Assembly (NCBI GenBank): GCA_965261595.1
Contig: CBDHDG010000005.1
Span: 1,055,736-1,119,735 of the forward strand
Reading direction: 5' to 3'
From: a bacterium
GTDB taxonomy: Bacteria; UBA8248; JACPRG01; G963555815
DNA length: 64,000 nucleotides
The notes under the pieces are model-generated. The model saw nothing but the letters and a program-made list of their open reading frames with translations, was not told where the DNA came from and ran no database searches. The translations under genes were made by a program, and so were the position numbers. This document shows positions 1-64,000 of this stretch, piece after piece. Position 1 is the stretch's first letter. Each line of letters opens with the position of its first letter.

Positions 1-12
1 GAAGCGGCCGTC

Positions 13-3000
13 GTGCTCTTCCTGAAGCGCTACGGCCGGGCCATGCGCCGCCGGGCCGGAGCCGGCGGCCCGCCCGCCATGCTGGCCCTGCTGCAAAAGA
101 TCGCGGCCCTGGAGCCCTCCCACACGAAGCGATCCGAGTCCCAGGTCCGCCTCCAGCAGTTCTCCACGCCCCTGGGCCTCGCCTATGCGGCCTTGCAGGC
201 GGCCGCCATCCGGCCGGGCGACATCGTGCTCGAACCCAGCGCCGGGACCGGGATCCTCGCCGTCATGGCCGAGTGCGCCCTCGGGGCCGGCGGCGAAGGC
301 GCGCTCCATCTGAACGAGATCGCCGGGGCCCGGGCCGGCCTCCTGGCCCGGCTCTTCCCCAAAGCCGCGGTGACCGGGTTCAACGCCGAGGCCATCGCCG
401 ACCGTCTCCCGGCCGTCCGGCCGACCGTGGTGCTCATGAATCCGCCGTTCTCCGCGAGTCCGGGGGTGCATCGCATCCGCCATGACGCTGACCTGCGCCA
501 CCTGCGCTCGGCCTTCGCCATGCTGGGGCTTGGGGGCCGGCTCGTGGCCGTCACCTCGGCGGGCTGCATGCCCGGGGACAGGGTCTGGAAGGACGCCTTC
601 GAGCGCCTCGATCCCCCGGCCCGCGTCGTCTTCTCCATGGCCATTGACGGCCGGGCCTATGCCAGGCGCGGGACCACCTTCGACACCCGCCTGACCGTGC
701 TCGACCGGAGCGGGGACCGCGAGCATGCCGCGATCGATCCTGCGGCCCGGGCGGACAGCTCCGCCGAGCTCCTCGCCGCGGTCATGACGCGGGTTCCGGC
801 GCGCCTCGCCACTGGCGCTATCGAGATCCCGGATACAGCCGCTCCGATCCGGGACCTTTTCGGCGACACGGCCCCGTTCAAGTCAAAAGAGCGCAAGGCC
901 ACGGCCGCGGCCGCCCACCGGCCGGCCGAAGACAAGGACCGCCGTCACGACTGGGGGCCTGTGTCCGAGCTCGCGTATGCGACGGCCCCGGTCTCCGGCG
1001 ATGCCCCCGCCGGCTCCGAGACCGCTACCGGCCCCTATGCGCCCTGGAAGCCGGGCATTGTCCATGTTCCGGGCGCCGTCGTCCATCCCACGCCCCTGGT
1101 CCAGTCCGCGGCCATGGCCGCCGTCCCGCATCCCGGCCCGTCCTACCGTCCGGTGCTGCCGGAGCGCGTGGTCACCGGCGGGCTCCTGTCCGACGCCCAG
1201 ATCGAGAGCGTCGTCCTGGCCGGCGAGGCCCACAACCGCCACCTCTCCGCCCGCTACCGCATCGGCTCGGGCTGGGAGACGGTCCACCGCTGCAACGACG
1301 ATGATGCCGGGGTCCGTACCACCGGCGAGACCGAGGACGGCGAGGCGCTCTCCGAGACGGTGCGCTTCCGTCGCGGCTGGATGCTGGGCGACGGCACGGG
1401 ATGCGGCAAGGGCAGGCAGGTCGCCGGGATCCTCCTCGACAACCGGCTCCGCGGAAGGAAGCGGGCCCTGTGGCTCTCGCAGTCCGACAAGCTCGTGGAG
1501 GACGCCCGCCGGGACTGGGCCGCCCTCGGGGGGAACGAGGACGACGTGATCCCCTTGGGCAAGTTCCGCCAGGGAGCGGAGATCCCGCTCCCGGAGGGCG
1601 TCCTGTTCGCGACCTACGCCACGCTGCGCTCGCCGGCCCGCCAGGGCAAGGCCTCGAGGCTCGAGCAGATCGTCTCCTGGCTCGCGGGGGGAACGGAAGA
1701 AGACCAGCGTCACGCCTTCGACGGCGTGATCGTGTTCGACGAGGCCCACGCCATGGCCAACGCGGCCGGCTCCAAGGGAGCGCGCGGGGAGGTCAAGCCC
1801 TCGGCCCAGGGACGGGCCGGACTCAGGCTTCAGAACGCGCTGCCCGACGCCCGCGTTCTCTACGTCTCGGCCACGGGCGCCAGCACCGTGCCCGGCCTCT
1901 CCTACGCCGGACGCCTCGGCCTCTGGGGAGCGGGGGAGACGCCCTTCGAGACCCGGGGGGATTTCGTGTCGGCCATGGAGGCTGGAGGCGTCGCCGCCAT
2001 GGAGGTGGTCGCCAGGGACTTGAAAGCCCTCGGGCTCTACCAGGCCAGGGCCCTGGCCTATGACGGGGTGGAGATCGACATCCTGCAGCACCCGCTGGCG
2101 CCTGAGCAGCGGCGCATCTACGACGCCTATGCAGGCGCCTTCAAGGTGATCCACGCCAACCTCCAGGACGCGCTCGAGGCCACCGGCGTCATGCAGGGAG
2201 ACTCGACGCTGAACAGGAACGCCAAGTCCGCGGCCCTGAGCGCCTTCGAGGGGGCGAAACAACGCTTTTTCGGCCACCTGCTGACCGGCATGAAGTGCCC
2301 GTCCCTGATCCGCGCCGTCGAGGCCGATCTCGATGCCGGCCGGTCGGCCGTGATCCAGCTTGTCTCCACGGGCGAGGCCCTGATGGAGCGCCGCATCGCC
2401 GAGATCCCCGCGTCCGAATGGGATGACCTCTCCATCGACCTCACGCCCAGGGAATACGTTCTCGATTTCCTGGCCCACGCCTTCCCGGTGCAGCTCCAGG
2501 AGCCCTTCACCGACGAGGAAGGCAACCTCATGAGCCGGCCCGTGTTCGACACCGACGGCAACCCCGTGCTCTGCCAGGAGGCCCTGGCCAAACGCGAGGC
2601 CCTGATCGGGAAACTGGCCTCCCTTCCGCCCGTGCAGTCGGCCCTGGACCGGATCCTCCACCACTTCGGCCACGAGGCCGTGGCCGAGGTCACGGGCCGG
2701 TCCCGCCGGGTGCTCAGGATCGCGGACGGCCGGGGCGAGCGCCTGGCGCTGCGCAGCCGGCCCGCCTCCGCAAGCCTGACCGAGACCGCCGCCTTCATGG
2801 ACGGGGAGAAGAAGATACTGGTTTTCTCCATGGCCGGCGGCACGGGGCGCAGCTACCACGCGGATCTTGCATGCGGCAACACCGCGCGCCGGGTCCACTA
2901 CCTGCTCGAGCCGGGCTGGCGGGCCGATCAGGCCATACAGGGGCTGGGCCGCACCCACAGGACCCACCAGGCGTCGGCCCCCGTGTTCCGGCCCGTGACC

Positions 3001-4254
3001 ACGGACGTGAAGGGCGAGAGGCGGTTCATCGCCACCATCGCGAGAAGGCTCGACTCCCTCGGGGCCATCACCCGGGGCCAGCGGGACTCCCAGACCGCCA
3101 TGGCCGGCGATGACGCGGCGCTGTTCCGCGAGAGCGACAACCTGGAGAGCCCCTACGCCAAGGCGGCGTTGAGAAGGTTCTACATTGCGCTGTGGCGCGG
3201 CCGCATCCCGGGCTGGTCCCTCGGCCGCTTCGAGGAGGCCACCGGCCTCGCCCTCACCTGGGAGGGAGCGCTCAAGGACGACCTGCCGCCCATGCCCAGG
3301 TTCCTGAACCGCCTGCTGGCGCTGCCCATCGACGAGCAGAACGCGCTCTTCGCCGAACTGGAGTCCCTCATCGCGGAGAACGTCGAGCAGGCGATCGAGG
3401 CCGGCGCCCATGACATCGGCGTGGAGACCCTGCAGGCCGACTCGCTCGCGGTGGCCGGCCGCGAGACCCTCTACACCCACCCCGGGACCGGGGCCGCGAC
3501 CGATCTCGTCGAGATCCTCCTCCGCGACCGGCTGGAGCCGACCCCGGCGGACGCGGCGCTCGAGATCGGGACCCAGGGCGGGGACAGCCGGCCTGAACTC
3601 GTCGTCAACAGCCGCTCGGGACGGGGGGCCGTTGTCCTGCCCGCGCCGTCCAGGATGCTCGACGACGGCGGGGTGCAGGAGCGGGTGCGCCTCCTGCGGC
3701 CCACGGCCCGGGAAGCCATGGCCAGGGCCGAGCTCGAGGCCTCGAACTGGCGCAGGGCCTCGGAGGGGGAGTGGCGTTCCCGCTGGGAGGAGGAGATCGC
3801 CGGCCTGCCGACGCATACCGAGTCCCGCTTCTGGCTCGTCACCGGGCTGCTCCTGCCGATCTGGGACCGGCTCGGAATGGAGAACATGCGCGTGCGCCGG
3901 CTGTTGACCGACGCCGGCGAGGCGATGATCGGCCGCGCGCTCGACGCCGAACAGGTACGGGCCGCGCGCACCTCTTTCGGCCTTGCCGGCGGTCCCGGCA
4001 TGACCCCCCTTGAGACCTTCGAGGCGGTCATGGGGCGAGGCGCGTCCTTCGGCCTCGCGAACGGCTGGCGCCTCGCGCGCCGGCGCATCATGGGGGCCGA
4101 CCGCGTCGAGATCGAGGGTCCCGTTGACGGCGACATCGCCGCGCTCAAGCGCATGGGGTGCATCGTCGAGATCGTCTCCTGGCGCTCACGCCTCTTCGTC
4201 CCCGACGCTGGCGTGCTCGAACGCGTCATCGAGCGCTGGCCCCTCGCGGCCTGA
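13..4254 (+). CDS. Strawberry notch-like protein (methyltransferase-like domain + P-loop NTPase + helicase C-terminal domain); true start may lie upstream of the window
   Basis: Motifs QQFSTP, VLEPSAGTG and MNPPFS (MTase fold); GDGTGCGKGRQ (Walker A); FDEAH; QGLGRTHRTHQ. Confidence 0.88.
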   Translation: MLFLKRYGRAMRRRAGAGGPPAMLALLQKIAALEPSHTKRSESQVRLQQFSTPLGLAYAALQAAAIRPGDIVLEPSAGTGILAVMAECALGAGGEGALHLNEIAGARAGLLARLFPKAAVTGFNAEAIADRLPAVRPTVVLMNPPFSASPGVHRIRHDADLRHLRSAFAMLGLGGRLVAVTSAGCMPGDRVWKDAFERLDPPARVVFSMAIDGRAYARRGTTFDTRLTVLDRSGDREHAAIDPAARADSSAELLAAVMTRVPARLATGAIEIPDTAAPIRDLFGDTAPFKSKERKATAAAAHRPAEDKDRRHDWGPVSELAYATAPVSGDAPAGSETATGPYAPWKPGIVHVPGAVVHPTPLVQSAAMAAVPHPGPSYRPVLPERVVTGGLLSDAQIESVVLAGEAHNRHLSARYRIGSGWETVHRCNDDDAGVRTTGETEDGEALSETVRFRRGWMLGDGTGCGKGRQVAGILLDNRLRGRKRALWLSQSDKLVEDARRDWAALGGNEDDVIPLGKFRQGAEIPLPEGVLFATYATLRSPARQGKASRLEQIVSWLAGGTEEDQRHAFDGVIVFDEAHAMANAAGSKGARGEVKPSAQGRAGLRLQNALPDARVLYVSATGASTVPGLSYAGRLGLWGAGETPFETRGDFVSAMEAGGVAAMEVVARDLKALGLYQARALAYDGVEIDILQHPLAPEQRRIYDAYAGAFKVIHANLQDALEATGVMQGDSTLNRNAKSAALSAFEGAKQRFFGHLLTGMKCPSLIRAVEADLDAGRSAVIQLVSTGEALMERRIAEIPASEWDDLSIDLTPREYVLDFLAHAFPVQLQEPFTDEEGNLMSRPVFDTDGNPVLCQEALAKREALIGKLASLPPVQSALDRILHHFGHEAVAEVTGRSRRVLRIADGRGERLALRSRPASASLTETAAFMDGEKKILVFSMAGGTGRSYHADLACGNTARRVHYLLEPGWRADQAIQGLGRTHRTHQASAPVFRPVTTDVKGERRFIATIARRLDSLGAITRGQRDSQTAMAGDDAALFRESDNLESPYAKAALRRFYIALWRGRIPGWSLGRFEEATGLALTWEGALKDDLPPMPRFLNRLLALPIDEQNALFAELESLIAENVEQAIEAGAHDIGVETLQADSLAVAGRETLYTHPGTGAATDLVEILLRDRLEPTPADAALEIGTQGGDSRPELVVNSRSGRGAVVLPAPSRMLDDGGVQERVRLLRPTAREAMARAELEASNWRRASEGEWRSRWEEEIAGLPTHTESRFWLVTGLLLPIWDRLGMENMRVRRLLTDAGEAMIGRALDAEQVRAARTSFGLAGGPGMTPLETFEAVMGRGASFGLANGWRLARRRIMGADRVEIEGPVDGDIAALKRMGCIVEIVSWRSRLFVPDAGVLERVIERWPLAA

Positions 4255-4434
4255 GCCTGTCCGTACAGCCGGCCCGCCGTCCGCCCGCGGGGGGGGCCGT
4301 TCCACCGCCTTCATCCGTATCGCCGTCCGCCCGGATACGTATCGGCCCGGAGCCGTCTGGAACCCGTATGGCCGGGGGGGGGCCATCACCCACGCCCCCC
4401 GGCGCACCGCCGACACCTCACGGGAGACCCGAAC

Positions 4435-4704
4435 ATGACCGCGCACACCCTGCCGGACAACCCCGACTACGCCTTCTGTCCCGCCTACGGCCTCGCCGAC
4501 GAGCCGCAGCAGATCCGAATCGTCATCGACGGCATGGCGGGCTACGTTCCCACCGCCCTGGTCGCGCTCACCCTCGAGGACGCGGAGCGCATCTGCGACC
4601 GATTGAACGCTCGCCTCGGACTCTCGCGAAAGGACTGGACCGAACTCGCCGCACGGTCCATGCGCGCCGAGAACGGTGCACCGGACAACGAGACCGTGCA
4701 CTGA
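4435..4704 (+). CDS. Small hypothetical protein (89 aa)
   Basis: GGGAGA SD-like motif before ATG; plausible composition; co-oriented with the upstream gene. Confidence 0.6.
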   Translation: MTAHTLPDNPDYAFCPAYGLADEPQQIRIVIDGMAGYVPTALVALTLEDAERICDRLNARLGLSRKDWTELAARSMRAENGAPDNETVH

Positions 4705-4756
4705 GCCGACCGCCATGCGGCGCCCCGAGCGGGTAAAGCAGGGCGCCCGGCCACGC

Positions 4757-4925
4757 TCAGGGGCTCTCGCTTCGAGGTATGATGCACGTTTGTCCGGTAG
4801 CCGTGGCACCAGACCTTTGCGGTCTGCGGATCGGGGCTGGCCGGACGGTGCTCGAAGAAGATGACGTTTGCCTCGACGCCTGGGGCATGGAAGATGCCCG
4901 TTGGCGGCTGCGGGATCGTGTGCAT
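4757..4925 (-). pseudogene. hsdM: Fragment of a type I restriction-modification N6-methyltransferase
   Basis: MHTIPQPPTGIFHAPGVEANVIFFEHRPAS...VWCHGYRTNVHHT resembles the HsdM segment LHTILRLPTGIFYAxGVKANVLFF...YDYRTN; no full ORF. Confidence 0.6.
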
Positions 4926-5314
4926 GCCGGTGGTTGTTCATGGACGCTCCGCCGATCCGGTGAACGCACACCGATGCGAGTCCTTCCCGGCGCATCGTGA
5001 CGCCGAGGGAAGGGAGCGTCCATTCCATCGCCACGGCGCTTCCGAAAATTGCTGCGAATGGTGCATAAGCGTCCTTCGGGTTCCGGCCAGCGTCGACCGC
5101 GGCGGGCTCCCGGCGTTCGCACGGCCGTTCGGAACGGGCCCGAACCGCGGCGGTTGCGGACGGGCCGGCATCGAGACCGCCGGCCGGGCTTCGCTTGCCG
5201 GACCCGGGGTGACGCCGTGTCCGGGGGTCTGCGGAATTCCGCCGGGCGCCTTCGCGCATCCGGGGAGTTCGATCGGGGGCGCCGCAACGCATGGATCTCG
5301 AGGAAGGTTGGGCA

Positions 5315-7111
5315 ATGATGAAGACGAGACACCTGATGATCATGTTGGTCGTCGCGATGACATCGACAGCCGCTCACTCGGAACCGCCCGAAGCCGCGAC
5401 GGCGGCGCGGACCGCCGCACCGGTGACGGTGTACGTGAACGCCCGGGTCCATACCGGGGACGAGGATCTGCCCCGGGCCCGGGCGTTCGTCACGAGGGGC
5501 GACCGGTTCGCCTTTGTCGGCTCTGTCGGGGACGCCCTGCGCTACGCCGCCGGGGAGGGCGGTGTCGTGGACTTGCAGGGACGGTTCGTGATGCCGGGCA
5601 TCATCGACGCGCACACCCACCCCGGCCTGGTCGCCCTCTCGGGCGACCTGTCGGTGCTGGAGGCGGCCCCCGGAGAGAACGAACGGCCCGTCGGGACCGA
5701 CAGGATGCCGTCCAGGCCGAAGGAGGCGACGCTGGCCTGGCTGCGGCGGTACGCCGACGATCACCCGTCGGCCCTCACCATCGTGCAGGGGACATGGGAT
5801 GTGGCCGCGTACCTGCCGCACGGGCCGCACAAGCGGGACCTGGACCGGATTTCGCGCACGAAACCTATCATGCTGCACGACAAATCCGGGCACAGCTACT
5901 GGGTCAATTCGGCGCTGCTCCGGGCGTTGGGCATCGACAGGAACACGCCGGATGTGAGCGCGAACCTGTCGCATTTCGTGCGTGACGCGAACGGAGAGCC
6001 CACCGGCTGGGTCAAGGAGTTCGCACTGATACCGTACGCGGGCGCAATCGTGCCGGACGCCGGTGCGCTGAAGTCGCGGCTGCTCAAGTACCTGAACTAC
6101 AAGTCGAGCATGGGCATCACCACATTGTGGGATGCCGGCAACTTCAACATGGACGACGCGGTATACCGGGCGGCGCACGAAATCGCGAAGGACGGCGACC
6201 TGCCGCTGCGCTGGGAAGGCTCGTACCACATATGGGCGCCGGAGCAGATCGACACCGCGGCGCACTCCCTGCTCCGGCTGAGGGAAGAGTACGGCCACGG
6301 CAAGCTCCGGTTCAACACCGTCAAGATCCATTACGACGGGATGCAGGACATTCTTACCGCCGCCATGCTGGAACCCTATGCCACGGACCCCGGCAACCAC
6401 GGCGCCGTGCTGTTCCCGACGCGGCGGCTGAGCGGCCTGATGCGGGAGCTGGACGGCCACGGCATCGATCTACACCTGCATGCGGCGGGCGACCGGGCGG
6501 TGAGGAACATTCTCGATGCGGTCGAGCAGGCCCGGGCCGCGCTGGGGCGTCCCTTGAGGATCGAGATCACGGCGAGCCATCTGTTCTCGGTCGCCGTGAC
6601 CGATATCGAACGCTTTCGCGCGCTGGACGTGCACGCCAACTTCACGCCGCACTGGTTCGGTGGGACGGTCTTCGGGGACGCCAGGGAAATGAACGTCGGA
6701 GCGGAGCGGGCCGGACGCTCCCAGGTGGTCGGGCGTTTCTTCGAGCGCCGGGCCAATGTGACGCTGTCGAGCGACGTCATCCACGACGCGCGCCGGGTGA
6801 GTCCCTTCATCGGCATCGAGACGAGCATGACCCGGCGGGCGATGGGCGATGCCGCCGCCGCCCCCATGCCGCCGGCCGATGCCGCAATCTCCCTGGAGCA
6901 GGCGCTGGCCGGCTATACCGTCAACGGCGCCGCGCAGCTCGGACTGGAAGAGGAGCTCGGCGCGATACGGGCGGGCTTTCTCGCAGACTTCATCGTCCTG
7001 CCGCGGGACCCGTTCGAGACCGATGTGCGGAGCATCCACGGGATCGTCCCCGCGGCGACGATCGTGGCGGGGGAGCTGCGAAGCGGCGCCCTGGCGCGGG
7101 CGGTGCACTAG
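5315..7111 (+). CDS. Exported metal-dependent amidohydrolase (Amidohydro_3 / YtcJ-like)
   Basis: Signal-peptide-like N-terminus (MKTRHLMIMLVVAMTSTAAHS); DLQGRFVMPGIIDAHTH (HxH), HAAGD, SSD, YTVNGA...ADFIVL. Confidence 0.85.
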   Translation: MMKTRHLMIMLVVAMTSTAAHSEPPEAATAARTAAPVTVYVNARVHTGDEDLPRARAFVTRGDRFAFVGSVGDALRYAAGEGGVVDLQGRFVMPGIIDAHTHPGLVALSGDLSVLEAAPGENERPVGTDRMPSRPKEATLAWLRRYADDHPSALTIVQGTWDVAAYLPHGPHKRDLDRISRTKPIMLHDKSGHSYWVNSALLRALGIDRNTPDVSANLSHFVRDANGEPTGWVKEFALIPYAGAIVPDAGALKSRLLKYLNYKSSMGITTLWDAGNFNMDDAVYRAAHEIAKDGDLPLRWEGSYHIWAPEQIDTAAHSLLRLREEYGHGKLRFNTVKIHYDGMQDILTAAMLEPYATDPGNHGAVLFPTRRLSGLMRELDGHGIDLHLHAAGDRAVRNILDAVEQARAALGRPLRIEITASHLFSVAVTDIERFRALDVHANFTPHWFGGTVFGDAREMNVGAERAGRSQVVGRFFERRANVTLSSDVIHDARRVSPFIGIETSMTRRAMGDAAAAPMPPADAAISLEQALAGYTVNGAAQLGLEEELGAIRAGFLADFIVLPRDPFETDVRSIHGIVPAATIVAGELRSGALARAVH

Positions 7112-7443
7112 GAGACCGGGCGTTCCCCGGGCGCTTACGTTTCGAGCGGCCGATCGCAGCGGCAGGATAAGCGCAGACACCGGATGGAGATCTGACACGA
7201 TCTCATCTCGGCCCCGGACGGACAGGTGCCCGACGGAAGAGGTGGCAGCGCAAATTCGAAGTTGAATTAGGCACCGACATACCGGAGCCTAACAAACATT
7301 GGATGCAGAAGAAGATGTTGGAATCAAGAAAGCCAGACAAATACTGGGTGGAGGGTTTGTTGGTGTATTTTGACCGACCCTTTCCTCACCAAGATTCGGA
7401 TCCTCGCAGAGCCGGGTTTGAAGTTGGTCAACGGATTGAAGAT

Positions 7444-8769
7444 TGAGGTGGTCCCACTTTCTGGACAGTTAGGCGGCCGAGTTAAGGTGTATTCCGTATG
7501 ATGGGTCATGCCGCCAGCGTCCTGTTTGACACGTTTTCCTGTTCCGGTTGAGCCGGCAGAGGGGGCTTGGCCTGCATCTCCAGCAGCATCCCTCTTTCGT
7601 AGGCCTCGGCCGGGGTGGAGTCCGCCAGGGCGGAGTGAGGCCTTTGGGTATCATAAAAGGCCATCCATCGGGAGATGACCCGTTGGGCTTGGAAGCCGTC
7701 GGTGAGCTCGTGCAGGTAGACGGCCTCGTATTTGAGCGAACGCCAGAGGCGCTCGATGAAGATGTTGTCCATGTATCGGCCCCTGCCGTCCATGGAGATG
7801 GCGACGCCGGCGTCTTGGAGGGTCGCGGTGAACGCGAGGCTGGTGAACTGGCTGCCTTGGTCGGTGTTGAAGAGCTGAGGCCGGCCGTAGCGCTCCAGGG
7901 CTTCAGTCAGGGCTTCGACGCAGAAGCGGGCATCGAGGGTGTTGGACAGCCGCCAGGCGAGCACCCGGCGGGTGGCCCAGTCCATGACGGCTACCAGGTA
8001 CAAGAAGCCGCGCTGGACGGGGATGTAGGTGATATCAGCCGTCCAGACCTGATTAGGCCGCTCGATGGCGAGTCCCTTGAGAAGATAGGGATAAACCCGG
8101 TGTTCCGGATGCGCTCTGGTGGTTCTCGGCACCTGATAGATGGCCTGTAGCCCCATCACCCGCATCAGACGCCGAACCCGGTGACGACCGACACGGACTC
8201 CATCCCGCCACAGATGACGCACCATCTGGCGGCTGCCGTAGAACGGGTATTTCAAGAACAACTCATCGATCCGCCGCATCAACGCCAGGTTCTGCGCACT
8301 CTCGCCCTGAGGCGTGTGATATAGCGAGGATCGGCTGATGGAGAGCAAGCGGCATTGACGGCTCAAGCTGAGCTTGGCTTGGGATGGTCGCGCCGGATCA
8401 TGGCCCTGCGTCCCTCCCGGCTCACCACTTGAGCCCTTTGGGCAAAAAATCCCGCTCCACCGTCAACTCCCCGATCTTCGCGTGCAGGTCCCGGATCTCC
8501 GCCTCGTGGTCCCCTCGACTCCGCTCTGCTCCCTTGGAGAATACCTCCTTCATCCCCTCCACCGCCCGCTGCTTCCAGACGCTTACCTGGTTCGGATGAA
8601 CCTTGTGCCGCGTCGCGATCTCATGGACGTCTTGTCCCCGCGCAGTGCTTCCAGCGCTACCTTCGCCTTGAACTCCCCCGTGAACCGCCGTCGTGTGGTC
8701 ATTGCGTATCCCTCCCTCAGTCGGTGGAATACACCTTAGCAACCTGTCCGATTTCCTGGGACCACCTCA
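7444..8769 (-). mobile_element. IS3-family insertion sequence; orfA frameshifted, orfB DDE domain at 7506-8366
   Basis: Terminal IRs TGAGGTGGTCCCA..GGACAG at 7444 and its reverse complement ending at 8769; WTADITY, NTDQGSQF and IERLWRSLKYE motifs; no target duplication seen. Confidence 0.9.
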
Positions 8770-9156
8770 CCAGGTCAAGCTCATCAAAATGGGCGGCCGG
8801 ATTGTGCGCCATGCCCGGCACATCATCTTCCAGTTGGCCGAGGTAGCCGTATCCAGGGAGGTGTTCGCTCTCATCCTGGACCGGATCAACCGATGGCGGC
8901 CCGTACCTGTCTAACCGCTCTCAGCGCAGTCCACCCGAGGACAAAATGGTGAATGTTCTGTCCCTTCCAGATGACCTGCTGGGAAGGCTCGCCTACCCGG
9001 AGGGGTGGCATGATTTTCAATGGTGGATAACGCTCCGATTAGGGTTTCAGGCACCTGAAATGGGATTGACAGGTCCGGGAGAGAGGGGTCTAATTGACTT
9101 AAACAGCAACGAGGGGTCGGTACAGGCCTGTCCGGATTTGATATGGGAAATTCCGG
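8770..9156 (+). mobile_element. IS1380-family 3' remnant truncated by the IS3
   Basis: QVKLIKMGGRIVRHARHIIFQLAEVAV resembles the IS1380 transposase C-terminus (stop at 8914); end-like sequence ATGGGAAATTCCGG at ~9143-9156. Confidence 0.7.
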
Positions 9157-9166
9157 TTGGTATACT
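9138..9166 (+). promoter_or_regulatory. Sigma70-like promoter TTGATA-17bp-TATACT with TGn extended -10, spanning the IS1380 end
   Basis: TTGATA 9138-9143, TATACT 9161-9166, TGG immediately before the -10; ATG at 9174. Confidence 0.55.
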
Positions 9167-9173
9167 CGACGCC

Positions 9174-10658
9174 ATGGAAACGGAACGTTTCTTCGCAGAA
9201 CTGGGCAAGCGACTGGACGAAGTGAGAGAGGCCAACCGCATGGAGTACCAACGGCTCTTCGCCGAGTTGACCCCCCGATTGGAGACGGCGAGAGCCCTGG
9301 AACGGGAGCTCGACAAAAAACTGGCGCGCCGATTCAACGTCCTCGACTACCTGCGGGATGATGAATTGGGGCTTTCCCGGATCATCGCCAATCTGCTCAA
9401 TCGCGATGCAACCCATGGTCAGGGGACGCTGTTTCTCCGGACGTTGCTGGAGAGATTGAAGATCTTGAAAGAGACTCCACGCTGGCCCGACGACCTCGAC
9501 AAGAGCCGGATGACCGTTGAAGTCGAGCGGAGGATCACCGCCGACCGGCGTATTGACGTCTCCGTTGAGATCGTCGGCAACGATGGAGAAACCCACTGTC
9601 TGACCATCGAGAACAAGCCTTACGCTGGCGACCAAAAGAATCAGGTCAAGGACTACCTTGAATACCTTGAGAGGGAATACGGCGACCGGTTCCTTCTGAT
9701 CTACCTCTCTCCCACCGGCGATGGCCCGTCAGATTCGAGCATTCCCAAGACAGAACTAAAGATATGGGAAGGCCGCTTTGTCATCATGCCGTACCATCGA
9801 GGACAAGAGGAGCAGGCGGACGGATTCGAAGCTTTTCGCATTCCGTATTCACTCGCCGGGTGGCTCGGAGAGTGCCGGAAGAACTGCGAAGTGGACCGAC
9901 TGCGCTGGTTCCTGCGCGACGCCGAGACATTTTGCCAACGGACATTTGGAGGCCAAGCCATGACCACCGATAGCGAAACCAATACTGTCCGGGACTTCTT
10001 GTTGTCGGAGCCGTTCAATCCGGAGAAACTGAAAACCGCGAAGGTGGTGCATGATTCCTGGTCCGCTGTCAGGAATGAAGTGTGTGAAAGGTTTCTGGAA
10101 CGACTGTGTCGTCGGATCAAGACGGCCGTAATGGATGAGCTGAAGGATTCCACCGGCGACATGGAGGTTGTCTACGAGTATGACGGTGAGTCCAAGTACT
10201 CATGCGCCGTCTGGCTACATCGGGAATGTTGGGCTCAATACAAAACAGCAGAACAATCCAAACTCGACCGGCGGACCTCAATTGGATTGCAGGCGCATGG
10301 GATAGGACCGAATAAATGGAGGATCGGCATATGCTCTCCAATGCCCAAGGGCAACATGGCGGAAGAAGAGCAGAAACGGCGAGAGTGTCTTGATGAACAG
10401 CTTAAGGACAAGCTTGGTCTGACAAAAAATGATACCTGGTGGCCATGCTGTGACTGGGTGGATGAGAAAAAAGGGGATTGGGATTCACTCATCCCGGATT
10501 TGCATCAGGAGTGCAAAGAGGAAGGCGGCGAGATCACAAAGTACTTCGTTGACAGGTTCACTGAAATTGCGGTGAAGGCGATACCGATAATCGACGGGAT
10601 CGAGGGCCCTGATTCCCAGCCTAACGCCGCGAACCGCGGAATTCCTGCCGCACCTTAG
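9174..10658 (+). CDS. PD-(D/E)XK nuclease family protein (PDDEXK_4-like)
   Basis: ELGLSRIIANLLN..THGQGTLFL, RRIDV...IENKP, DQKNQVKDY; lower GC than the backbone; start reassigned from 8946, which lies inside the IS remnant. Confidence 0.8.
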   Translation: METERFFAELGKRLDEVREANRMEYQRLFAELTPRLETARALERELDKKLARRFNVLDYLRDDELGLSRIIANLLNRDATHGQGTLFLRTLLERLKILKETPRWPDDLDKSRMTVEVERRITADRRIDVSVEIVGNDGETHCLTIENKPYAGDQKNQVKDYLEYLEREYGDRFLLIYLSPTGDGPSDSSIPKTELKIWEGRFVIMPYHRGQEEQADGFEAFRIPYSLAGWLGECRKNCEVDRLRWFLRDAETFCQRTFGGQAMTTDSETNTVRDFLLSEPFNPEKLKTAKVVHDSWSAVRNEVCERFLERLCRRIKTAVMDELKDSTGDMEVVYEYDGESKYSCAVWLHRECWAQYKTAEQSKLDRRTSIGLQAHGIGPNKWRIGICSPMPKGNMAEEEQKRRECLDEQLKDKLGLTKNDTWWPCCDWVDEKKGDWDSLIPDLHQECKEEGGEITKYFVDRFTEIAVKAIPIIDGIEGPDSQPNAANRGIPAAP

Positions 10659-10815
10659 CCTGCCATTCCCACCTGTCTGCGCACGCCGGGCGTCCCGCCT
10701 CGCGAGTTTGTCTGCCTAGCGGGGCGCGGGTCAAATCCTGATCTAGCTGCGCGGGCAGGCAGGCTCGGCGTCTTCCGCTTCGCCCGGCAACGGCGGCGTG
10801 CGGGGACCCGCACCC

Positions 10816-11002
10816 CATCGTCTCTGCAATTACACTCCCAACCTTCTCCGCCGCCTCGACGAGATGCGCGTCGGCGAGCTAGGCGTAGCTCGGGGGCGTG
10901 CTGTGCCGCCGGTTTCCAAGCAGCCTGCCGACCAGCGGCAGGTTTTCGCCGGACATGACGACAAGGCTGGCCATGGCATGCCGAAGATCATCCAACCGCA
11001 GT
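10816..11002 (-). pseudogene. Tyrosine recombinase (phage integrase) C-terminal remnant
   Basis: Hand translation RLDDLRHAMASLVVMSGENLPLVGRLLGNRRHSTPPSYA*LADAHLVEAAEKVG: decayed HxLRH...LLGH...Y motif with an in-frame stop. Confidence 0.75.
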
Positions 11003-11019
11003 CTGACGAGTTTTGCATC

Positions 11020-11110
11020 CGCGCTTCGGCCTGTTTGGGAAAGGTACGCCGGTCAATGAGCTCGCATTCGAGCGTGGCGGACAAGCTCTCAGGCATGGCG
11101 TCATCCAGCC
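11020..11110 (-). mobile_element. Short IS3-family transposase fragment
   Basis: [27 protein letters not shown], similar to the IS3 fragment near 33380-33470. Confidence 0.55.
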
Positions 11111-11561
11111 GTCGCCGGCCGGTTTCGAACCATCCTTCGTACCCCACCACCACGCCCAATTCCCACTCCGCCGCATCCATGCCGGATGCCCGGTAGCGGC
11201 CTCTGCAGAGAGAAGATCCACGGCTGAAACCTGACCGCACGAGGCCAGGACAGGCGAACGTTGACCGTGTAACGGCCGGCCCGCCGTCGGTCACCGAGTC
11301 TGGCGGCAGGTCTCTCAAGGGTAGCCTCCAACGCGCGCCGAACCCCCTTCAACAAACCCGGTCCATAGGCACCGATCCAGACTCCCATCCGGCCGTTTGG
11401 CATACGTATCGCCGTCGGGGCGATGGCCGGAGGGTCCGTTCCCCCTGACGTGCGGTGCGCCGCGAAGAGGCCGAGCCGGACCGTGAGGGGGGCGGCGGAC
11501 GGATGTCCCGGGGAGGACATCTCCGCCTCCCGCGACCACCGACCCGAAGGAGGACGAAACC

Positions 11562-11867
11562 ATGCACACGGTCCAGACGCATCCCGGCAACGCAAGCACT
11601 TTCCTCACCCACCTGTTCGGCCAAGGTCTCGATGACGACCGCTACGTGGTCGAGGGCGACATCCGGCCCTTGCGCGCCGGGGGACCGGGGACCAGGGGCC
11701 GGTCCAAGGCGCCGCGGACGATCGTGTCCCGGCAGACGATCCGGAAGATGAGGCCCGCGCGCGACGAGATCATCGTCTGCACCGGACTCAGCCTCCGGAA
11801 CTCCGGCGTCCAGTACTGGGGCTCGATCGCAACGGGATTGTTCTGCGACCGCAAGCAAAAGCGCTAA
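11562..11867 (+). CDS. Hypothetical protein (101 aa)
   Basis: Strong SD (AAGGAGGA) before the ATG. Confidence 0.6.
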   Translation: MHTVQTHPGNASTFLTHLFGQGLDDDRYVVEGDIRPLRAGGPGTRGRSKAPRTIVSRQTIRKMRPARDEIIVCTGLSLRNSGVQYWGSIATGLFCDRKQKR

Positions 11868-11952
11868 GTCGGGTTTTCTGTGCGGACGTCCTGCCGGCCC
11901 GGCGCCGGCCGGGCGTCCTTCGTCCCGATTCCACCCCCGATGGGAGGCGTCC

Positions 11953-12556
11953 ATGCCTTACAGGGACCCCAAGGACCGCCGAAGGATCGGGCGAGAGAGA
12001 AGCAGGCGGCGCTTCAGGGCACATCGAGACGCCGGCCTGTGCACGCGCTGCGGCCACCGTCCTCCCGTCCGGGGCGGCGCTACCTGCCAGATTTGCCGTG
12101 ACGCGCGGCAAGCGGCCGAACGGGAGCAGTATGCCGCCCGGCGGGCAGCGGGCCGGTGTGGCCGATGCGGCGAAACGGCCCTTGACCACGCCTCCCGCTG
12201 CGGTCCCTGCGCGGCCCTCGAGGGCCGCGCGTCATCCACGGAAGAACGCGGTCAGCCGAAGGCGCTACGCCCACAGGCGAGAGAGGTGGCGTTGCACCGA
12301 CTGCGGCGAGCCCTCGCAGGGAGCGGCACGGTGCGTGCCGTGCGCGCACCGGTCCTGGGCGCGCTCGGGCCGGCATCGGGGTCTTCCGATCCTTCCCCCG
12401 CGCTACACCGTGATCGAGGTCGCCACGGGCGAGGACCACGGGACCTGGGACAGCTGGGAGGTGGTGGTCATGTGCCTGGCCTATGCCAGGCTCTCCCTGG
12501 AAGAAGTCGAGATTATTACGGACGCCTCGCCCATGATGACGCTCACCGGATGGTGA
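11953..12556 (+). pseudogene. Arg-rich multi-CxxC (zinc-ribbon-like) protein with a frameshift near 12240
   Basis: GGAGG SD; CTRC, CQIC, CGRC and CGPC in the 11953 frame, continuing as CTDC and CVPC in the 12098 frame. Confidence 0.65.
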
Positions 12557-12586
12557 TAGACGTCTGACACCGGCCGGCCGGACGCC

Positions 12587-13438
12587 TCATCCCGCGGCGA
12601 CCTCGATCAGCAGCCGGCAATGGTCGCTGCGACCCACTCGTCGACTCCGTTGAGCGCTCGAACCTTTACCCTCTCGTGAAAGCCGCGCGAGGCGAAGACG
12701 TAGTCGAGCTGGCGGTCGGCTTTGGCCGCCGACTTGCCGGGCGGATAATACGTCGGGACGTTCCCCGTGCTGGCCGGGACATCGGGCGGTGGGGTTGCCG
12801 CCTGCCTGCCGTTCGGCGCTTGCGGCCCCATGAATTCCAGCCCGAGCGCATCCATCCGCGCCCAGACCGTGCGCTCGCGCTCCGGCAGCGACAGGCTGCG
12901 ACCCGTAGCGCCATAGAACATGTTCAGGTCGCCCGCGGCCAGAATGCGGTGCTTCGAGGGGTCGGTGTGACCGATGAAGGCTGACAGATCCGAGAGGATC
13001 CGGTGCGCCGAAACGTCGGAAGCGCCGGTCCTTCACGGACTCCCGCTCGAGGGATGGGGCTTCATCCAGCGCGCATACATCGAGACCGCCACGAAAGCCT
13101 CTTCCTCATTGTTGCGCGGGATCGCCCTGGCGGCGGCGATGGTCCCGATGCCGCTCACGCCGATGTCGCCCTCACCGACATCGCCGAGCGGGGGGACCTG
13201 CCGGAAGCGCTCGACCTCGACCCGGTCGGACAACCCCACGACCAGGCACCAGCGATCATACAGATGACGGCTCCAGACTACGTCGTCCTTGTTATGGGAG
13301 CAGATGCGCCAGGTCGCCGGGCGGGCTCCCCGCTTCCTGGAGCAAGGCGAGGTCCGCCTCGCCCCGGTCCGCCATCTCCGCGAGCTCGCGCCACGGCTCC
13401 ATGCGTTTGCCGATATTCCAGCTCACGACCCTGATCAC
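12587..13438 (-). pseudogene. Endonuclease/exonuclease/phosphatase (EEP) family, disrupted
   Basis: GTG start with SD; VVSWNI, LLQEAG, AAGDLN, QLDYVF and SDH motifs; frameshifts near 13290 and 12635; stop at 13033-13035. Confidence 0.8.
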
Positions 13439-14031
13439 TGCCAATCCCCCTTTCTCCGGTTGCCATGCTGCGCAGCCGGCCCGCCGTCCTCAGGCTTCAA
13501 CCCCGCCGATCGAGCCACCATCACGGCGCCCGGACCGGCAGGCTTGAGATTATCGCGTAGAGGGCGATTGCGAGCGGGCCGGGCAATCCCGCCACCAGCG
13601 ACGCTGCCACAGCCGCCGGCACCTCAGCGCCAGCGGCAGGCCGTACGGCGCGACCGGGGTCGGTGACCCCGACGAGGTCCGCGGCATCAGCGTCCAGATC
13701 ACGGCCTGGATCCCGAAGCGCAGGGCCGCGGTCGCGACCAGCCCGGCGGCAGCCACAAGAGCGCCAACAACCGGAAGCCGACCCGCTTGGCAAACCCTCC
13801 CTCCCCGGTCAGGTCTGACCCCTTTTGTCTATGCCTCATCTGACCCGAACTCCGAACCGGGCGCAATTCCAGGCGGGTGTCCGTGTGTGTCTCCTCGCTA
13901 TCCGCCACAACGTGTTCTCGCCGTAGAGCCAGAGGGAAGCAAGGGCCGGGCGAACGCCCGGCATGGAGAGGGAGACGGTCTCCCGGTCCCGATGCCGGGA
14001 ACGGCAACTCCCCCGAACAGGAGGCAAGCCC

Positions 14032-14172
14032 ATGCTCGACCAGGACCTCGACCTCGAACTCCCCACAGATGACGAACTGCTCGCCGAGATCGGCCTCGAC
14101 TCTTACACCATCCGCAGGATCCTCACCGAAGCGGTCCATGCCGACACCGGCGAAGGAGAGGAGCTTTTCTAG
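14032..14172 (+). CDS. Small, highly acidic protein (46 aa)
   Basis: AGGAGG SD; MLDQDLDLELPTDDELLAEIGLDSYTIRRILTEAVHADTGEGEELF has 14 D/E versus 2 R. Confidence 0.6.
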   Translation: MLDQDLDLELPTDDELLAEIGLDSYTIRRILTEAVHADTGEGEELF

Positions 14173-14262
14173 GGGGTGAACCAAGGGGCCGGAGAGAGAG
14201 GCTCTCCCCCCTTTTCACATCACCCGTTGTCTTCCACACCCTTAACTCTAAGGAGAATGATC

Positions 14263-14688
14263 ATGGCCTTCGGACTCAATCGCGCTGAAGTGATCGGCCG
14301 CCTCGGCGCCGACGTCACCGTCAACCACCTCACCAGCGGCGGACGCGTGGCCAACCTGTCGATCGCCACCGACGAGGGCTACATCGATAAGCAGACCGGA
14401 GACCGGGTCGACAAGACCGAGTGGCACCGGGTCGTGACCTTCCAGCCCGGGCTGGTGGACATGTTCGAGAAGCACGCGACGAAGGGCCGGCTGGTCTATG
14501 TGGCTGGCAAGCTGCAGACCCGTCGCTGGAAGAAGGACGACGAGGACTCCGACCGGTTCTCGACCGAGATCCTGTTGGTTCCGGGCGGGCGCGTGCAGTT
14601 CCTCGACAAGCCCAACGGCAACGGCGCGCCGGTCGCGGAGGCGGAGACGCCGTCCGCCGATGCGGCGGTGGACGAGATCCCGTTCTGA
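14263..14688 (+). CDS. ssb: Single-stranded DNA-binding protein
   Basis: LNRAEVIGRLGAD, TEWHRVV, GKLQTRRW and acidic DEIPF tail; AAGGAG SD. Confidence 0.95.
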   Translation: MAFGLNRAEVIGRLGADVTVNHLTSGGRVANLSIATDEGYIDKQTGDRVDKTEWHRVVTFQPGLVDMFEKHATKGRLVYVAGKLQTRRWKKDDEDSDRFSTEILLVPGGRVQFLDKPNGNGAPVAEAETPSADAAVDEIPF

Positions 14689-14716
14689 TCGGCCATTCCG
14701 TTTCCTCCCTCTACCT

Positions 14717-14749
14717 GGGCCGGCGCTTCGCGCGTCGGCCCTTTTTCTT
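14717..14749 (+). terminator. Putative intrinsic terminator after ssb
   Basis: GGGCCGGCGC-loop-GCGTCGGCCC followed by TTTTTCTT. Confidence 0.6.
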
Positions 14750-14882
14750 GCTGCCCGTTCCGAGACAGCGCCCGTTCGGGCCTCGCGCCAGCGCTGCGCG
14801 CGGCGCTTCGTCCTCCGGCGCCGGCCGGAGGCGGAGGCCGGCCGGTATCGGGCCTTCCCCGTCCATCCAGAGGAGGCCCGTC

Positions 14883-15917
14883 ATGCCGCCCCCATCGTCC
14901 CGTTCCGCATCTCCCGCCGCCGACATCGCCGCCGCGCTCGGCGCGTGCGCCGAGGCCGTCTGCCGGCGTTACCTGCCCCAGGGCAAAAAGCAGGGCCGGT
15001 ACTGGGTCGCCGGCGATCTCGAAGGCGCTCGCGGCCGCTCGCTCTTCGTCCGCCTGCACGGTCCCGGCGTCCCCGGGAAGTGGACCGACGCGGCCACCGG
15101 AGAGCACGGCGACCTGCTCGATCTCGTCCGGCATCGCTCGGGCGCGCCGACGCTTCGCGCGGCGCTCGCCGAGGCCCGCGCCTCCCTCGCCCTGCCGGCT
15201 CCGCCGGCGCCGGGCGAGGGCTACGACGCAACAGAAGCGGCCCGCCGCCTCTGGCGGCGTTGCCGCGCCATCGGCGGCACCCATGCCGAAGCCTACCTCC
15301 ACGCCCGCGGGCTCGCGCGCTGCCGGTTCCCGGCATTGCGCTTCCATCCCGAGCTTCGCTATCGCGAAGGCTCTTCCCTGCGCCGTTTTCCGGCGCTGGT
15401 CGCCGCCGTGACCGGCGACGACGGCGCCATCCAAGGCGTGCAGCGCACCTGGCTCGATTCGCGCTTGCCCGCCAAGGCGTCCGTGGATGCGGCCCCGCGC
15501 AAGGCGCTCGGCCGCATCCACGGACGCGCCGTGTGCTTCGGCAAGCCCGCCGACGGCGCTTCGCTGCTCGTCGGCGAAGGCATCGAGACGGTGCTGTCGA
15601 TCGTCACCGCGGCGCCCGGGGTCATTTCGGCGGCCGCGCTCTCGGCCGGAAGCCTCGGCGCCTTCGCTCCACCTGGCGGGCTCAAACGGCTCGTCATCGC
15701 CCGCGACAACGATTCCGAGGGCAAACGGGCCGCCCAACGCCTCGCCCGGCGCTGCGCGCGGGCGGGCGTCGCCGCCCACGTCATCGTCTCCGAATACGGC
15801 GACTTCAACGACGACCTGGTTACTCTCGGACCCCGGGCCCTGGCCCTTCGGCTCGCCGCCCTGTTCCCCGCGCCGCAGCGGGTCGGAGAGAGGGAGGGAA
15901 GAGCGGGGGAGGGGTGA
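14883..15917 (+). CDS. Toprim-domain (primase-like) protein
   Basis: AEAYLHARGL, LRFHP, GVQRTWL, LLVGEGIET, IARDND, GDFNDDL; GGAGG SD. Confidence 0.85.
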   Translation: MPPPSSRSASPAADIAAALGACAEAVCRRYLPQGKKQGRYWVAGDLEGARGRSLFVRLHGPGVPGKWTDAATGEHGDLLDLVRHRSGAPTLRAALAEARASLALPAPPAPGEGYDATEAARRLWRRCRAIGGTHAEAYLHARGLARCRFPALRFHPELRYREGSSLRRFPALVAAVTGDDGAIQGVQRTWLDSRLPAKASVDAAPRKALGRIHGRAVCFGKPADGASLLVGEGIETVLSIVTAAPGVISAAALSAGSLGAFAPPGGLKRLVIARDNDSEGKRAAQRLARRCARAGVAAHVIVSEYGDFNDDLVTLGPRALALRLAALFPAPQRVGEREGRAGEG

Positions 15918-15940
15918 ACGGATCGAAAGGAGAAGAGAGC

Positions 15941-16111
15941 ATGGCGCACATCGTCAATCTCAGGCATGCGCCAGCCCTGCGGGCGGCGCTCGCGGCCCTT
16001 CACGGCAAGCCGCTGGCCTTCTGATGCGCGCCGCTGCCCTGCCATGGGCAGGTCCTCGCCCGCGCCGCGGCATGGACGGCCTCCGTCCTGGCGGAACGGA
16101 GGGGAGAGTGA
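15941..16111 (+). pseudogene. DUF4326-like remnant (internal deletion plus stop)
   Basis: MAHIVNLRH...LHGKPLAF*CAPLPCHGQVL resembles the LxGKxLxCWCxPxxCHGxVL motif, with TGA at the Trp position. Confidence 0.6.
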
Positions 16112-16824
16112 AGCGGGAGAGGGGCGAACGCCGCGAGGAGGGAGAGAGAGGGCCCCGGGCACCGGCAACACGGAAGGAGAACCGAAATGCAATCCGTTAC
16201 CTTGAGGAACATCGCCCGTACGAGTCCAGGGTCTACCACGATGGCAATCTCGCCTGCGAGGTTGCGGAGCCACTCGTCGATACGCGTCCGTTGCGGTGAC
16301 GGGCCATGCCGTCTTCGGGCGATCCCTTCGGGCCGGGCTCCCCGCTGCAATCTCCGCTCCGCTCCGATTTCCGCTTCTATCCCTATCGCCTCCGCTCGCT
16401 GGCGCTCGCTGCGCGCTACGCTTGCCGGGCCGGCGCCCGAGACCCGGGTCTCAATTCCGGAACCGCACAGGGCGTCCGGGACAGTGGCAAACAATATCCC
16501 TCTCGACGTGATGGCCCATTGTCCCACACGTGCTCGCTGCGCCAACCCGCTCCGCGGGTCCTACACTACGCTCCGCTCCGTTCCGGCCCTGGCTCGCAAG
16601 GCTACGGCGCTGCGCGCCTAGGCGCGCCAAGAAACGCGACCGAGGCTCCGCGCTCCCTGCGGTCGCTTGTGCGCCCGCACCACTCGCGCCCCTCGCCGCG
16701 CCAGGCCTTGCGGCCACGGTGACTTTGCTGCGCGCGCGTGGGCCACTCAACCATCACGTTCGGAGACTCTCTCCGCACAACGAACCGTAACGGTTCTCAA
16801 CCCTCTACCCGGAAGGAGAGCATC

Positions 16825-17748
16825 ATGCACGATATCGACAACATCTCAGAACAGAACCAGTCCGTCACCGCCACCGTCTGCGACCAGGCGGCTCTCTTCG
16901 GAGCAACCCCGGAGCGCGACGAATTCGACAACCGGGAGGTCTGGGACCCGGAGAACGCCCTCTCCGCCGTCACGGAAGCCTTCCGCATCATGGCACACGG
17001 CGTCGCGCCCGACGGAACGCAACTCGCCGACGAGCGCGAGAGCCTGCTCTGGGGATTCGTCAACATGCTCGACGCCCAGACCCAACGCCTCGACCGCGCG
17101 GCCGACAGGCTCCTCCCCGACATGCGCGACCTCCAGCGAGAGCAGGACGGCTCGGAGATCCGGTCCCGAGAGCTCGAACTCGTCACCGACCGAACCAAGA
17201 ACCTCACGGACCGGCGGGACGCCTTCGAGCAACTCAGAGATGCAGCGGCCGAGGCCTACCGGGTCGAGACCGGAGACCTCTGGCGGCCCCGGCGCGGGTC
17301 CCACACCTCCCAGACCGGCAAGCTCACTTCGGCCATGATCGACGCCCGCGACTTCCAGCGTGCCCGCAGGGACCGCGAGAACAAGGCGCTCCTGCCCCAG
17401 GGAACGCTCGTCGCGGTGGCAGGCGGCAAGCACGCCGGCGACGCAGGCGCCATCATCCGCACCCTCGAGAAGCTCAAGGCCAAGTACGACGATGTGGTCC
17501 TGGTCCACGGCGGCGGCCCCGGCGTCGAGAAGGTCGCGGCCAAGTGGGCGGACCGCAACGGTGTCCACCAGATCGTCTGCAAGCCCGACTGGGACGCACA
17601 CGGACGCGCGGCGCCCTTCCGGCGCAATGACGAGCTGCTCGATCTCCTCCCCAAGGGCGTCATCGCGTTCCCGGGCTCGGGCATCACGGACAATCTGGTC
17701 GACAAGGCGCGCAAGCTCGGTATCCCGGTCCAGTGCGTCGCCGCCTGA
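16825..17748 (+). CDS. DUF2493 / YspA-related SLOG-domain protein
   Basis: VAVAGG, LVHGGGPGVEKVAAKWA, RAAPFRRND, IAFPGSG; GAAGGAG SD. Confidence 0.8.
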   Translation: MHDIDNISEQNQSVTATVCDQAALFGATPERDEFDNREVWDPENALSAVTEAFRIMAHGVAPDGTQLADERESLLWGFVNMLDAQTQRLDRAADRLLPDMRDLQREQDGSEIRSRELELVTDRTKNLTDRRDAFEQLRDAAAEAYRVETGDLWRPRRGSHTSQTGKLTSAMIDARDFQRARRDRENKALLPQGTLVAVAGGKHAGDAGAIIRTLEKLKAKYDDVVLVHGGGPGVEKVAAKWADRNGVHQIVCKPDWDAHGRAAPFRRNDELLDLLPKGVIAFPGSGITDNLVDKARKLGIPVQCVAA

Positions 17749-17762
17749 GTCGAACGACCTCG

Positions 17763-17800
17763 CGGGTCGCGTCGCCACCCGGCGGCGCGGCCCGTTCTTC
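17763..17800 (+). terminator. Putative terminator hairpin
   Basis: CGGGTCGCGTCGCC-ACCC-GGCGGCGCGGCCCG followed by a pyrimidine tract. Confidence 0.5.
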
Positions 17801-18004
17801 CTTCCTTCACGTCCCGCTGCACTGTGCACCGCACCGGTGCGAACCCCACTGCTCACTCCGTCCCGCACTGCTCCATGCACCATGCTCCGCACGGCCGCCC
17901 GCTCAATCGCCGCGGCGGCTCCCCCGCGCGTCCCGCGCCCGCGGAGATCCCCTCTTCGCTCGTTCCTCACATTCTGGTCTGTCGGACGCCGGTCGGCGCT
18001 TTTA

Positions 18005-18045
18005 CTCTCACACCTGACGCAGCAGGCTGCATGCGTACTCCCTGC
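18005..18045 (-). other. Candidate oriT / MOB_F nic site
   Basis: Minus strand GCAGG..CCTGCTGCGTCAGGTGT^GAGAG resembles the IncN nic as I recall it (GCTGCGTTAGGTGT^ATAG); lies in a ~670 bp intergenic region next to an RHH-like gene. Confidence 0.55.
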
Positions 18046-18417
18046 GCGCGCTTGTCCTGCATTCCTGTGCGCAATCAACGACCTGCGGCGACTCCGTGAT
18101 GCCGGAAAAAGTCCTACCAAACTGGTGGCTCGGGGGTATGCGGCGCTATCTCACTGATATCGTTACACTTATCGAAGGGCGCATCGCACCTGGAGTTCGA
18201 GTGAGATCTCAAGCGGCATACGCCCGATACCAGACTGGTCGCGCGCGGATCCGCGCTGCGCTATGATGGCTACCAATTCGGTGGTTCATGAGGTCGCATC
18301 ATTCGGAGGCCTTCACAGTCCGGGACGAGGGCGTCCGGTGTCCAGGAGCAAGGACCATTTCGGTCGTTTCCTGGACCAAAATGGACTGAAGTCTTCACAA
18401 AAGGATCGGCGGAACGG

Positions 18418-18765
18418 ATGGCTCAGACATTGCAAAAGAACATTCGGGCCACGCCCGGGCAATGGAAGAGGATCGAAAAAGAGGCGGAGGAGCGGGGGAT
18501 GTCGGCAAACCAACTCGTGGTCGAGCTCGCGATGGAGGCTCTCGACCACAGGCAGTGGCCCCGCACGGAGCATGAAATCCAGCTCCTTCGGTCGGCGATG
18601 TTCGCGGCCCAGGCCATGGCCCGCGACATGGAGAGGGCCGGACGAGGGGATGAGGTCGAGGAAATCAGCAGGAATATCTCGGCAGTCGCGCCGGAATCGC
18701 CGGGCGAATCATCGGAATCGTCTCAAATTCCGACCAAACCGGAACCCGTCGTGAACGACGAGTAA
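18418..18765 (+). CDS. Putative ribbon-helix-helix DNA-binding protein (possible relaxosome accessory factor)
   Basis: QKNIRATPGQWKRIEKEAEERGMSANQLVVELAMEAL fits a beta-alpha-alpha pattern; adjacent to the candidate oriT. Confidence 0.55.
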   Translation: MAQTLQKNIRATPGQWKRIEKEAEERGMSANQLVVELAMEALDHRQWPRTEHEIQLLRSAMFAAQAMARDMERAGRGDEVEEISRNISAVAPESPGESSESSQIPTKPEPVVNDE

Positions 18766-18926
18766 ACGTTCCTGCCATTTCGAGGCCAATGATCTGCGAA
18801 CCAGTGGACCCTTTACACGGATCCAACCCGCCACTAAAATCGCGGGTAATGTGGGCATGAAAGAGTTGCCACATAGCGCCTACGCTTCACGATGATCACC
18901 CGACTGGCTCAGAAGACGATTTCGGC

Positions 18927-19679
18927 ATGAAGGAACGAACCGACGTCAGCGTTTCACATACTGGCGGAAGACCGCTCGCCCCGTCCAAGACACTCATGGG
19001 CGTAGCCAACAAGAAACAATCGCTACGGCCTCGTGCCAAGTCGCGAAAATTGCAAAGCCAGCTTGTCGATTGTGTTTCTTTTCCCGAGCGTGTTCTTTTT
19101 CTCGATATCGAGACGACCGGTCTTAGCCACTATTATGACGAGATTACCGTCATAGGATGGTCTTTCGGAGGTTGCGCAAAGACGCTTGTCAAGGGGCAGG
19201 ACCCGGGCCTATTGCGTGATGGCCTCACTCGCGCGAAGGCTCTGGTCACCTTCAACGGGATTCGCTTCGACACCAAGTTCATTACGCGGGAATTTCCAGA
19301 GATGATTCTTCCGGAATCGCATGTTGACCTCAGGTATCTTTGCCGCCGGGTCGGTTTGACGGGCGGACAGAAGGCAATCGAAAACGAGCTGGGCATTGGT
19401 TTTCGCGATGATTCCACCAACATGGACGGCGCTGCGGCAGTCATGCTCTGGCATCGGTACCTTCGCGGCGACCGCGGTGCGTTGCAAAAACTCATTCACT
19501 ACAACCGGGTCGATATCGCGGCCATGGGGACAATCCTTGACGAAGCCGTCACTCGTCTTAGAACACAGTTGGATCTCCTCATTGAAAACGTGTGTTTTCA
19601 AGACTGGTCGGCGCCGCGAGGCTGGCAGACAGTGCCCAAGGTCTCATTGCCGCCTCGCGAACTGACGGAGCGACGCTAA
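18927..19679 (+). CDS. RNase_H_2 (YprB-like) DEDDy 3'-5' exonuclease domain; probably a truncated fusion with a DUF429-like domain
   Basis: FLDIETTG, VTFNGIRFD, HVDL, YNRVD; out-of-frame IVGIDLTGSEE* at 19726-19761; start uncertain. Confidence 0.75.
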   Translation: MKERTDVSVSHTGGRPLAPSKTLMGVANKKQSLRPRAKSRKLQSQLVDCVSFPERVLFLDIETTGLSHYYDEITVIGWSFGGCAKTLVKGQDPGLLRDGLTRAKALVTFNGIRFDTKFITREFPEMILPESHVDLRYLCRRVGLTGGQKAIENELGIGFRDDSTNMDGAAAVMLWHRYLRGDRGALQKLIHYNRVDIAAMGTILDEAVTRLRTQLDLLIENVCFQDWSAPRGWQTVPKVSLPPRELTERR

Positions 19680-19774
19680 GAGTATTCTCCGACCTGTTCG
19701 GTGCCGGTTCTTTCTCAGGTTTCGTATCGTCGGAATCGATCTTACGGGCTCCGAGGAGTGAGCCAGCGGAAAGC

Positions 19775-19850
19775 TTCAATGGCCCGGCGGGTCTATTACA
19801 ACTCTTCCAGGCCGCATTCGCGCCCTCGGCTATCAAACGCCGGCGACTTG
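19775..19850 (+). mobile_element. Tiny IS3-like transposase C-terminal scar
   Basis: YYNSSRPHS / ALGYQTPA read across a frameshift. Confidence 0.4.
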
Positions 19851-19947
19851 GCCGGGCAACGTTGCTCTTGAGACTATGCTCGAAACCGAAAACTCTCAAA
19901 CAACATGACCCTAAAGACGGTGAAATGGTAACCGACGGGGATAATGG

Positions 19948-22479
19948 GTGGACTCCATCTTCGATTGGCCAGGCAAGTCAGACAACCAAGGCAATGAGCG
20001 CCCAGCGGTCCTGCACATGCTGGATGTGACGGCGTGCGCCGAACGCCTGATCGACGGGCACACGGCGTTCGGTGGACTCTCCGGGGCTCAGCGCCGTGCG
20101 CTGGTGGTCCTGGTCGCACTCCACGATGTTGGGAAGCTGTCCGAAAGTTTCCGGGCCCTTATCCGCGTCGGCGAGAGGGGAGCACCGCCGCATTGGCAGC
20201 TCTCCGACTTTCTGCTGTGTGGGACCTTGGGCGTCGTGCTGGGCAGACTCGGTGCTGATGAATGGGTGCGCACACAATTGTACGCTGCCGTGGCCGGGCA
20301 TCACGGACAGCCGCCGACACGGGCAAGTGGTAATCGAACTGAGAGACGCAAGCGGCAGCGTGCCGTCGGTAGCGGCAAAGAGGCGGCGCTAGAGTGGGCA
20401 CTCCGACTGATGGAGGTGTTCCCGGACGCGTCGCTGGAAGGCATGACGTTCGACGACGCCAAGGCGCTCAGCTGGGCGTTGAGCGGCCTCACTGTTGCCG
20501 CGGACTGGGTGGGCTCGAATACCGACTGGTTCCCGGTTGAGCCGGGCCTTCACGATATTGAGGCAGCGCTTGCAGAATCGCGACGCCGCGCCGGTCGAGC
20601 GATTGAGGCAGCGGGTCTTGATCCGCCCTGTCCTGCACCGGTCGATGGCGACGCGCTCATCGGAGTGACCGAATTGCGACCGATGCAGCAGGCGGCATTA
20701 ACGATTGGGCTGGAGGAAGGACCTCAACTGGCGGTTCTCGAAGACGCGACCGGCACCGGAAAGACCGAGGCAGCTCTCATCCTGGCTCATCGCATGATGG
20801 CGGTGGGCAAGGCGCGAGGGTTGTTTTTTGCGCTCCCCACGATGGCGACCTCCGACGCCATGTTCGAGCGCATGAAAAAGATCGCGCCGGAGTTGTTCAA
20901 GACTTGGCCGTCGGTGGTGCTGACGCACAGTCGGGCGAAGCTAAGCGAAACTGTGCGGGGTTTGCGCGGAGCAAAGGCCGATGAAACCCCGGAGGCCGAT
21001 GGCGCCGCTTGGCTTACGGACAACCGCCGACGATCGTTGCTGGCGACAGTAGGGGTTGGGACGGTGGATCAGGGGCTGCTCGGCATCCTCCCCACCCGGT
21101 TCTCGACGCTCAGGCTGTTCGGCTTGGCGGACAAGGTGCTAATCGTCGACGAGGCCCACAGTTACGACCCCTATATGCAAGAGCAGTTGGAGACGTTGCT
21201 GAGAATGCAGGCCCAACTCGGCGGTTCGGCTATCCTGATGACTGCGACCCTGCCGTTGGAGATGCGCCGGGCGTACGTCGAAGCGTTCCGGGAGGGGATC
21301 GCGGCGGGAGCGGCAGACCTCTCGGCTATGTACTATCCCGGACTGCATCTTGTCGGTCGCGGGTTGTGCAGCCAAGTTGTTGAGCCCCTGGCCGAGAGTG
21401 TTCGGACTGTCTCGGTCGTTCGGCTTCCGAGAGCGGATGATGCAATGGACCTGCTGAAGGAGGCGGCGGGAAGGGGTGCGGCGTGCGTATGGGTGCGGAA
21501 CGCCGTCGATGACGCCATCGAGACGGCCGAGGCATTGAGGCGGCGGGGAGTGAATGTGGACCTGCTCCATGCCCGTTTCGCCATGGTCGACCGACTACGC
21601 CATGAACAGGCGATGCTGGGCCGGTTCGGAAAGAATGGGTTAGGACGTGAGGGGCGAATTCTGGTGGCGACGCAAGTGGTTGAGGCGTCGCTCGACCTCG
21701 ACTTCGACGTTATGGTCTCCGATCTCGCGCCGATCGGCTCGCTGATACAGAGAGCGGGCAGGCTTTGGCGACATATGGATGTGCGTCGTAAGGCCGTTCG
21801 TCCGTTCCCCAGCCCCACTTTGCACGTGGTTTCGCCGGACCCGGAGAAGGTGGACGGAGACGGCTGGCTTCACGACGTGCTCGATCGGGGGGCGTGGGTG
21901 TATCGTCTCGACCACCAGTGGCGGACAGCGAAGGCGATATTCGAGGCGGGCGAGATCGTCGCGCCGGACGGACTTCGCGCCTTGATCGAGGCTGTACACG
22001 GCGAGGGGGAGTTACAGGTCCCCAAGTTACTCGAGGAGGCGCAACAAACGGCCGATGGCCAGGCAATGGCCGAGGCGGGATTGGCGCACGTCAACGTGGT
22101 GGAAGGAGCGGCAGGCTATCTCACCGGAACCCGCGGATCGGTCGGCAATGACGCGCTGTTCCCGACGCGCCTCGGGGAGCCGCAAGTGGCGATGGTGCTG
22201 GCGCGACGCGACGGCGACCGCTTGCTTCCATGGGCAGAAGATGATGATCCGGCAGTGGCTTGGGCCTTGTCGGAGGTATCCGCCGCCCGTAAGCGATTCG
22301 AGCGCCTATTGCCGGATCAGGAAGCGCCGGAAATCCGTGACGTCAAGAAAAATTGGCCCGAATGGCGGCGTGAGGCCTACCATGTCTCCCCAGTAGACAA
22401 AGCTGGAGCGATTGGCGAAGGGATGCTATATGATTCCGAGCGAGGCCTCCATCTGCGCGCATTCCGTGACCCGTCTTGA
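19948..22479 (+). CDS. cas3: Type I CRISPR helicase-nuclease Cas3
   Basis: HD domain (HMLDV, LHDVGK, GHHG, ADW), Walker A ATGTGKT, DEAH, LMTAT, QRAGRLWRH. Confidence 0.97.
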   Translation: MDSIFDWPGKSDNQGNERPAVLHMLDVTACAERLIDGHTAFGGLSGAQRRALVVLVALHDVGKLSESFRALIRVGERGAPPHWQLSDFLLCGTLGVVLGRLGADEWVRTQLYAAVAGHHGQPPTRASGNRTERRKRQRAVGSGKEAALEWALRLMEVFPDASLEGMTFDDAKALSWALSGLTVAADWVGSNTDWFPVEPGLHDIEAALAESRRRAGRAIEAAGLDPPCPAPVDGDALIGVTELRPMQQAALTIGLEEGPQLAVLEDATGTGKTEAALILAHRMMAVGKARGLFFALPTMATSDAMFERMKKIAPELFKTWPSVVLTHSRAKLSETVRGLRGAKADETPEADGAAWLTDNRRRSLLATVGVGTVDQGLLGILPTRFSTLRLFGLADKVLIVDEAHSYDPYMQEQLETLLRMQAQLGGSAILMTATLPLEMRRAYVEAFREGIAAGAADLSAMYYPGLHLVGRGLCSQVVEPLAESVRTVSVVRLPRADDAMDLLKEAAGRGAACVWVRNAVDDAIETAEALRRRGVNVDLLHARFAMVDRLRHEQAMLGRFGKNGLGREGRILVATQVVEASLDLDFDVMVSDLAPIGSLIQRAGRLWRHMDVRRKAVRPFPSPTLHVVSPDPEKVDGDGWLHDVLDRGAWVYRLDHQWRTAKAIFEAGEIVAPDGLRALIEAVHGEGELQVPKLLEEAQQTADGQAMAEAGLAHVNVVEGAAGYLTGTRGSVGNDALFPTRLGEPQVAMVLARRDGDRLLPWAEDDDPAVAWALSEVSAARKRFERLLPDQEAPEIRDVKKNWPEWRREAYHVSPVDKAGAIGEGMLYDSERGLHLRAFRDPS

Positions 22480-22563
22480 CGAAGCTGTTCCGCTTTTTCG
22501 CGACTTGGGACGTTGAGAATGAACATTTAGCACCCTTGTGGCTGTTGTGCCCGGAGCCCCCGG

Positions 22564-24063
22564 ATGTCGTTGAACCTCATTACGGATCCATGGATTCCAG
22601 CCCTGCGGGGCAGGGAGCGCGTCACCATCCGCCCCGATCAGATTGCCGAGCCCGGCGTCACTACTCTTGTCTGGCAGCGGGCGGATTTCAACCTCGCCTG
22701 CCTCGAGCTCCTGATCGGGTTGGTCTCGATGGCCGATCCGCCGAAGGACGAGGCCGAGTGGTTCTCACGCCTCGACCAACCCGACGCCAAGCGACTCCGC
22801 GAGGCGCTGGCGCCGTTTGCGCCCTGCTTTGCGCTCGCGGGGGACGGGCCGCGCTTTCTTCAGGATCTGGAGGCCTTCGAGCAGGCGGCCAAACCTTCTT
22901 TAGTGGACATGCTGTTCATCGATTCCGCCGGCGGCTCGACCGCGTTGAAGAACGCCGATCTGATGGTCAAGCGTGACCGGTTTGACTCTCTCTCGCCCGC
23001 AGAGGCTGCAATGGCGCTCTACACGCTTCAGGCGTTCGCTCCACCCGGCGGAGCGGGCAACCGGACTTCCATGCGCGGCGGCGGGCCGATGACGACGCTT
23101 GTCCAGCCCCTGGACGAGGAAGGCGGGCGCTTCACGTTGTGGCGGCTGGTCTTCGCTAACGTCCTTCCCGGAGTGCCGCTCGCGGTGGAGGATGTGAAAG
23201 CCGCGCTGCCCTGGCTACGTCCGACGCGGACTTCGGAGAAAGGCCAGATCGTGACTCAGGAAGACGCGCACCCGCTGGAGGTGTTCTTCGGCATGCCCCG
23301 GCGGTTGAGGTTCGTATTCAGCAAGGAGGACCGGGTCGTGGACGTGGTCCAAAGGCCCTACGGGACGAACTACGCGGCGTGGGAGCACCCCCTGACGCCA
23401 TACTATCGCCAGAAGGAAGACGCCGCTGAATGGCTGCCGGCCCACCCCAAGGCCGGACGTCTCAGCTACCGAAACTGGTTGGGGGTTACAATGGAACCCG
23501 GCCAGGAAGGAAAAGGGACTCGACGCACCGCTAGAACCGTCCGCGAGTGCCGCAACCGTTCCCGAACACCGGACTTCGAGCTCATGGTCGGCGGTTGGAC
23601 GATGGACAACATGAAACCCGTCAGTTTTTCGCTCGACAAGTACCCCGCTTTTCCGGGTCTGGGCCAGGACGGCGAGGACCGGATTCGCCGATTCGTGGAG
23701 GCCGCGAATGCCGCTTCACGTGCCCTTCTCAAGCAGCTCAAGGCCGCCTGTCGGCTTGCGGGCACGTCCTCCGATATGGTGGCCGATTCCTTCTTCGCCG
23801 AGACCGAGGAGGAATTCATGAGAACGGTTCGACGAATCATCGATGGCACGGGGCCTGAAGTCGAGGAAGCGTGGCATCGAACCCTCAAAGATCGGACACT
23901 TTGTATGTTCGACGACCACGTCCTCGGCGGCCTCACCGACCGTGACATCGCGGGGATCGAAAGTCGGGTCATCGCCCGGCGCAAGTTGCTCGCTACGCTG
24001 GTGACGCAGGTTCGCAAGGAGATGGACCTGCCCCTACCCGACAAGAAGGAGAAACAGGCATGA
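22564..24063 (+). CDS. cas8e: Type I-E large subunit Cas8e (Cse1/CasA)
   Basis: MSLNLITDPWIP, RADF, SMRGGGP, WEHPLTPYY; operon position. Confidence 0.93.
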   Translation: MSLNLITDPWIPALRGRERVTIRPDQIAEPGVTTLVWQRADFNLACLELLIGLVSMADPPKDEAEWFSRLDQPDAKRLREALAPFAPCFALAGDGPRFLQDLEAFEQAAKPSLVDMLFIDSAGGSTALKNADLMVKRDRFDSLSPAEAAMALYTLQAFAPPGGAGNRTSMRGGGPMTTLVQPLDEEGGRFTLWRLVFANVLPGVPLAVEDVKAALPWLRPTRTSEKGQIVTQEDAHPLEVFFGMPRRLRFVFSKEDRVVDVVQRPYGTNYAAWEHPLTPYYRQKEDAAEWLPAHPKAGRLSYRNWLGVTMEPGQEGKGTRRTARTVRECRNRSRTPDFELMVGGWTMDNMKPVSFSLDKYPAFPGLGQDGEDRIRRFVEAANAASRALLKQLKAACRLAGTSSDMVADSFFAETEEEFMRTVRRIIDGTGPEVEEAWHRTLKDRTLCMFDDHVLGGLTDRDIAGIESRVIARRKLLATLVTQVRKEMDLPLPDKKEKQA

Positions 24064-24572
24064 CTGTCGGTGGTGTGGTCATCGAATGGTGGCGGTTTTC
24101 GCTGGGCCAAGATGACGGTGGGGCGCGGGCCGCACGCGCCCGTCTGAGGCGTTGTGATTCGCCTACCGAGGCGCTTGCGGTTTCCGAGACGCACGACCTC
24201 AACAGGCGGCTGAAGGGGATCGGGAAAACCCCGACGCCCGATCAGCTTGCACTCCTCACCACGACTTTTGCCGGGCTCAAGGGCATTGACGGCGATAAGC
24301 TCGCGGCCCTGTTCGGGAAAAAGAAAAACAGGGATGGTCCGCCTACGCTTAGCGAGCTGCGGTTCCAATCGTTGATTCGCCTTCGCTCGCGCCGCGATTT
24401 GATGGTGCCGCTTCGTCGTTCCATCGCGGTCCTTGGAGCCAACCCCGCCTGCGACGGACGAGCGTTGGCCGAAGATCTCTACTTCTGGAACGACGGGGTC
24501 CACAATCGGTGGTGTTTTCAATACTTCGGCGCCGAGTTCGCCGTAACCAACCAAGAGGAGAGTGTGCAATAA
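24060..24572 (+). CDS. cas11: Type I-E small subunit Cas11 (Cse2/CasB)
   Basis: ARARLRR, LSELRFQSL, W...YF C-terminus; ATGA overlap. Confidence 0.92.
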   Translation: MTVGGVVIEWWRFSLGQDDGGARAARARLRRCDSPTEALAVSETHDLNRRLKGIGKTPTPDQLALLTTTFAGLKGIDGDKLAALFGKKKNRDGPPTLSELRFQSLIRLRSRRDLMVPLRRSIAVLGANPACDGRALAEDLYFWNDGVHNRWCFQYFGAEFAVTNQEESVQ

Positions 24573-25648
24573 TGCGCTTCGTGCAACTTCACTTCCTGAC
24601 CGTCTATCCGCCCTCAAACCCCAACCGAGACGACATGGGCCGCCCGAAGACGGCGGTCTACGGGGGCGTTCATCGGCTTCGGCTGTCGTCGCAGTCATTG
24701 AAACGAGCGGCCCGCCTGTCGGCTGCCCTGTCCGACGCCTTGAAGGGCAACATGGGCGAGCGCACCCAACGTCTTGGCGACGAGGTGATGAAGCATCTGC
24801 GCGAACGGGGCGCGGACGACGGGGAGGCTCGCGAAATCGCCAAACAGGTGGCCGAGGTCTTCGGCAAGTTCGACACCGAGGCGGAAAAGAAAAACCCGGA
24901 CCATATCCGTATCAGACAGTTGGCGTTCATTTCGCCCGATGAACGACAGGCAGCGATGGAGATGGCGGAGCGGGCCCTGGCCGGCGAATCCCTCGACAAG
25001 GAAACCGGGAATCGCGGCAAGAAAATCCTGCGCACCGCCGACGGTGCGGTCGACCTCGCCATGTTCGGGCGCATGCTGGCCGATGCGCCGGATTTCAATC
25101 GCGAGGCGGCGGTGCAGGTTTCGCACGCCATCACTACTCATCGGGCCGAGGTCGAGGACGACTTCTATACGGCCGCCGACGACCTGAAGAAACCGGCCGA
25201 AGACGTGGGCGCGGGGTTCGTCGGCGAGGCCGGGTTCGGGTCCGGCGTATATTACCTCTATGTCTGCATCGATACCGCCCGGATGGTGGAGAACCTCGCA
25301 GGCGATCGCGCGTTGGCGAGAAAAGCGCTGGAGGTGGTTAGCGAAGCGTTCGCCACCGCCAGTCCGTCCGGCAAGCGCAACAGCTATAGTCACCACACCC
25401 GCGCCTCGTACATTCGCGCGGAGGCCGGAGACCAGCAACCACGAAGTCTCGCGGCGGCGTTCCTAAACCCTGTCAGTGCGGAAGACCTTCTCGGCGAATC
25501 CATCAACCGGCTCCGGAAGACGGCGGGCGCCATTGACAAGGCCTACGGCGCTTCGGTCGACGAGTCGGCGGAGATGGATCTGGTCAGCGGTTCCGGCACC
25601 CTGGCCGAGATCAAGGCTTTCTTGGCCAGGCAGGTGCGCGATGCGTGA
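24572..25648 (+). CDS. cas7: Type I-E backbone Cas7 (Cse4/CasC)
   Basis: NPNRDDMGRPKT, SSQSLKRA, DLAMFGRMLA, EDDFYTA, SGKRNSY. Confidence 0.96.
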   Translation: MRFVQLHFLTVYPPSNPNRDDMGRPKTAVYGGVHRLRLSSQSLKRAARLSAALSDALKGNMGERTQRLGDEVMKHLRERGADDGEAREIAKQVAEVFGKFDTEAEKKNPDHIRIRQLAFISPDERQAAMEMAERALAGESLDKETGNRGKKILRTADGAVDLAMFGRMLADAPDFNREAAVQVSHAITTHRAEVEDDFYTAADDLKKPAEDVGAGFVGEAGFGSGVYYLYVCIDTARMVENLAGDRALARKALEVVSEAFATASPSGKRNSYSHHTRASYIRAEAGDQQPRSLAAAFLNPVSAEDLLGESINRLRKTAGAIDKAYGASVDESAEMDLVSGSGTLAEIKAFLARQVRDA

Positions 25649-26375
25649 GCATCTGGTGTTCCTCCTATCCGCGCCCATGGCTTCGTTCGGTGGCTATGCG
25701 GGTCACGAACGTCGGGGGAGCGGGCTGGTCCCCATGCGTTCGGCGGTGCTGGGACTGGTGGGCGCAGCACTGGGTATCGACCGGGTGGACACCGAGGGTC
25801 AGGCGGCCCTTCGCGCGTATTCGGTGGCCGTCCAGCCGTTTCAACAATCGGTGCCGCTTCGCGATTATCACACGGTGCAAACGGTTCCGACGGCCAGGGC
25901 CAAACGGCCCCCGACCCGAAAACATGCGCTGGCGCGCGTCGGACGCAACATCAACACGATTATTACCATTCGCGATTACCGATGCGACGTGCTGATCGGC
26001 GTTGCGCTGTGGGGCGATGGCCGATGGACGCTCGACCTTCTTGGAGAGCGCCTGCGGCGTCCGGTGTTTCCCCTCTATCTCGGTCGCAAGTCATGCCCGC
26101 TGGCAAGTCCCCTCAACCCTGGCGTGGTGATGGCGACTGGGCCGGTCGAGGCGCTGGCTCGCATCGAAATTCCCGAATGGCTGCGCCCCGCAAGGTGGTC
26201 CGAACAAGAGCGTCGGCGATACCTCGTCCATTCCGATCCGGTGGACGGTTTTGACCGCCCGCCATCGACTGAACAGATGCCGAGTGAGCCGCTCGATCGC
26301 CAGGCTTGGACCTTCGGCGAATGGACCGTCTGGCATCTGGGAGACCACCGGAGCGAACATGGAGGCCAGGCATGA
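25641..26375 (+). CDS. cas5: Type I-E Cas5 (CasD)
   Basis: APMASFG, SAVLGLVGAALG, RDYHT, LYLGRKSCP. Confidence 0.95.
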   Translation: MREHLVFLLSAPMASFGGYAGHERRGSGLVPMRSAVLGLVGAALGIDRVDTEGQAALRAYSVAVQPFQQSVPLRDYHTVQTVPTARAKRPPTRKHALARVGRNINTIITIRDYRCDVLIGVALWGDGRWTLDLLGERLRRPVFPLYLGRKSCPLASPLNPGVVMATGPVEALARIEIPEWLRPARWSEQERRRYLVHSDPVDGFDRPPSTEQMPSEPLDRQAWTFGEWTVWHLGDHRSEHGGQA

Positions 26376-27097
26376 CGCATTACCTGACACGCGCCGTGCT
26401 CAATCGAAAAGCGCCGGAACACGCGCTCAGGCCTTTGCTCGACCCACTGGACGCGGACGCGGCGTTCGATGCCCATCACCGGTTGATGTGGACGTTGTTC
26501 CCGGATCCCGATGCGAAGCGCGACTTCCTGTGGCGCGCTGACGACAATGGCAAGTTCTTGATCCTTTCTGCCCGTGAACCGCAGGGCTCGCGCCTGTTCG
26601 GGCCGCTTGAGTCCAAGCCCTTCGAGCCGATGTTGGTGGCGGGAGACCGGCTCGTGTTCATCTTGCGAGCCAACGTCACCAAGGACCGACGGTCCGGCCC
26701 GCAAGACGACGTCCCCCCAGGCACCAAGCGCAGGCCACGCAAGGATCGCCGTGTCGATATAGTGATGCATGCGATGCGGGAGCAGGGAATCAAGGGCGGG
26801 ACCACCGGCGCCGATTCCCGCGCCGCCCGGCGCATGGATGTGGCCAGGGAGGCAGCGCTGACGTGGCTCGCCGCTCAAGGCGAGCGCCGGGGTTTTTCGG
26901 TCGATGCGTTGGCGGTCGAGGACTACCGAGTCTGTAAATTGAAGCGCCGGGGTGGCAAGGAGGCAACCTTCGGCGTGATTGATCTCAGGGGCCTGTTGTC
27001 CGTTCGAGACCCGAAGGCCTTCACTAGTGCGTTATTCACGGGTTTTGGCCGCTCCAAGGCCTACGGTTGCGGCCTGATGCTAGTGCGCCGAACCTGA
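26372..27097 (+). CDS. cas6e: Type I-E Cas6e (Cse3/CasE)
   Basis: HRLMWTLF, FLWR, LRAN and G-rich loop GFGRSKAYGCGLM. Confidence 0.96.
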   Translation: MTHYLTRAVLNRKAPEHALRPLLDPLDADAAFDAHHRLMWTLFPDPDAKRDFLWRADDNGKFLILSAREPQGSRLFGPLESKPFEPMLVAGDRLVFILRANVTKDRRSGPQDDVPPGTKRRPRKDRRVDIVMHAMREQGIKGGTTGADSRAARRMDVAREAALTWLAAQGERRGFSVDALAVEDYRVCKLKRRGGKEATFGVIDLRGLLSVRDPKAFTSALFTGFGRSKAYGCGLMLVRRT

Positions 27098-27112
27098 ATC
27101 GTGGTCAGATCG

Positions 27113-28334
<1,222 letters not shown>

Positions 28335-28446
28335 GGAGCGAGGAACCGCTAAAAGCCATGACCGAAGCCTTGAACAAAGCCCGGAAAAAATCGGTAACCC
28401 GGGGCGATGCCGAATATGGCTTTTGAATCAATAGGTTCCAGGAAGT
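28335..28446 (+). promoter_or_regulatory. CRISPR leader with IHF-like site
   Basis: Lies between cas2 and repeat 1; AATCAATAGGTTC at 28426-28438 is one mismatch from WATCAANNNNTTR. Confidence 0.7.
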
Positions 28447-31098
28447 ATGTTCCCCGCCCACGCGGGGATGAACCGGGGGCATGGCTATAAAAATCCACGA
28501 GGCAGGTATGTTCCCCGCCCACGCGGGGATGAACCGGAGCCTCGTAGAAGATTGGCTCCTTGGCCCAGATGTTCCCCGCCCACGCGGGGATGAACCGGTT
28601 GAGAATGGCTATAAATATGCAACATCACAATGTTCCCCGCCCACGCGGGGATGAACCGGTTCACTCTAATTACGAGAGCCTGAATGACCGATGTTCCCCG
28701 CCCACGCGGGGATGAACCGTTGGCTGAGAGATTTATTTCTGAACCGGATAAATGTTCCCCGCCCACGCGGGGATGAACCGGGCGCCCATACCAGCCATTG
28801 GGATGTGAAGGCATGTTCCCCGCCCACGCGGGGATGAACCGTAGGGGGGAAACGAAATGTTTGCCGCTCGACTATGTTCCCCGCCCACGCGGGGATGAAC
28901 CGGGGATCGAACTCAAGAAGAGCGATGGCAGCCTATGTTCCCCGCCCACGCGGGGATGAACCGATCGAATCTCTACTGAAGCTGGCGGTTCTGATATGTT
29001 CCCCGCCCACGCGGGGATGAACCGTGAGATAGCACACTTGATCCCATCCACCATGTATGTTCCCCGCCCACGCGGGGATGAACCGTTTTGCGCAAACGAA
29101 TCTGGCGAAGCTGAATAATGTTCCCCGCCCACGCGGGGATGAACCGGATGTCAATAAGACTGAAGCTGTTTGTCGAAAATGTTCCCCGCCCACGCGGGGA
29201 TGAACCGGTTCAACACTGCGATTCTTTCGGACGTGATATATGTTCCCCGCCCACGCGGGGATGAACCGACGGGATGGCCGACGCCAGTTCAGACAGACAG
29301 ATGTTCCCCGCCCACGCGGGGATGAACCGGAGACATGGGCTAAGATTTCTGAGCCGCTAGGATGTTCCCCGCCCACGCGGGGATGAACCGTTGCTTGAGG
29401 TCCACACGGGGGAGAAGATCTCATGTTCCCCGCCCACGCGGGGATGAACCGGGTCTTTGAGGTAGACAAAACTGGAGGGGGAGATGTTCCCCGCCCACGC
29501 GGGGATGAACCGACAGCGGCATACAGGAAGCTCAGGCCGCTGGTATGTTCCCCGCCCACGCGGGGATGAACCGTATGAGGATGTTATGAGCTTGGCCGAT
29601 GATCTATGTTCCCCGCCCACGCGGGGATGAACCGGTGTTCGGGCTGCTCTGTACGGATCATCCGTGATGTTCCCCGCCCACGCGGGGATGAACCGGATAA
29701 CTGAATGAGCCGCTGAGCCGAGATTCAATGTTCCCCGCCCACGCGGGGATGAACCGCAGGCCGTCAACGTCTTGACCCTGGCGGAAGCATGTTCCCCGCC
29801 CACGCGGGGATGAACCGATTGAGTCGTACTCCGAGGGATATCGGCATGGATGTTCCCCGCCCACGCGGGGATGAACCGGAGTGTCAGGGTCAGGGACTTC
29901 CCAAAGCTCAATGTTCCCCGCCCACGCGGGGATGAACCGGAGGGTCCGCTCTCCAGGGTTACGGAAGCAGGATGTTCCCCGCCCACGCGGGGATGAACCG
30001 AAAGAAGGGGGAGGCTGAATGAGTGAACACACATGTTCCCCGCCCACGCGGGGATGAACCGGTGGCCGCGGTAAACGATGACCAGCTGGAGACATGTTCC
30101 CCGCCCACGCGGGGATGAACCGAATTACCTGTTACGATTCGGATTGTATCACCAATGTTCCCCGCCCACGCGGGGATGAACCGGAGAAACCTTGATGGTC
30201 AATCCGCCAATTGGAATGTTCCCCGCCCACGCGGGGATGAACCGGTACTATAGCGGGCCGAAGGAACACCAGGCGAATGTTCCCCGCCCACGCGGGGATG
30301 AACCGGACGCGGTTGAATTGAAGGCGCTTATCCTTCAATGTTCCCCGCCCACGCGGGGATGAACCGTAGTACGTCGTCCCATCCGCAAGCCCGGTTATAT
30401 GTTCCCCGCCCACGCGGGGATGAACCGACGGCGGGCGAGTGGGCCGCCAAGGACGTATCATGTTCCCCGCCCACGCGGGGATGAACCGGCGAGAATAGAT
30501 GCCATTCCAAAGTCAGAAGAATGTTCCCCGCCCACGCGGGGATGAACCGGAAGTCGCCGATCTAATCGTTGAGGCTATTTCATGTTCCCCGCCCACGCGG
30601 GGATGAACCGAATGAGCCGTCCTGACGAGGTATGCTGCTCTGATGTTCCCCGCCCACGCGGGGATGAACCGCCTGTAAAAGCCCCGCTGCATCCGAGAGG
30701 CTGATGTTCCCCGCCCACGCGGGGATGAACCGGAGAAAGAGGGCGAAATTGCCAGGGTCCGGGAATGTTCCCCGCCCACGCGGGGATGAACCGGAAAACC
30801 AGATTGAGCTGTCTCTCATGCGCGAATGTTCCCCGCCCACGCGGGGATGAACCGATCGTCAATGAATCGAATGAACAATGGCTCATGTGTTCCCCGCCCA
30901 CGCGGGGATGAACCGGTTTTACTTCATGCGCCGCCGTCTCGGGCATGATGTTCCCCGCCCACGCGGGGATGAACCGGCAGAATTGGCAAGCGTCGCCATG
31001 GTCCGGGTATGTTCCCCGCCCACGCGGGAATGAACCGGTAGAGGCTCGCGCTCGCGCTGCACGGCTACGATGTTCCCCGCCCACGCGGGGATGAACCG
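28447..31098 (+). CRISPR. Type I-E array: 44 repeats ATGTTCCCCGCCCACGCGGGGATGAACCG (29 bp) and 43 spacers of 32 bp
   Basis: 61-bp period (28447+43x61=31070); variants noticed only in distal repeats 41 (first base G) and 43 (GGGA). Confidence 0.99.
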
Positions 31099-31156
31099 GT
31101 TCGTAATAGAAGACGCCCTGGGAGGCCGCGGCCACGGCGCCTATCGAGGCGACCAT
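31099..31156 (-). pseudogene. traI: First 19 codons of a second MOB_F relaxase, fused to the CRISPR array
   Basis: MVASIGAVAAASQGVFYYE versus MVASIGVVSAPSQGAGYYE of the intact copy; same 1-bp spacing to traD. Confidence 0.85.
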
Positions 31157-31157
31157 G

Positions 31158-33024
31158 TCAGATGCGCCTCAAACGGCCCTGATGAGGCTTTCGTTGCGGC
31201 TCCCCGCATCCGGGCGCGTTGTTCCCGCACTTGTCCGGAAGCGAGAGGGCCGAATCGGCCGCACCCGTCTCGTCCTTGTCGGATTGCTTGCGGGACTGCC
31301 TCGCGGATTCTTCACTGAGGGTCGCTGCGGTCTGCTCGGGTTCCGTCATCTCGACCCCTTCCCGCGTCGCCGGACCAAAACCCTGGTTTTCCCTGAGTTC
31401 CAGTTCCCCTTGCCGGGATTTGATTGCAGGTTCCGACGGCGGGGCCGCAATGCCTCCGCCTTCCTCCCTGGGTACGAACCGTTCGGCCGCCTTGGGCCTC
31501 CTGACGTAGTCGAGCCCGATCCGGGTCACGGGCCAGGGTCCGAGGAACTTCAGGTAGCCGTGCAGGTTCTCGAGCCGCATGATCTCCGACGGCAGGGCCA
31601 GGGAGCGCATCTCCCGGCGCTGGGTGAGCGAGACCCCGTCGCGCAGCACGCTGGCCCCGTAGCTCAGGCCGTGGGAATATTCCTTCACCTCGCCCCGCCC
31701 CAGGCTTTCGGCCGACCACCGGGCCGTCTCCTGGTCGGGCGCGGCCAGGACCACCCGGGTGCCGCACAACCCGGATATCGTCTCCGCCCCGTTTTTTCCG
31801 TACAGGTCGCGCAGGGCCGAGATCACCTGGATCCCCAGCACGAAGCACCCCCCGAACTGGCGGGACTCGGCCAGCCCGGGCTGGAGGCTCGGCACCTGGT
31901 GGAGGGTGGGCAGCTCGTCCAGGACCACCCAGACCCGGCGCGCATCGTCCTGATGGAGGGAAAGGAGCGCGTTGACCGCGATCTCGAGCCAGGTGGAGAT
32001 GAGCCCCCTCAGGCTCGCGTGCTGGTCGCCCCGGGAGGTCAGGAACAGGAACCCGGTCCCGTCCTCTTGGCCCACCCAGTCCCGGATCGAGAAGGGCTCT
32101 CCCGTATCGGGCAGGAACTCGAGCGCTCCCAGGTGCGCGGTCAGCATGGCCCGGACGGAGAGCGCGGTCTTGGGGTTTTCGGGGTCCACGATGGACTGGG
32201 CCACCGTGCCCTCCATGGCCCGGGCCAGGGCCGTCAGGTCGGTCTTGAGCAGGTGGTCGACCAGCACCCGGTTCTCGGTGACCCCCTGCTTCCAGAGCAC
32301 GCCCGCGCCGTTGGAGAACAGCTGCCTGGCGGCGGTGACCCAGAAGGGGTCCACCGTGTCCTTCTGCTGGGGGATGAGGGCGGCGGCCATCATGTCGAAG
32401 TCCCAGGGCGTCCTCGCCTCGAAGAAGGGGGACCAGCGGGGCGCCCGGGCGTCCAGGGGGTTCATCAGCACATCACAAGAGGGATCGAAGAAGGAGCGGG
32501 TATAGCTCCCCATCTTGTCGTAGAGGATGCAGCGCTCGCCCCGGGCGCGGAGCCGGGCGACGAGGTCGGAGATCAGGACGGTCTTGCCCGAGCCGGTGGT
32601 GCCGGAGACGATGGTGTGCTGGGTCTCGGCGCGCCTGGGCCAGGGGATCCCGGCGATGCGGCAGGAGGCTCGGCGCGCGGCGGGGAACAGGGCCTCGGCC
32701 AGGCGCGCGGACACGGGCTGCACGCGCCTTCTCAGCTCCCGGGCCGTGGCCATCTCCGCGCCGCGGACCCGTTGGGCGCGGTCCAGGCGTCTTCCCAGGA
32801 TGGAGAACAGGACCGTGCACAGGACCATGCCTCCCACTCCGAACCAGAGGCCGAGCCACGCCTTGGCGTAGACCGTATGGAGCAGGCGTCTGCGGATCCG
32901 ATCAATCCTGGGGTCCTTGGCGATATCCACGATTCTCAATGCTGTCTTCCGACCCTCTTGCCACTCGTACGCCTGGAGGGAATGGCGGGGATACCCGAGC
33001 GCGAGCTTGACCTGGGCGAGGGTG
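31158..33024 (-). pseudogene. traD: Second, 5'-truncated type IV coupling protein gene
   Basis: Near-identical core to 43818-45899 (SGTTGSGKT, LDELPTL) with a diverged tail; homology stops at the IS3 remnant near 33024. Confidence 0.9.
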
Positions 33025-33510
33025 GAGTTGACCCGTTTCGGTGTACACTTTCAGACATTGGTCAAGAGGTGTTCAAATGCCGAAAACTCATTCGCCTTAC
33101 GCGCCGGCGTACCGGCGCCAGATGGTCGAACTGGTCTTTGCGGGCGCATGGCAGGGGAGCTGGCCCGCGAGTTCGAGTGTTCCGCTTCGGCGATTCACAA
33201 CTAGGTACGCCAAGCCGATCGCGACGAGGGCCGTCGTGAGGACGGTCTGAGGGGTTCGGAACTCGAGGAGCTGCGGCGGCTTCGTCGAAAGAACCGTCAG
33301 CTTTGCGAAGAGCGGGAGATACTGGCAAAAGCTACGGCTTGGTTCGCTCGGGAGACCGGCTCGGCCGGCGACTGCTTTGATAACGCCATGGCCGAGAGCT
33401 TTTTCGCCACGCTGGAGTGCGAGCTCATCAACCGGCGTTCGTTCCGTATCCAGGCCGAGGCGCGCGTGGCGATCTTCCAATTCATCGAGGGCAGGTATAA
33501 TCCGCGCTGC
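33023..33510 (+). mobile_element. Internally deleted IS3-family remnant
   Basis: Decayed orfA ([34 protein letters not shown]) joined directly to the orfB tail ([23 protein letters not shown]). Confidence 0.75.
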
Positions 33511-33649
33511 GGCAACGGCAACGCCGCGTGCGTCGCGCGAAGCAGAGCCGTCATCCGAGCCGGACCTCACGCCCGCTCTCCGACAGTCCGAGCCCGACGT
33601 GCGGCGTCTCGGTGAACCGCCCGCCCGCGAACCCGTAAGCCGCCTCGGC

Positions 33650-33990
33650 GTCGAGACGCCGGAAGACTGGGTTGACAAGGCGGCCAAGCGATCCCAGAAG
33701 GACGTGGATGCGCGCTGGACCAAGAAGCACGGCGGGAACTATCATGGTTACATGAACCGTATCAACGTGGACCGCAGGCATAAGCTGATCCGACGCTATC
33801 ACGTGACGGACGTGGCTGTGCACGACAGCCAGGTGGTGGAAGACATTCTCGATCCCGACAACCAAGCCGCGGACGCATGGGCGGACAGCGTCTACCAGTC
33901 GGCGGAGATCAAGGCCGTGCAGTAGGAGAAGGAAGGGACTAAAGAGCCGGACCCACCGCAAGGGCCGCCGCAACAAGCCGCCGAGCGCAC
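33650..33990 (+). mobile_element. IS5-family transposase fragment
   Basis: QKDVDARWTKKHG..HGY..INVD..HKLIR...VHDSQ...WADSVY; in-frame stop at 33923-33925. Confidence 0.75.
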
Positions 33991-34007
33991 GATGAAAGGA
34001 TAGCCGT

Positions 34008-35054
34008 ATGCCGATTTACCGCATCGATAACAACAAAATTCTTCCGATCGAACGCACAACGTTTGCGCAGCAAAGCTTGCGGGAGCGGCATGATCTCCAG
34101 GCTCTTCTGAAATCCCAGATCGATGTGATTTCTCCGGATACGCTGATCGTGGCTGAGGAATTTAGCGACTGGGAGGACAGTCGGCGGCGCATTGATTTGC
34201 TGGGCATCGACAAAGGCGCCAACCTCGTCGTGATCGAACTAAAGCGCACGGAAGATGGCGGATACATGGAACTGCAGGCCATTCGCTATGCCGCGATGAT
34301 CTCCACGCTAACCTTTGACGAGTTGGTGACGAAATACGAGGGCTACCTGAGTAAGAGCAACATTGAGCAGGACGCGAGAGAAAGTCTGCTCGAATTCCTG
34401 GACTGGAATGATTTGAATGAACAGGCATTCGGCCAGGAGGTCAAAATCGTCCTCGCCTCGGCCGAATTTTCAAAAGAGCTGACGACGGCGGTGATGTGGC
34501 TGAACGATCTTGGGCTGGATATCCGCTGCGTCCGAATGCACCCTTATGTAAGTGACGGGCAGACCTTCATGGACGTCCAAACCGTCATCCCAATACCGGA
34601 AGCGGCCGATTATCAAGTCCGGATTCGGCAGAAGAAACAAAAAGAGCGGGAATCGAGACAAGGCGCACGAGATTTCAGCAAGTACGACATAAGCATCGCC
34701 GGTAAACGATACCGGGCACAAAACAAACGCAAGATGATGTTTCTGCTTGTTTCAGAGGTGCTGGCGAACGGCGGCACACCGGAACAAATCATGGGCGCCA
34801 TCCCCAAGAGAAAATTAAAAGTCTTCGAGGGTACGCTGGATGCGGAGCAGGTGAAAGAACAGATCATGAAGGATGACGGCGGGGGAGCCGTGCCACGGTC
34901 GAAGCGTTTCTTCTGCGAAGAGGGTGAACCCTTTCATGTCGAGAACAAAACTTATGTCCTGTCCAAGCAATGGGGAAACCCCACACACGACGCCGCGAAG
35001 AAGTTGGCCGAGATGTTTCCTAGCCTAAAAATCGATTACAAGCAGACCGTGTAA
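34008..35054 (+). CDS. NucS-like PD-(D/E)XK nuclease with an additional C-terminal domain
   Basis: LRERHDLQ, RRIDLLGID...VVIELKR, ELQAIRYAA; low GC. Confidence 0.8.
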   Translation: MPIYRIDNNKILPIERTTFAQQSLRERHDLQALLKSQIDVISPDTLIVAEEFSDWEDSRRRIDLLGIDKGANLVVIELKRTEDGGYMELQAIRYAAMISTLTFDELVTKYEGYLSKSNIEQDARESLLEFLDWNDLNEQAFGQEVKIVLASAEFSKELTTAVMWLNDLGLDIRCVRMHPYVSDGQTFMDVQTVIPIPEAADYQVRIRQKKQKERESRQGARDFSKYDISIAGKRYRAQNKRKMMFLLVSEVLANGGTPEQIMGAIPKRKLKVFEGTLDAEQVKEQIMKDDGGGAVPRSKRFFCEEGEPFHVENKTYVLSKQWGNPTHDAAKKLAEMFPSLKIDYKQTV

Positions 35055-35074
35055 GCTGTGGGGTTCGTATCAGT

Positions 35075-35410
35075 TCATTTCAATTCGTGCAGCTTCTGAT
35101 CCATAACGTAGTTCTGGTCCCGCGTTCGTTCCTTGGTCGGATCGAACGCGGCGTAGATGTCTTCGGACAGGGGCGTTTTCGACAGCAGGTCGCAAACACG
35201 ATCAATGGGTGAACGACCGTTCAGGGCCGTATGCGGTCGATGCCAATTGTAGAAGTGCTGCCATTCGTCCAGCTGCTGTTGAAGATCGGCTGCCTTCCGA
35301 TCGACGGTTGACCAGAACTCGTCCAGATCGGTCCGCTGGCTTCGCTCGACCTTGCCGTTCAGATCGGGTGACCGAGGCTTGATCGGACGGAACTTGATCG
35401 CCCATTCCAT
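35075..35410 (-). mobile_element. IS481-family transposase 3' fragment
   Basis: PIKPRSPDLNGKVERSQRTD..EF, YNWHRPHTALNGRSP. Confidence 0.75.
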
Positions 35411-35551
35411 GGGGCGTTGCTGGACGCTGGAGAAATTGAGATTTTGGGGTTTTGAGAAATTGAGGCTTTTGAGGTTTTGCCGTCCGAGGTTCTACAGGGG
35501 GCGGCGCAGGCGGAATGACGGGTCCAGGCCCACAGACGCGGACACCCCATC

Positions 35552-35956
35552 ATGAAACTCAGGAGGATCGAATACACCGATTTGAGCTCCAAGCAGAAGG
35601 AGGTCTTCAATTTTCACAAAATTGCGGGAAAGCTCTCCGAATACGGATATAACTGCATCAAGCTCGCGGACGACTGGCAGGGAGCAGACTTTCTCGCGTG
35701 TCACAAAGATGGCGGTACGCTGAAAGTGCAGTTGAAAGCCAGACTCACGATCTCAAAAAAATATGTTGGAAAATCGCTCTGGATGGCATTTCCGATTTAC
35801 CAGGAGTGGTACCTGATCGAGCATGAAGAGCTGGTTCGCTTGGCCGAGAAGCACACCAGTTGGCTGACCACGAAGTCCTGGCAGGAGTGCGGAAACTATA
35901 GCTCGGCAAATCCGAGTCAGCGTTTCGCTGAGGCGCTAACCAGATCACGGCTATGA
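35552..35956 (+). CDS. Small putative PD-(D/E)XK-fold protein (134 aa)
   Basis: DDWQGADFLA...LKVQLK resembles a D...(Q/E)xK motif; low GC. Confidence 0.6.
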   Translation: MKLRRIEYTDLSSKQKEVFNFHKIAGKLSEYGYNCIKLADDWQGADFLACHKDGGTLKVQLKARLTISKKYVGKSLWMAFPIYQEWYLIEHEELVRLAEKHTSWLTTKSWQECGNYSSANPSQRFAEALTRSRL

Positions 35957-36698
35957 AAGCGTGGCTCACAGATAATCATCCGATCCGGCCCGGTGGGGGG
36001 GACGAGCTCCGAATCAGCGTCCCCTGGTGCGGCTGAGCCAGCCAGGTTTGAAGTCCCGACGCTTTTTTCGGATCATTCTCAAGATGCGTAGCCGTGAGGC
36101 CCTTCGATAGCCACGCCATAGCGCCGTCCATACGCCCATGATTCCCCCCCTTCAACGCCCATAGCTCGGCTCAGACGAACGTTTACCGCTTGCCCCTGGC
36201 CTATACTTTTAAACCACATCCGCTTCAACGATTCAACCCTGTCTGCGGGGGATGTTGCGCTTAATGTCCTCTTGGAGCCGCAGACACAGGAGCGGCGATT
36301 GCGTTAAGAACCGCCACTCTAAAAGGCTTGGGGGCTAGTCGCGCCCACGGGCCACGCCGGGGGGGGCACGCTGGAAATCTCTATGAAACTGTAGGTTGGC
36401 TTATTCTGGCTATTCTGGTCAAGCACTGGGGGGTGACGGTCTTGCAACCCCCCCTCCTTTGTCAGGGGGAGGGGGGGCGGAATCGCAAGAGCAGAAAACC
36501 GTGCACGCTGCGCCTTCTCGGTTGACACTCCGGGTATCGAACCGCCCTATCGCTTTGTCATCCCTGTGGCACCAGCAATGCCCTCGAATGCTTTAATCGA
36601 GTGGCGATAGAGGGAGACCGCTAAGCAAGAGGGGGTCGCATTGGCGGCGGCTATCTGATCAAGCATCTCCCGACCGTCCGCCTTTCCTTTGGCCCCCG

Positions 36699-38102
36699 TC
36701 CCCCGCTCTAGGGTTTTGTTGGACACTCGATTGATCCATGATTCATGGAGAAAGGGGTGTCGCGATGAACGAACAAAAGCAAGAGGGGGCTTTGGCGGAG
36801 GGCGCCCGCAGGGCGAACGGAGCCAAGGCCCCAGGGCATCGCAGTGAGCGGGGTCGGTTCTCCTGCCAGCGCAAGCGGGAGGCGGTCCTGCGTCTTTTGC
36901 GGGGCGAGAGCCTGGAGACGCTCTGCCGCGAGTTGGGCACGACAGCGGCTCGGCTTTCCGCCTGGCGCGAGGCGTTCCTTCGCGGGGGCGAGGCGGCGCT
37001 CAAAGCCCGCCCGGCGGATGAGCGGGCCGAGGAGAACGCCCGGCTCAAGGCCAAGGTGGGCGAACTCACGATGGAGGGCGAGGTCCTGCGGGAGAAGATC
37101 GACCGCCTGGAGGCCGGCCGCCCTTTAGCCGGCAGGAGGTGGAGGCGATGAGTCAGGCCCGCTTCACCTCCACGGGCAGAGCCTACGGCCTGAAGCGGGT
37201 GTGCGCCCTTTGGGGCTTGGCGCGCTCCACGGTCTACGCGCAACGGCGGCGAGAGGCGGTCCCCGTTCATGAACGCCCCACGCCCAATAAGCGCGGCCCT
37301 GTGGGCCCGTGCACCGATGCGGAACTCCTCGGCCACATCCGGCAGGTCCTGGAGGACTCTCCCTTCCATGGCGAGGGCTACCGCAAGGTGTGGGCGAGGC
37401 TGCGCTTCGCGGGCATCCGCACCAGCAAGGAGCGGGTGCGTCGCCTGATGCGGGAGGCGGGGCTTCAGGCCCCCCACCGGGTGGGCAAACCCCGAGGTCC
37501 CAAGGCCCACAACGGGACCATCCGCACCGAGCGGCCCGACCGAATGTGGGGCACGGACATGACGACGACGGTGACCACCGAGGAGGGGGTGGCCTCGGTG
37601 TTCGTGGCGGTGGATCACTGCTCGGTGGACTGCGTGGGGATCCATGCGGCCAAGAGCGGCAACCGCTTCGAGGCCCTGGAGCCGATCCGGCAGGGGGTCG
37701 CCGAGCGCTTCGCCGGCTTGGAGGCGGACGTCGCCGAGGGGCTTAAAGTTCGTCACGACCACGGCCCCGCCTATCTGTCCGATGACTTTCAGCGGGAGAT
37801 CACCTACCTGGGCATGACCAGTTCGCCCAGCTTCGTGCGGGCGCCCGAGGGAAATGGCTACTGTGAGTGGTTTATCCGCATCTTGAAGGAGAATCTCCTG
37901 TGGGTGCGCTCTTTCGCCACCGTAGAGGAACTGCGGTGGGCGCTGCTTGAGTTCAAGAACCTGTACAACCATCATTGGATTCTCGAGGGCTACGGCTACC
38001 GAACGCCGGCCCAGGCAAGGCAGGAAAAACTCGCTCAAGTTGCGGAGGCCGCATGAGGTCGAATACCCTCACCCGAGTGTCCAATAACCCAGGGGCGGTC
38101 CA
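36699..38102 (+). mobile_element. IS3-like insertion sequence with orfA 36765-37151 and orfB 37148-38056
   Basis: Imperfect IRs sharing TTGGACACTCG / CGAGTGTCCAA, right end ..GCGGTCCA; WGTDMT, RHDHGPAY, PEGNGYCE; ATGA coupling; left tip degenerate and no TSD seen. Confidence 0.88.
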
Positions 38103-38362
38103 CCCGCTTCCCGGATCAACTTATAGCCATGCTCACTGAGAATGATATCCCGAAACAGGGAATGGACTTTTCATGACCGTCTGCCGACCCGATCGTTTCC
38201 TTTTCCTTTCTGATTGTCGATCTCACGCTGGACAGGACAGCAGACAATTAGATGAACCTCGTCGAACTCGGCCCATACGGACCAATCGAGCTCTTCCAAG
38301 GCACGACACTGGATAAAGAGATTTGTATCAGGAAACAAATGAAGAATCTTCACGAGAACCAT
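38103..38362 (-). pseudogene. PIN-domain protein, N-terminal part, with an internal stop and truncated by the IS
   Basis: HLFPDTNLFI...PVQREIDNQK are PIN motifs; TGA at 38171-38173, after which the frame continues (KVHSLFRDII...) to the IS end. Confidence 0.7.
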
Positions 38363-38606
38363 TCCCTAATACCGGGTATCGACCCAATGGGCATATCGGC
38401 CGGGGCAGGGATAACCTCTCTTGTTCTTATGCGGGTTTAGCGAGGCAGCAGCTCGCTTCTTACGTGAAAATCGTTTGCCGCATAAGCTACATTTATAGAC
38501 ATAGGTCGGCCCGCTCGAAAGACCGGAATTACGGCCTCGGCGAGCGTGGCCCGGTCTGCGCCGCTTTGTCCTCGTAGGTGTGCTGTTGCCCCACGCCGAC
38601 CGTGAG

Positions 38607-39821
38607 CTACCGCCGATTTGCCGTAGGCGGGATTCTGACCGGGCCGGCAGGTGTCAATTCGACTGCGAAACGGGGACTGAAGGCCTGATCGGTGACTCTT
38701 GCTCCCTGAATGCGATCCACCTGGTAGCTGCGGTGTTCGTTCTTGTCCAGATTGTGAGCATGAAGGATGATATTGCCTTCGCTGGTACGGCGAAGTGAAT
38801 AGGGCTCGATGCGTCTTGTGGAACCCTGATAGTCCAGGTCGACGCAAAGCCTGCTCGAAGCCGCGAAGCGGATGGTTTCGAGAGAGGACCGAGCCGTGCC
38901 GGAAACCGGCAGACGCAATGTGCGGTCGCGGATAATCTCTTCATCCGGGGCTCCGACATAGGCGGCAGGAATCCGTGGTGCCGCGCCGCTTTTCAGCCAC
39001 GCAAAAAAGACCGGCAACTCGTCCCAAAATGTGACGAACGGCGGCAGGGCGGGCAACTGGTGCCCCAACATCTGATCCCAGTTGCCTTCCAGCATGGGAC
39101 GCTGCGGTTCGAGTTGAGCGAGAACAGGAAGGTCCATGCCCTTGAACTCGCACTTCTGGCGGAGGACGTCGAGAAGTACAGCAGCGGCGGGCCGCGCCTC
39201 GGCATTGCGAAACAAGTTGATCACATCGTACAAATCGCGGGGCCGCGCCCGATCGGCAAGCGCCCTGACCTTTTCGCCGAACGCCTCTTCGTAGGCATAG
39301 GACTGGATGGTGATACCTTCGTCCGGGGCAGCGCTGTAGGGATGGAAGACTTGTGATTGAACCGGCGGCAGCACCACGCGTTCATCGGCTGTGAGATCGA
39401 GCTTGACCCGCGGCATGTTTTGGCCGCGCGGCGACACCGGACCCTGATATCCTATCCGTCCCGAACAGGATTCGCGGCCGCGCGGGTTTTGGTAAACGTC
39501 GAATTGCTGAAAATCCGGCGGCAGTTCGATACCCGTCTGGTCGTAAATGCGATCACCTATCTCCGAGAACACGGATTTCAGGAAATCTTCATTGATATGC
39601 GATGGATCGACGAGCGTGAAATCGAGGTCTTCGGAAAACCGGTAGGTCTCGAAAAAGCATTTTTTCAGGCAGGTGCCGCCCTTGAACAACCAGCTTTCAC
39701 CGACTGCCTCGTGATTGTAGATGCCCCACAGCAACCAGCCGAGAACGTAATCTTTCTCGACCACATGGGGCGTGAGACCCAGAGCGGTCGCGGCATCGAT
39801 GATCTCGCGCTTGTCAATCAT
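38607..39821 (-). CDS. abiEii: AbiEii-type nucleotidyltransferase toxin fused to a WYL domain; Zn-finger tail to 38366 in a shifted frame
   Basis: VEKDY, FKGGTCLKK..YRFSEDLDF, EKVRAL..RPRDLYD; C-terminal LDY..RRIEPYSL..RSYQVDRI. Confidence 0.85.
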   Translation of the reverse strand: MIDKREIIDAATALGLTPHVVEKDYVLGWLLWGIYNHEAVGESWLFKGGTCLKKCFFETYRFSEDLDFTLVDPSHINEDFLKSVFSEIGDRIYDQTGIELPPDFQQFDVYQNPRGRESCSGRIGYQGPVSPRGQNMPRVKLDLTADERVVLPPVQSQVFHPYSAAPDEGITIQSYAYEEAFGEKVRALADRARPRDLYDVINLFRNAEARPAAAVLLDVLRQKCEFKGMDLPVLAQLEPQRPMLEGNWDQMLGHQLPALPPFVTFWDELPVFFAWLKSGAAPRIPAAYVGAPDEEIIRDRTLRLPVSGTARSSLETIRFAASSRLCVDLDYQGSTRRIEPYSLRRTSEGNIILHAHNLDKNEHRSYQVDRIQGARVTDQAFSPRFAVELTPAGPVRIPPTANRR

Positions 39822-40626
39822 GCGCGCGTTCCGTTGCCCAGCTTAGTGGGACCCAGAGACGCCATTTCGAGATCAGGCGGGAGCATTCCAATGAGGGGTC
39901 GAGCTTGGCGTTTCCGTTCGTCAGATGCACCCGGCAAGCCTCGGCCAAAGCCGCCGCGTCGGGATGTTTTTCAATCAGGAAACCAAGCCGTTTGAAGACC
40001 GCACCGTTGCCAAGCGTTTCGGCATAGTTGATCAGCATGTCGTCATTCCGGTCAGCACGCTTCAGGTAGCTGCTCAGACAATCGGCCACGTGCTGGCTTC
40101 CACCGCCGATGGAGGGATCGTCAAGAAGATCGATCATCGTGCGGTGAACATCAGACACCAGAATCTTTGACTGGCTGCGCCAAACCGCTTTGGTGCCGAA
40201 GAGTTTTCGTTCCTGTATATGGCACAGTATGAACTGCGCTCCATGGCGCGTTTGATGCTTTTCGCGCACTGGCTGCGCCGTCATGACGAGAATCTGCCGG
40301 AACATCTGCTCGGTGAGATCCCAATGTTCCGCGGCGGTCCACCCACCGATATAGGCGGGCGCATACAAAGCCGGGACCAGCACCCAGGGATCATCCAGAA
40401 CCTGCTCGCTTTCGAGCGAATCCAGTTGGGCAGCGGCGTAAGCCCCCGGCCCGACGCGCCTCAGCCAGCCCTGGCTGGTCCAGCGTGAGAGCAACTTGGC
40501 GGCCTCCGGCCGTCCGATGGAAAGCGCGGAAACGACATCATCAATTCGAATAATGTCATTGGCCCGCCGGATCACGGCTGCGAGTTTGCGCCTGCCCCGC
40601 GGTATCGATGTAGCCGACGTTCTCAT
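39814..40626 (-). CDS. abiEi: AbiEi-type (type IV TA) antitoxin / transcriptional regulator
   Basis: wHTH-like N-terminus (LLSRWTSQGWLRRVGPGAY), YIGGWTAAEHWDLTEQ, SDVHRTMID, KRLGFL; overlaps the toxin start. Confidence 0.85.
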   Translation of the reverse strand: MRTSATSIPRGRRKLAAVIRRANDIIRIDDVVSALSIGRPEAAKLLSRWTSQGWLRRVGPGAYAAAQLDSLESEQVLDDPWVLVPALYAPAYIGGWTAAEHWDLTEQMFRQILVMTAQPVREKHQTRHGAQFILCHIQERKLFGTKAVWRSQSKILVSDVHRTMIDLLDDPSIGGGSQHVADCLSSYLKRADRNDDMLINYAETLGNGAVFKRLGFLIEKHPDAAALAEACRVHLTNGNAKLDPSLECSRLISKWRLWVPLSWATERAHD

Positions 40627-40672
40627 ATCACATCCACCAATAATCACAAAAAATAGAATTTTCTGATATTGA

Positions 40673-40753
40673 AATATGCTACTTTAAGTATGTGCGGTCA
40701 AGTGGATAGTATATCGTGTATGCGAAAAATCCCGATTTAGATGATTTTGCGCA
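40673..40753 (-). promoter_or_regulatory. Putative abiE promoter (TTGACC-17bp-CATATT) plus upstream inverted repeat
   Basis: -35 at 40701-40696, -10 at 40678-40673; TGCGAAAAATC...GATTTTGCGCA at 40721-40753; AT-rich island. Confidence 0.5.
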
Positions 40754-40915
40754 TCTCCATGAAGCCCGATCAACGACTGCTTGTTGAACCGGAAGACCGG
40801 CGGATGCCACCAAGTGGAAGAGTTTCCTGGGTGCTGCTTCTCGATGTCAACTTGGTGGTAAGGCGAACCGAATGCTCCCGAACGGCCGAATCTCCTGTCG
40901 CGACTACCTCAGACC

Positions 40916-43816
40916 TTAAAGCCCCAGATCGTGCTCGATCCGCTTCGGCGCGGGGCTCTTCTCCATGTCCGGCATCGGCGTCCGCTCCCGCGTCTTCGGT
41001 ATGGCGCCCTCCCTGTCAAGACTGTAGGTCACCTCCGGTCCGGCTTCCGGCGTCTTCGCCTTCTCCGGCGCGACCGCCTCAAGCGCCGCGACCCGCTCGC
41101 CGGTGACGGCCTCAAGCTGTTCCTGCAGGGCGGCCTTGTCGTCGGTCACCAGTTCCGCCCGGTCCCGCGCCCGGCTGATCTCCACGTAAAGCGTCTTCTG
41201 ATTGGTGAGATTGGGGTGGTTCGCCTCCATCGCGGCGATGACCGTGTCCACCGTCCGGCCCTGGAACGCATGCACGGTCGAGGCCCAGGCGCGATCGATA
41301 TGGCGCAGTTGCGGATCGCCCGCCTTCATGTCGAGCATGCGCCCGTCCTCCAGACGGAAGGTCACGCGGCCGTCCTTCACGCTCGCGACCTCGGCGGTCT
41401 GGCTGTTGACCAGACCGAGCCCCGCGTCGTTGCGGGTCCAGCGGATGCGGTCGCCCTGGCGCAACTCCAACTGCTCGACCTTGTAGACCTCGACCCCGCC
41501 GCTCCGCGCCGCGAGACGGCCGGGCTCCCAGAGGACGGATTGCCCGTCCTTGCCTTCAAGCCTAACCGCGCGTGCCTCGTGATCGACCCCGGCCACGCGC
41601 AACTCGTCGCCCTTCTCGACGCCGAGACGCTTGTAGGGGCGGTGGAACGCCACCACGTCGCCCGGGCCGTAGTTGGCCGCGAGCGACTTCTCGGCATGAG
41701 TGAAGCCGTGGGAGACCAGTCGCCCGGACTTCATGGCCGGGCCATGGACCATGCCGTCGCGGACCAGGCGATCGCGGACGATGGCGTTGATCTCCTCCCG
41801 AAGCGTATGGCTCGGCGCCATCAGTCCGGCCCTGGCGCGCGCTTCCGGCGAGATCCTGAGCCACCGTGCGGCGGCCGCGCCGGCGAGATTGTCGGGCTTC
41901 ACCTCCGCCACGTTGGAGCCGAGCTTCTCGAAGGCTTTCCTAACGTTGCCCGCGAGGCTCGCCTCGACCGCGGCTTTCAGGTCGGGGTCGCGCTGGCGCA
42001 TGATCTCCTCCATGGTCGCCGTCTTCATGCCGGCTTGCTGCAATTGCGCGAACGGCTTGCCTGCATCCACCGCGTCGAGCTGCTTCGCATCGCCCACCAG
42101 CACGACCCGGGGAAGGCGCAAGGTGTTGGCGATCCTCAGGAGGTTGCGGGCTTGGACCGTGGAGGCGAGGGATCCCTCGTCCACCACCAGCACGGTCTTC
42201 CGATAAGCGGCTCGCATCTCCCTCTCGCCCTTCTTCGTCAGCCGTCCCTCGCCCACCCCGGCGTTGCTGGCAAGGAAGCGTTGCAGGGTCTCGCTCTTGA
42301 TCCCGGCCTCCGTTTCCAGGGTCCGCGCGGCCGAGGCCGAGGGCGCGAGGCCCTTGACCTCGTAGCCCCGCTTCTTGAGGAGCGCGCGGGCGCGGCTCAG
42401 CATGGTGGTCTTGCCGGTCCCGGCATAGCCCTGCACGCCGATAACGCGGTCCCTGTCCGACAGGATGAGTTTGACGGCGTCCCGCTGGCCTTGTGTCAGC
42501 GGACCCTTTCTGAGGGCCTTGTCCACGGCCCGGGCGCGCATCGGGACCGCTTCCCGTCCCTGGCCGGCCTCCACCAGGGCGATCGTTTCCCGCTCGTCGG
42601 CCACGGCCCTGCTCGTGGTGAGCATGTCCTTTGCCCCTGGCGGGCCGGCCGCGTGCAGCGTTCCGGCCTTCTCCAGCCTGCCCACTTCCCGTTCCGCCTC
42701 CGGCATGGCCACCGCGCCGGGGTCCCAGGCGAGCGCGCCGGCGAGCAGATCGGCGCGTGAGAACACCGCCTCGCGCTCGGCGAGATGCGCCACGGCCCAT
42801 TCCACGGCTTCCCCGGCCAGCCGCCGGTCCCGAGACGTCTCGCGAGCCGCACCGGCGCCTTCCCGGCCGGCGTCCCGCGATACGGCGCCCTTCGAGATCG
42901 CTTCGGCCGCAAGGGCCTTTGCGTCGAACCCGAGATGGGCGGCCTGCTTCTCCCAGATCCCCCGCAACTCGGCCTTGTCCACGTCCCGCTTGCGGGCCCG
43001 GGTCATGAGCGCCGCCCGCTGGGCGAGGCGCTGGTTCTTTGCCGGTGTGTCCACGCCCCGTTCGGCCATGGCCGCCTCGATCTCCGCCCGCCGTGTCGAG
43101 AACGTCTCGATCACCTCGCGGGGAACGCCCGCGATCTCGAATCGCCCGTCAGCATGGGTCTTCTCGATCCCGTAGCCGAGCCTGCCCAGATTGCGCGCCA
43201 GTTCGCTTCGGTACATGGCGCCGATCAGCATCTTCGAGGCATAGAGCTTCTCGTTGGACATGGTCCGCCACTTGCCGTCCGCGCCCTGCACCATGTTGGC
43301 GATCACCGAATGGGTATGAAGCAGGGGATCGAGATTGCGCGAGGCGTCGTGGCGAAAGGTGGCGGCGATCATCTTCTGATCGCCCTTCTTTACCATACGT
43401 CCGGTCTCCGGGTCCTTCATGCGGGTCTCGGCGACGTTCCTCTCGACCCAGTCGAGGGCGCGCTTCACGGCCCGGTCATGGGCCTCGACGATGCGCTTGT
43501 CGCCGCCGACGAGCGCGGCGAGGGAGACGGACTTGGGGGCGGAGAAGGTGAGATCCCGCCCGGGCCGGTGCTCCAGGGCCCCATCGGGCCCCCTGCGTCC
43601 GAGCTGTTGTCCGGAGCCGTCGGGCGCCTTGCCCTCCAGCACCGCCCGGAAGAGGTCCGGATCGACCGGGCCGGAGAGGCCGTGATCCTCCGCGCCCTTG
43701 CCGGCCCAGGCGCTCGCTTCCCTGTGGGCCGGGTCGTCCTTCGCGTAGTAGCCGTCCCGCTCGTAGTAGCCCGCGCCCTGGGACGGGGCCGAGACAACGC
43801 CGATCGAGGCGACCAT
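40916..43816 (-). CDS. traI: MOB_F relaxase-helicase (TrwC/TraI)
   Basis: YYERDGYY, DLTFSAPKSVS, HDASRNLDPLLHTH, GYAGTGKT, VDEGS, YVEISRAR. Confidence 0.96.
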   Translation of the reverse strand: MVASIGVVSAPSQGAGYYERDGYYAKDDPAHREASAWAGKGAEDHGLSGPVDPDLFRAVLEGKAPDGSGQQLGRRGPDGALEHRPGRDLTFSAPKSVSLAALVGGDKRIVEAHDRAVKRALDWVERNVAETRMKDPETGRMVKKGDQKMIAATFRHDASRNLDPLLHTHSVIANMVQGADGKWRTMSNEKLYASKMLIGAMYRSELARNLGRLGYGIEKTHADGRFEIAGVPREVIETFSTRRAEIEAAMAERGVDTPAKNQRLAQRAALMTRARKRDVDKAELRGIWEKQAAHLGFDAKALAAEAISKGAVSRDAGREGAGAARETSRDRRLAGEAVEWAVAHLAEREAVFSRADLLAGALAWDPGAVAMPEAEREVGRLEKAGTLHAAGPPGAKDMLTTSRAVADERETIALVEAGQGREAVPMRARAVDKALRKGPLTQGQRDAVKLILSDRDRVIGVQGYAGTGKTTMLSRARALLKKRGYEVKGLAPSASAARTLETEAGIKSETLQRFLASNAGVGEGRLTKKGEREMRAAYRKTVLVVDEGSLASTVQARNLLRIANTLRLPRVVLVGDAKQLDAVDAGKPFAQLQQAGMKTATMEEIMRQRDPDLKAAVEASLAGNVRKAFEKLGSNVAEVKPDNLAGAAAARWLRISPEARARAGLMAPSHTLREEINAIVRDRLVRDGMVHGPAMKSGRLVSHGFTHAEKSLAANYGPGDVVAFHRPYKRLGVEKGDELRVAGVDHEARAVRLEGKDGQSVLWEPGRLAARSGGVEVYKVEQLELRQGDRIRWTRNDAGLGLVNSQTAEVASVKDGRVTFRLEDGRMLDMKAGDPQLRHIDRAWASTVHAFQGRTVDTVIAAMEANHPNLTNQKTLYVEISRARDRAELVTDDKAALQEQLEAVTGERVAALEAVAPEKAKTPEAGPEVTYSLDREGAIPKTRERTPMPDMEKSPAPKRIEHDLGL

Positions 43817-43817
43817 G

Positions 43818-45899
43818 TCAGAGGCGCCTCAAACGGCCCTGAGGCGGCTTTGGTCGTGGTTCCCCGCACCCGGGCGTGCTGTTCCCGCTCTTGCCCGGAA
43901 GCGAAAGGGCCGGGACGCCTTCGGTGTCGGTCCCATGATCATCGGCCGCACCCGTTTCGTCCTTTTCGGATTTCTTGTGAGGCTGCCTCGTGGATTCTCC
44001 ACGGGGTGTCGCTGAGGCCTGCCTGGGCTCCGTTGTCTCGACCCGTTCCCGCGTCGCCGGGCCGGAACCCTGGGGTTTCTTGAGATCGATGTCCCCTTGA
44101 TGGTCTCCGATTACCGGTGCCTCCTCCGCTGTGTTTTCCGGGGTTTCCACGGTGTCGCCATCCTCCCTGGGCACGAACCGTTCGGCCGCCTTGGGCCTCT
44201 TGACGTAGTCGAGCCCGATCCGGGCCACGGGCCAGGGCCCGGGGAACTTCAGGTAGCCGTGCAGGTTCTCGAGCCGCATGATCTCCGACGGCAGGGCCAG
44301 GGAGCGCATCTCCCGGCGCTGGGTCAGCGAGACCCCGTCCCGCAGCACGCTGGCCCCGTAGCTCATCCCGTGGGAGTATTCCTCGACCTCGCCCCGCCCC
44401 AGGCTTTCGGCCGACCACCGGGCCGTCTCCTGGTCGGGCGCGGCCAGCACCACCCGGGTGCCGCACAGCCCGGAGATCGTCTCCGCCCCGTTTTTTCCGT
44501 AGAGGTCGCGCAGGGCCGAGATCACCTGGATCCCGAGCACGAAGCACCCTCCGAACTGGCGGGACTCGGCCAGCCCCGGCTGGAGGCTCGGCACCTGGTG
44601 GAGGGTGGGCAGCTCGTCCAGGACCACCCAGACCCTTCTCGCGTCGTCCTGATGGAGGGAGAGGAGCGCGTTCACCGCGATCTCCAGCCAGGTGGAGATG
44701 AGCCCTCTCAGGCTCGCGTGCTGGTCGCCCCGGGAGGTCAGGAACAGGAACCCGGTCCCGTCCTCTTGGCCCACCCAGTCCCGGATCGAGAAGGGCTCTC
44801 CCGTATCGGGCAGGAACTCGAGCGCTCCCAGGTGCGCGGTCAGCATGGCCCGGACCGAGAGGGCGGTCTTGGGGTTTTCGGGGTCCACGATGGACTGGGC
44901 CACCGTGCCCTCCATGGCCCGGGCCAGGGCCGTCAGGTCGGTCTTGAGCAGGTGGTCGACGAGCACCCGGTTCTCGGTCACGCCCTTCTTCCAGAGCACG
45001 CCCGCGCCGTTGGAGAACAGCTGCCTGGCGGCGGTGACCCAGAAGGGATCCACCGTGTCCTTCTGCTGGGGGATGAGGGCCGCGGCCATCATGTCGAAGT
45101 CCCGGGGCGTCCTCGCCTCGAAGAAGGGGGACCAGCGGGGCGCCCGGGCGTCCAGGGGGTTCATCAGCACGTCACAAGAGGGATCGAAGAAGGAGCGGGT
45201 ATAGCTCCCCATCTTGTCGTAGAGGATGCAGCGCTCGCCCCGGGCGCGGAGCCGGGCGACGAGGTCGGAGATCAGCACGGTCTTGCCCGAGCCGGTGGTG
45301 CCGGAGACGATGGTGTGCTGGGTCTCGGCGCGCCTGGGCCAGGGGATCCCGGCGATGCGGCAGGAGGCGCGGCGCGCGGCGGGGAACAGGGCCTCCGCCA
45401 AGCGCGCGGACACGGGCTGCACGCGCCTTCTCAGCTCCCGGGCCGTCGTCATTTCCGCGCCGCGGACCCGTTGGGCGCGGTCCAGGCGCCTTCCCAGGAC
45501 CGAGAACAGGACCGTACAGAGGACCGCGCCCCCCACTCCGATCCAGAGGCCGAGCCACGCCCTGGCGTAGACGGTATGGAGCATGCGTTTCCGGATCCTT
45601 TCGATCCTGGGGTCCTGGGCGATATCCACGATTCTCAGGGCCGTTTTTTGGCCCTCTCGCCACTCGTACGCCTGGAGGGAATGACGTGGATACCCGAGCG
45701 CGAGCTTGACCTGGGCGAGGGTGCCCGTTCCGACGAGGCGCCATTCATGGGCGGCGGTCGTGCGGAACAAGGCAACGGCGGGGACCAGGACGACGGTCAG
45801 GGCGATGCCCAAAAGCCCCCAGCGGACCAGCTGGCCCCACATGTGGACGTCGTGGGCCAGGGTTTGGCCGCCCCTGAGCGTCGCGTTGCCGAACATCAT
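43818..45899 (-). CDS. traD: Type IV coupling protein (TraD/TrwB)
   Basis: Two N-terminal TM segments, SGTTGSGKT, LDELPTL, ESRQFGG. Confidence 0.95.
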   Translation of the reverse strand: MMFGNATLRGGQTLAHDVHMWGQLVRWGLLGIALTVVLVPAVALFRTTAAHEWRLVGTGTLAQVKLALGYPRHSLQAYEWREGQKTALRIVDIAQDPRIERIRKRMLHTVYARAWLGLWIGVGGAVLCTVLFSVLGRRLDRAQRVRGAEMTTARELRRRVQPVSARLAEALFPAARRASCRIAGIPWPRRAETQHTIVSGTTGSGKTVLISDLVARLRARGERCILYDKMGSYTRSFFDPSCDVLMNPLDARAPRWSPFFEARTPRDFDMMAAALIPQQKDTVDPFWVTAARQLFSNGAGVLWKKGVTENRVLVDHLLKTDLTALARAMEGTVAQSIVDPENPKTALSVRAMLTAHLGALEFLPDTGEPFSIRDWVGQEDGTGFLFLTSRGDQHASLRGLISTWLEIAVNALLSLHQDDARRVWVVLDELPTLHQVPSLQPGLAESRQFGGCFVLGIQVISALRDLYGKNGAETISGLCGTRVVLAAPDQETARWSAESLGRGEVEEYSHGMSYGASVLRDGVSLTQRREMRSLALPSEIMRLENLHGYLKFPGPWPVARIGLDYVKRPKAAERFVPREDGDTVETPENTAEEAPVIGDHQGDIDLKKPQGSGPATRERVETTEPRQASATPRGESTRQPHKKSEKDETGAADDHGTDTEGVPALSLPGKSGNSTPGCGEPRPKPPQGRLRRL

Positions 45900-46065
45900 C
45901 GAATCCTCCCGTTCAAGGTTGTGTGGATAGCGGCGGTCTTGGCGCCGTTGTGTTGCAATGCGCCAGGCGGGAGGCCGAGGAAGGCGGGGTCAAGGGCGCG
46001 GGACGCCGGGACCGGAGAGGCTGGCGCCCGAAACGCTTTGAACCCCAACCCTGGAGGAACCATCC

Positions 46066-46467
46066 ATGACCGATCCCAATCCATCCAGTAGCATCCCCCA
46101 TGTGCCCCATGTCCCCGTCAGGACCAGCTGCCGCGCCCGCGCCTTCGTCCTCGGCGGGCTCGCCCTCGCCCTCGCCGTCACCGTCTTTTCCGTTGCCACC
46201 GGGACCGGTGTCCGCTTGCTCGGGGGGATTTGGTTCTGGGCGGTGCTCTGGACCGTCCTCGCCGCCCTCGCGTGCGCCCTGTGGCGGGGATTCCGCCATC
46301 GCGACTGGTCGGCCTTCGGCCGCTACGGGCTCCCGGAAGAGGGCGGCGACCGGTTCGACTGGTCGACCAAGACCGGCCGCTACGCCTGGCTCCGCGACGT
46401 CGAGGACCGGGATCTCCACGACCACGGGCGCCTTCGCGGTCACGGCCCGAGCACCCGGTCCCCGTAG
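46066..46467 (+). CDS. Small membrane protein convergent with traG; candidate entry-exclusion protein
   Basis: GGAGG SD, two hydrophobic segments, charged C-terminus; only plausible plus-strand gene in the tra block. Confidence 0.65.
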   Translation: MTDPNPSSSIPHVPHVPVRTSCRARAFVLGGLALALAVTVFSVATGTGVRLLGGIWFWAVLWTVLAALACALWRGFRHRDWSAFGRYGLPEEGGDRFDWSTKTGRYAWLRDVEDRDLHDHGRLRGHGPSTRSP

Positions 46468-49350
46468 AAGGGACCGTCGCGGGCGCTCGTCCTTCTTCCC
46501 CGGGTCCGGCGCCGCGTTCCTGGCGGTGCCGTAGAGCTTGCCGCCGAGCCACTTCCCGATGAACGGGACCGCCTCGGTGGCATGCTCGACGAAGGGTTTG
46601 TCGGCCTCGGCCGCGACCTTCGCGCGGCCTTGCTCGATGCGTTCGTCCGTCATCCCGGCCCGCTCCTCTCGTCCCGCCTCCCTTACCCTCAGATCATGCT
46701 CGGTCCTGGCGCTTTCGCGCCTTGCCCGGTTCTCGACCTTTCCCGGCCCGGGCGTCCCGGCCCCGCGTCCGCGGTCGCGCACCGAGGCCGACCAGCCGCC
46801 CCAGGCCGCCTCGGTCTCGCCCGCGTGATACTCTTTCAGCCCGTCTCTCCTCCGCTCGTAGTCCGCCAGCCCCGGGACCGAGGCCGGATCCACCCCCTCG
46901 GGCGCCGGGAAGCGCTCCGCGATGAAGGCGGCGGCATGCGCGCGCAGCTCTTCGGCGTCCTCCGGGGTCTGGGGCGAGGCGAGCCGCATGGCGCCCCCCA
47001 CGCCGATCTCGCGCCCGTCGGCGCCAGGCCGGGCGGTCAGCCAGGCGAAGAAGGGCTGGCCCAGCTCCTGGTCGACGGCCCGGGACCGGCTTCGCACCTC
47101 GGCCGCCTGAGAGCTCCAGCTCTCGGCTTCCCGGTGGCTCAGGGCCTCCTGCTCGCCGAAGCGGCGCATCCGCGTCAGGTTGGCGCCAAAACTCTCCTCC
47201 AGGCTCTTGAGCTCGCTCTCGCCCGAGGCGGTGGAGTAGCGCCTGGAGGCATCGGCGACCCGGGACCAGTGATCGATCACTTGGTTCTGCTCGGCATAGT
47301 CGGTCATCCGGTTCCAGGCTTCCCGGCCGATGGTCTGGCCCCGCCAGCTCGCCGAACCGTCGGCCCCGAACTTCACGATGAAGTCGAACCCCCCTCCCAC
47401 CCTGGCCTCGCCCATGAGAACGGCCGCCTCCTCCTTCGAGATCCCGCCCGCCTCGGAGAGGCGTTTCATGTGGCTTTCCAGGGCCTGGACTTGCGTGCTC
47501 TCGCTTTCCGTCACGCCCCTCGAATGGGCGAGGCCCGTGTGCACGTCCCGGGAGAACCGCTCGACCATGGCCGCCGAATCGGTCGCAACGGCCGTGCGCG
47601 CCGTGTCGGCCTCGGCCGACCAGTGCCGGGCCTGCTCCCGGGCGGCGCCTGCCCGGCTCTCGTGGCTGACCGCAAGGGATTCGGAGAGTCTGACGCCCGC
47701 CGCCGGGATCCGGCTGGTGGCGGAGCCGGCGTCCATGACCGCGGTACCGTCTCCAGTCACGGTGAAGGCCGCGCCCTCGGGAGCGAACCCGGTATAGCGG
47801 TCCGTATCGACGTGCATGGAGGTGCGGAGCTGGCGGCCCTCGAGCGTTGCGAAGCGGTGGACGTCGGCCTGGGTGTTGGCGAGGGAGATATTGCCCGTCG
47901 TGCCCTCGTGGGCGGCCGAGGAGGCCGCGTCCTGGCCGACCGCGAGCACCGAGGTGGCGAGCATGGTCGCCTTGCCCACCCCGTAGGCCAGGGCCGCGGC
48001 GAGGAAGGGCACCGACATCGAGAGGTAGCCCGACATCACGGCCACGTCGGAGGCCACGGCCCGGATCCCCGCCTGGGCGACGAGCGATACGCCGCTCTCG
48101 CCGTCCGGCATGAGGGCGCCCGCGCTCATGCGCTCGGCGGCCTCGCCCATGGAGATCCGGTGGAGGATCGCGTAGAGCGGCCCCCAGCTCTGGATCCAGA
48201 CGATCCCGGCGAAGTAGGACCGGAAGAGCCCGCCGCCCGCGGGGGTGAGCATGAGCAGCACCGCCATGGGGAAGGCGCCCACGTAGAGGCACTCGAACAC
48301 GATGCGCAGCATCGGGACCCAGGTCTCGGCCTGCCTTCCGATGGCCCGGTAGGCCGAGACGGTCTGGGCCTCGGCCCGGGCTTCGGTATAGGACCTGAGC
48401 GCGGCGGCGTTGCCTGCCTCCGCGGCCCATTGCTCGCCCGCGCCGTGGAGGGTGTTGAGGACCATCTGCTGGCGCAGGATCTCGGCCGCGGTCCTGGAGG
48501 CGCCGATCAGGTAGTCGTGGGCCACGGGCAGCGCGGCCATGAGCTCGGCCCGGGCCAGCGCCTCGGTCGCCGCACCGGGGAAGAGTCTCCATCCGAAGAT
48601 GCCGGACGCCCTCGCGATCTCGGCCCCCCAGAGCGCGTTGAGCCGCGGGGCGGCCTCGGCGCAGGTGACGATCTCGCGATCGATTGGCGTGGCGCCGGTG
48701 CCGGACGGCGTCCCCCGGGTCGCGTACTCCACCATGCGCGCGGGCGAGGCCCCGGCGGAAGGCGATCCAGTGGATGTGACGAGCCGCCAGATATCGGTGC
48801 TCTCGCGCAGATCGTCGGCCGAGACGTGGCCCAGGAGCAGGGCGTGGAACACGCATTGCCTTGCGTAGGCCCGGAGGTTCCGCGCGAACACCGTGTCGGT
48901 CACCTCCATGCGGGTCGCGGCGGCCGCGAGCCTCGCGCCGAAGATCAGGCCGTGGCGGCGGTAGGTCAGGTCGTCCGGAAGGGAGAAGGCCTGCTCGGTG
49001 AGCCGCGTCAACCCGTCGCCCACCTGGCTCGTCAGGGAGGCGAAGAGGGCCAGGCCGAGCGGGACGCCCGCCACGACCGCGGGCGCCAGCGCCGGGTCGA
49101 GCCGGTCCACGACCCGCACGGTCGCCTTGGGGACCACCATCGCGCCCCAGACGGCGATGAAGAGGAGGATCCACTTGGCGTTGTCCTTCCACGAGCCGCC
49201 GAAGGCGGTGCGGAACAGGACCCAGGCGAGCCCGGCCACGCCCGCGATCCGGGCCAGGGTCACGAAGGCCCCGCCGCCGGTGATCGCGGCGACCGCGTTC
49301 AGCAGGTCGACCAGATAGGTCCCGCCGCCCAGGGTGAAGAGCTCGTACAT
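46440..49350 (-). CDS. traG: Mating-pair stabilisation protein TraG; probable 1-nt frameshift near 46480 extends the called ORF to 45913
   Basis: MYELFTLGGG..LNAVAA, VPLGLA, WIQSWGPLYAIL; alternative-frame ending DGPFYGDRVLGP* at 46440. Confidence 0.88.
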
Positions 49351-49361
49351 GGTCGTTGCCC

Positions 49362-50801
49362 CTACCGGGCTCCTGCGCCGCCCCGGGAGAAGGCGAGCGC
49401 CGCCCTGAGATCGGCCGAGAGCGCGCCCGCGAGCTCGGTCTCGATCAGCCTGAGCTTCTCCACGACGGCGAGGGCGGTGTTGAACCGCTCCAGCCCCTCG
49501 TGGCGGTGTTTGGCGAGGGCGGCCCGGTTCCGGCGCAGCCCCTCGCGCCAGCGCTCCAACTGGTCGCCGTCGGCGATGTCCAGGGTGCCGGCGCGTTCCT
49601 CGACCGTCCGGTGGAGGTCCGAGATCCAGACCTGGAGCACGTCGAGGGCCACCGCCTCGGCCAGCGCGTCCACCTCCTGGTCCACCACCGCCCCGCGGTA
49701 GGCGGCGGCCGTGTTGATCACCCGGTAGACCGGCAGGGTGGTGAGATTGACGAGCCCCAGCGCGTCGGCCGGGGGCGCCGTGTCGGCGCGCACCGCCTCG
49801 ACCAGCCGGCGGAGCAGGCCGGCCACCCGGTCCCGGAAACCCCGCGCCGCCGGCACGGTGAGCCGTCCGAGGACGGGGTTGAGACAGTCGACGGAGGTGT
49901 CGCAGCGATAGACCGGGAGGTCGCCTCCCCCCTCCATCAGGATCTCGGTCACCCGGCGGTCAAGGGCCAGCGGCTCCAGGATGCGTATCCTGGGGCCGGA
50001 GGTGTCGCCGTCGGAGACCGGGGCGGTGACGATCGCGGTGCCCGAGATCGACATGGCGAACTCGCCGAGATCCCGGTCGGACGCCAGGAAGCCCGACGCC
50101 CTCACCGCGCGCCAGGCGTAGTTGACGTTGACCGGGGCCTGGTCCTTGAGCGGTCCCGAGGCGGCGGCCAGGGTCGAGTGGCGCTTGCCGTCCGCGCCGC
50201 AGCCGTGGCGGGCGGCGGCGTAGTCGGAGAAGATCCCCTGTCGCGTGCCGATGGCCGCACAGATCGCCGCGCTCGCCCGGTCGTTTTTGGACCAGACCGC
50301 CCCGACCAGGGCCTGGGCGGTCTCGCAGGAGTTGAGGTTCTGGCTGTTCACCCACTGGGCCAGGGCCCGGAGCTTGGACAGGGTCTCGGCGATCACCGGC
50401 GAGATGGTCTCGAGCGCCAGCTCGAAGGCGAAGCCCGCGGCGTTCTGGGCCACGGCGCGGCCAAAGGCGATCAGCTGGTCGGAATTGATGAAGGAGAAGG
50501 CGCCGGCGAACGTGTCGATGCCGCCGCAGCCGGCCCGGAAGGAGGGCAGGCTCACCGTGGCGATGGGCTCGGAGCGCACGGGGGCGCGCAGGTAGAGGTT
50601 GCCCAGGGTCCAGTGGCCCGAGGCCTGGCCGTCGAAGGCGGTCGGCCCGGTGGTGTTCACCGCCGCGCCCCTCCAGAAGCTCTCCATCTCCGAGAGCACG
50701 TCCGCGCCCGCGGGCGGGGCGAGGCAGAGCGAGATGGCCCACACGAGCACGAATTCGCGGGCAGCCATGGTCATGCCCGCAATCCTTTGCTTAATAGTCA
50801 T
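49362..50801 (-). CDS. traH: F-type pilus assembly protein TraH
   Basis: NTTGP..GQASG, LPSFRAGCGGIDTFAGAFSFIN, NSCETAQ. Confidence 0.93.
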   Translation of the reverse strand: MTIKQRIAGMTMAAREFVLVWAISLCLAPPAGADVLSEMESFWRGAAVNTTGPTAFDGQASGHWTLGNLYLRAPVRSEPIATVSLPSFRAGCGGIDTFAGAFSFINSDQLIAFGRAVAQNAAGFAFELALETISPVIAETLSKLRALAQWVNSQNLNSCETAQALVGAVWSKNDRASAAICAAIGTRQGIFSDYAAARHGCGADGKRHSTLAAASGPLKDQAPVNVNYAWRAVRASGFLASDRDLGEFAMSISGTAIVTAPVSDGDTSGPRIRILEPLALDRRVTEILMEGGGDLPVYRCDTSVDCLNPVLGRLTVPAARGFRDRVAGLLRRLVEAVRADTAPPADALGLVNLTTLPVYRVINTAAAYRGAVVDQEVDALAEAVALDVLQVWISDLHRTVEERAGTLDIADGDQLERWREGLRRNRAALAKHRHEGLERFNTALAVVEKLRLIETELAGALSADLRAALAFSRGGAGAR

Positions 50802-51639
50802 GTCCGATCTCCCGTGCGGTGAGGGTGAAGATGCGCTCGGCGAGCTGGTCCTTGGCGACCACGCCGAAGGAAACCGGAAGCGCCCGCCTGGTTCGCGTGT
50901 CGTAGAGGACAAGGGCGGGGAACACCGGGGCCTCGAGGCCGAGACGCGCGGCGCGGCCCTGGTCGGGGACCGCCTCGGGCCACCCATCGAGGGGCTCGCC
51001 CGTCATCGAGACCGCGAGCACGTCGAGGCCGTGGCGCAGCGCGAAGGCGCGCAGAAGGGGGCCGAACACGCGGCATCCCGGGCATCGCGCATGGCCGAGA
51101 TAGATGAGGCCGTAACGCTCGCCGAGCCGGGCCAGGACGGCGTCGCGCTCGGCCCGGCGCTGCTCCGACCAGACCTGCTTGGCCAGGGCGCCCACCGGAC
51201 GCTTCAGCGTGTAATCGAGATCCGGGCTCGCCCAGACCGTGCGGCGGAAGGCGTCCGAGAAGGAGGCGGCTTTTTGCAGGGTCTCCTGCTGGAGGCGCAG
51301 GTAGGCCGTGACGTTCTCCGGGCTCGGGTCCAGGATCGCCCTGGCCCGGGCTTCCTCCAGGGCCCGGCGCATCCCCAGGAGGCGCTCCATTGCGGTCTCG
51401 GGCCGCGAAGAGGGTCTTGCGGGAGGCGTTTGCGCCGCCGGCGCGTCCTCTTCCGCGTCTTCCTCGTTCCGGTCGCAATAGAAGTGCCAGCCGAGCGAGG
51501 GCTCAGTCTCCCGATTTGGGCCCGATCGGGGACCGCACCAAGGCCGCCATTCCCGCGCATCCGCGGGCAGCGCCGCGAGGACGGCGAGGAGGCAGGCGAG
51601 TGCGAGGGCGTACGGGATGGTCATGGCTGCCCCCTTCAC
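50791..51639 (-). CDS. traF: Thioredoxin-like TraF
   Basis: GWHFYC, AILDPSPENV, PDLDY, CPGC, VSMTG. Confidence 0.92.
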   Translation of the reverse strand: MKGAAMTIPYALALACLLAVLAALPADAREWRPWCGPRSGPNRETEPSLGWHFYCDRNEEDAEEDAPAAQTPPARPSSRPETAMERLLGMRRALEEARARAILDPSPENVTAYLRLQQETLQKAASFSDAFRRTVWASPDLDYTLKRPVGALAKQVWSEQRRAERDAVLARLGERYGLIYLGHARCPGCRVFGPLLRAFALRHGLDVLAVSMTGEPLDGWPEAVPDQGRAARLGLEAPVFPALVLYDTRTRRALPVSFGVVAKDQLAERIFTLTAREIGHDY

Positions 51640-52835
51640 TTGCTTTTGGTGTAGAAGCCGTGGATGCGCTCACGCATCACCGCGCCGGTTCGGCCGGCTT
51701 CCGGAAGCTCGATCGAGGGCTCATACGACCCGTCGGTCAGATTCTCGGTGAACTCGGAGAGGTCCACGGCCTCGAAGTCGATGCGTTCCATCTCATCGAC
51801 CGTGAAGCCGCGGCAGCTGCCCCAGCCGATCCCGAGCTGGCCGCGTGTCGCTTCCTGCAGGATGCGCCCGAGCTTGGAGCCGAACACGCACCAGGAACGT
51901 TTCCAGCGGATGCACACGCCGAAGATCCGCTTCGCGCATCCCTTGCCCAGGTAATGCGTGTTCCCGGCATGGCGCTCCTCGGCCAGGAGGCGTTCCTCCT
52001 TGGTGCAGCCGGCCACGCCCACGAGCGCGCCCGAGTTCTTGCAGCAATCGGCGAGGCCTCCCCACTGGATCCGGCAGGACTGGCGATCGCCCCTGAAGAA
52101 CCGGAGGGTCTGGCGGTCGAATTCCTCTCCGCCCAGCTCGATGGCCATGTTGAGCCGGGCCGCCGAATCGACGAACCCGGTGTTGGCCCGGGACGCCGCG
52201 GTTCCGCACTCGGCGCCCACGCACCAGGAGACCGAGCCGCAATGGCCGCCGGCCCCGGCGCGCTCGAGTCCCGCCTTGCAGTCGTTCACCGATCCGGAGG
52301 CGATCCCGTCCGCGCCCCAGAGGGGGGAATGGGCGTCGCCTTGGATCCCGTCCCCGCGCCTCACCATCGGATCGTCCGCCTTGACCGGGGCGTCCGGGCG
52401 CTTGACCGTACCCTCGATCACCGCGCGGCCGGCTTGGCCCCCGGGATCGGCGGGATCGTTTATCACCCGGTTCGCGGCGTTTCTTAGTTCGCCCGCGCCC
52501 AGGCCCCTCTCTGGCAGGCTCGTTCCACCGTAGCCCGGCACATGGGCGGCGGAATCCGCATCCTTCGCGATGGCGCCCGCCGCGGCTTGTCCCGCCTGGC
52601 CGATCGCGCGGGCCGCCGCTGCCGGGTCTTCGGCCCGGGCGGGGCCGTTGACGAGGTGCGTCAGGACCACCAGGGCCAGGACGAAGGCCTTCGCGGCCAT
52701 CGTCCAGCAAGGGAAGCGTCCCCAGGCCTCGATTCGCGCCATCTGAAGCCTTGGCCGCTTCGCCTCCATGAGGGCTTCGAAGCTGCGATCGGAACCGGGT
52801 TCCGGATTTTCGTTCGTGTCGTCCTTGCGGTTCAT
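51636..52835 (-). CDS. traN: Short Cys-rich TraN
   Basis: DCCK, HYLG..C, WCVFGSKLGRILQE, CRGFT..IDF..DLSEF. Confidence 0.88.
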   Translation of the reverse strand: MNRKDDTNENPEPGSDRSFEALMEAKRPRLQMARIEAWGRFPCWTMAAKAFVLALVVLTHLVNGPARAEDPAAAARAIGQAGQAAAGAIAKDADSAAHVPGYGGTSLPERGLGAGELRNAANRVINDPADPGGQAGRAVIEGTVKRPDAPVKADDPMVRRGDGIQGDAHSPLWGADGIASGSVNDCKAGLERAGAGGHCGSVSWCVGAECGTAASRANTGFVDSAARLNMAIELGGEEFDRQTLRFFRGDRQSCRIQWGGLADCCKNSGALVGVAGCTKEERLLAEERHAGNTHYLGKGCAKRIFGVCIRWKRSWCVFGSKLGRILQEATRGQLGIGWGSCRGFTVDEMERIDFEAVDLSEFTENLTDGSYEPSIELPEAGRTGAVMRERIHGFYTKSK

Positions 52836-53545
52836 GGCAAGTTTCCTCTCAGGCTTGCGAGATGGCGGCGCGCGGCCGCGCGGCCCGGCCCTCCCTCGGC
52901 GGCGATGGCCTCGAGCGCCGCTTCCAGGCCGATGTTCCCCGCGATGCGGTCGTGGGGCGGCGCGGGATCCGCGGCGCAACCCCGGCTAGTGCAGGGCGGG
53001 ACCCCGCCCGGGACCACCGCGACGGCCGGGATCGCCTCGATGCCGAAGATCCGGAACAGACGCGGATCGATTGTTGCGCCGGACTTGCGGCCCAGGTACG
53101 GGCCGATGCGTTTCACCGTGGCCTGCAACCCGTCCGGGCCGAGCCCGCGCAGCACCAGCGGCGCGCCGATCCGCGCCGCCTCGCGGCTCCACTGCCGCCA
53201 GCTCGCCGCGGGCGCCGAGAGGCTCATGAAGACGATGACCTCGGGGCCATGGGGACGCTCGGAAAGGCCGCGGGCAACGCGGCCGGCATGACGTTCGGCC
53301 GGGAGGGGGCCGGAGGCCCCGGGGGCGTTTTTGCCCGCGCGTTCCAGCGCGCGCTCGATCACCGAGCGCGACCAGGCGTCCAGGTCCCCGTCACGGACTT
53401 TTGCCGGTTGCCGCAGGACCTGATCGACAGTATCGCGCGCCAAGTCCTTGGCTTTTCCCTGGGCCCGGGCCGGGCCGCACCAGGCCGCCATCACGAGCGC
53501 GCAGGCGAGAGCCGGGATGGTCTTACGAATCGGGTTATCGTTCAT
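52832..53545 (-). CDS. trbC: Type-F pilin assembly protein TrbC
   Basis: VFMSLS, LVLRGL, IDPRLF..FGIEAIPA, GNI..ALE. Confidence 0.9.
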   Translation of the reverse strand: MNDNPIRKTIPALACALVMAAWCGPARAQGKAKDLARDTVDQVLRQPAKVRDGDLDAWSRSVIERALERAGKNAPGASGPLPAERHAGRVARGLSERPHGPEVIVFMSLSAPAASWRQWSREAARIGAPLVLRGLGPDGLQATVKRIGPYLGRKSGATIDPRLFRIFGIEAIPAVAVVPGGVPPCTSRGCAADPAPPHDRIAGNIGLEAALEAIAAEGGPGRAAARRHLASLRGNLP

Positions 53546-53555
53546 GTCAGCCTCC

Positions 53556-54557
53556 TCAGAGCAGACAGCAGTTGCGCTTGCGCCAGAGCAGATAGCCGAA
53601 GTTCTCGCCCGCCACCGGCAGCTCGCGCAGCGCTTCCCAGATCACCGAGGACCGGCCCGTGGGGTTGCAGCCGGTGAGGGGCGACGTGGCCGGGACCGGC
53701 TGGGTCATCTGCCAGCGGTACTGGGACTTCTTCATGATGGGCATGGGATAGCGCCCGCAGAGCGCCGCCGGCCCCGACGTGCCCCAGGCGAGCAGCAGCC
53801 GGTGAAGACGGAACACGAGCCGCTGGGCCACGAGGAGCGAGGCCTGGACCCCGCCCACGTGGGCGGCCACGTTGCCGGTCAGGGGATACATCCCGCCCTG
53901 GCAGCCCGCGCACCAGAACAGGGGGTCGAGCGGCAGGCCAGCCGAGGCGGCGGCGCAATCGGCGGCGCAGGCCGCCTGGGCCGGCAGGTCCGCGAACAGC
54001 GCGGCTTCCGGGTTCAACAGGAAGGACAGCTCGTCGTCGAGCCAGGCCGGGTCGAGCTCGGAGACCCAGGCGATGTCGAGCCCCCCGCTTTCAAGGCAGC
54101 CGATGTCGAGCAGGGCCCCGATCCAGGACAGGAGCGGATAGACGTAGTCATGGACGTGCCACACAGAGCCCGAGGCGCCGTCGCCGCCCGAGGAGCCAGT
54201 ACGTCCGCGCCCCGCGGGCAGGCCCGGGTCGATGGTCATGCCCCCGAGATTGGGGAAGCACCAGGGCGCGCGGCTGACGTCGATCAGCCGCGCCGGCTCC
54301 CACAAGCCCAGGGAGAGTCCGATCCGGGGGATCGGCTTGCCGCAGAGGCAGATCGGCGATCCCGGATTGGGCGTGTCCGGCGCGCCCGTGGCGCTGCCCA
54401 TGCGGATCGGCCCGATCGAGATCGGCAAAAGACACTCCCAGCACACGTCCGTGACGGGGTTCACGAAACGCCCGGTGCAGGACTGGGCGGAAGCGGTCCC
54501 CGTGGACAGGGCTCCGGCAAGGACCAGCGCCGTGCAGACGGTCTTCAGGGATCTCAT
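53556..54557 (-). CDS. traU: TraU
   Basis: CTGRFVNPVTDVCWEC.LPISIG, WEP, FWCAGCQG, WRKRNCC. Confidence 0.95.
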   Translation of the reverse strand: MRSLKTVCTALVLAGALSTGTASAQSCTGRFVNPVTDVCWECLLPISIGPIRMGSATGAPDTPNPGSPICLCGKPIPRIGLSLGLWEPARLIDVSRAPWCFPNLGGMTIDPGLPAGRGRTGSSGGDGASGSVWHVHDYVYPLLSWIGALLDIGCLESGGLDIAWVSELDPAWLDDELSFLLNPEAALFADLPAQAACAADCAAASAGLPLDPLFWCAGCQGGMYPLTGNVAAHVGGVQASLLVAQRLVFRLHRLLLAWGTSGPAALCGRYPMPIMKKSQYRWQMTQPVPATSPLTGCNPTGRSSVIWEALRELPVAGENFGYLLWRKRNCCLL

Positions 54558-55225
54558 GGCCGCCCTCCGATGGTCGCGGGATTGGCTTCGTCGTCGAGCG
54601 GCACTTCCGTGATCCTGAGCATGGATCCCTCGGCCGCGACCAGGGACGGGGTGGCGCGGAGCCCGAAACGTTTCGCAAGCCGGCCGTTCTGGTCGAAGAA
54701 GAACGGCCGTTCGTGGGGCCGCATCAGGTCCAGCGGGCGGCCCGCCAGGAGCACGATCTTCGCGGGCCGTTCGTGGCCGAGGGCCCAGGTGACCTCGGCC
54801 GGCCGCGCGCCGTCGATGAACAGCAGATCCCGGGTCAGCGGGTACACCTCGAGGGGGTTGATCCGAGCGCCCCGGGCCGCAATCAGGGTCCCATCGTGCG
54901 CCCGGACGTCTTGCTCGACCGTGATCGAAGGATCGAACAGCCGGGTGCGACGGACGCGCGCGGGCCCGATGCCCTCGACGCGCCCGGGCGCCTCGATGCG
55001 CTCCCGGCCCCGGTCCAGGGCCTCCCGGCGCATGCGGGTGAGGTCGCCCGAGGACTCCAGCGCTTCAAGCCGGGCCTCGATCCGTTCGAGCAGGTCGGGC
55101 TCGGCGATGGGCCACACCGCGCCGCGCACGCCAAGGTCCTTCGCGGGTACGGGCCGCGCCGCGAGCATCAGCACGCAGGCAATCGCGATGAGCCGAAGAC
55201 GGGACAGGAGAACACGCCGCGTCAT
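54554..55225 (-). CDS. traW: TraW
   Basis: KDLG..GAVWPIAEPD, FDPSI, INPL, FFDQNG. Confidence 0.93.
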   Translation of the reverse strand: MTRRVLLSRLRLIAIACVLMLAARPVPAKDLGVRGAVWPIAEPDLLERIEARLEALESSGDLTRMRREALDRGRERIEAPGRVEGIGPARVRRTRLFDPSITVEQDVRAHDGTLIAARGARINPLEVYPLTRDLLFIDGARPAEVTWALGHERPAKIVLLAGRPLDLMRPHERPFFFDQNGRLAKRFGLRATPSLVAAEGSMLRITEVPLDDEANPATIGGRP

Positions 55226-55797
55226 GGCCGCGCCTCCTCGGGTTTGGCGAGCGGTCCCTTGAGCCCGAGCCAGGGGACGTCGGGCAGGGCCCAGGCCCGG
55301 CCCCGGATGCGTTCTTGCGGGATGAGCCCGATCTCCGAATAGCGGCTGTCGTGGCTGTCCACGTGATCGGCGTGGACGTAGTAGCGGCCCGGCGGGATCA
55401 CGCCCGGCCCGATCGCCTCGAGCCTGCGCCCATCAAGCGCATGCGTCTTGGCAACGCCGAGGACCGCGCCGTTCACCGAGACCCGGCGCTCCCTGTCCAC
55501 CTCCACCCGGTCTCTGGGCAGGCCGCGCACGGTCTTGAGGTAGGGGATCCCCGAGCCGGCCTCCTCGGGTGGGTCGAACAGGACCGCGTCGCCCCGTTGG
55601 AACTCTCCCACGAGGGGCAGCACGAAATACCCCCAGGCTCCGTCGGACCAGCTCGCGTTGACGTAGACGCGCGAGACCGCGACGAGCCACAGGGCGGCCA
55701 GCATGGCCATCCAGAGCAGGATCTTGCGGCCCCGTCCGGTTCGTTCAGGCGCACGCCGTCCGGGCGCACGCGGCAAGGCGTGCAGGGTCTCTCTCAT
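55222..55797 (-). CDS. S26 signal peptidase / pilin maturation protease (TrhF-like)
   Basis: NASWS, YLKTV.GLPRD, SHDSRY..IG. Confidence 0.85.
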   Translation of the reverse strand: MRETLHALPRAPGRRAPERTGRGRKILLWMAMLAALWLVAVSRVYVNASWSDGAWGYFVLPLVGEFQRGDAVLFDPPEEAGSGIPYLKTVRGLPRDRVEVDRERRVSVNGAVLGVAKTHALDGRRLEAIGPGVIPPGRYYVHADHVDSHDSRYSEIGLIPQERIRGRAWALPDVPWLGLKGPLAKPEEARP

Positions 55798-56174
55798 CGT
55801 TCGTCCTCCGTGTTCGTCGGGGGATGGGTTTTGGACAGGGCCGTCTGGATCGCCGCCTTTATCTCGGCGGTGAGGTCCGGCGCGCCGGCGGCGACCGCCC
55901 TTGCGGGCAGCAGCACCGCGCGGTGGCGGGCTGCCGTCCGGACGAGCGCCTCCTCCAACCGGCGCGCCCAGCCGCGCACGGCTTTTACGGCCTCCTCTTG
56001 GTCGCCGTGCTCCCGGGCGGCCTTGGCCATGTAGTCTGCCGTGAGCTCGGCAAGCCGCACGCTCGCGATGCGCGGGACCCTCTCCAGGGCCATGCGCGCC
56101 GTGACGGCCGAGACCGCCGCGGCCACCCCGGCACTCAGCACAAGCGCGGCGGCCAACGCCGTGGGCCCGCTCAT
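55794..56174 (-). CDS. trbI: TrbI (F-type)
   Basis: N-terminal TM segment, AVAAGAPDLT motif, operon position. Confidence 0.75.
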   Translation of the reverse strand: MSGPTALAAALVLSAGVAAAVSAVTARMALERVPRIASVRLAELTADYMAKAAREHGDQEEAVKAVRGWARRLEEALVRTAARHRAVLLPARAVAAGAPDLTAEIKAAIQTALSKTHPPTNTEDER

Positions 56175-56903
56175 GACGCAGCCCGTTCCGGCGCCGTCTG
56201 TTCGCGCGTGACATGAAGCTCCTCCGGTGGGGTGGGGTCGTGCGTGCCACGGGACTCCCTCTGGGCGGACGCGATGGGGCCCCGTCCCGCGCCCTCCTGC
56301 CCTTTCAGGGCCCGGAAGCGGTCCAGCCAGAGCCTGGCCGCCCGATCGGGAACCACGGTCCGGATGCGGCGCTTAAGGGGCGGGAAGGCGACCGCGGAAG
56401 CCGCGCCGTCGCGCGCGCCCGGCAGGTCCCGGTCCTCCGCGGCCTCGGCCATGCGGGCCACGAAACGCAGCAGTTCCGCCTGCTCCGGGGAGGGCTCCGC
56501 ATCGAGCCCGGCCGACTCGCGCACGGCCCGGTCGATGGTCCCGCCGAGCCGCTTCAGCCGCTCCGCCCCGCGCTGGGAGGAAGCGGCCTTTGTTCCCAGC
56601 CACGCGACGCTCGCGTCCGCCAGAAGGCGTAGAGGGCCGCCTCCCGGCGGTCCCCGGATCCTTCAAGGCCTCGATCTCCTCGCTCATCAGCACCGCGTGG
56701 GCCGCCAGCGAGTGGAACCGCCTGAGCCGGCCGCCCCTGCGGCAGGTGTTGGCCAGCACGTGGGCCAGGGCCTCGAAGTCGACGGCGTCCGGGGTCAGCC
56801 CCTCCGGATCTTCCGGCCAGGCGAGGGGCCGATCCCCGGATCGGGGCTTCTCCGCCCGTGTCGCAGCACTCGATGGCGCCCGCCTGTTCCTGTCCTTGCT
56901 CAT
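56171..56903 (-). pseudogene. Degenerate HD-domain (YfbR/YfdR-like) protein, frameshifted near 56620-56660
   Basis: DFEALAHVLANTCRRGG..FHSLAAHAV and LADASVAWLG (HD replaced by AD). Confidence 0.6.
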
Positions 56904-56936
56904 GTGCGTCTCCTTCTGTTTAAGCTATGGAGGCCG

Positions 56937-59469
56937 TCACGGCGCGCTGCCCGCAGGGCCGGCTGTCGTGGCCTCCGGACCGTCGCCGTCGGCGATGCGG
57001 TCGATGGCCTGCTCGGTGGTGAGGCCTTCGGCCTTCAGCCGCTCGACCGCGGCGAAGGCCGGCCCGCGCGATGAATAGAGAGCTACCGACCAGGGGTCCA
57101 GGGCGAGCCGCGCCACGCGCCAGCCGTCCGGACCGTGCAGCACCAGCTCGGCATGGCGCCCGTCCACGGTGGCCAGGCTCTTGAGGGCCCGCTCCATGCC
57201 GGGATCGCAGTGGATGCGCTTTTCCTGTTTGAGGAGCTCGACGGACTCGTCCTTCTGGGCCAGGAAGATGGTCCAGTCGGCGTTGTCCCAGGCCGCCCGG
57301 CCGCGGGGTTGGCGTAGTAGTCGTTGACGCTCTGGGTGCCGGTGACGAGCGCGCCCCGGTACTTGCGCGCCCGCCTGGCCGCGCCCTCGAGGAAGGCCCG
57401 GCTGTCCTCGCCCGACAGGAGGTCCCAGGCCTCGTCGATGACGATCGCCTTGGGCCGGGTTCTGGGGCCGTGATACATGCGCTGGGTGGCGAGGAAGACC
57501 ACCAGCATCAGCACCACGCCCTGGACGTCGCCCCGGCCCTTGAGCTCGGCGAGCTCGAACACGGTGAGCGCGGCGTCCAGGCCGGGGTCTCCGATCCCTC
57601 GAAGAGCCGCCCGAGCGCGCCGCCCGGCCGCCACGGTCCGAGGGCGAGAGCCATGTCCGATGCCCGCCGGTCGCCCGCCGCCTCCAGCCGGCGCTGCACG
57701 GTCCCGAGGTCGGCGCCGTTGCCGGCCTCCTCCCAGGCGCGCGCGATGGCCTCGTCGATGAGCGCCGCCTCGATGTCGTCGATGCGCCCGCGCCTTCGGC
57801 ACATGCGCCCGACCACGGCGGCCAGCATGGCAAAGCACTCCTCCCGGTAGTCCCCGTCCCGGGCCGCCACGTCCGCGTCGATCATGGCGAAGGGGTTGAG
57901 TCTCGCCGGGTCCTTGCCGAAGGCGATGAAGACGCCGCCGAGGGCCTCGGCCGTGTGCTGGAAGGAACGCCCGTCATCGATCACCACGGCCTCGCCGCCC
58001 GCGCCCGCGATGCCCGCGACCAGCTCCTGCATCAGGACCGACTTGCCCGACCCGGACTTGCCGGTCACGGCCACGTTGTAGTTGCCGGCCTCGTTGGCGA
58101 AGGGGACCAGCACGCGGGCTGGCCCCGCCTTCCGATCAGGAGCAGGGCCGGCGGCGCGTCGGGCGACGCTCCCTGGCCGCGCCACTCGCCGTGCACCGGC
58201 GCGAGATTGACGGCCGAGGAGGTGAGCAGGGTCTTCATCCGGCCCATACGGGCGAGGTCGGCGTCGAGCCCGCCCGCCGGAACCATGGGCAGACAGGCGA
58301 GCCAGGCCGGCAGGTGGGCGTAGCGCTCCGCGCCCAGGCGCCAGCCCTGGCCGTGATAGATGGCCCGCACCGCCTGCTCGGCCTCGTCGATGGCGTCCAG
58401 GGGCGCGTAGACCGCGATCGTGTAGCAGGCCTTGACCAGCCGCTCGCCGTTCTTCAGCCGCTCGGTGACGAAGCGCCAGTCCCGGGCCTTCTCGGGCAGG
58501 CCCGGCAAATAGCGCGCGATCCCCGTGCCCGCCTGCTGCGTGGCCCGGGCCGACTTGAGGAAGGCGCGCTCGCCGGCGGCCGCGTCGCCCATCGTCACGG
58601 TGAGGGCGGTCAGGACCGGGGCGCCCGGCTGCAGGAAGTCCCGGTGGAAGTCTCCGATCAGCGCGTTGCCGCGCCAGCCGGGCCAGACGTCGGGGAAGGC
58701 CCGGGCCGAGAGCACGCGCACCGCCACGTCCGTCCCGTCCGGGTGAAGGAAGACCAGGCCCGTGGGCGCAACGGTCAGGGCCCGGCCCGGCGCCGCGCAC
58801 TGAAGATGAATGGGGTCTCTGGGCGACCAGCGCCTTTGCGGCCTGTCGAGCCCGCCGTCATGCTCTCCCGCCAGGTCGGGGGCCGTGATCTCCGCGGCGA
58901 GGGACAGCAGAACGTCCGGCTCGACCCGCCGCGCCTCGGCGCCGGCCGAGGCGAGCGTGCCTTCCAAGGCCCGCCGGAACCCCCGAGGGCGGTCTCGGCC
59001 GCCGGTCCGGCCGGGCCCGCCAGGCAGGCCGCGAGGAACACCCGGCAGTCGTTCAGCGTGAACGGCGGTCCGCTCGCATGGAGGGGGCGCCATCCGGCAT
59101 GGGCAAACAGGGCCCTGCGCCGCGCCGCCATCCCCGCCTGTACCCCGCCCGTCAGGCGCCGGGGTTCGGCCCAGCTCCGGATCGCCGCCCCGTAGCGCGG
59201 GCTCGTCCAATGGATGATCTGCACCACCGCGCGCTCGGGCGCGGCGTCGGCGAGCGTGCCGGCCAGCGCGCCCAGGGTCTCCTCGTCGATGCCCACGAAG
59301 GGCGGCAGCTCCAGCAGGAAGCCGCAGCTCGCGGCGTTGATATAGAGCTCGCTCCCTTCGTCCCAGGCCGCCAGGGCAAGAGGCCGGCGAGGGGCGCCGG
59401 CAGGGCCGGAAGGATCCAGGGCTGAAGCGCGTCCGGTCCCCTGAGCAGGTCCTTGAGGCGCTCGATCAC
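56937..59469 (-). pseudogene. traC: VirB4-like ATPase TraC with about five frameshifts
   Basis: NYNVAVTGKSGSGKS, VIDDGRSF, IDEAWDLL, RARKY; frame changes near 59365, 58982, 58100, 57590 and 57300. Confidence 0.9.
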
Positions 59470-60030
59470 GGCAGCCTCCAGCGCGCCGGCTCCAGCACCG
59501 CGCGCACCCAGTGGGCCTCGCGGTAGACCCCGTCGGCGTCCACGAAGGGCGCGATCCAGATCCGCGCGATGCTCTCTTTCGTGCGCAGGCGGTCATTGGC
59601 CTCATCCGGGATCCTTCGTCCGGCGAAACGGGTTCCGGTTCGGCAGGGGCCGCGGCGGTAGGAGGACGCCCTGTCTCCGTGGACTTCTCTGCGGTGCCGT
59701 CTCGGTCCCCGACGGTCCGGAACCACTTCGCGAGCCAGGCGAGCGGATCGCAGCCTTCGGCGCAGGATGTGCCGGTCCTTTGGCATTACCGGTCTTGGAT
59801 TGGTAGAGGGGTGTCCGGATCGCGAGCCCTTGCGCCTTGCCGGGGGCCGCGACCGCCGGATCGGCCTCCGCGACGCTCGTGCAGGCCGCGCCTTGGGCCA
59901 GGGGGCATTGCCAGGCGTCGCCCACGTGGGTCGCCGCGCAGCCGCCCAGGACCAGCGCCGCCGCGAGGATCGCGGGGATCACCGCCCGGCTTTGTCCGAT
60001 TCGTGGATGAATCGTCGATTGCGCTCTCAT
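59466..60030 (-). pseudogene. traV: Lipoprotein TraV, frameshifted
   Basis: Lipobox LGGC, WQCP...C; C-terminal LRTKESIARIWIAPFVDADG in another frame. Confidence 0.85.
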
Positions 60031-61279
60031 TGGCCTCCTCTCTTCCTGTCCTTGCGCCCGTCGAGCCAGGCGCCCTCGATGAACACCACCGTCACCCGCG
60101 TTCCCGTCTGGAGCTGGATCACCGGCTGGTACTGCTCGGCCCGGCGGATCAGGTAGTCGGCCACCCTGCGGCCGGCCGAGCCCGCGCCCGCGCCAAGACC
60201 GGCCCGGCCGAGCTCGGCTAGGCTCGATACGTTCAAGGCTCCGTCCGAGGTTGTCCTGGCCGGGGCCTGAAGCAGGTTGGCGGCCGTTTCGCCCACGCCC
60301 GAGATGAGGCCCGCGAGGAACGCCTTCTCGATCAGGGCCCCCTCGCGGCTCACCACCGGGCCCCGAACGCCCACCTTGCCGCTCCCGGCCACGAAGCCCG
60401 CGACCTGCGTCTCGGTCACGGTTTCCGGATCCGGCCCGGCGCACGTCAGGGTCCGCAGCCGGACGTAGACCTTCTCCGAGGAGAGGTCCCCGTAGCCGGC
60501 GCCGGTCAGGGTGCACCCCGCCACGTCCACTTCGAGCGCTTCGCCGCCCTCGGCCGCGCTCCGGGCCGGACCGGTCAGCCGCAGGAGCACCGGGCGCGGC
60601 TCGCCCTGGGAGGCGACGCCCGCCGAGGCGTCCGCGCCGGCCAGCACCACGGCGTCCGCATAGGACCCCGCCGCAGCCAGGACCCCAGCGAAACGGGGTC
60701 CCGGATCAGCGGCGTTCTTGTCCCCCGCCGGATCCGCATCATTCTCGAACTCCTGGATCATCGGTACGGCCGGTGCGGCATCCGAGGCCGCGGGGCTCTC
60801 TTGCCGGGAGCAGGTTGGCTCGAAACCGCACGGGTAAAACCGTCCGTGCCCGGGGCGGTCCGGTCCTCCGGACCCGGTCCTGCCGTCCGGGCTTCGAGCC
60901 GGCCGCGCAGTTCCTCGATGGCCGCCGCCTGTTGGTCGATCACCGCCCGGCCGTCCTCGGCGCCGCGCGCGAGGCGCTCTCTGAGCTTGGCGTTCTCCTG
61001 CCCGGCCCGCCGGCTTCGCGTCTCCATGTCCCGGAGCCGCGTCTCCAGTTCGCCGATCCGCGCCTCCGAGCGGCGCACCCAGCTCACCTCCGCCGTCTCC
61101 GGACCGGCCAGCTTCGCCTCGATCCCGGTCGGCGGGGGCGAGCCTCCGCCTCCGCCCGCCGAGAACCACACCGCGAACACGATCAGCAATGCCGCGGCCA
61201 CGCCCGAGAAGAGCAGCACCTGTTGCTGACGGGTGCGCCGGGCCTCCGGATCCATGGGGACCTTGTCCGGGCCGCTCAT
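60027..61279 (-). pseudogene. traB: TraB (VirB10-like), frameshifted near 60800
   Basis: GADA, PVLLR, GDLSSEKVYVR, GVRGPVVSR, YLIRRAEQYQPVI; N-terminal TM / coiled coil in the 60758-61279 frame. Confidence 0.9.
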
Positions 61280-62032
61280 GGCGCCGCCTCCGTGGAACGG
61301 GTCCGGAAGGCGTCATGTACGGCCACGACGAGCCGCCCGCCCGATGGGCCGGTCCCCGGCGCCGCCAGCCAGATCGCGGCCGCGCCCGGCGCGAGACGGC
61401 CCGCCAGGGCCTCGGCGCCGGCTCCCGCGCCGGGGCCCGCTTCCAGCACGCGGGCGGTGAACCGGGGCCCCCGCCAGATCTCGATGACTGAAAGACCTTC
61501 CTTGTAGAACGTTCCTGAAGGCGTCTCGATCGCGTAGCCCGGCAGGGTCTCGCGCCGCGCCACCGCCCGGACCAGCGCCACCAGCGCGCCCACGCGCCGA
61601 TCGCCCGGCCCTTGGACGTCCGTTTTGGTCAGTGCGGCCGCGTTGCGGATCAGGATCTGGGCCGAGCCGCGCGAGGCCACCGTCAACGCCAGCCGGTAGG
61701 TGAAGCCCGCGACGGTCCCGATGAAGAGCGTCACCGGCTCCCGGGGGGCGCCACGGGCAACGCGGACGCCGGTGAGGCCCGCGGGTCGCAGGTAAATGTC
61801 GCCGCGCGCAGGGTCGTGCTCGACCTGGAAGCCGTCCGGTCCGCGGATCACCCGCGCGAATCCGGTCGTTCGCCAGGGCGATGCGGCTCACCGCACGGTC
61901 CGAGACCTCCGCTTCCAGCTCCGCGTGGTCCACGGCATCCAGGATCTGCATGGCCGAGGCCGGCATGCAGTGGAAAAGCGTTCCCAAAAGAAGCGCCGCC
62001 ACGGACACCCGGATTCTCGTCGCATGTTTCAT
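61276..62032 (-). pseudogene. traK: TraK secretin-like protein, frameshifted near 61855
   Basis: Signal peptide, VSRIALANDRI / HDPARGDIYLRP..PVTLFIGT..GFTY. Confidence 0.85.
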
Positions 62033-62585
62033 TCTCGGTCCTCCAGTTCTTCGAAACGCACCAGGCCGATCCGGCCGGCATCCACGCGGAAGGCCAGCCG
62101 GTACCGCTTGCGCTCGCGCGAGACCGGCTCACGCCCGATCCAGGTCGCGAGCTCTCCGGTCACCAGGACCGTCAACCTCTCCGCGTCCGCCTCGATGCGC
62201 TCGGGATAGAAGGCGGTCGCAAGGTCCCGCCGCGCCATGCGACCGGCCTCGGCCGCGACCCAACCCCGATCGCGCCCCGGGCCGAGGCGTGGCTCAGCCG
62301 CGCCGCCGCCTCCCGCACGTGCGCCGCGTTCTCAGGCGTCAGCGTCAGCAGCGTCACCGCCACGGTCCGTCCCATGTCCTCCAGGTAGCGAAGCCCGGCC
62401 CGGCTGCTCCCGACCTCCCAGGCAGGCCCCGTGACCGCCGGGATCAGCACCGCCATGCGATCCACCGAGGCCAGACCGACGCTCAGGCCCAGATTGGCCA
62501 GGAGCGAGAGGCCCAGGAGCCCGGCCAGGGCCGCACGCCCGTCGCGCACCCGCCGCCGCTCCGCTTCCATGACGTCCCGTCTCAT
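62029..62585 (-). pseudogene. traE: TraE, frameshifted near 62260
   Basis: TM segment, YLEDM, LTLTPEN, FYP, G.LATWIG. Confidence 0.85.
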
Positions 62586-62595
62586 CCAGGCCCCC

Positions 62596-62889
62596 TCATC
62601 CGATGAAGCGGCGCACATGACTCGGGGGCGCGCCCTTGAGGCCCAGGGTGAAGCCGGGCAGGTACCAGTAGAGCGCGCAGATCGCCACATCCGCGCCGCC
62701 GCCCCGCTTGGCCCGGCGCAGCAAGGCCCAGGCACCGAGCCCGGCCACCAGCCCGGTCACGAAGGCGTTGGCGGCCAGCCCCAGGACCGCAGGCCCCAGG
62801 AGCGCCGCCGCCTCGTCCAGGGTCCAGAACAGCCAGCGCTCGGGATCGTCCAGACGCGAGGGGATCGCGTGCCGGGCCGGATCGCTCAT
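62596..62889 (-). CDS. traL: TraL
   Basis: IPSRLDDPERWLFWTLDE, YWYLP, PPSHVRRFIG. Confidence 0.92.
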   Translation of the reverse strand: MSDPARHAIPSRLDDPERWLFWTLDEAAALLGPAVLGLAANAFVTGLVAGLGAWALLRRAKRGGGADVAICALYWYLPGFTLGLKGAPPSHVRRFIG

Positions 62890-62901
62890 CGTCCGCCCCC
62901 C

Positions 62902-63234
62902 TCATACGATCGCCGTGCCGACAAGGCCGGTGACGATGCCCGTGCCGGCCCCGGCCGCGATGCCCACGCCGACCGCGCCCATCAACTGCGTGGCGTTGAA
63001 GCGCAGCACCGAGCCGACCAGCGCGGCGCCCACCGCCAGCGCGGCCGCGAGCTGCCCGCCCGTGCCCGAGACGATGTCGGTCACCGTGCCGAGCGGACTC
63101 GAGAAGGTCGTGTCCGTCGAGGCCCAGGCCGTCTCCAGGCTAACCAGCGTCAACACGAGCGCCGGAGCCGCAACCCGATGCGCGCTGCCCACGACGGCTT
63201 TGAGGGCGTTCCTGGTAAAGGAAGGTGTTCTCAT
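62902..63234 (-). CDS. traA: Conjugative pilin precursor
   Basis: Leader peptide plus two Gly/Ala-rich hydrophobic helices, directly upstream of traL. Confidence 0.8.
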   Translation of the reverse strand: MRTPSFTRNALKAVVGSAHRVAAPALVLTLVSLETAWASTDTTFSSPLGTVTDIVSGTGGQLAAALAVGAALVGSVLRFNATQLMGAVGVGIAAGAGTGIVTGLVGTAIV

Positions 63235-63461
63235 CGCGCCGTCCTCCGCCCGGCCTCGCCGTCGTCCGAGGTCGAGATCCGCCGCCGCGCCGAGGCCCAG
63301 GTCTCCAGATCGGCGAGCAGGTAGCGCACCCGGGACCCGAACCGGTGGAACACCGGTCCCGCGCCACTCACCCGGTAGCGGTCCAGCGTCCTCGGCGAGA
63401 GGCCCAGCCATGCGGCCGCCTCCCGTGTGCTCAGGTAATGCCTGCCGTTGTTGTCGTTCAT
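63231..63461 (-). CDS. HTH_17 excisionase/AlpA-like DNA-binding protein
   Basis: YLSTREAAAWLGLSPRTLDRYR..GAGP.F.RFGSRVRY. Confidence 0.85.
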   Translation of the reverse strand: MNDNNGRHYLSTREAAAWLGLSPRTLDRYRVSGAGPVFHRFGSRVRYLLADLETWASARRRISTSDDGEAGRRTAR

Positions 63462-63993
63462 GCGCGTGTCTCCTTCTCGTTCGAGGTCGGCCCCGGACCC
63501 GGCAGGCGGGACCGGAGCGGTGGATGGACCGGGCAGGATCGCCCGGCGGATGGGTTCGCTGCGTCCGTCACCCCGGCGCGGATGGCTCGGGCCTCTTCCG
63601 CGCTGGCCTGGGCCGCCATCCAGGCGCGCACCCGATCGACCGTGGTCAGCCGCGGCGACACTCCCCGGCGCAGCCTTCCCATGAAGGACGGATTGCCGAC
63701 AGCCTCCAGGCCCAATACCGAGAGCTTGGTCCCGGTCACGGTCAGGAAACGCCTCGACCTCGCGCCGGAACACAGGGCCCCAGAGGCGGATGCCCCATGA
63801 AGACCAGGACCCGGTCCGCCGTCGCCAGCCGCACCGAGCGTCCCCGCATCTGGGAGGCCACGAAACCCGGGTCCCCGAGGGCCTCCAGGCCGAAGCGCCG
63901 GGCGCTCATGCCGTGGCGTACGCGCCAGGCCGCAACGGTCCGGCGCAGGCGCTCGTCGAAAGGCATATCGGAGGGGGTGCCGGGCGTTATCAT
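63458..63993 (-). pseudogene. Tandem-repeat HTH-like protein, frameshifted
   Basis: Two copies of GLEAxGxPxF...RGxSxRLxTxDRV, split across frames near 63740-63775. Confidence 0.65.
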
Positions 63994-64000
63994 GTGTGAG

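Follow-up and report, generated by a model that had tools for sequence, protein, structure and literature searches.

The locus described here lies in a 64,000-nt window, the whole stretch of DNA analysed, on contig CBDHDG010000005.1 of a bacterial assembly. On its minus strand, from upstream to downstream, were found a gene for an AbiEi antitoxin/repressor, a gene for an AbiEii nucleotidyltransferase with a C-terminal WYL domain, an out-of-frame remnant encoding a basic linker and a putative zinc finger, and the remnant of a PIN-domain gene that ends at an IS3-family insertion sequence. All the features of an initial annotation of this locus were recovered in place by open reading frames, Pfam searches and frame translations, and its domain identities (AbiEi, AbiEii, WYL, Cys/His finger, PIN and IS) were all correct. 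A TrwC-type relaxase/helicase gene (40916–43816, minus strand; Pfam TrwC E 2.6e-87, AAA_30 E 4.3e-50) precedes the locus and is regarded as context only, not as a part of the system. The G+C content of the relaxase region is 66–72%, against 53–59% across 33600–40800. The locus is very probably an AbiE-type toxin-antitoxin/abortive-infection pair that a conjugative element carries as cargo of lower G+C content and that is now decaying.

The AbiEi gene (39814–40647, minus strand) encodes 277 amino acids when read from its GTG codon, and the true start is probably the ATG at 40626, giving 270 amino acids. The protein matched Pfam AbiEi_4 (E 3.8e-7) and, over residues 12–271, the full length of the PADLOC model PDLC02271 (E 1.3e-126); a match to AbiEi_1 (E 6.6e-4, 20.4 bits) fell under the cut-off of 22.2 bits. 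These matches fit the N-terminal winged helix and COG5340-type C-terminal domain of AbiEi. The gene lies upstream of the toxin gene in one operon, its stop overlapping the toxin start by 8 nt, which bears out the overlap reported in the initial annotation. The same annotation had placed a promoter with an inverted repeat before AbiEi, and both elements are present at 40673–40754 (minus strand): a promoter-like site (TTGACC-17-CATATT, 40701–40673) and, just upstream of it, a 12-nt inverted repeat (40720–40731 and 40743–40754). A single promoter-like match is no more than shuffled sequence yields (mean 1.3), yet the -35 and -10 positions of the site align in three relatives; conservation of the inverted repeat among relatives is partial. 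By analogy with the published autoregulation of AbiEi, we consider this region a candidate AbiEi operator.

The toxin gene as now read (38607–39821, minus strand) encodes 404 amino acids, with a DUF1814 nucleotidyltransferase domain at about 39030–39734 and the WYL domain at about 38694–38882. Pfam AbiEii (PF08843) matched residues 30–264 with an E-value of 4.8e-37, and the PADLOC AbiEii model PDLC02317, which spans the WYL region, matched with an E-value of 9.1e-197. All columns invariant in alignment A1 are kept in the window toxin, including the conserved AbiEii motifs GG...SEDLDF, KLDLT and EK..R...RPRDLYD. The WYL-like domain proposed earlier for the C-terminus was confirmed by Pfam WYL (PF13280; residues 314–376, E 5.2e-7, 30.0 bits against a curated cut-off of 21.8), by two PADLOC WYL models (E 1.8e-8 and 1.5e-7) and by an SH3-like beta-barrel fold in the model of P0004, a relative with 81% identity. 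The P0004 model matched MenT3/TglT (6j7q, E 8e-8) and MenT4, and its WYL part matched PafBC, ssDNA-bound DriD, CapW and BrxR (E 3e-4 to 3e-3). A profile search also matched the MenAT structure 6y56 with an E-value of 5.5e-4. No NCBIfam model matched AbiEi, nor did any match the toxin or its relative.

Because of a frameshift, the toxin now ends at a TAG codon (38607–38609). A second frame continues as the remnant at 38366–38612 (minus strand), a basic linker followed by ...GPTYVYKCSLCGKRFSRKK...LNPHKNKRGYPCPGRYAHWVDTRY, with the finger core at about 38405–38491 and a stop at 38366–38368, in agreement with the CxxC..H..C tail of the initial annotation. The frameshift site was delimited to 38610–38618 (minus strand) by comparing three-frame translations with in-frame relatives. 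Since full-length relatives have the tail in frame, we place a net one-base shift at about 38613–38616, matching the probable 1-nt frameshift proposed near 38615. A programmed frameshift was rejected, because 55 of 86 loci encode the tail in frame and the separate tail frame lacks a start codon. That the shift is a sequencing or assembly error, with a full-length toxin gene in the organism, is very improbable. The break does sit in a G/C-rich run inside the low-complexity linker, and two long-read-style assemblies of relatives also break in the linker (a frame change in L011, a stop in L079). However, Logan contigs assembled from four runs, all of a single sample that is probably the source, span 38078–39100 without gaps and with no differing or missing letters. 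This agreement, at a depth of 4–10 and not independent of the sample, indicates that the frameshift is not an artefact of one assembler. The adjoining PIN gene is, moreover, independently broken twice, as would fit a decaying locus.

In alignment A4 of the tail, all 46 sequences have both cysteines of the CxxC (C15 and C18), and at least 90% keep H35 and C43, with a finger-like spacing; the tail of the relative was modelled with a pLDDT of about 93. The zinc finger of the initial annotation is thus upheld by its conserved ligands and its modelled tail, but not by any Pfam finger or ribbon model at cut-off (best, Zn_ribbon_8 at 20.0 against 34.4 bits), and matches of the tail to fingers in the PDB were weak (E 0.07–1). 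Classical poly-C2H2 finger arrays were matched by the tail profile as well. When 39 single-stretch matches to the profile were scanned, 27 had AbiEii and/or WYL upstream and the remaining 12 had no Pfam match. The tail therefore appears, from its ligand pattern, to be a finger-like, family-specific putative CCHC zinc finger.

The remnant of the PIN_4-domain gene (38103–38362, minus strand) holds codons 1–86 of about 500, as judged by tblastn with the full-length proteins P0125 and P0131, of which only residues 1–86 and 1–83, respectively, aligned to the window. The ATG that the initial annotation had placed 3 nt past the tail stop is present at 38362, but relatives suggest a GTG at 38353 as the real start. 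The two breaks reported earlier in this gene, a stop and an IS, were also found: an in-frame TGA lies at 38171–38173, and homology ends at about 38096–38103, where the multi-copy IS3-family element starts. The missing 415 or so codons are absent from the rest of the whole genome. The fragment scores 17.2 bits with Pfam PIN_4 (PF13638), under the cut-off of 21.9, and keeps two of the four acidic active-site positions, the first two; full-length relatives score 32–37 bits and have all four invariant (alignment A2). The intact family, which we call PIN-500, is about 500 amino acids long and combines the PIN_4 domain with a coiled coil and beta-sandwich domains. It is absent from PADLOC, and a PDB sequence search with its profile gave no matches. 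In the ESM Atlas, its C-terminal part matched only unnamed clusters with scores below 0.9.

The insertion sequence (approximate ends 36690–38102, plus strand) comprises orfA (36738–37151; HTH_Tnp_1) overlapping orfB (37139–38056; HTH_21, rve and rve_3), the latter with a DDE integrase. Terminal inverted repeats were found, and no target-site duplication was seen at the element. Its presence in multiple copies is evident from the contig depth, which leaps from 4–10 to more than 1000 at 38103–38112, with many different flanks.

Decay in the window thus comprises a toxin frameshift that severs the finger, and a PIN gene with a nonsense codon that loses about 415 codons at the IS3-family element. 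The initial annotation had proposed a possible sensor-gated toxin with an RNase partner; such a three-part system cannot operate here, because the finger no longer shares the toxin's frame and the PIN gene has been destroyed. The AbiEi and finger-less AbiEii-WYL proteins may still work as a pair. Since this copy is broken, the host gains nothing from it beyond perhaps a plain AbiE pair.

To place the locus among its relatives, we surveyed database homologs of the toxin, which number at least 7,895 proteins (7,895 of 8,000 scored candidates at E<=1e-3). Among the best 120 matches, 102 had a precomputed WYL match and 85 carried the CxxC..H..C pattern. We inspected 86 loci from many phyla; the tail was in frame in 55, giving a toxin of about 480 amino acids, gave no match in 27 and was disrupted in 4. 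Three of the 27 tail-less loci were cut by contig ends and four also had no WYL domain. Relatives with about 50% identity have the core only, the core with WYL, or the core with WYL and finger; the finger-less AbiEii-WYL form seen in the window also occurs naturally among relatives. The subfamily is therefore large and taxonomically broad, and in about two thirds of its members the WYL domain is followed by a disordered, basic linker and a CCHC finger. With the WYL domain real and the tail conserved in frame, most of what could have overturned the initial annotation did not materialize.

The initial annotation knew of no characterised system with this architecture. That statement holds in so far as we found no experimental study of a WYL- or finger-bearing AbiEii in the searchable literature. 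The architecture itself is common, however: a WYL/DUF1814 fusion was listed, and ligand sensing proposed for it, in a passage of Makarova et al. 2014 (PMC4012209), and PADLOC already classes the subfamily as AbiE. Because of that paper and of PDLC02317, which covers the WYL region, neither the fusion nor the sensing idea is new. The window locus is an ordinary, degraded member of a catalogued, experimentally uncharacterised AbiE variant. The AbiE system of Mesorhizobium huakuii, as described in part of PMC8436566, has an abiEii gene of 0.7 kb and hence falls outside the subfamily.

The gene neighborhoods differed in how consistently they were kept. AbiEi lies directly upstream of the toxin in 76 of the 77 loci with enough flank. 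By contrast, the position right after the relaxase, to which the initial annotation had drawn attention, is not conserved, with only one weak match in the 86 loci. The closest plasmid loci (Rhizobium and Thiodictyon) have unrelated downstream genes with no Pfam match, and tblastn of PIN-500 against plasmids returned only four distant PIN proteins.

The proposed PIN linkage held in the clade nearest the window only. In the five adjacent cases, toxin and PIN genes are 3–12 nt apart; the operon is intact in G025, and PIN is truncated in the other four (L085, L112, L114 and the window). Adjacency was confirmed on DNA for P0004/P0131, and P0001/P0125, P0005/P0138, P0013/P0133, P0070/P0129 and P0104/P0181 are putative adjacent pairs, judged from longest contigs of equal length. 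All nine PIN-linked leaves fall in one 84-leaf clade of a 200-leaf tree, in which those nine are the leaves with gene context at hand. PIN-500 is absent near 83 loci whose toxins are 45–67% identical, and AbiE is adjacent in 3 of 34 metagenome PIN-500 loci, the other 31 having other neighbors. Toxin or PIN-500 occurred in 2 of the 51 genomes of the class, both genes together in each; the phylum-level set consists of the same 51 genomes. The short spacing and this joint presence speak for a genuine functional link within the nearest clade. Overall, PIN-500 is more likely a separate neighboring module, added behind the toxin only in that clade, than an obligate partner.

By analogy with characterised AbiE and MenAT systems, AbiEi would repress the operon, and would also bind the toxin and switch it off, by induced auto-phosphorylation as in studied homologues. 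Upon failure of this control, the transferase would add nucleotides to tRNA 3' ends and translation would stop (passages in PMC11375011, bioRxiv 10.64898/2026.01.19.700257, PMC7450476 and PMC10435456). The additional modules would bind single-stranded nucleic acid, thereby tuning or directing the transferase. Such binding by the WYL domain and finger is, we infer, the most likely property, the ligand role being transferred from solved relatives; sequence alone cannot separate a sensor from a substrate clamp.

One explanation is that intact relatives use the WYL domain, together with the finger, to sense ssDNA of phage or conjugative origin, or another nucleic acid, and so activate the transferase allosterically, with PIN as a co-operating RNase in one three-part system. 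The predicted fold of the WYL part, matching the ssDNA-sensing domains of DriD, CapW, PafBC and BrxR, points this way, as do the same role put forward in part of Makarova et al. 2014 (PMC4012209) and the close spacing of toxin and PIN in the five adjacent cases. We nevertheless consider it doubtful. Retention of AbiEi in 76 of 77 loci means that the toxin is still under antitoxin control, so that direct gating by a ligand, as the initial annotation had it, cannot be the sole control; there are natural members without the finger, some also without WYL; PIN is absent from the 83 distant loci, lacks AbiE in 31 of its 34 metagenome loci and is truncated in 4 of 5 adjacent cases; and the relaxase-side position is not conserved.

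Alternatively, the WYL domain and finger may act as a clamp on tRNA or another RNA, gripping either its single-stranded 3' end or its body; this would set target range or processivity without any sensing of infection. We regard such a clamp as quite possible, though short of probable. The modular extension of the toxins, which at about 50% identity have the core only, WYL, or WYL with the finger, is the pattern of an accessory binding module, and the classical C2H2 arrays on which the tail profile scores are nucleic-acid binders. Single-stranded substrates are likewise bound by the WYL domain of a bacterial PIF1 helicase and by WYL1, an accessory protein of Cas13d. Against a clamp, characterised MenT/AbiEii toxins, which lack such domains, act on tRNA (parts of PMC7450476 and PMC10435456), and the solved WYL matches found here are all sensors in transcription factors, which favors the sensor reading over tethering. 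On balance, we lean slightly towards nucleic-acid tethering or targeting rather than an activating sensor. A further proposal is that an operon of the G025 type (AbiEi, AbiEii-WYL-CCHC and PIN-500) is one defence operon, in which WYL and finger sense invader single-stranded nucleic acid and release the tRNA-modifying toxin, with PIN cutting RNA as a second effector. We hold this to be unlikely; if true, the toxin of the G025-type operon would be the first from a toxin-antitoxin pair for which direct gating by a WYL sensor within the one polypeptide had been demonstrated.

AbiE and MenAT toxins are actively studied, and in thousands of AbiEii genes a WYL domain is built in, mostly together with a zinc finger. 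These WYL-AbiEii proteins offer a natural test case for deciding if a toxin can sense nucleic acid directly or selects its RNA target by means of such modules. The survey supplies an intact three-gene example (G025), natural finger-less and WYL-less relatives as controls, and a new PIN family for such work.

Like the AbiE systems of Lactococcus lactis and Streptococcus agalactiae, the locus has an antitoxin gene followed and overlapped by the toxin gene; AbiEi domains, a DUF1814 transferase that retains the conserved motifs, and an inverted repeat in the promoter region are further features in common. It differs from them in about 200 extra C-terminal residues of the intact toxin (WYL, linker and putative CCHC finger) and in the presence of a third gene, PIN-500, in its nearest clade. 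For the transferase core, the best structural matches are the MenAT toxins of Mycobacterium tuberculosis (MenT3/TglT, MenT4 and MenT1; Foldseek E 8e-8 to 3e-6), with which it likely has in common the tRNA 3'-end chemistry and control by induced auto-phosphorylation (part of PMC11375011). However, sequence identity to MenT is only 11–17%, MenT has neither WYL nor finger, and the antitoxin of MenT1 also differs. DriD, CapW, BrxR and PafBC have the WYL beta-barrel fold in common with the toxin. The HRSYQVDRI stretch in the window protein is presumably a WYL motif of their RxY/FRxDRI type. In those regulators WYL accompanies a DNA-binding HTH and serves transcriptional control, whereas here it is fused directly to a toxin enzyme with no HTH in the same protein. 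The WYL fusion to an 'AbiGII-like nucleotidyltransferase (DUF1814)' of Makarova et al. 2014 has the same two-domain architecture and the same proposed ligand sensing, and the passage concerned mentions neither a CCHC finger nor a PIN neighbor (PMC4012209). Among PIN_4 nucleases (YlaK/PhoH-like; SMG6/EST1A fold), the N-terminal 150 residues of full-length PIN-500 relatives match Pfam PIN_4 and the PIN structures of SMG6, Nmd4 and AF0591; unlike the YlaK/PhoH-like proteins, PIN-500 has no PhoH ATPase, and bears its coiled coil and beta-sandwich domains instead.

In this genome the locus is a decaying AbiE pair, one of a WYL-finger subfamily that is widespread. The AbiEi gene (39814–40647, minus strand; Pfam AbiEi_4; PADLOC AbiEi model, E 1.3e-126) overlaps by 8 nt the gene of a 404-aa AbiEii toxin (38607–39821, minus strand), residues 30–264 of which match Pfam AbiEii (E 4.8e-37) and residues 314–376 Pfam WYL (E 5.2e-7; 30.0 bits versus a cut-off of 21.8). 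The toxin also matched the PADLOC AbiEii model PDLC02317 (E 9.1e-197), whose 396 positions include the WYL region, and two PADLOC WYL models. Upstream of AbiEi are a promoter-like site and an inverted repeat; the single promoter match was not above chance, and its hexamers line up with three relatives. An AlphaFold model of P0004, a relative 81% identical to the window toxin, was built with a 69-sequence alignment (mean pLDDT 86.6, pTM 0.76). Foldseek matched its core to MenT3/TglT (6j7q, E 8e-8) and MenT4, and its WYL part to PafBC, DriD (including ssDNA-bound forms), CapW, and BrxR (E 3e-4 to 3e-3). Pfam, PADLOC, and Foldseek all bear out the WYL assignment, and the genes and domains described in the initial annotation proved right in all particulars by Pfam, PADLOC, and three-frame translation, confirming the arrangement it had observed.

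The toxin gene ends at a TAG (38607–38609, minus strand), after which a second frame encodes a basic stretch and then ...GPTYVYKCSLCGKRFSRKK...LNPHKNKRGYPCPGRYAHWVDTRY, with a stop at 38366–38368. This tail is in frame in full-length relatives, and the window therefore carries a net one-base shift at ~38613–38616. Four runs of a single sample, probably that from which the window came, yielded Logan contigs that covered 38078–39100 with no differing or missing letters; a second assembler thus reproduces the frameshift, in one sample and at a depth of only 4–10. Since the tail frame of the window contains no start codon, the finger is silent here.

In the P0004 model, the linker (393–433) is disordered and the tail confident (pLDDT ~93). 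Both cysteines of the CxxC are invariant in a 46-sequence tail alignment, and the histidine and last cysteine are present in at least 90%. The proposed zinc finger holds in its conserved CxxC..H..C and confident model, but no Pfam finger model reached the cut-off on the tail, and we therefore call it finger-like. Searched against 1.84 billion representatives, the tail profile gave 1,880 matches at E ≤ 1e-3 and 350 at E ≤ 1e-10, with multi-stretch matches resembling poly-C2H2 proteins. A Pfam scan of 39 single-stretch matches, taken from the best 150 of the 1,880, revealed AbiEii and/or WYL upstream in 27 and no Pfam match in 12, suggesting that the finger is essentially specific to the AbiEii-WYL toxin family.

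A word-seeded search for toxin relatives, in which 8,000 candidates were scored, revealed at least 7,895 proteins matching at E ≤ 1e-3; among the best 120 (67–89% identical), 102 carried a precomputed WYL match and 85 a CxxC..H..C beyond residue 400. We surveyed 86 loci, comprising 3 from plasmids, 3 from metagenomes, and 80 from one-genome-per-species contigs of Acidobacteriota, several Pseudomonadota classes, Desulfobacterota-type lineages, Planctomycetota, Bacteroidota, Gemmatimonadota, Chlamydiae, candidate phyla, and others. The full-length fusion was recovered, with the tail in frame, in 55 loci (proteins of 464–495 aa). No tail match was found in 27, three of them cut by contig ends; four encode ~280 aa and lack the WYL as well, and the others are mostly of 394–415 aa, three reaching 429–450 aa. 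Loci L067, L076, L078, and L081, from MAGs of Legionellaceae, Parachlamydiales, Chlamydiae, and Rickettsiales, end at ~275–282 aa with neither WYL nor finger (47–53% identical). The toxin is disrupted in the remaining four loci, two of which break within the linker region (~7190–7420; a frame change in L011, a stop in L079); either assemblies are prone to errors in the linker or finger loss recurs. In 76 of the 77 loci with at least 700 nt of flank, the gene immediately upstream, in the same orientation, is AbiEi, and this near-universal antitoxin indicates that AbiEi continues to control the toxin.

As the initial annotation described, the PIN gene is broken by a stop and an IS. Its ATG stands 3 bases after the tail stop, and its frame (minus strand) opens MVLVKILHLFPDTNLFIQ..., meets a TGA at 38171–38173, and runs to ~38100, beyond which lies an IS3-family element (36690–38102, plus strand; orfA/orfB with Pfam HTH_Tnp_1 and rve domains). 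The 87-residue read-through matches 202 proteins, mostly of ~500 aa with an N-terminal PIN_4 domain (Pfam 32–37 bits), a family, here PIN-500, that has no entry in PADLOC. A model of the full-length relative P0125 (pLDDT 83.7) revealed a PIN domain resembling those of SMG6, Nmd4, and AF0591, then a coiled coil and beta-sandwich domains, for which all matches were generic. The window retains only codons 1–86, and the rest of the gene was found nowhere in the 6.17-Mb genome. No target-site duplication was seen flanking the IS3-family element, which suggests that the rest of the PIN gene was lost by IS-mediated deletion. In the runs holding the window, this element is very abundant (contig depth ~600–3800 versus 4–10 for the flanking locus), and many different flanks begin at 38103–38112. 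Just left of it, a non-coding stretch (36340–36500, plus strand) contains G/C runs (e.g., GGGGGGGG and CCCCCCCTCC) and short repeats.

The pair lies in a cargo block (33600–40800) of 53–59% G+C, versus 66–72% in the transfer genes. Another DDE transposase has left a remnant of 111 aa (35075–35410, minus strand; rve_3, E 4.8e-17), which indicates that the block was struck by more than one IS. The block also encodes a 348-aa protein (34008–35054, plus strand) with a full-length match to PADLOC PDC-S11, a candidate defence family (E 1.6e-135), and weak Pfam matches to NucS_C and HSDR_N. The five minus-strand features of the locus stand downstream of a TrwC-type relaxase gene (40916–43816, minus strand), a placement that the initial annotation had pointed out; a relaxase-like match, itself weak, occurred near only one of the 86 related loci, and the position is therefore incidental.

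Linkage of the PIN gene with the toxin held in part. The operon is intact in the genome G025 (AbiEi 270 aa, toxin 483 aa, PIN 507 aa, with 12 nt between toxin and PIN), but tblastn with the PIN fragment gave nothing significant in 83 AbiEii-WYL loci (45–67% identity), and AbiEi/AbiEii stood upstream of PIN-500 in only 3 of 34 metagenome loci, in all three of which the PIN gene is truncated (L085, ~256 aa; L112, ~78–93 aa; L114, ~62 aa). The other 31 have varied mobile-element or defence-like neighbours, including SNase, ORF6N, DUF4062, DUF4238, integrases, IS110, and conjugation genes; PIN-500 may be an undescribed stand-alone module. Across L087–L111, the PIN_4 and beta-sandwich family occurs mostly without AbiE. 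L112 (6001–7622), an unrelated metagenome contig, mirrors the window, its PIN gene being cut behind an intact AbiEii-WYL-finger gene and the stub followed by an oppositely oriented IS3-like transposase gene. Within the window's class, PIN-500 was present in 2 of 51 genomes, the same two that have the AbiEii-WYL toxin. In a 200-leaf toxin-core tree, from which the partial L114 was excluded, all nine PIN-linked leaves fell within one 84-leaf clade, where gene context is known for just those nine and where five of the PIN-linked labels have as their sole basis toxin and PIN proteins sharing equal contig sizes; loci known to be without PIN all lie outside this clade. PIN-500 is an addition confined to one clade, and the gene is often broken; a functional link between PIN and toxin is possible within that clade.

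Collectively, the proposal of a sensor-gated abortive-infection operon is partly supported: its domains and the in-frame tail of relatives stand, but not a general PIN partner or the relaxase context. Modular presence or absence among ~50% identical relatives marks the WYL and finger as predicted accessory nucleic-acid-binding parts, which may act as a sensor or as a substrate clamp, the sequence fitting both. Earlier reports describe AbiEii auto-phosphorylation upon AbiEi binding (bioRxiv 10.64898/2026.01.19.700257; PMC11375011) and tRNA acceptor ends as the target modified by MenT toxins (PMC7450476, PMC10435456). The view that no such system has been characterised holds insofar as the literature searched yielded no study of the fused toxin, finger, or PIN partner, but a WYL fused to an 'AbiGII-like nucleotidyltransferase (DUF1814)' is already listed, with a proposed ligand-sensing role, by Makarova et al. 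2014 (PMC4012209), so that only the finger and the PIN neighbour are new here, as undescribed details of an already catalogued fusion.
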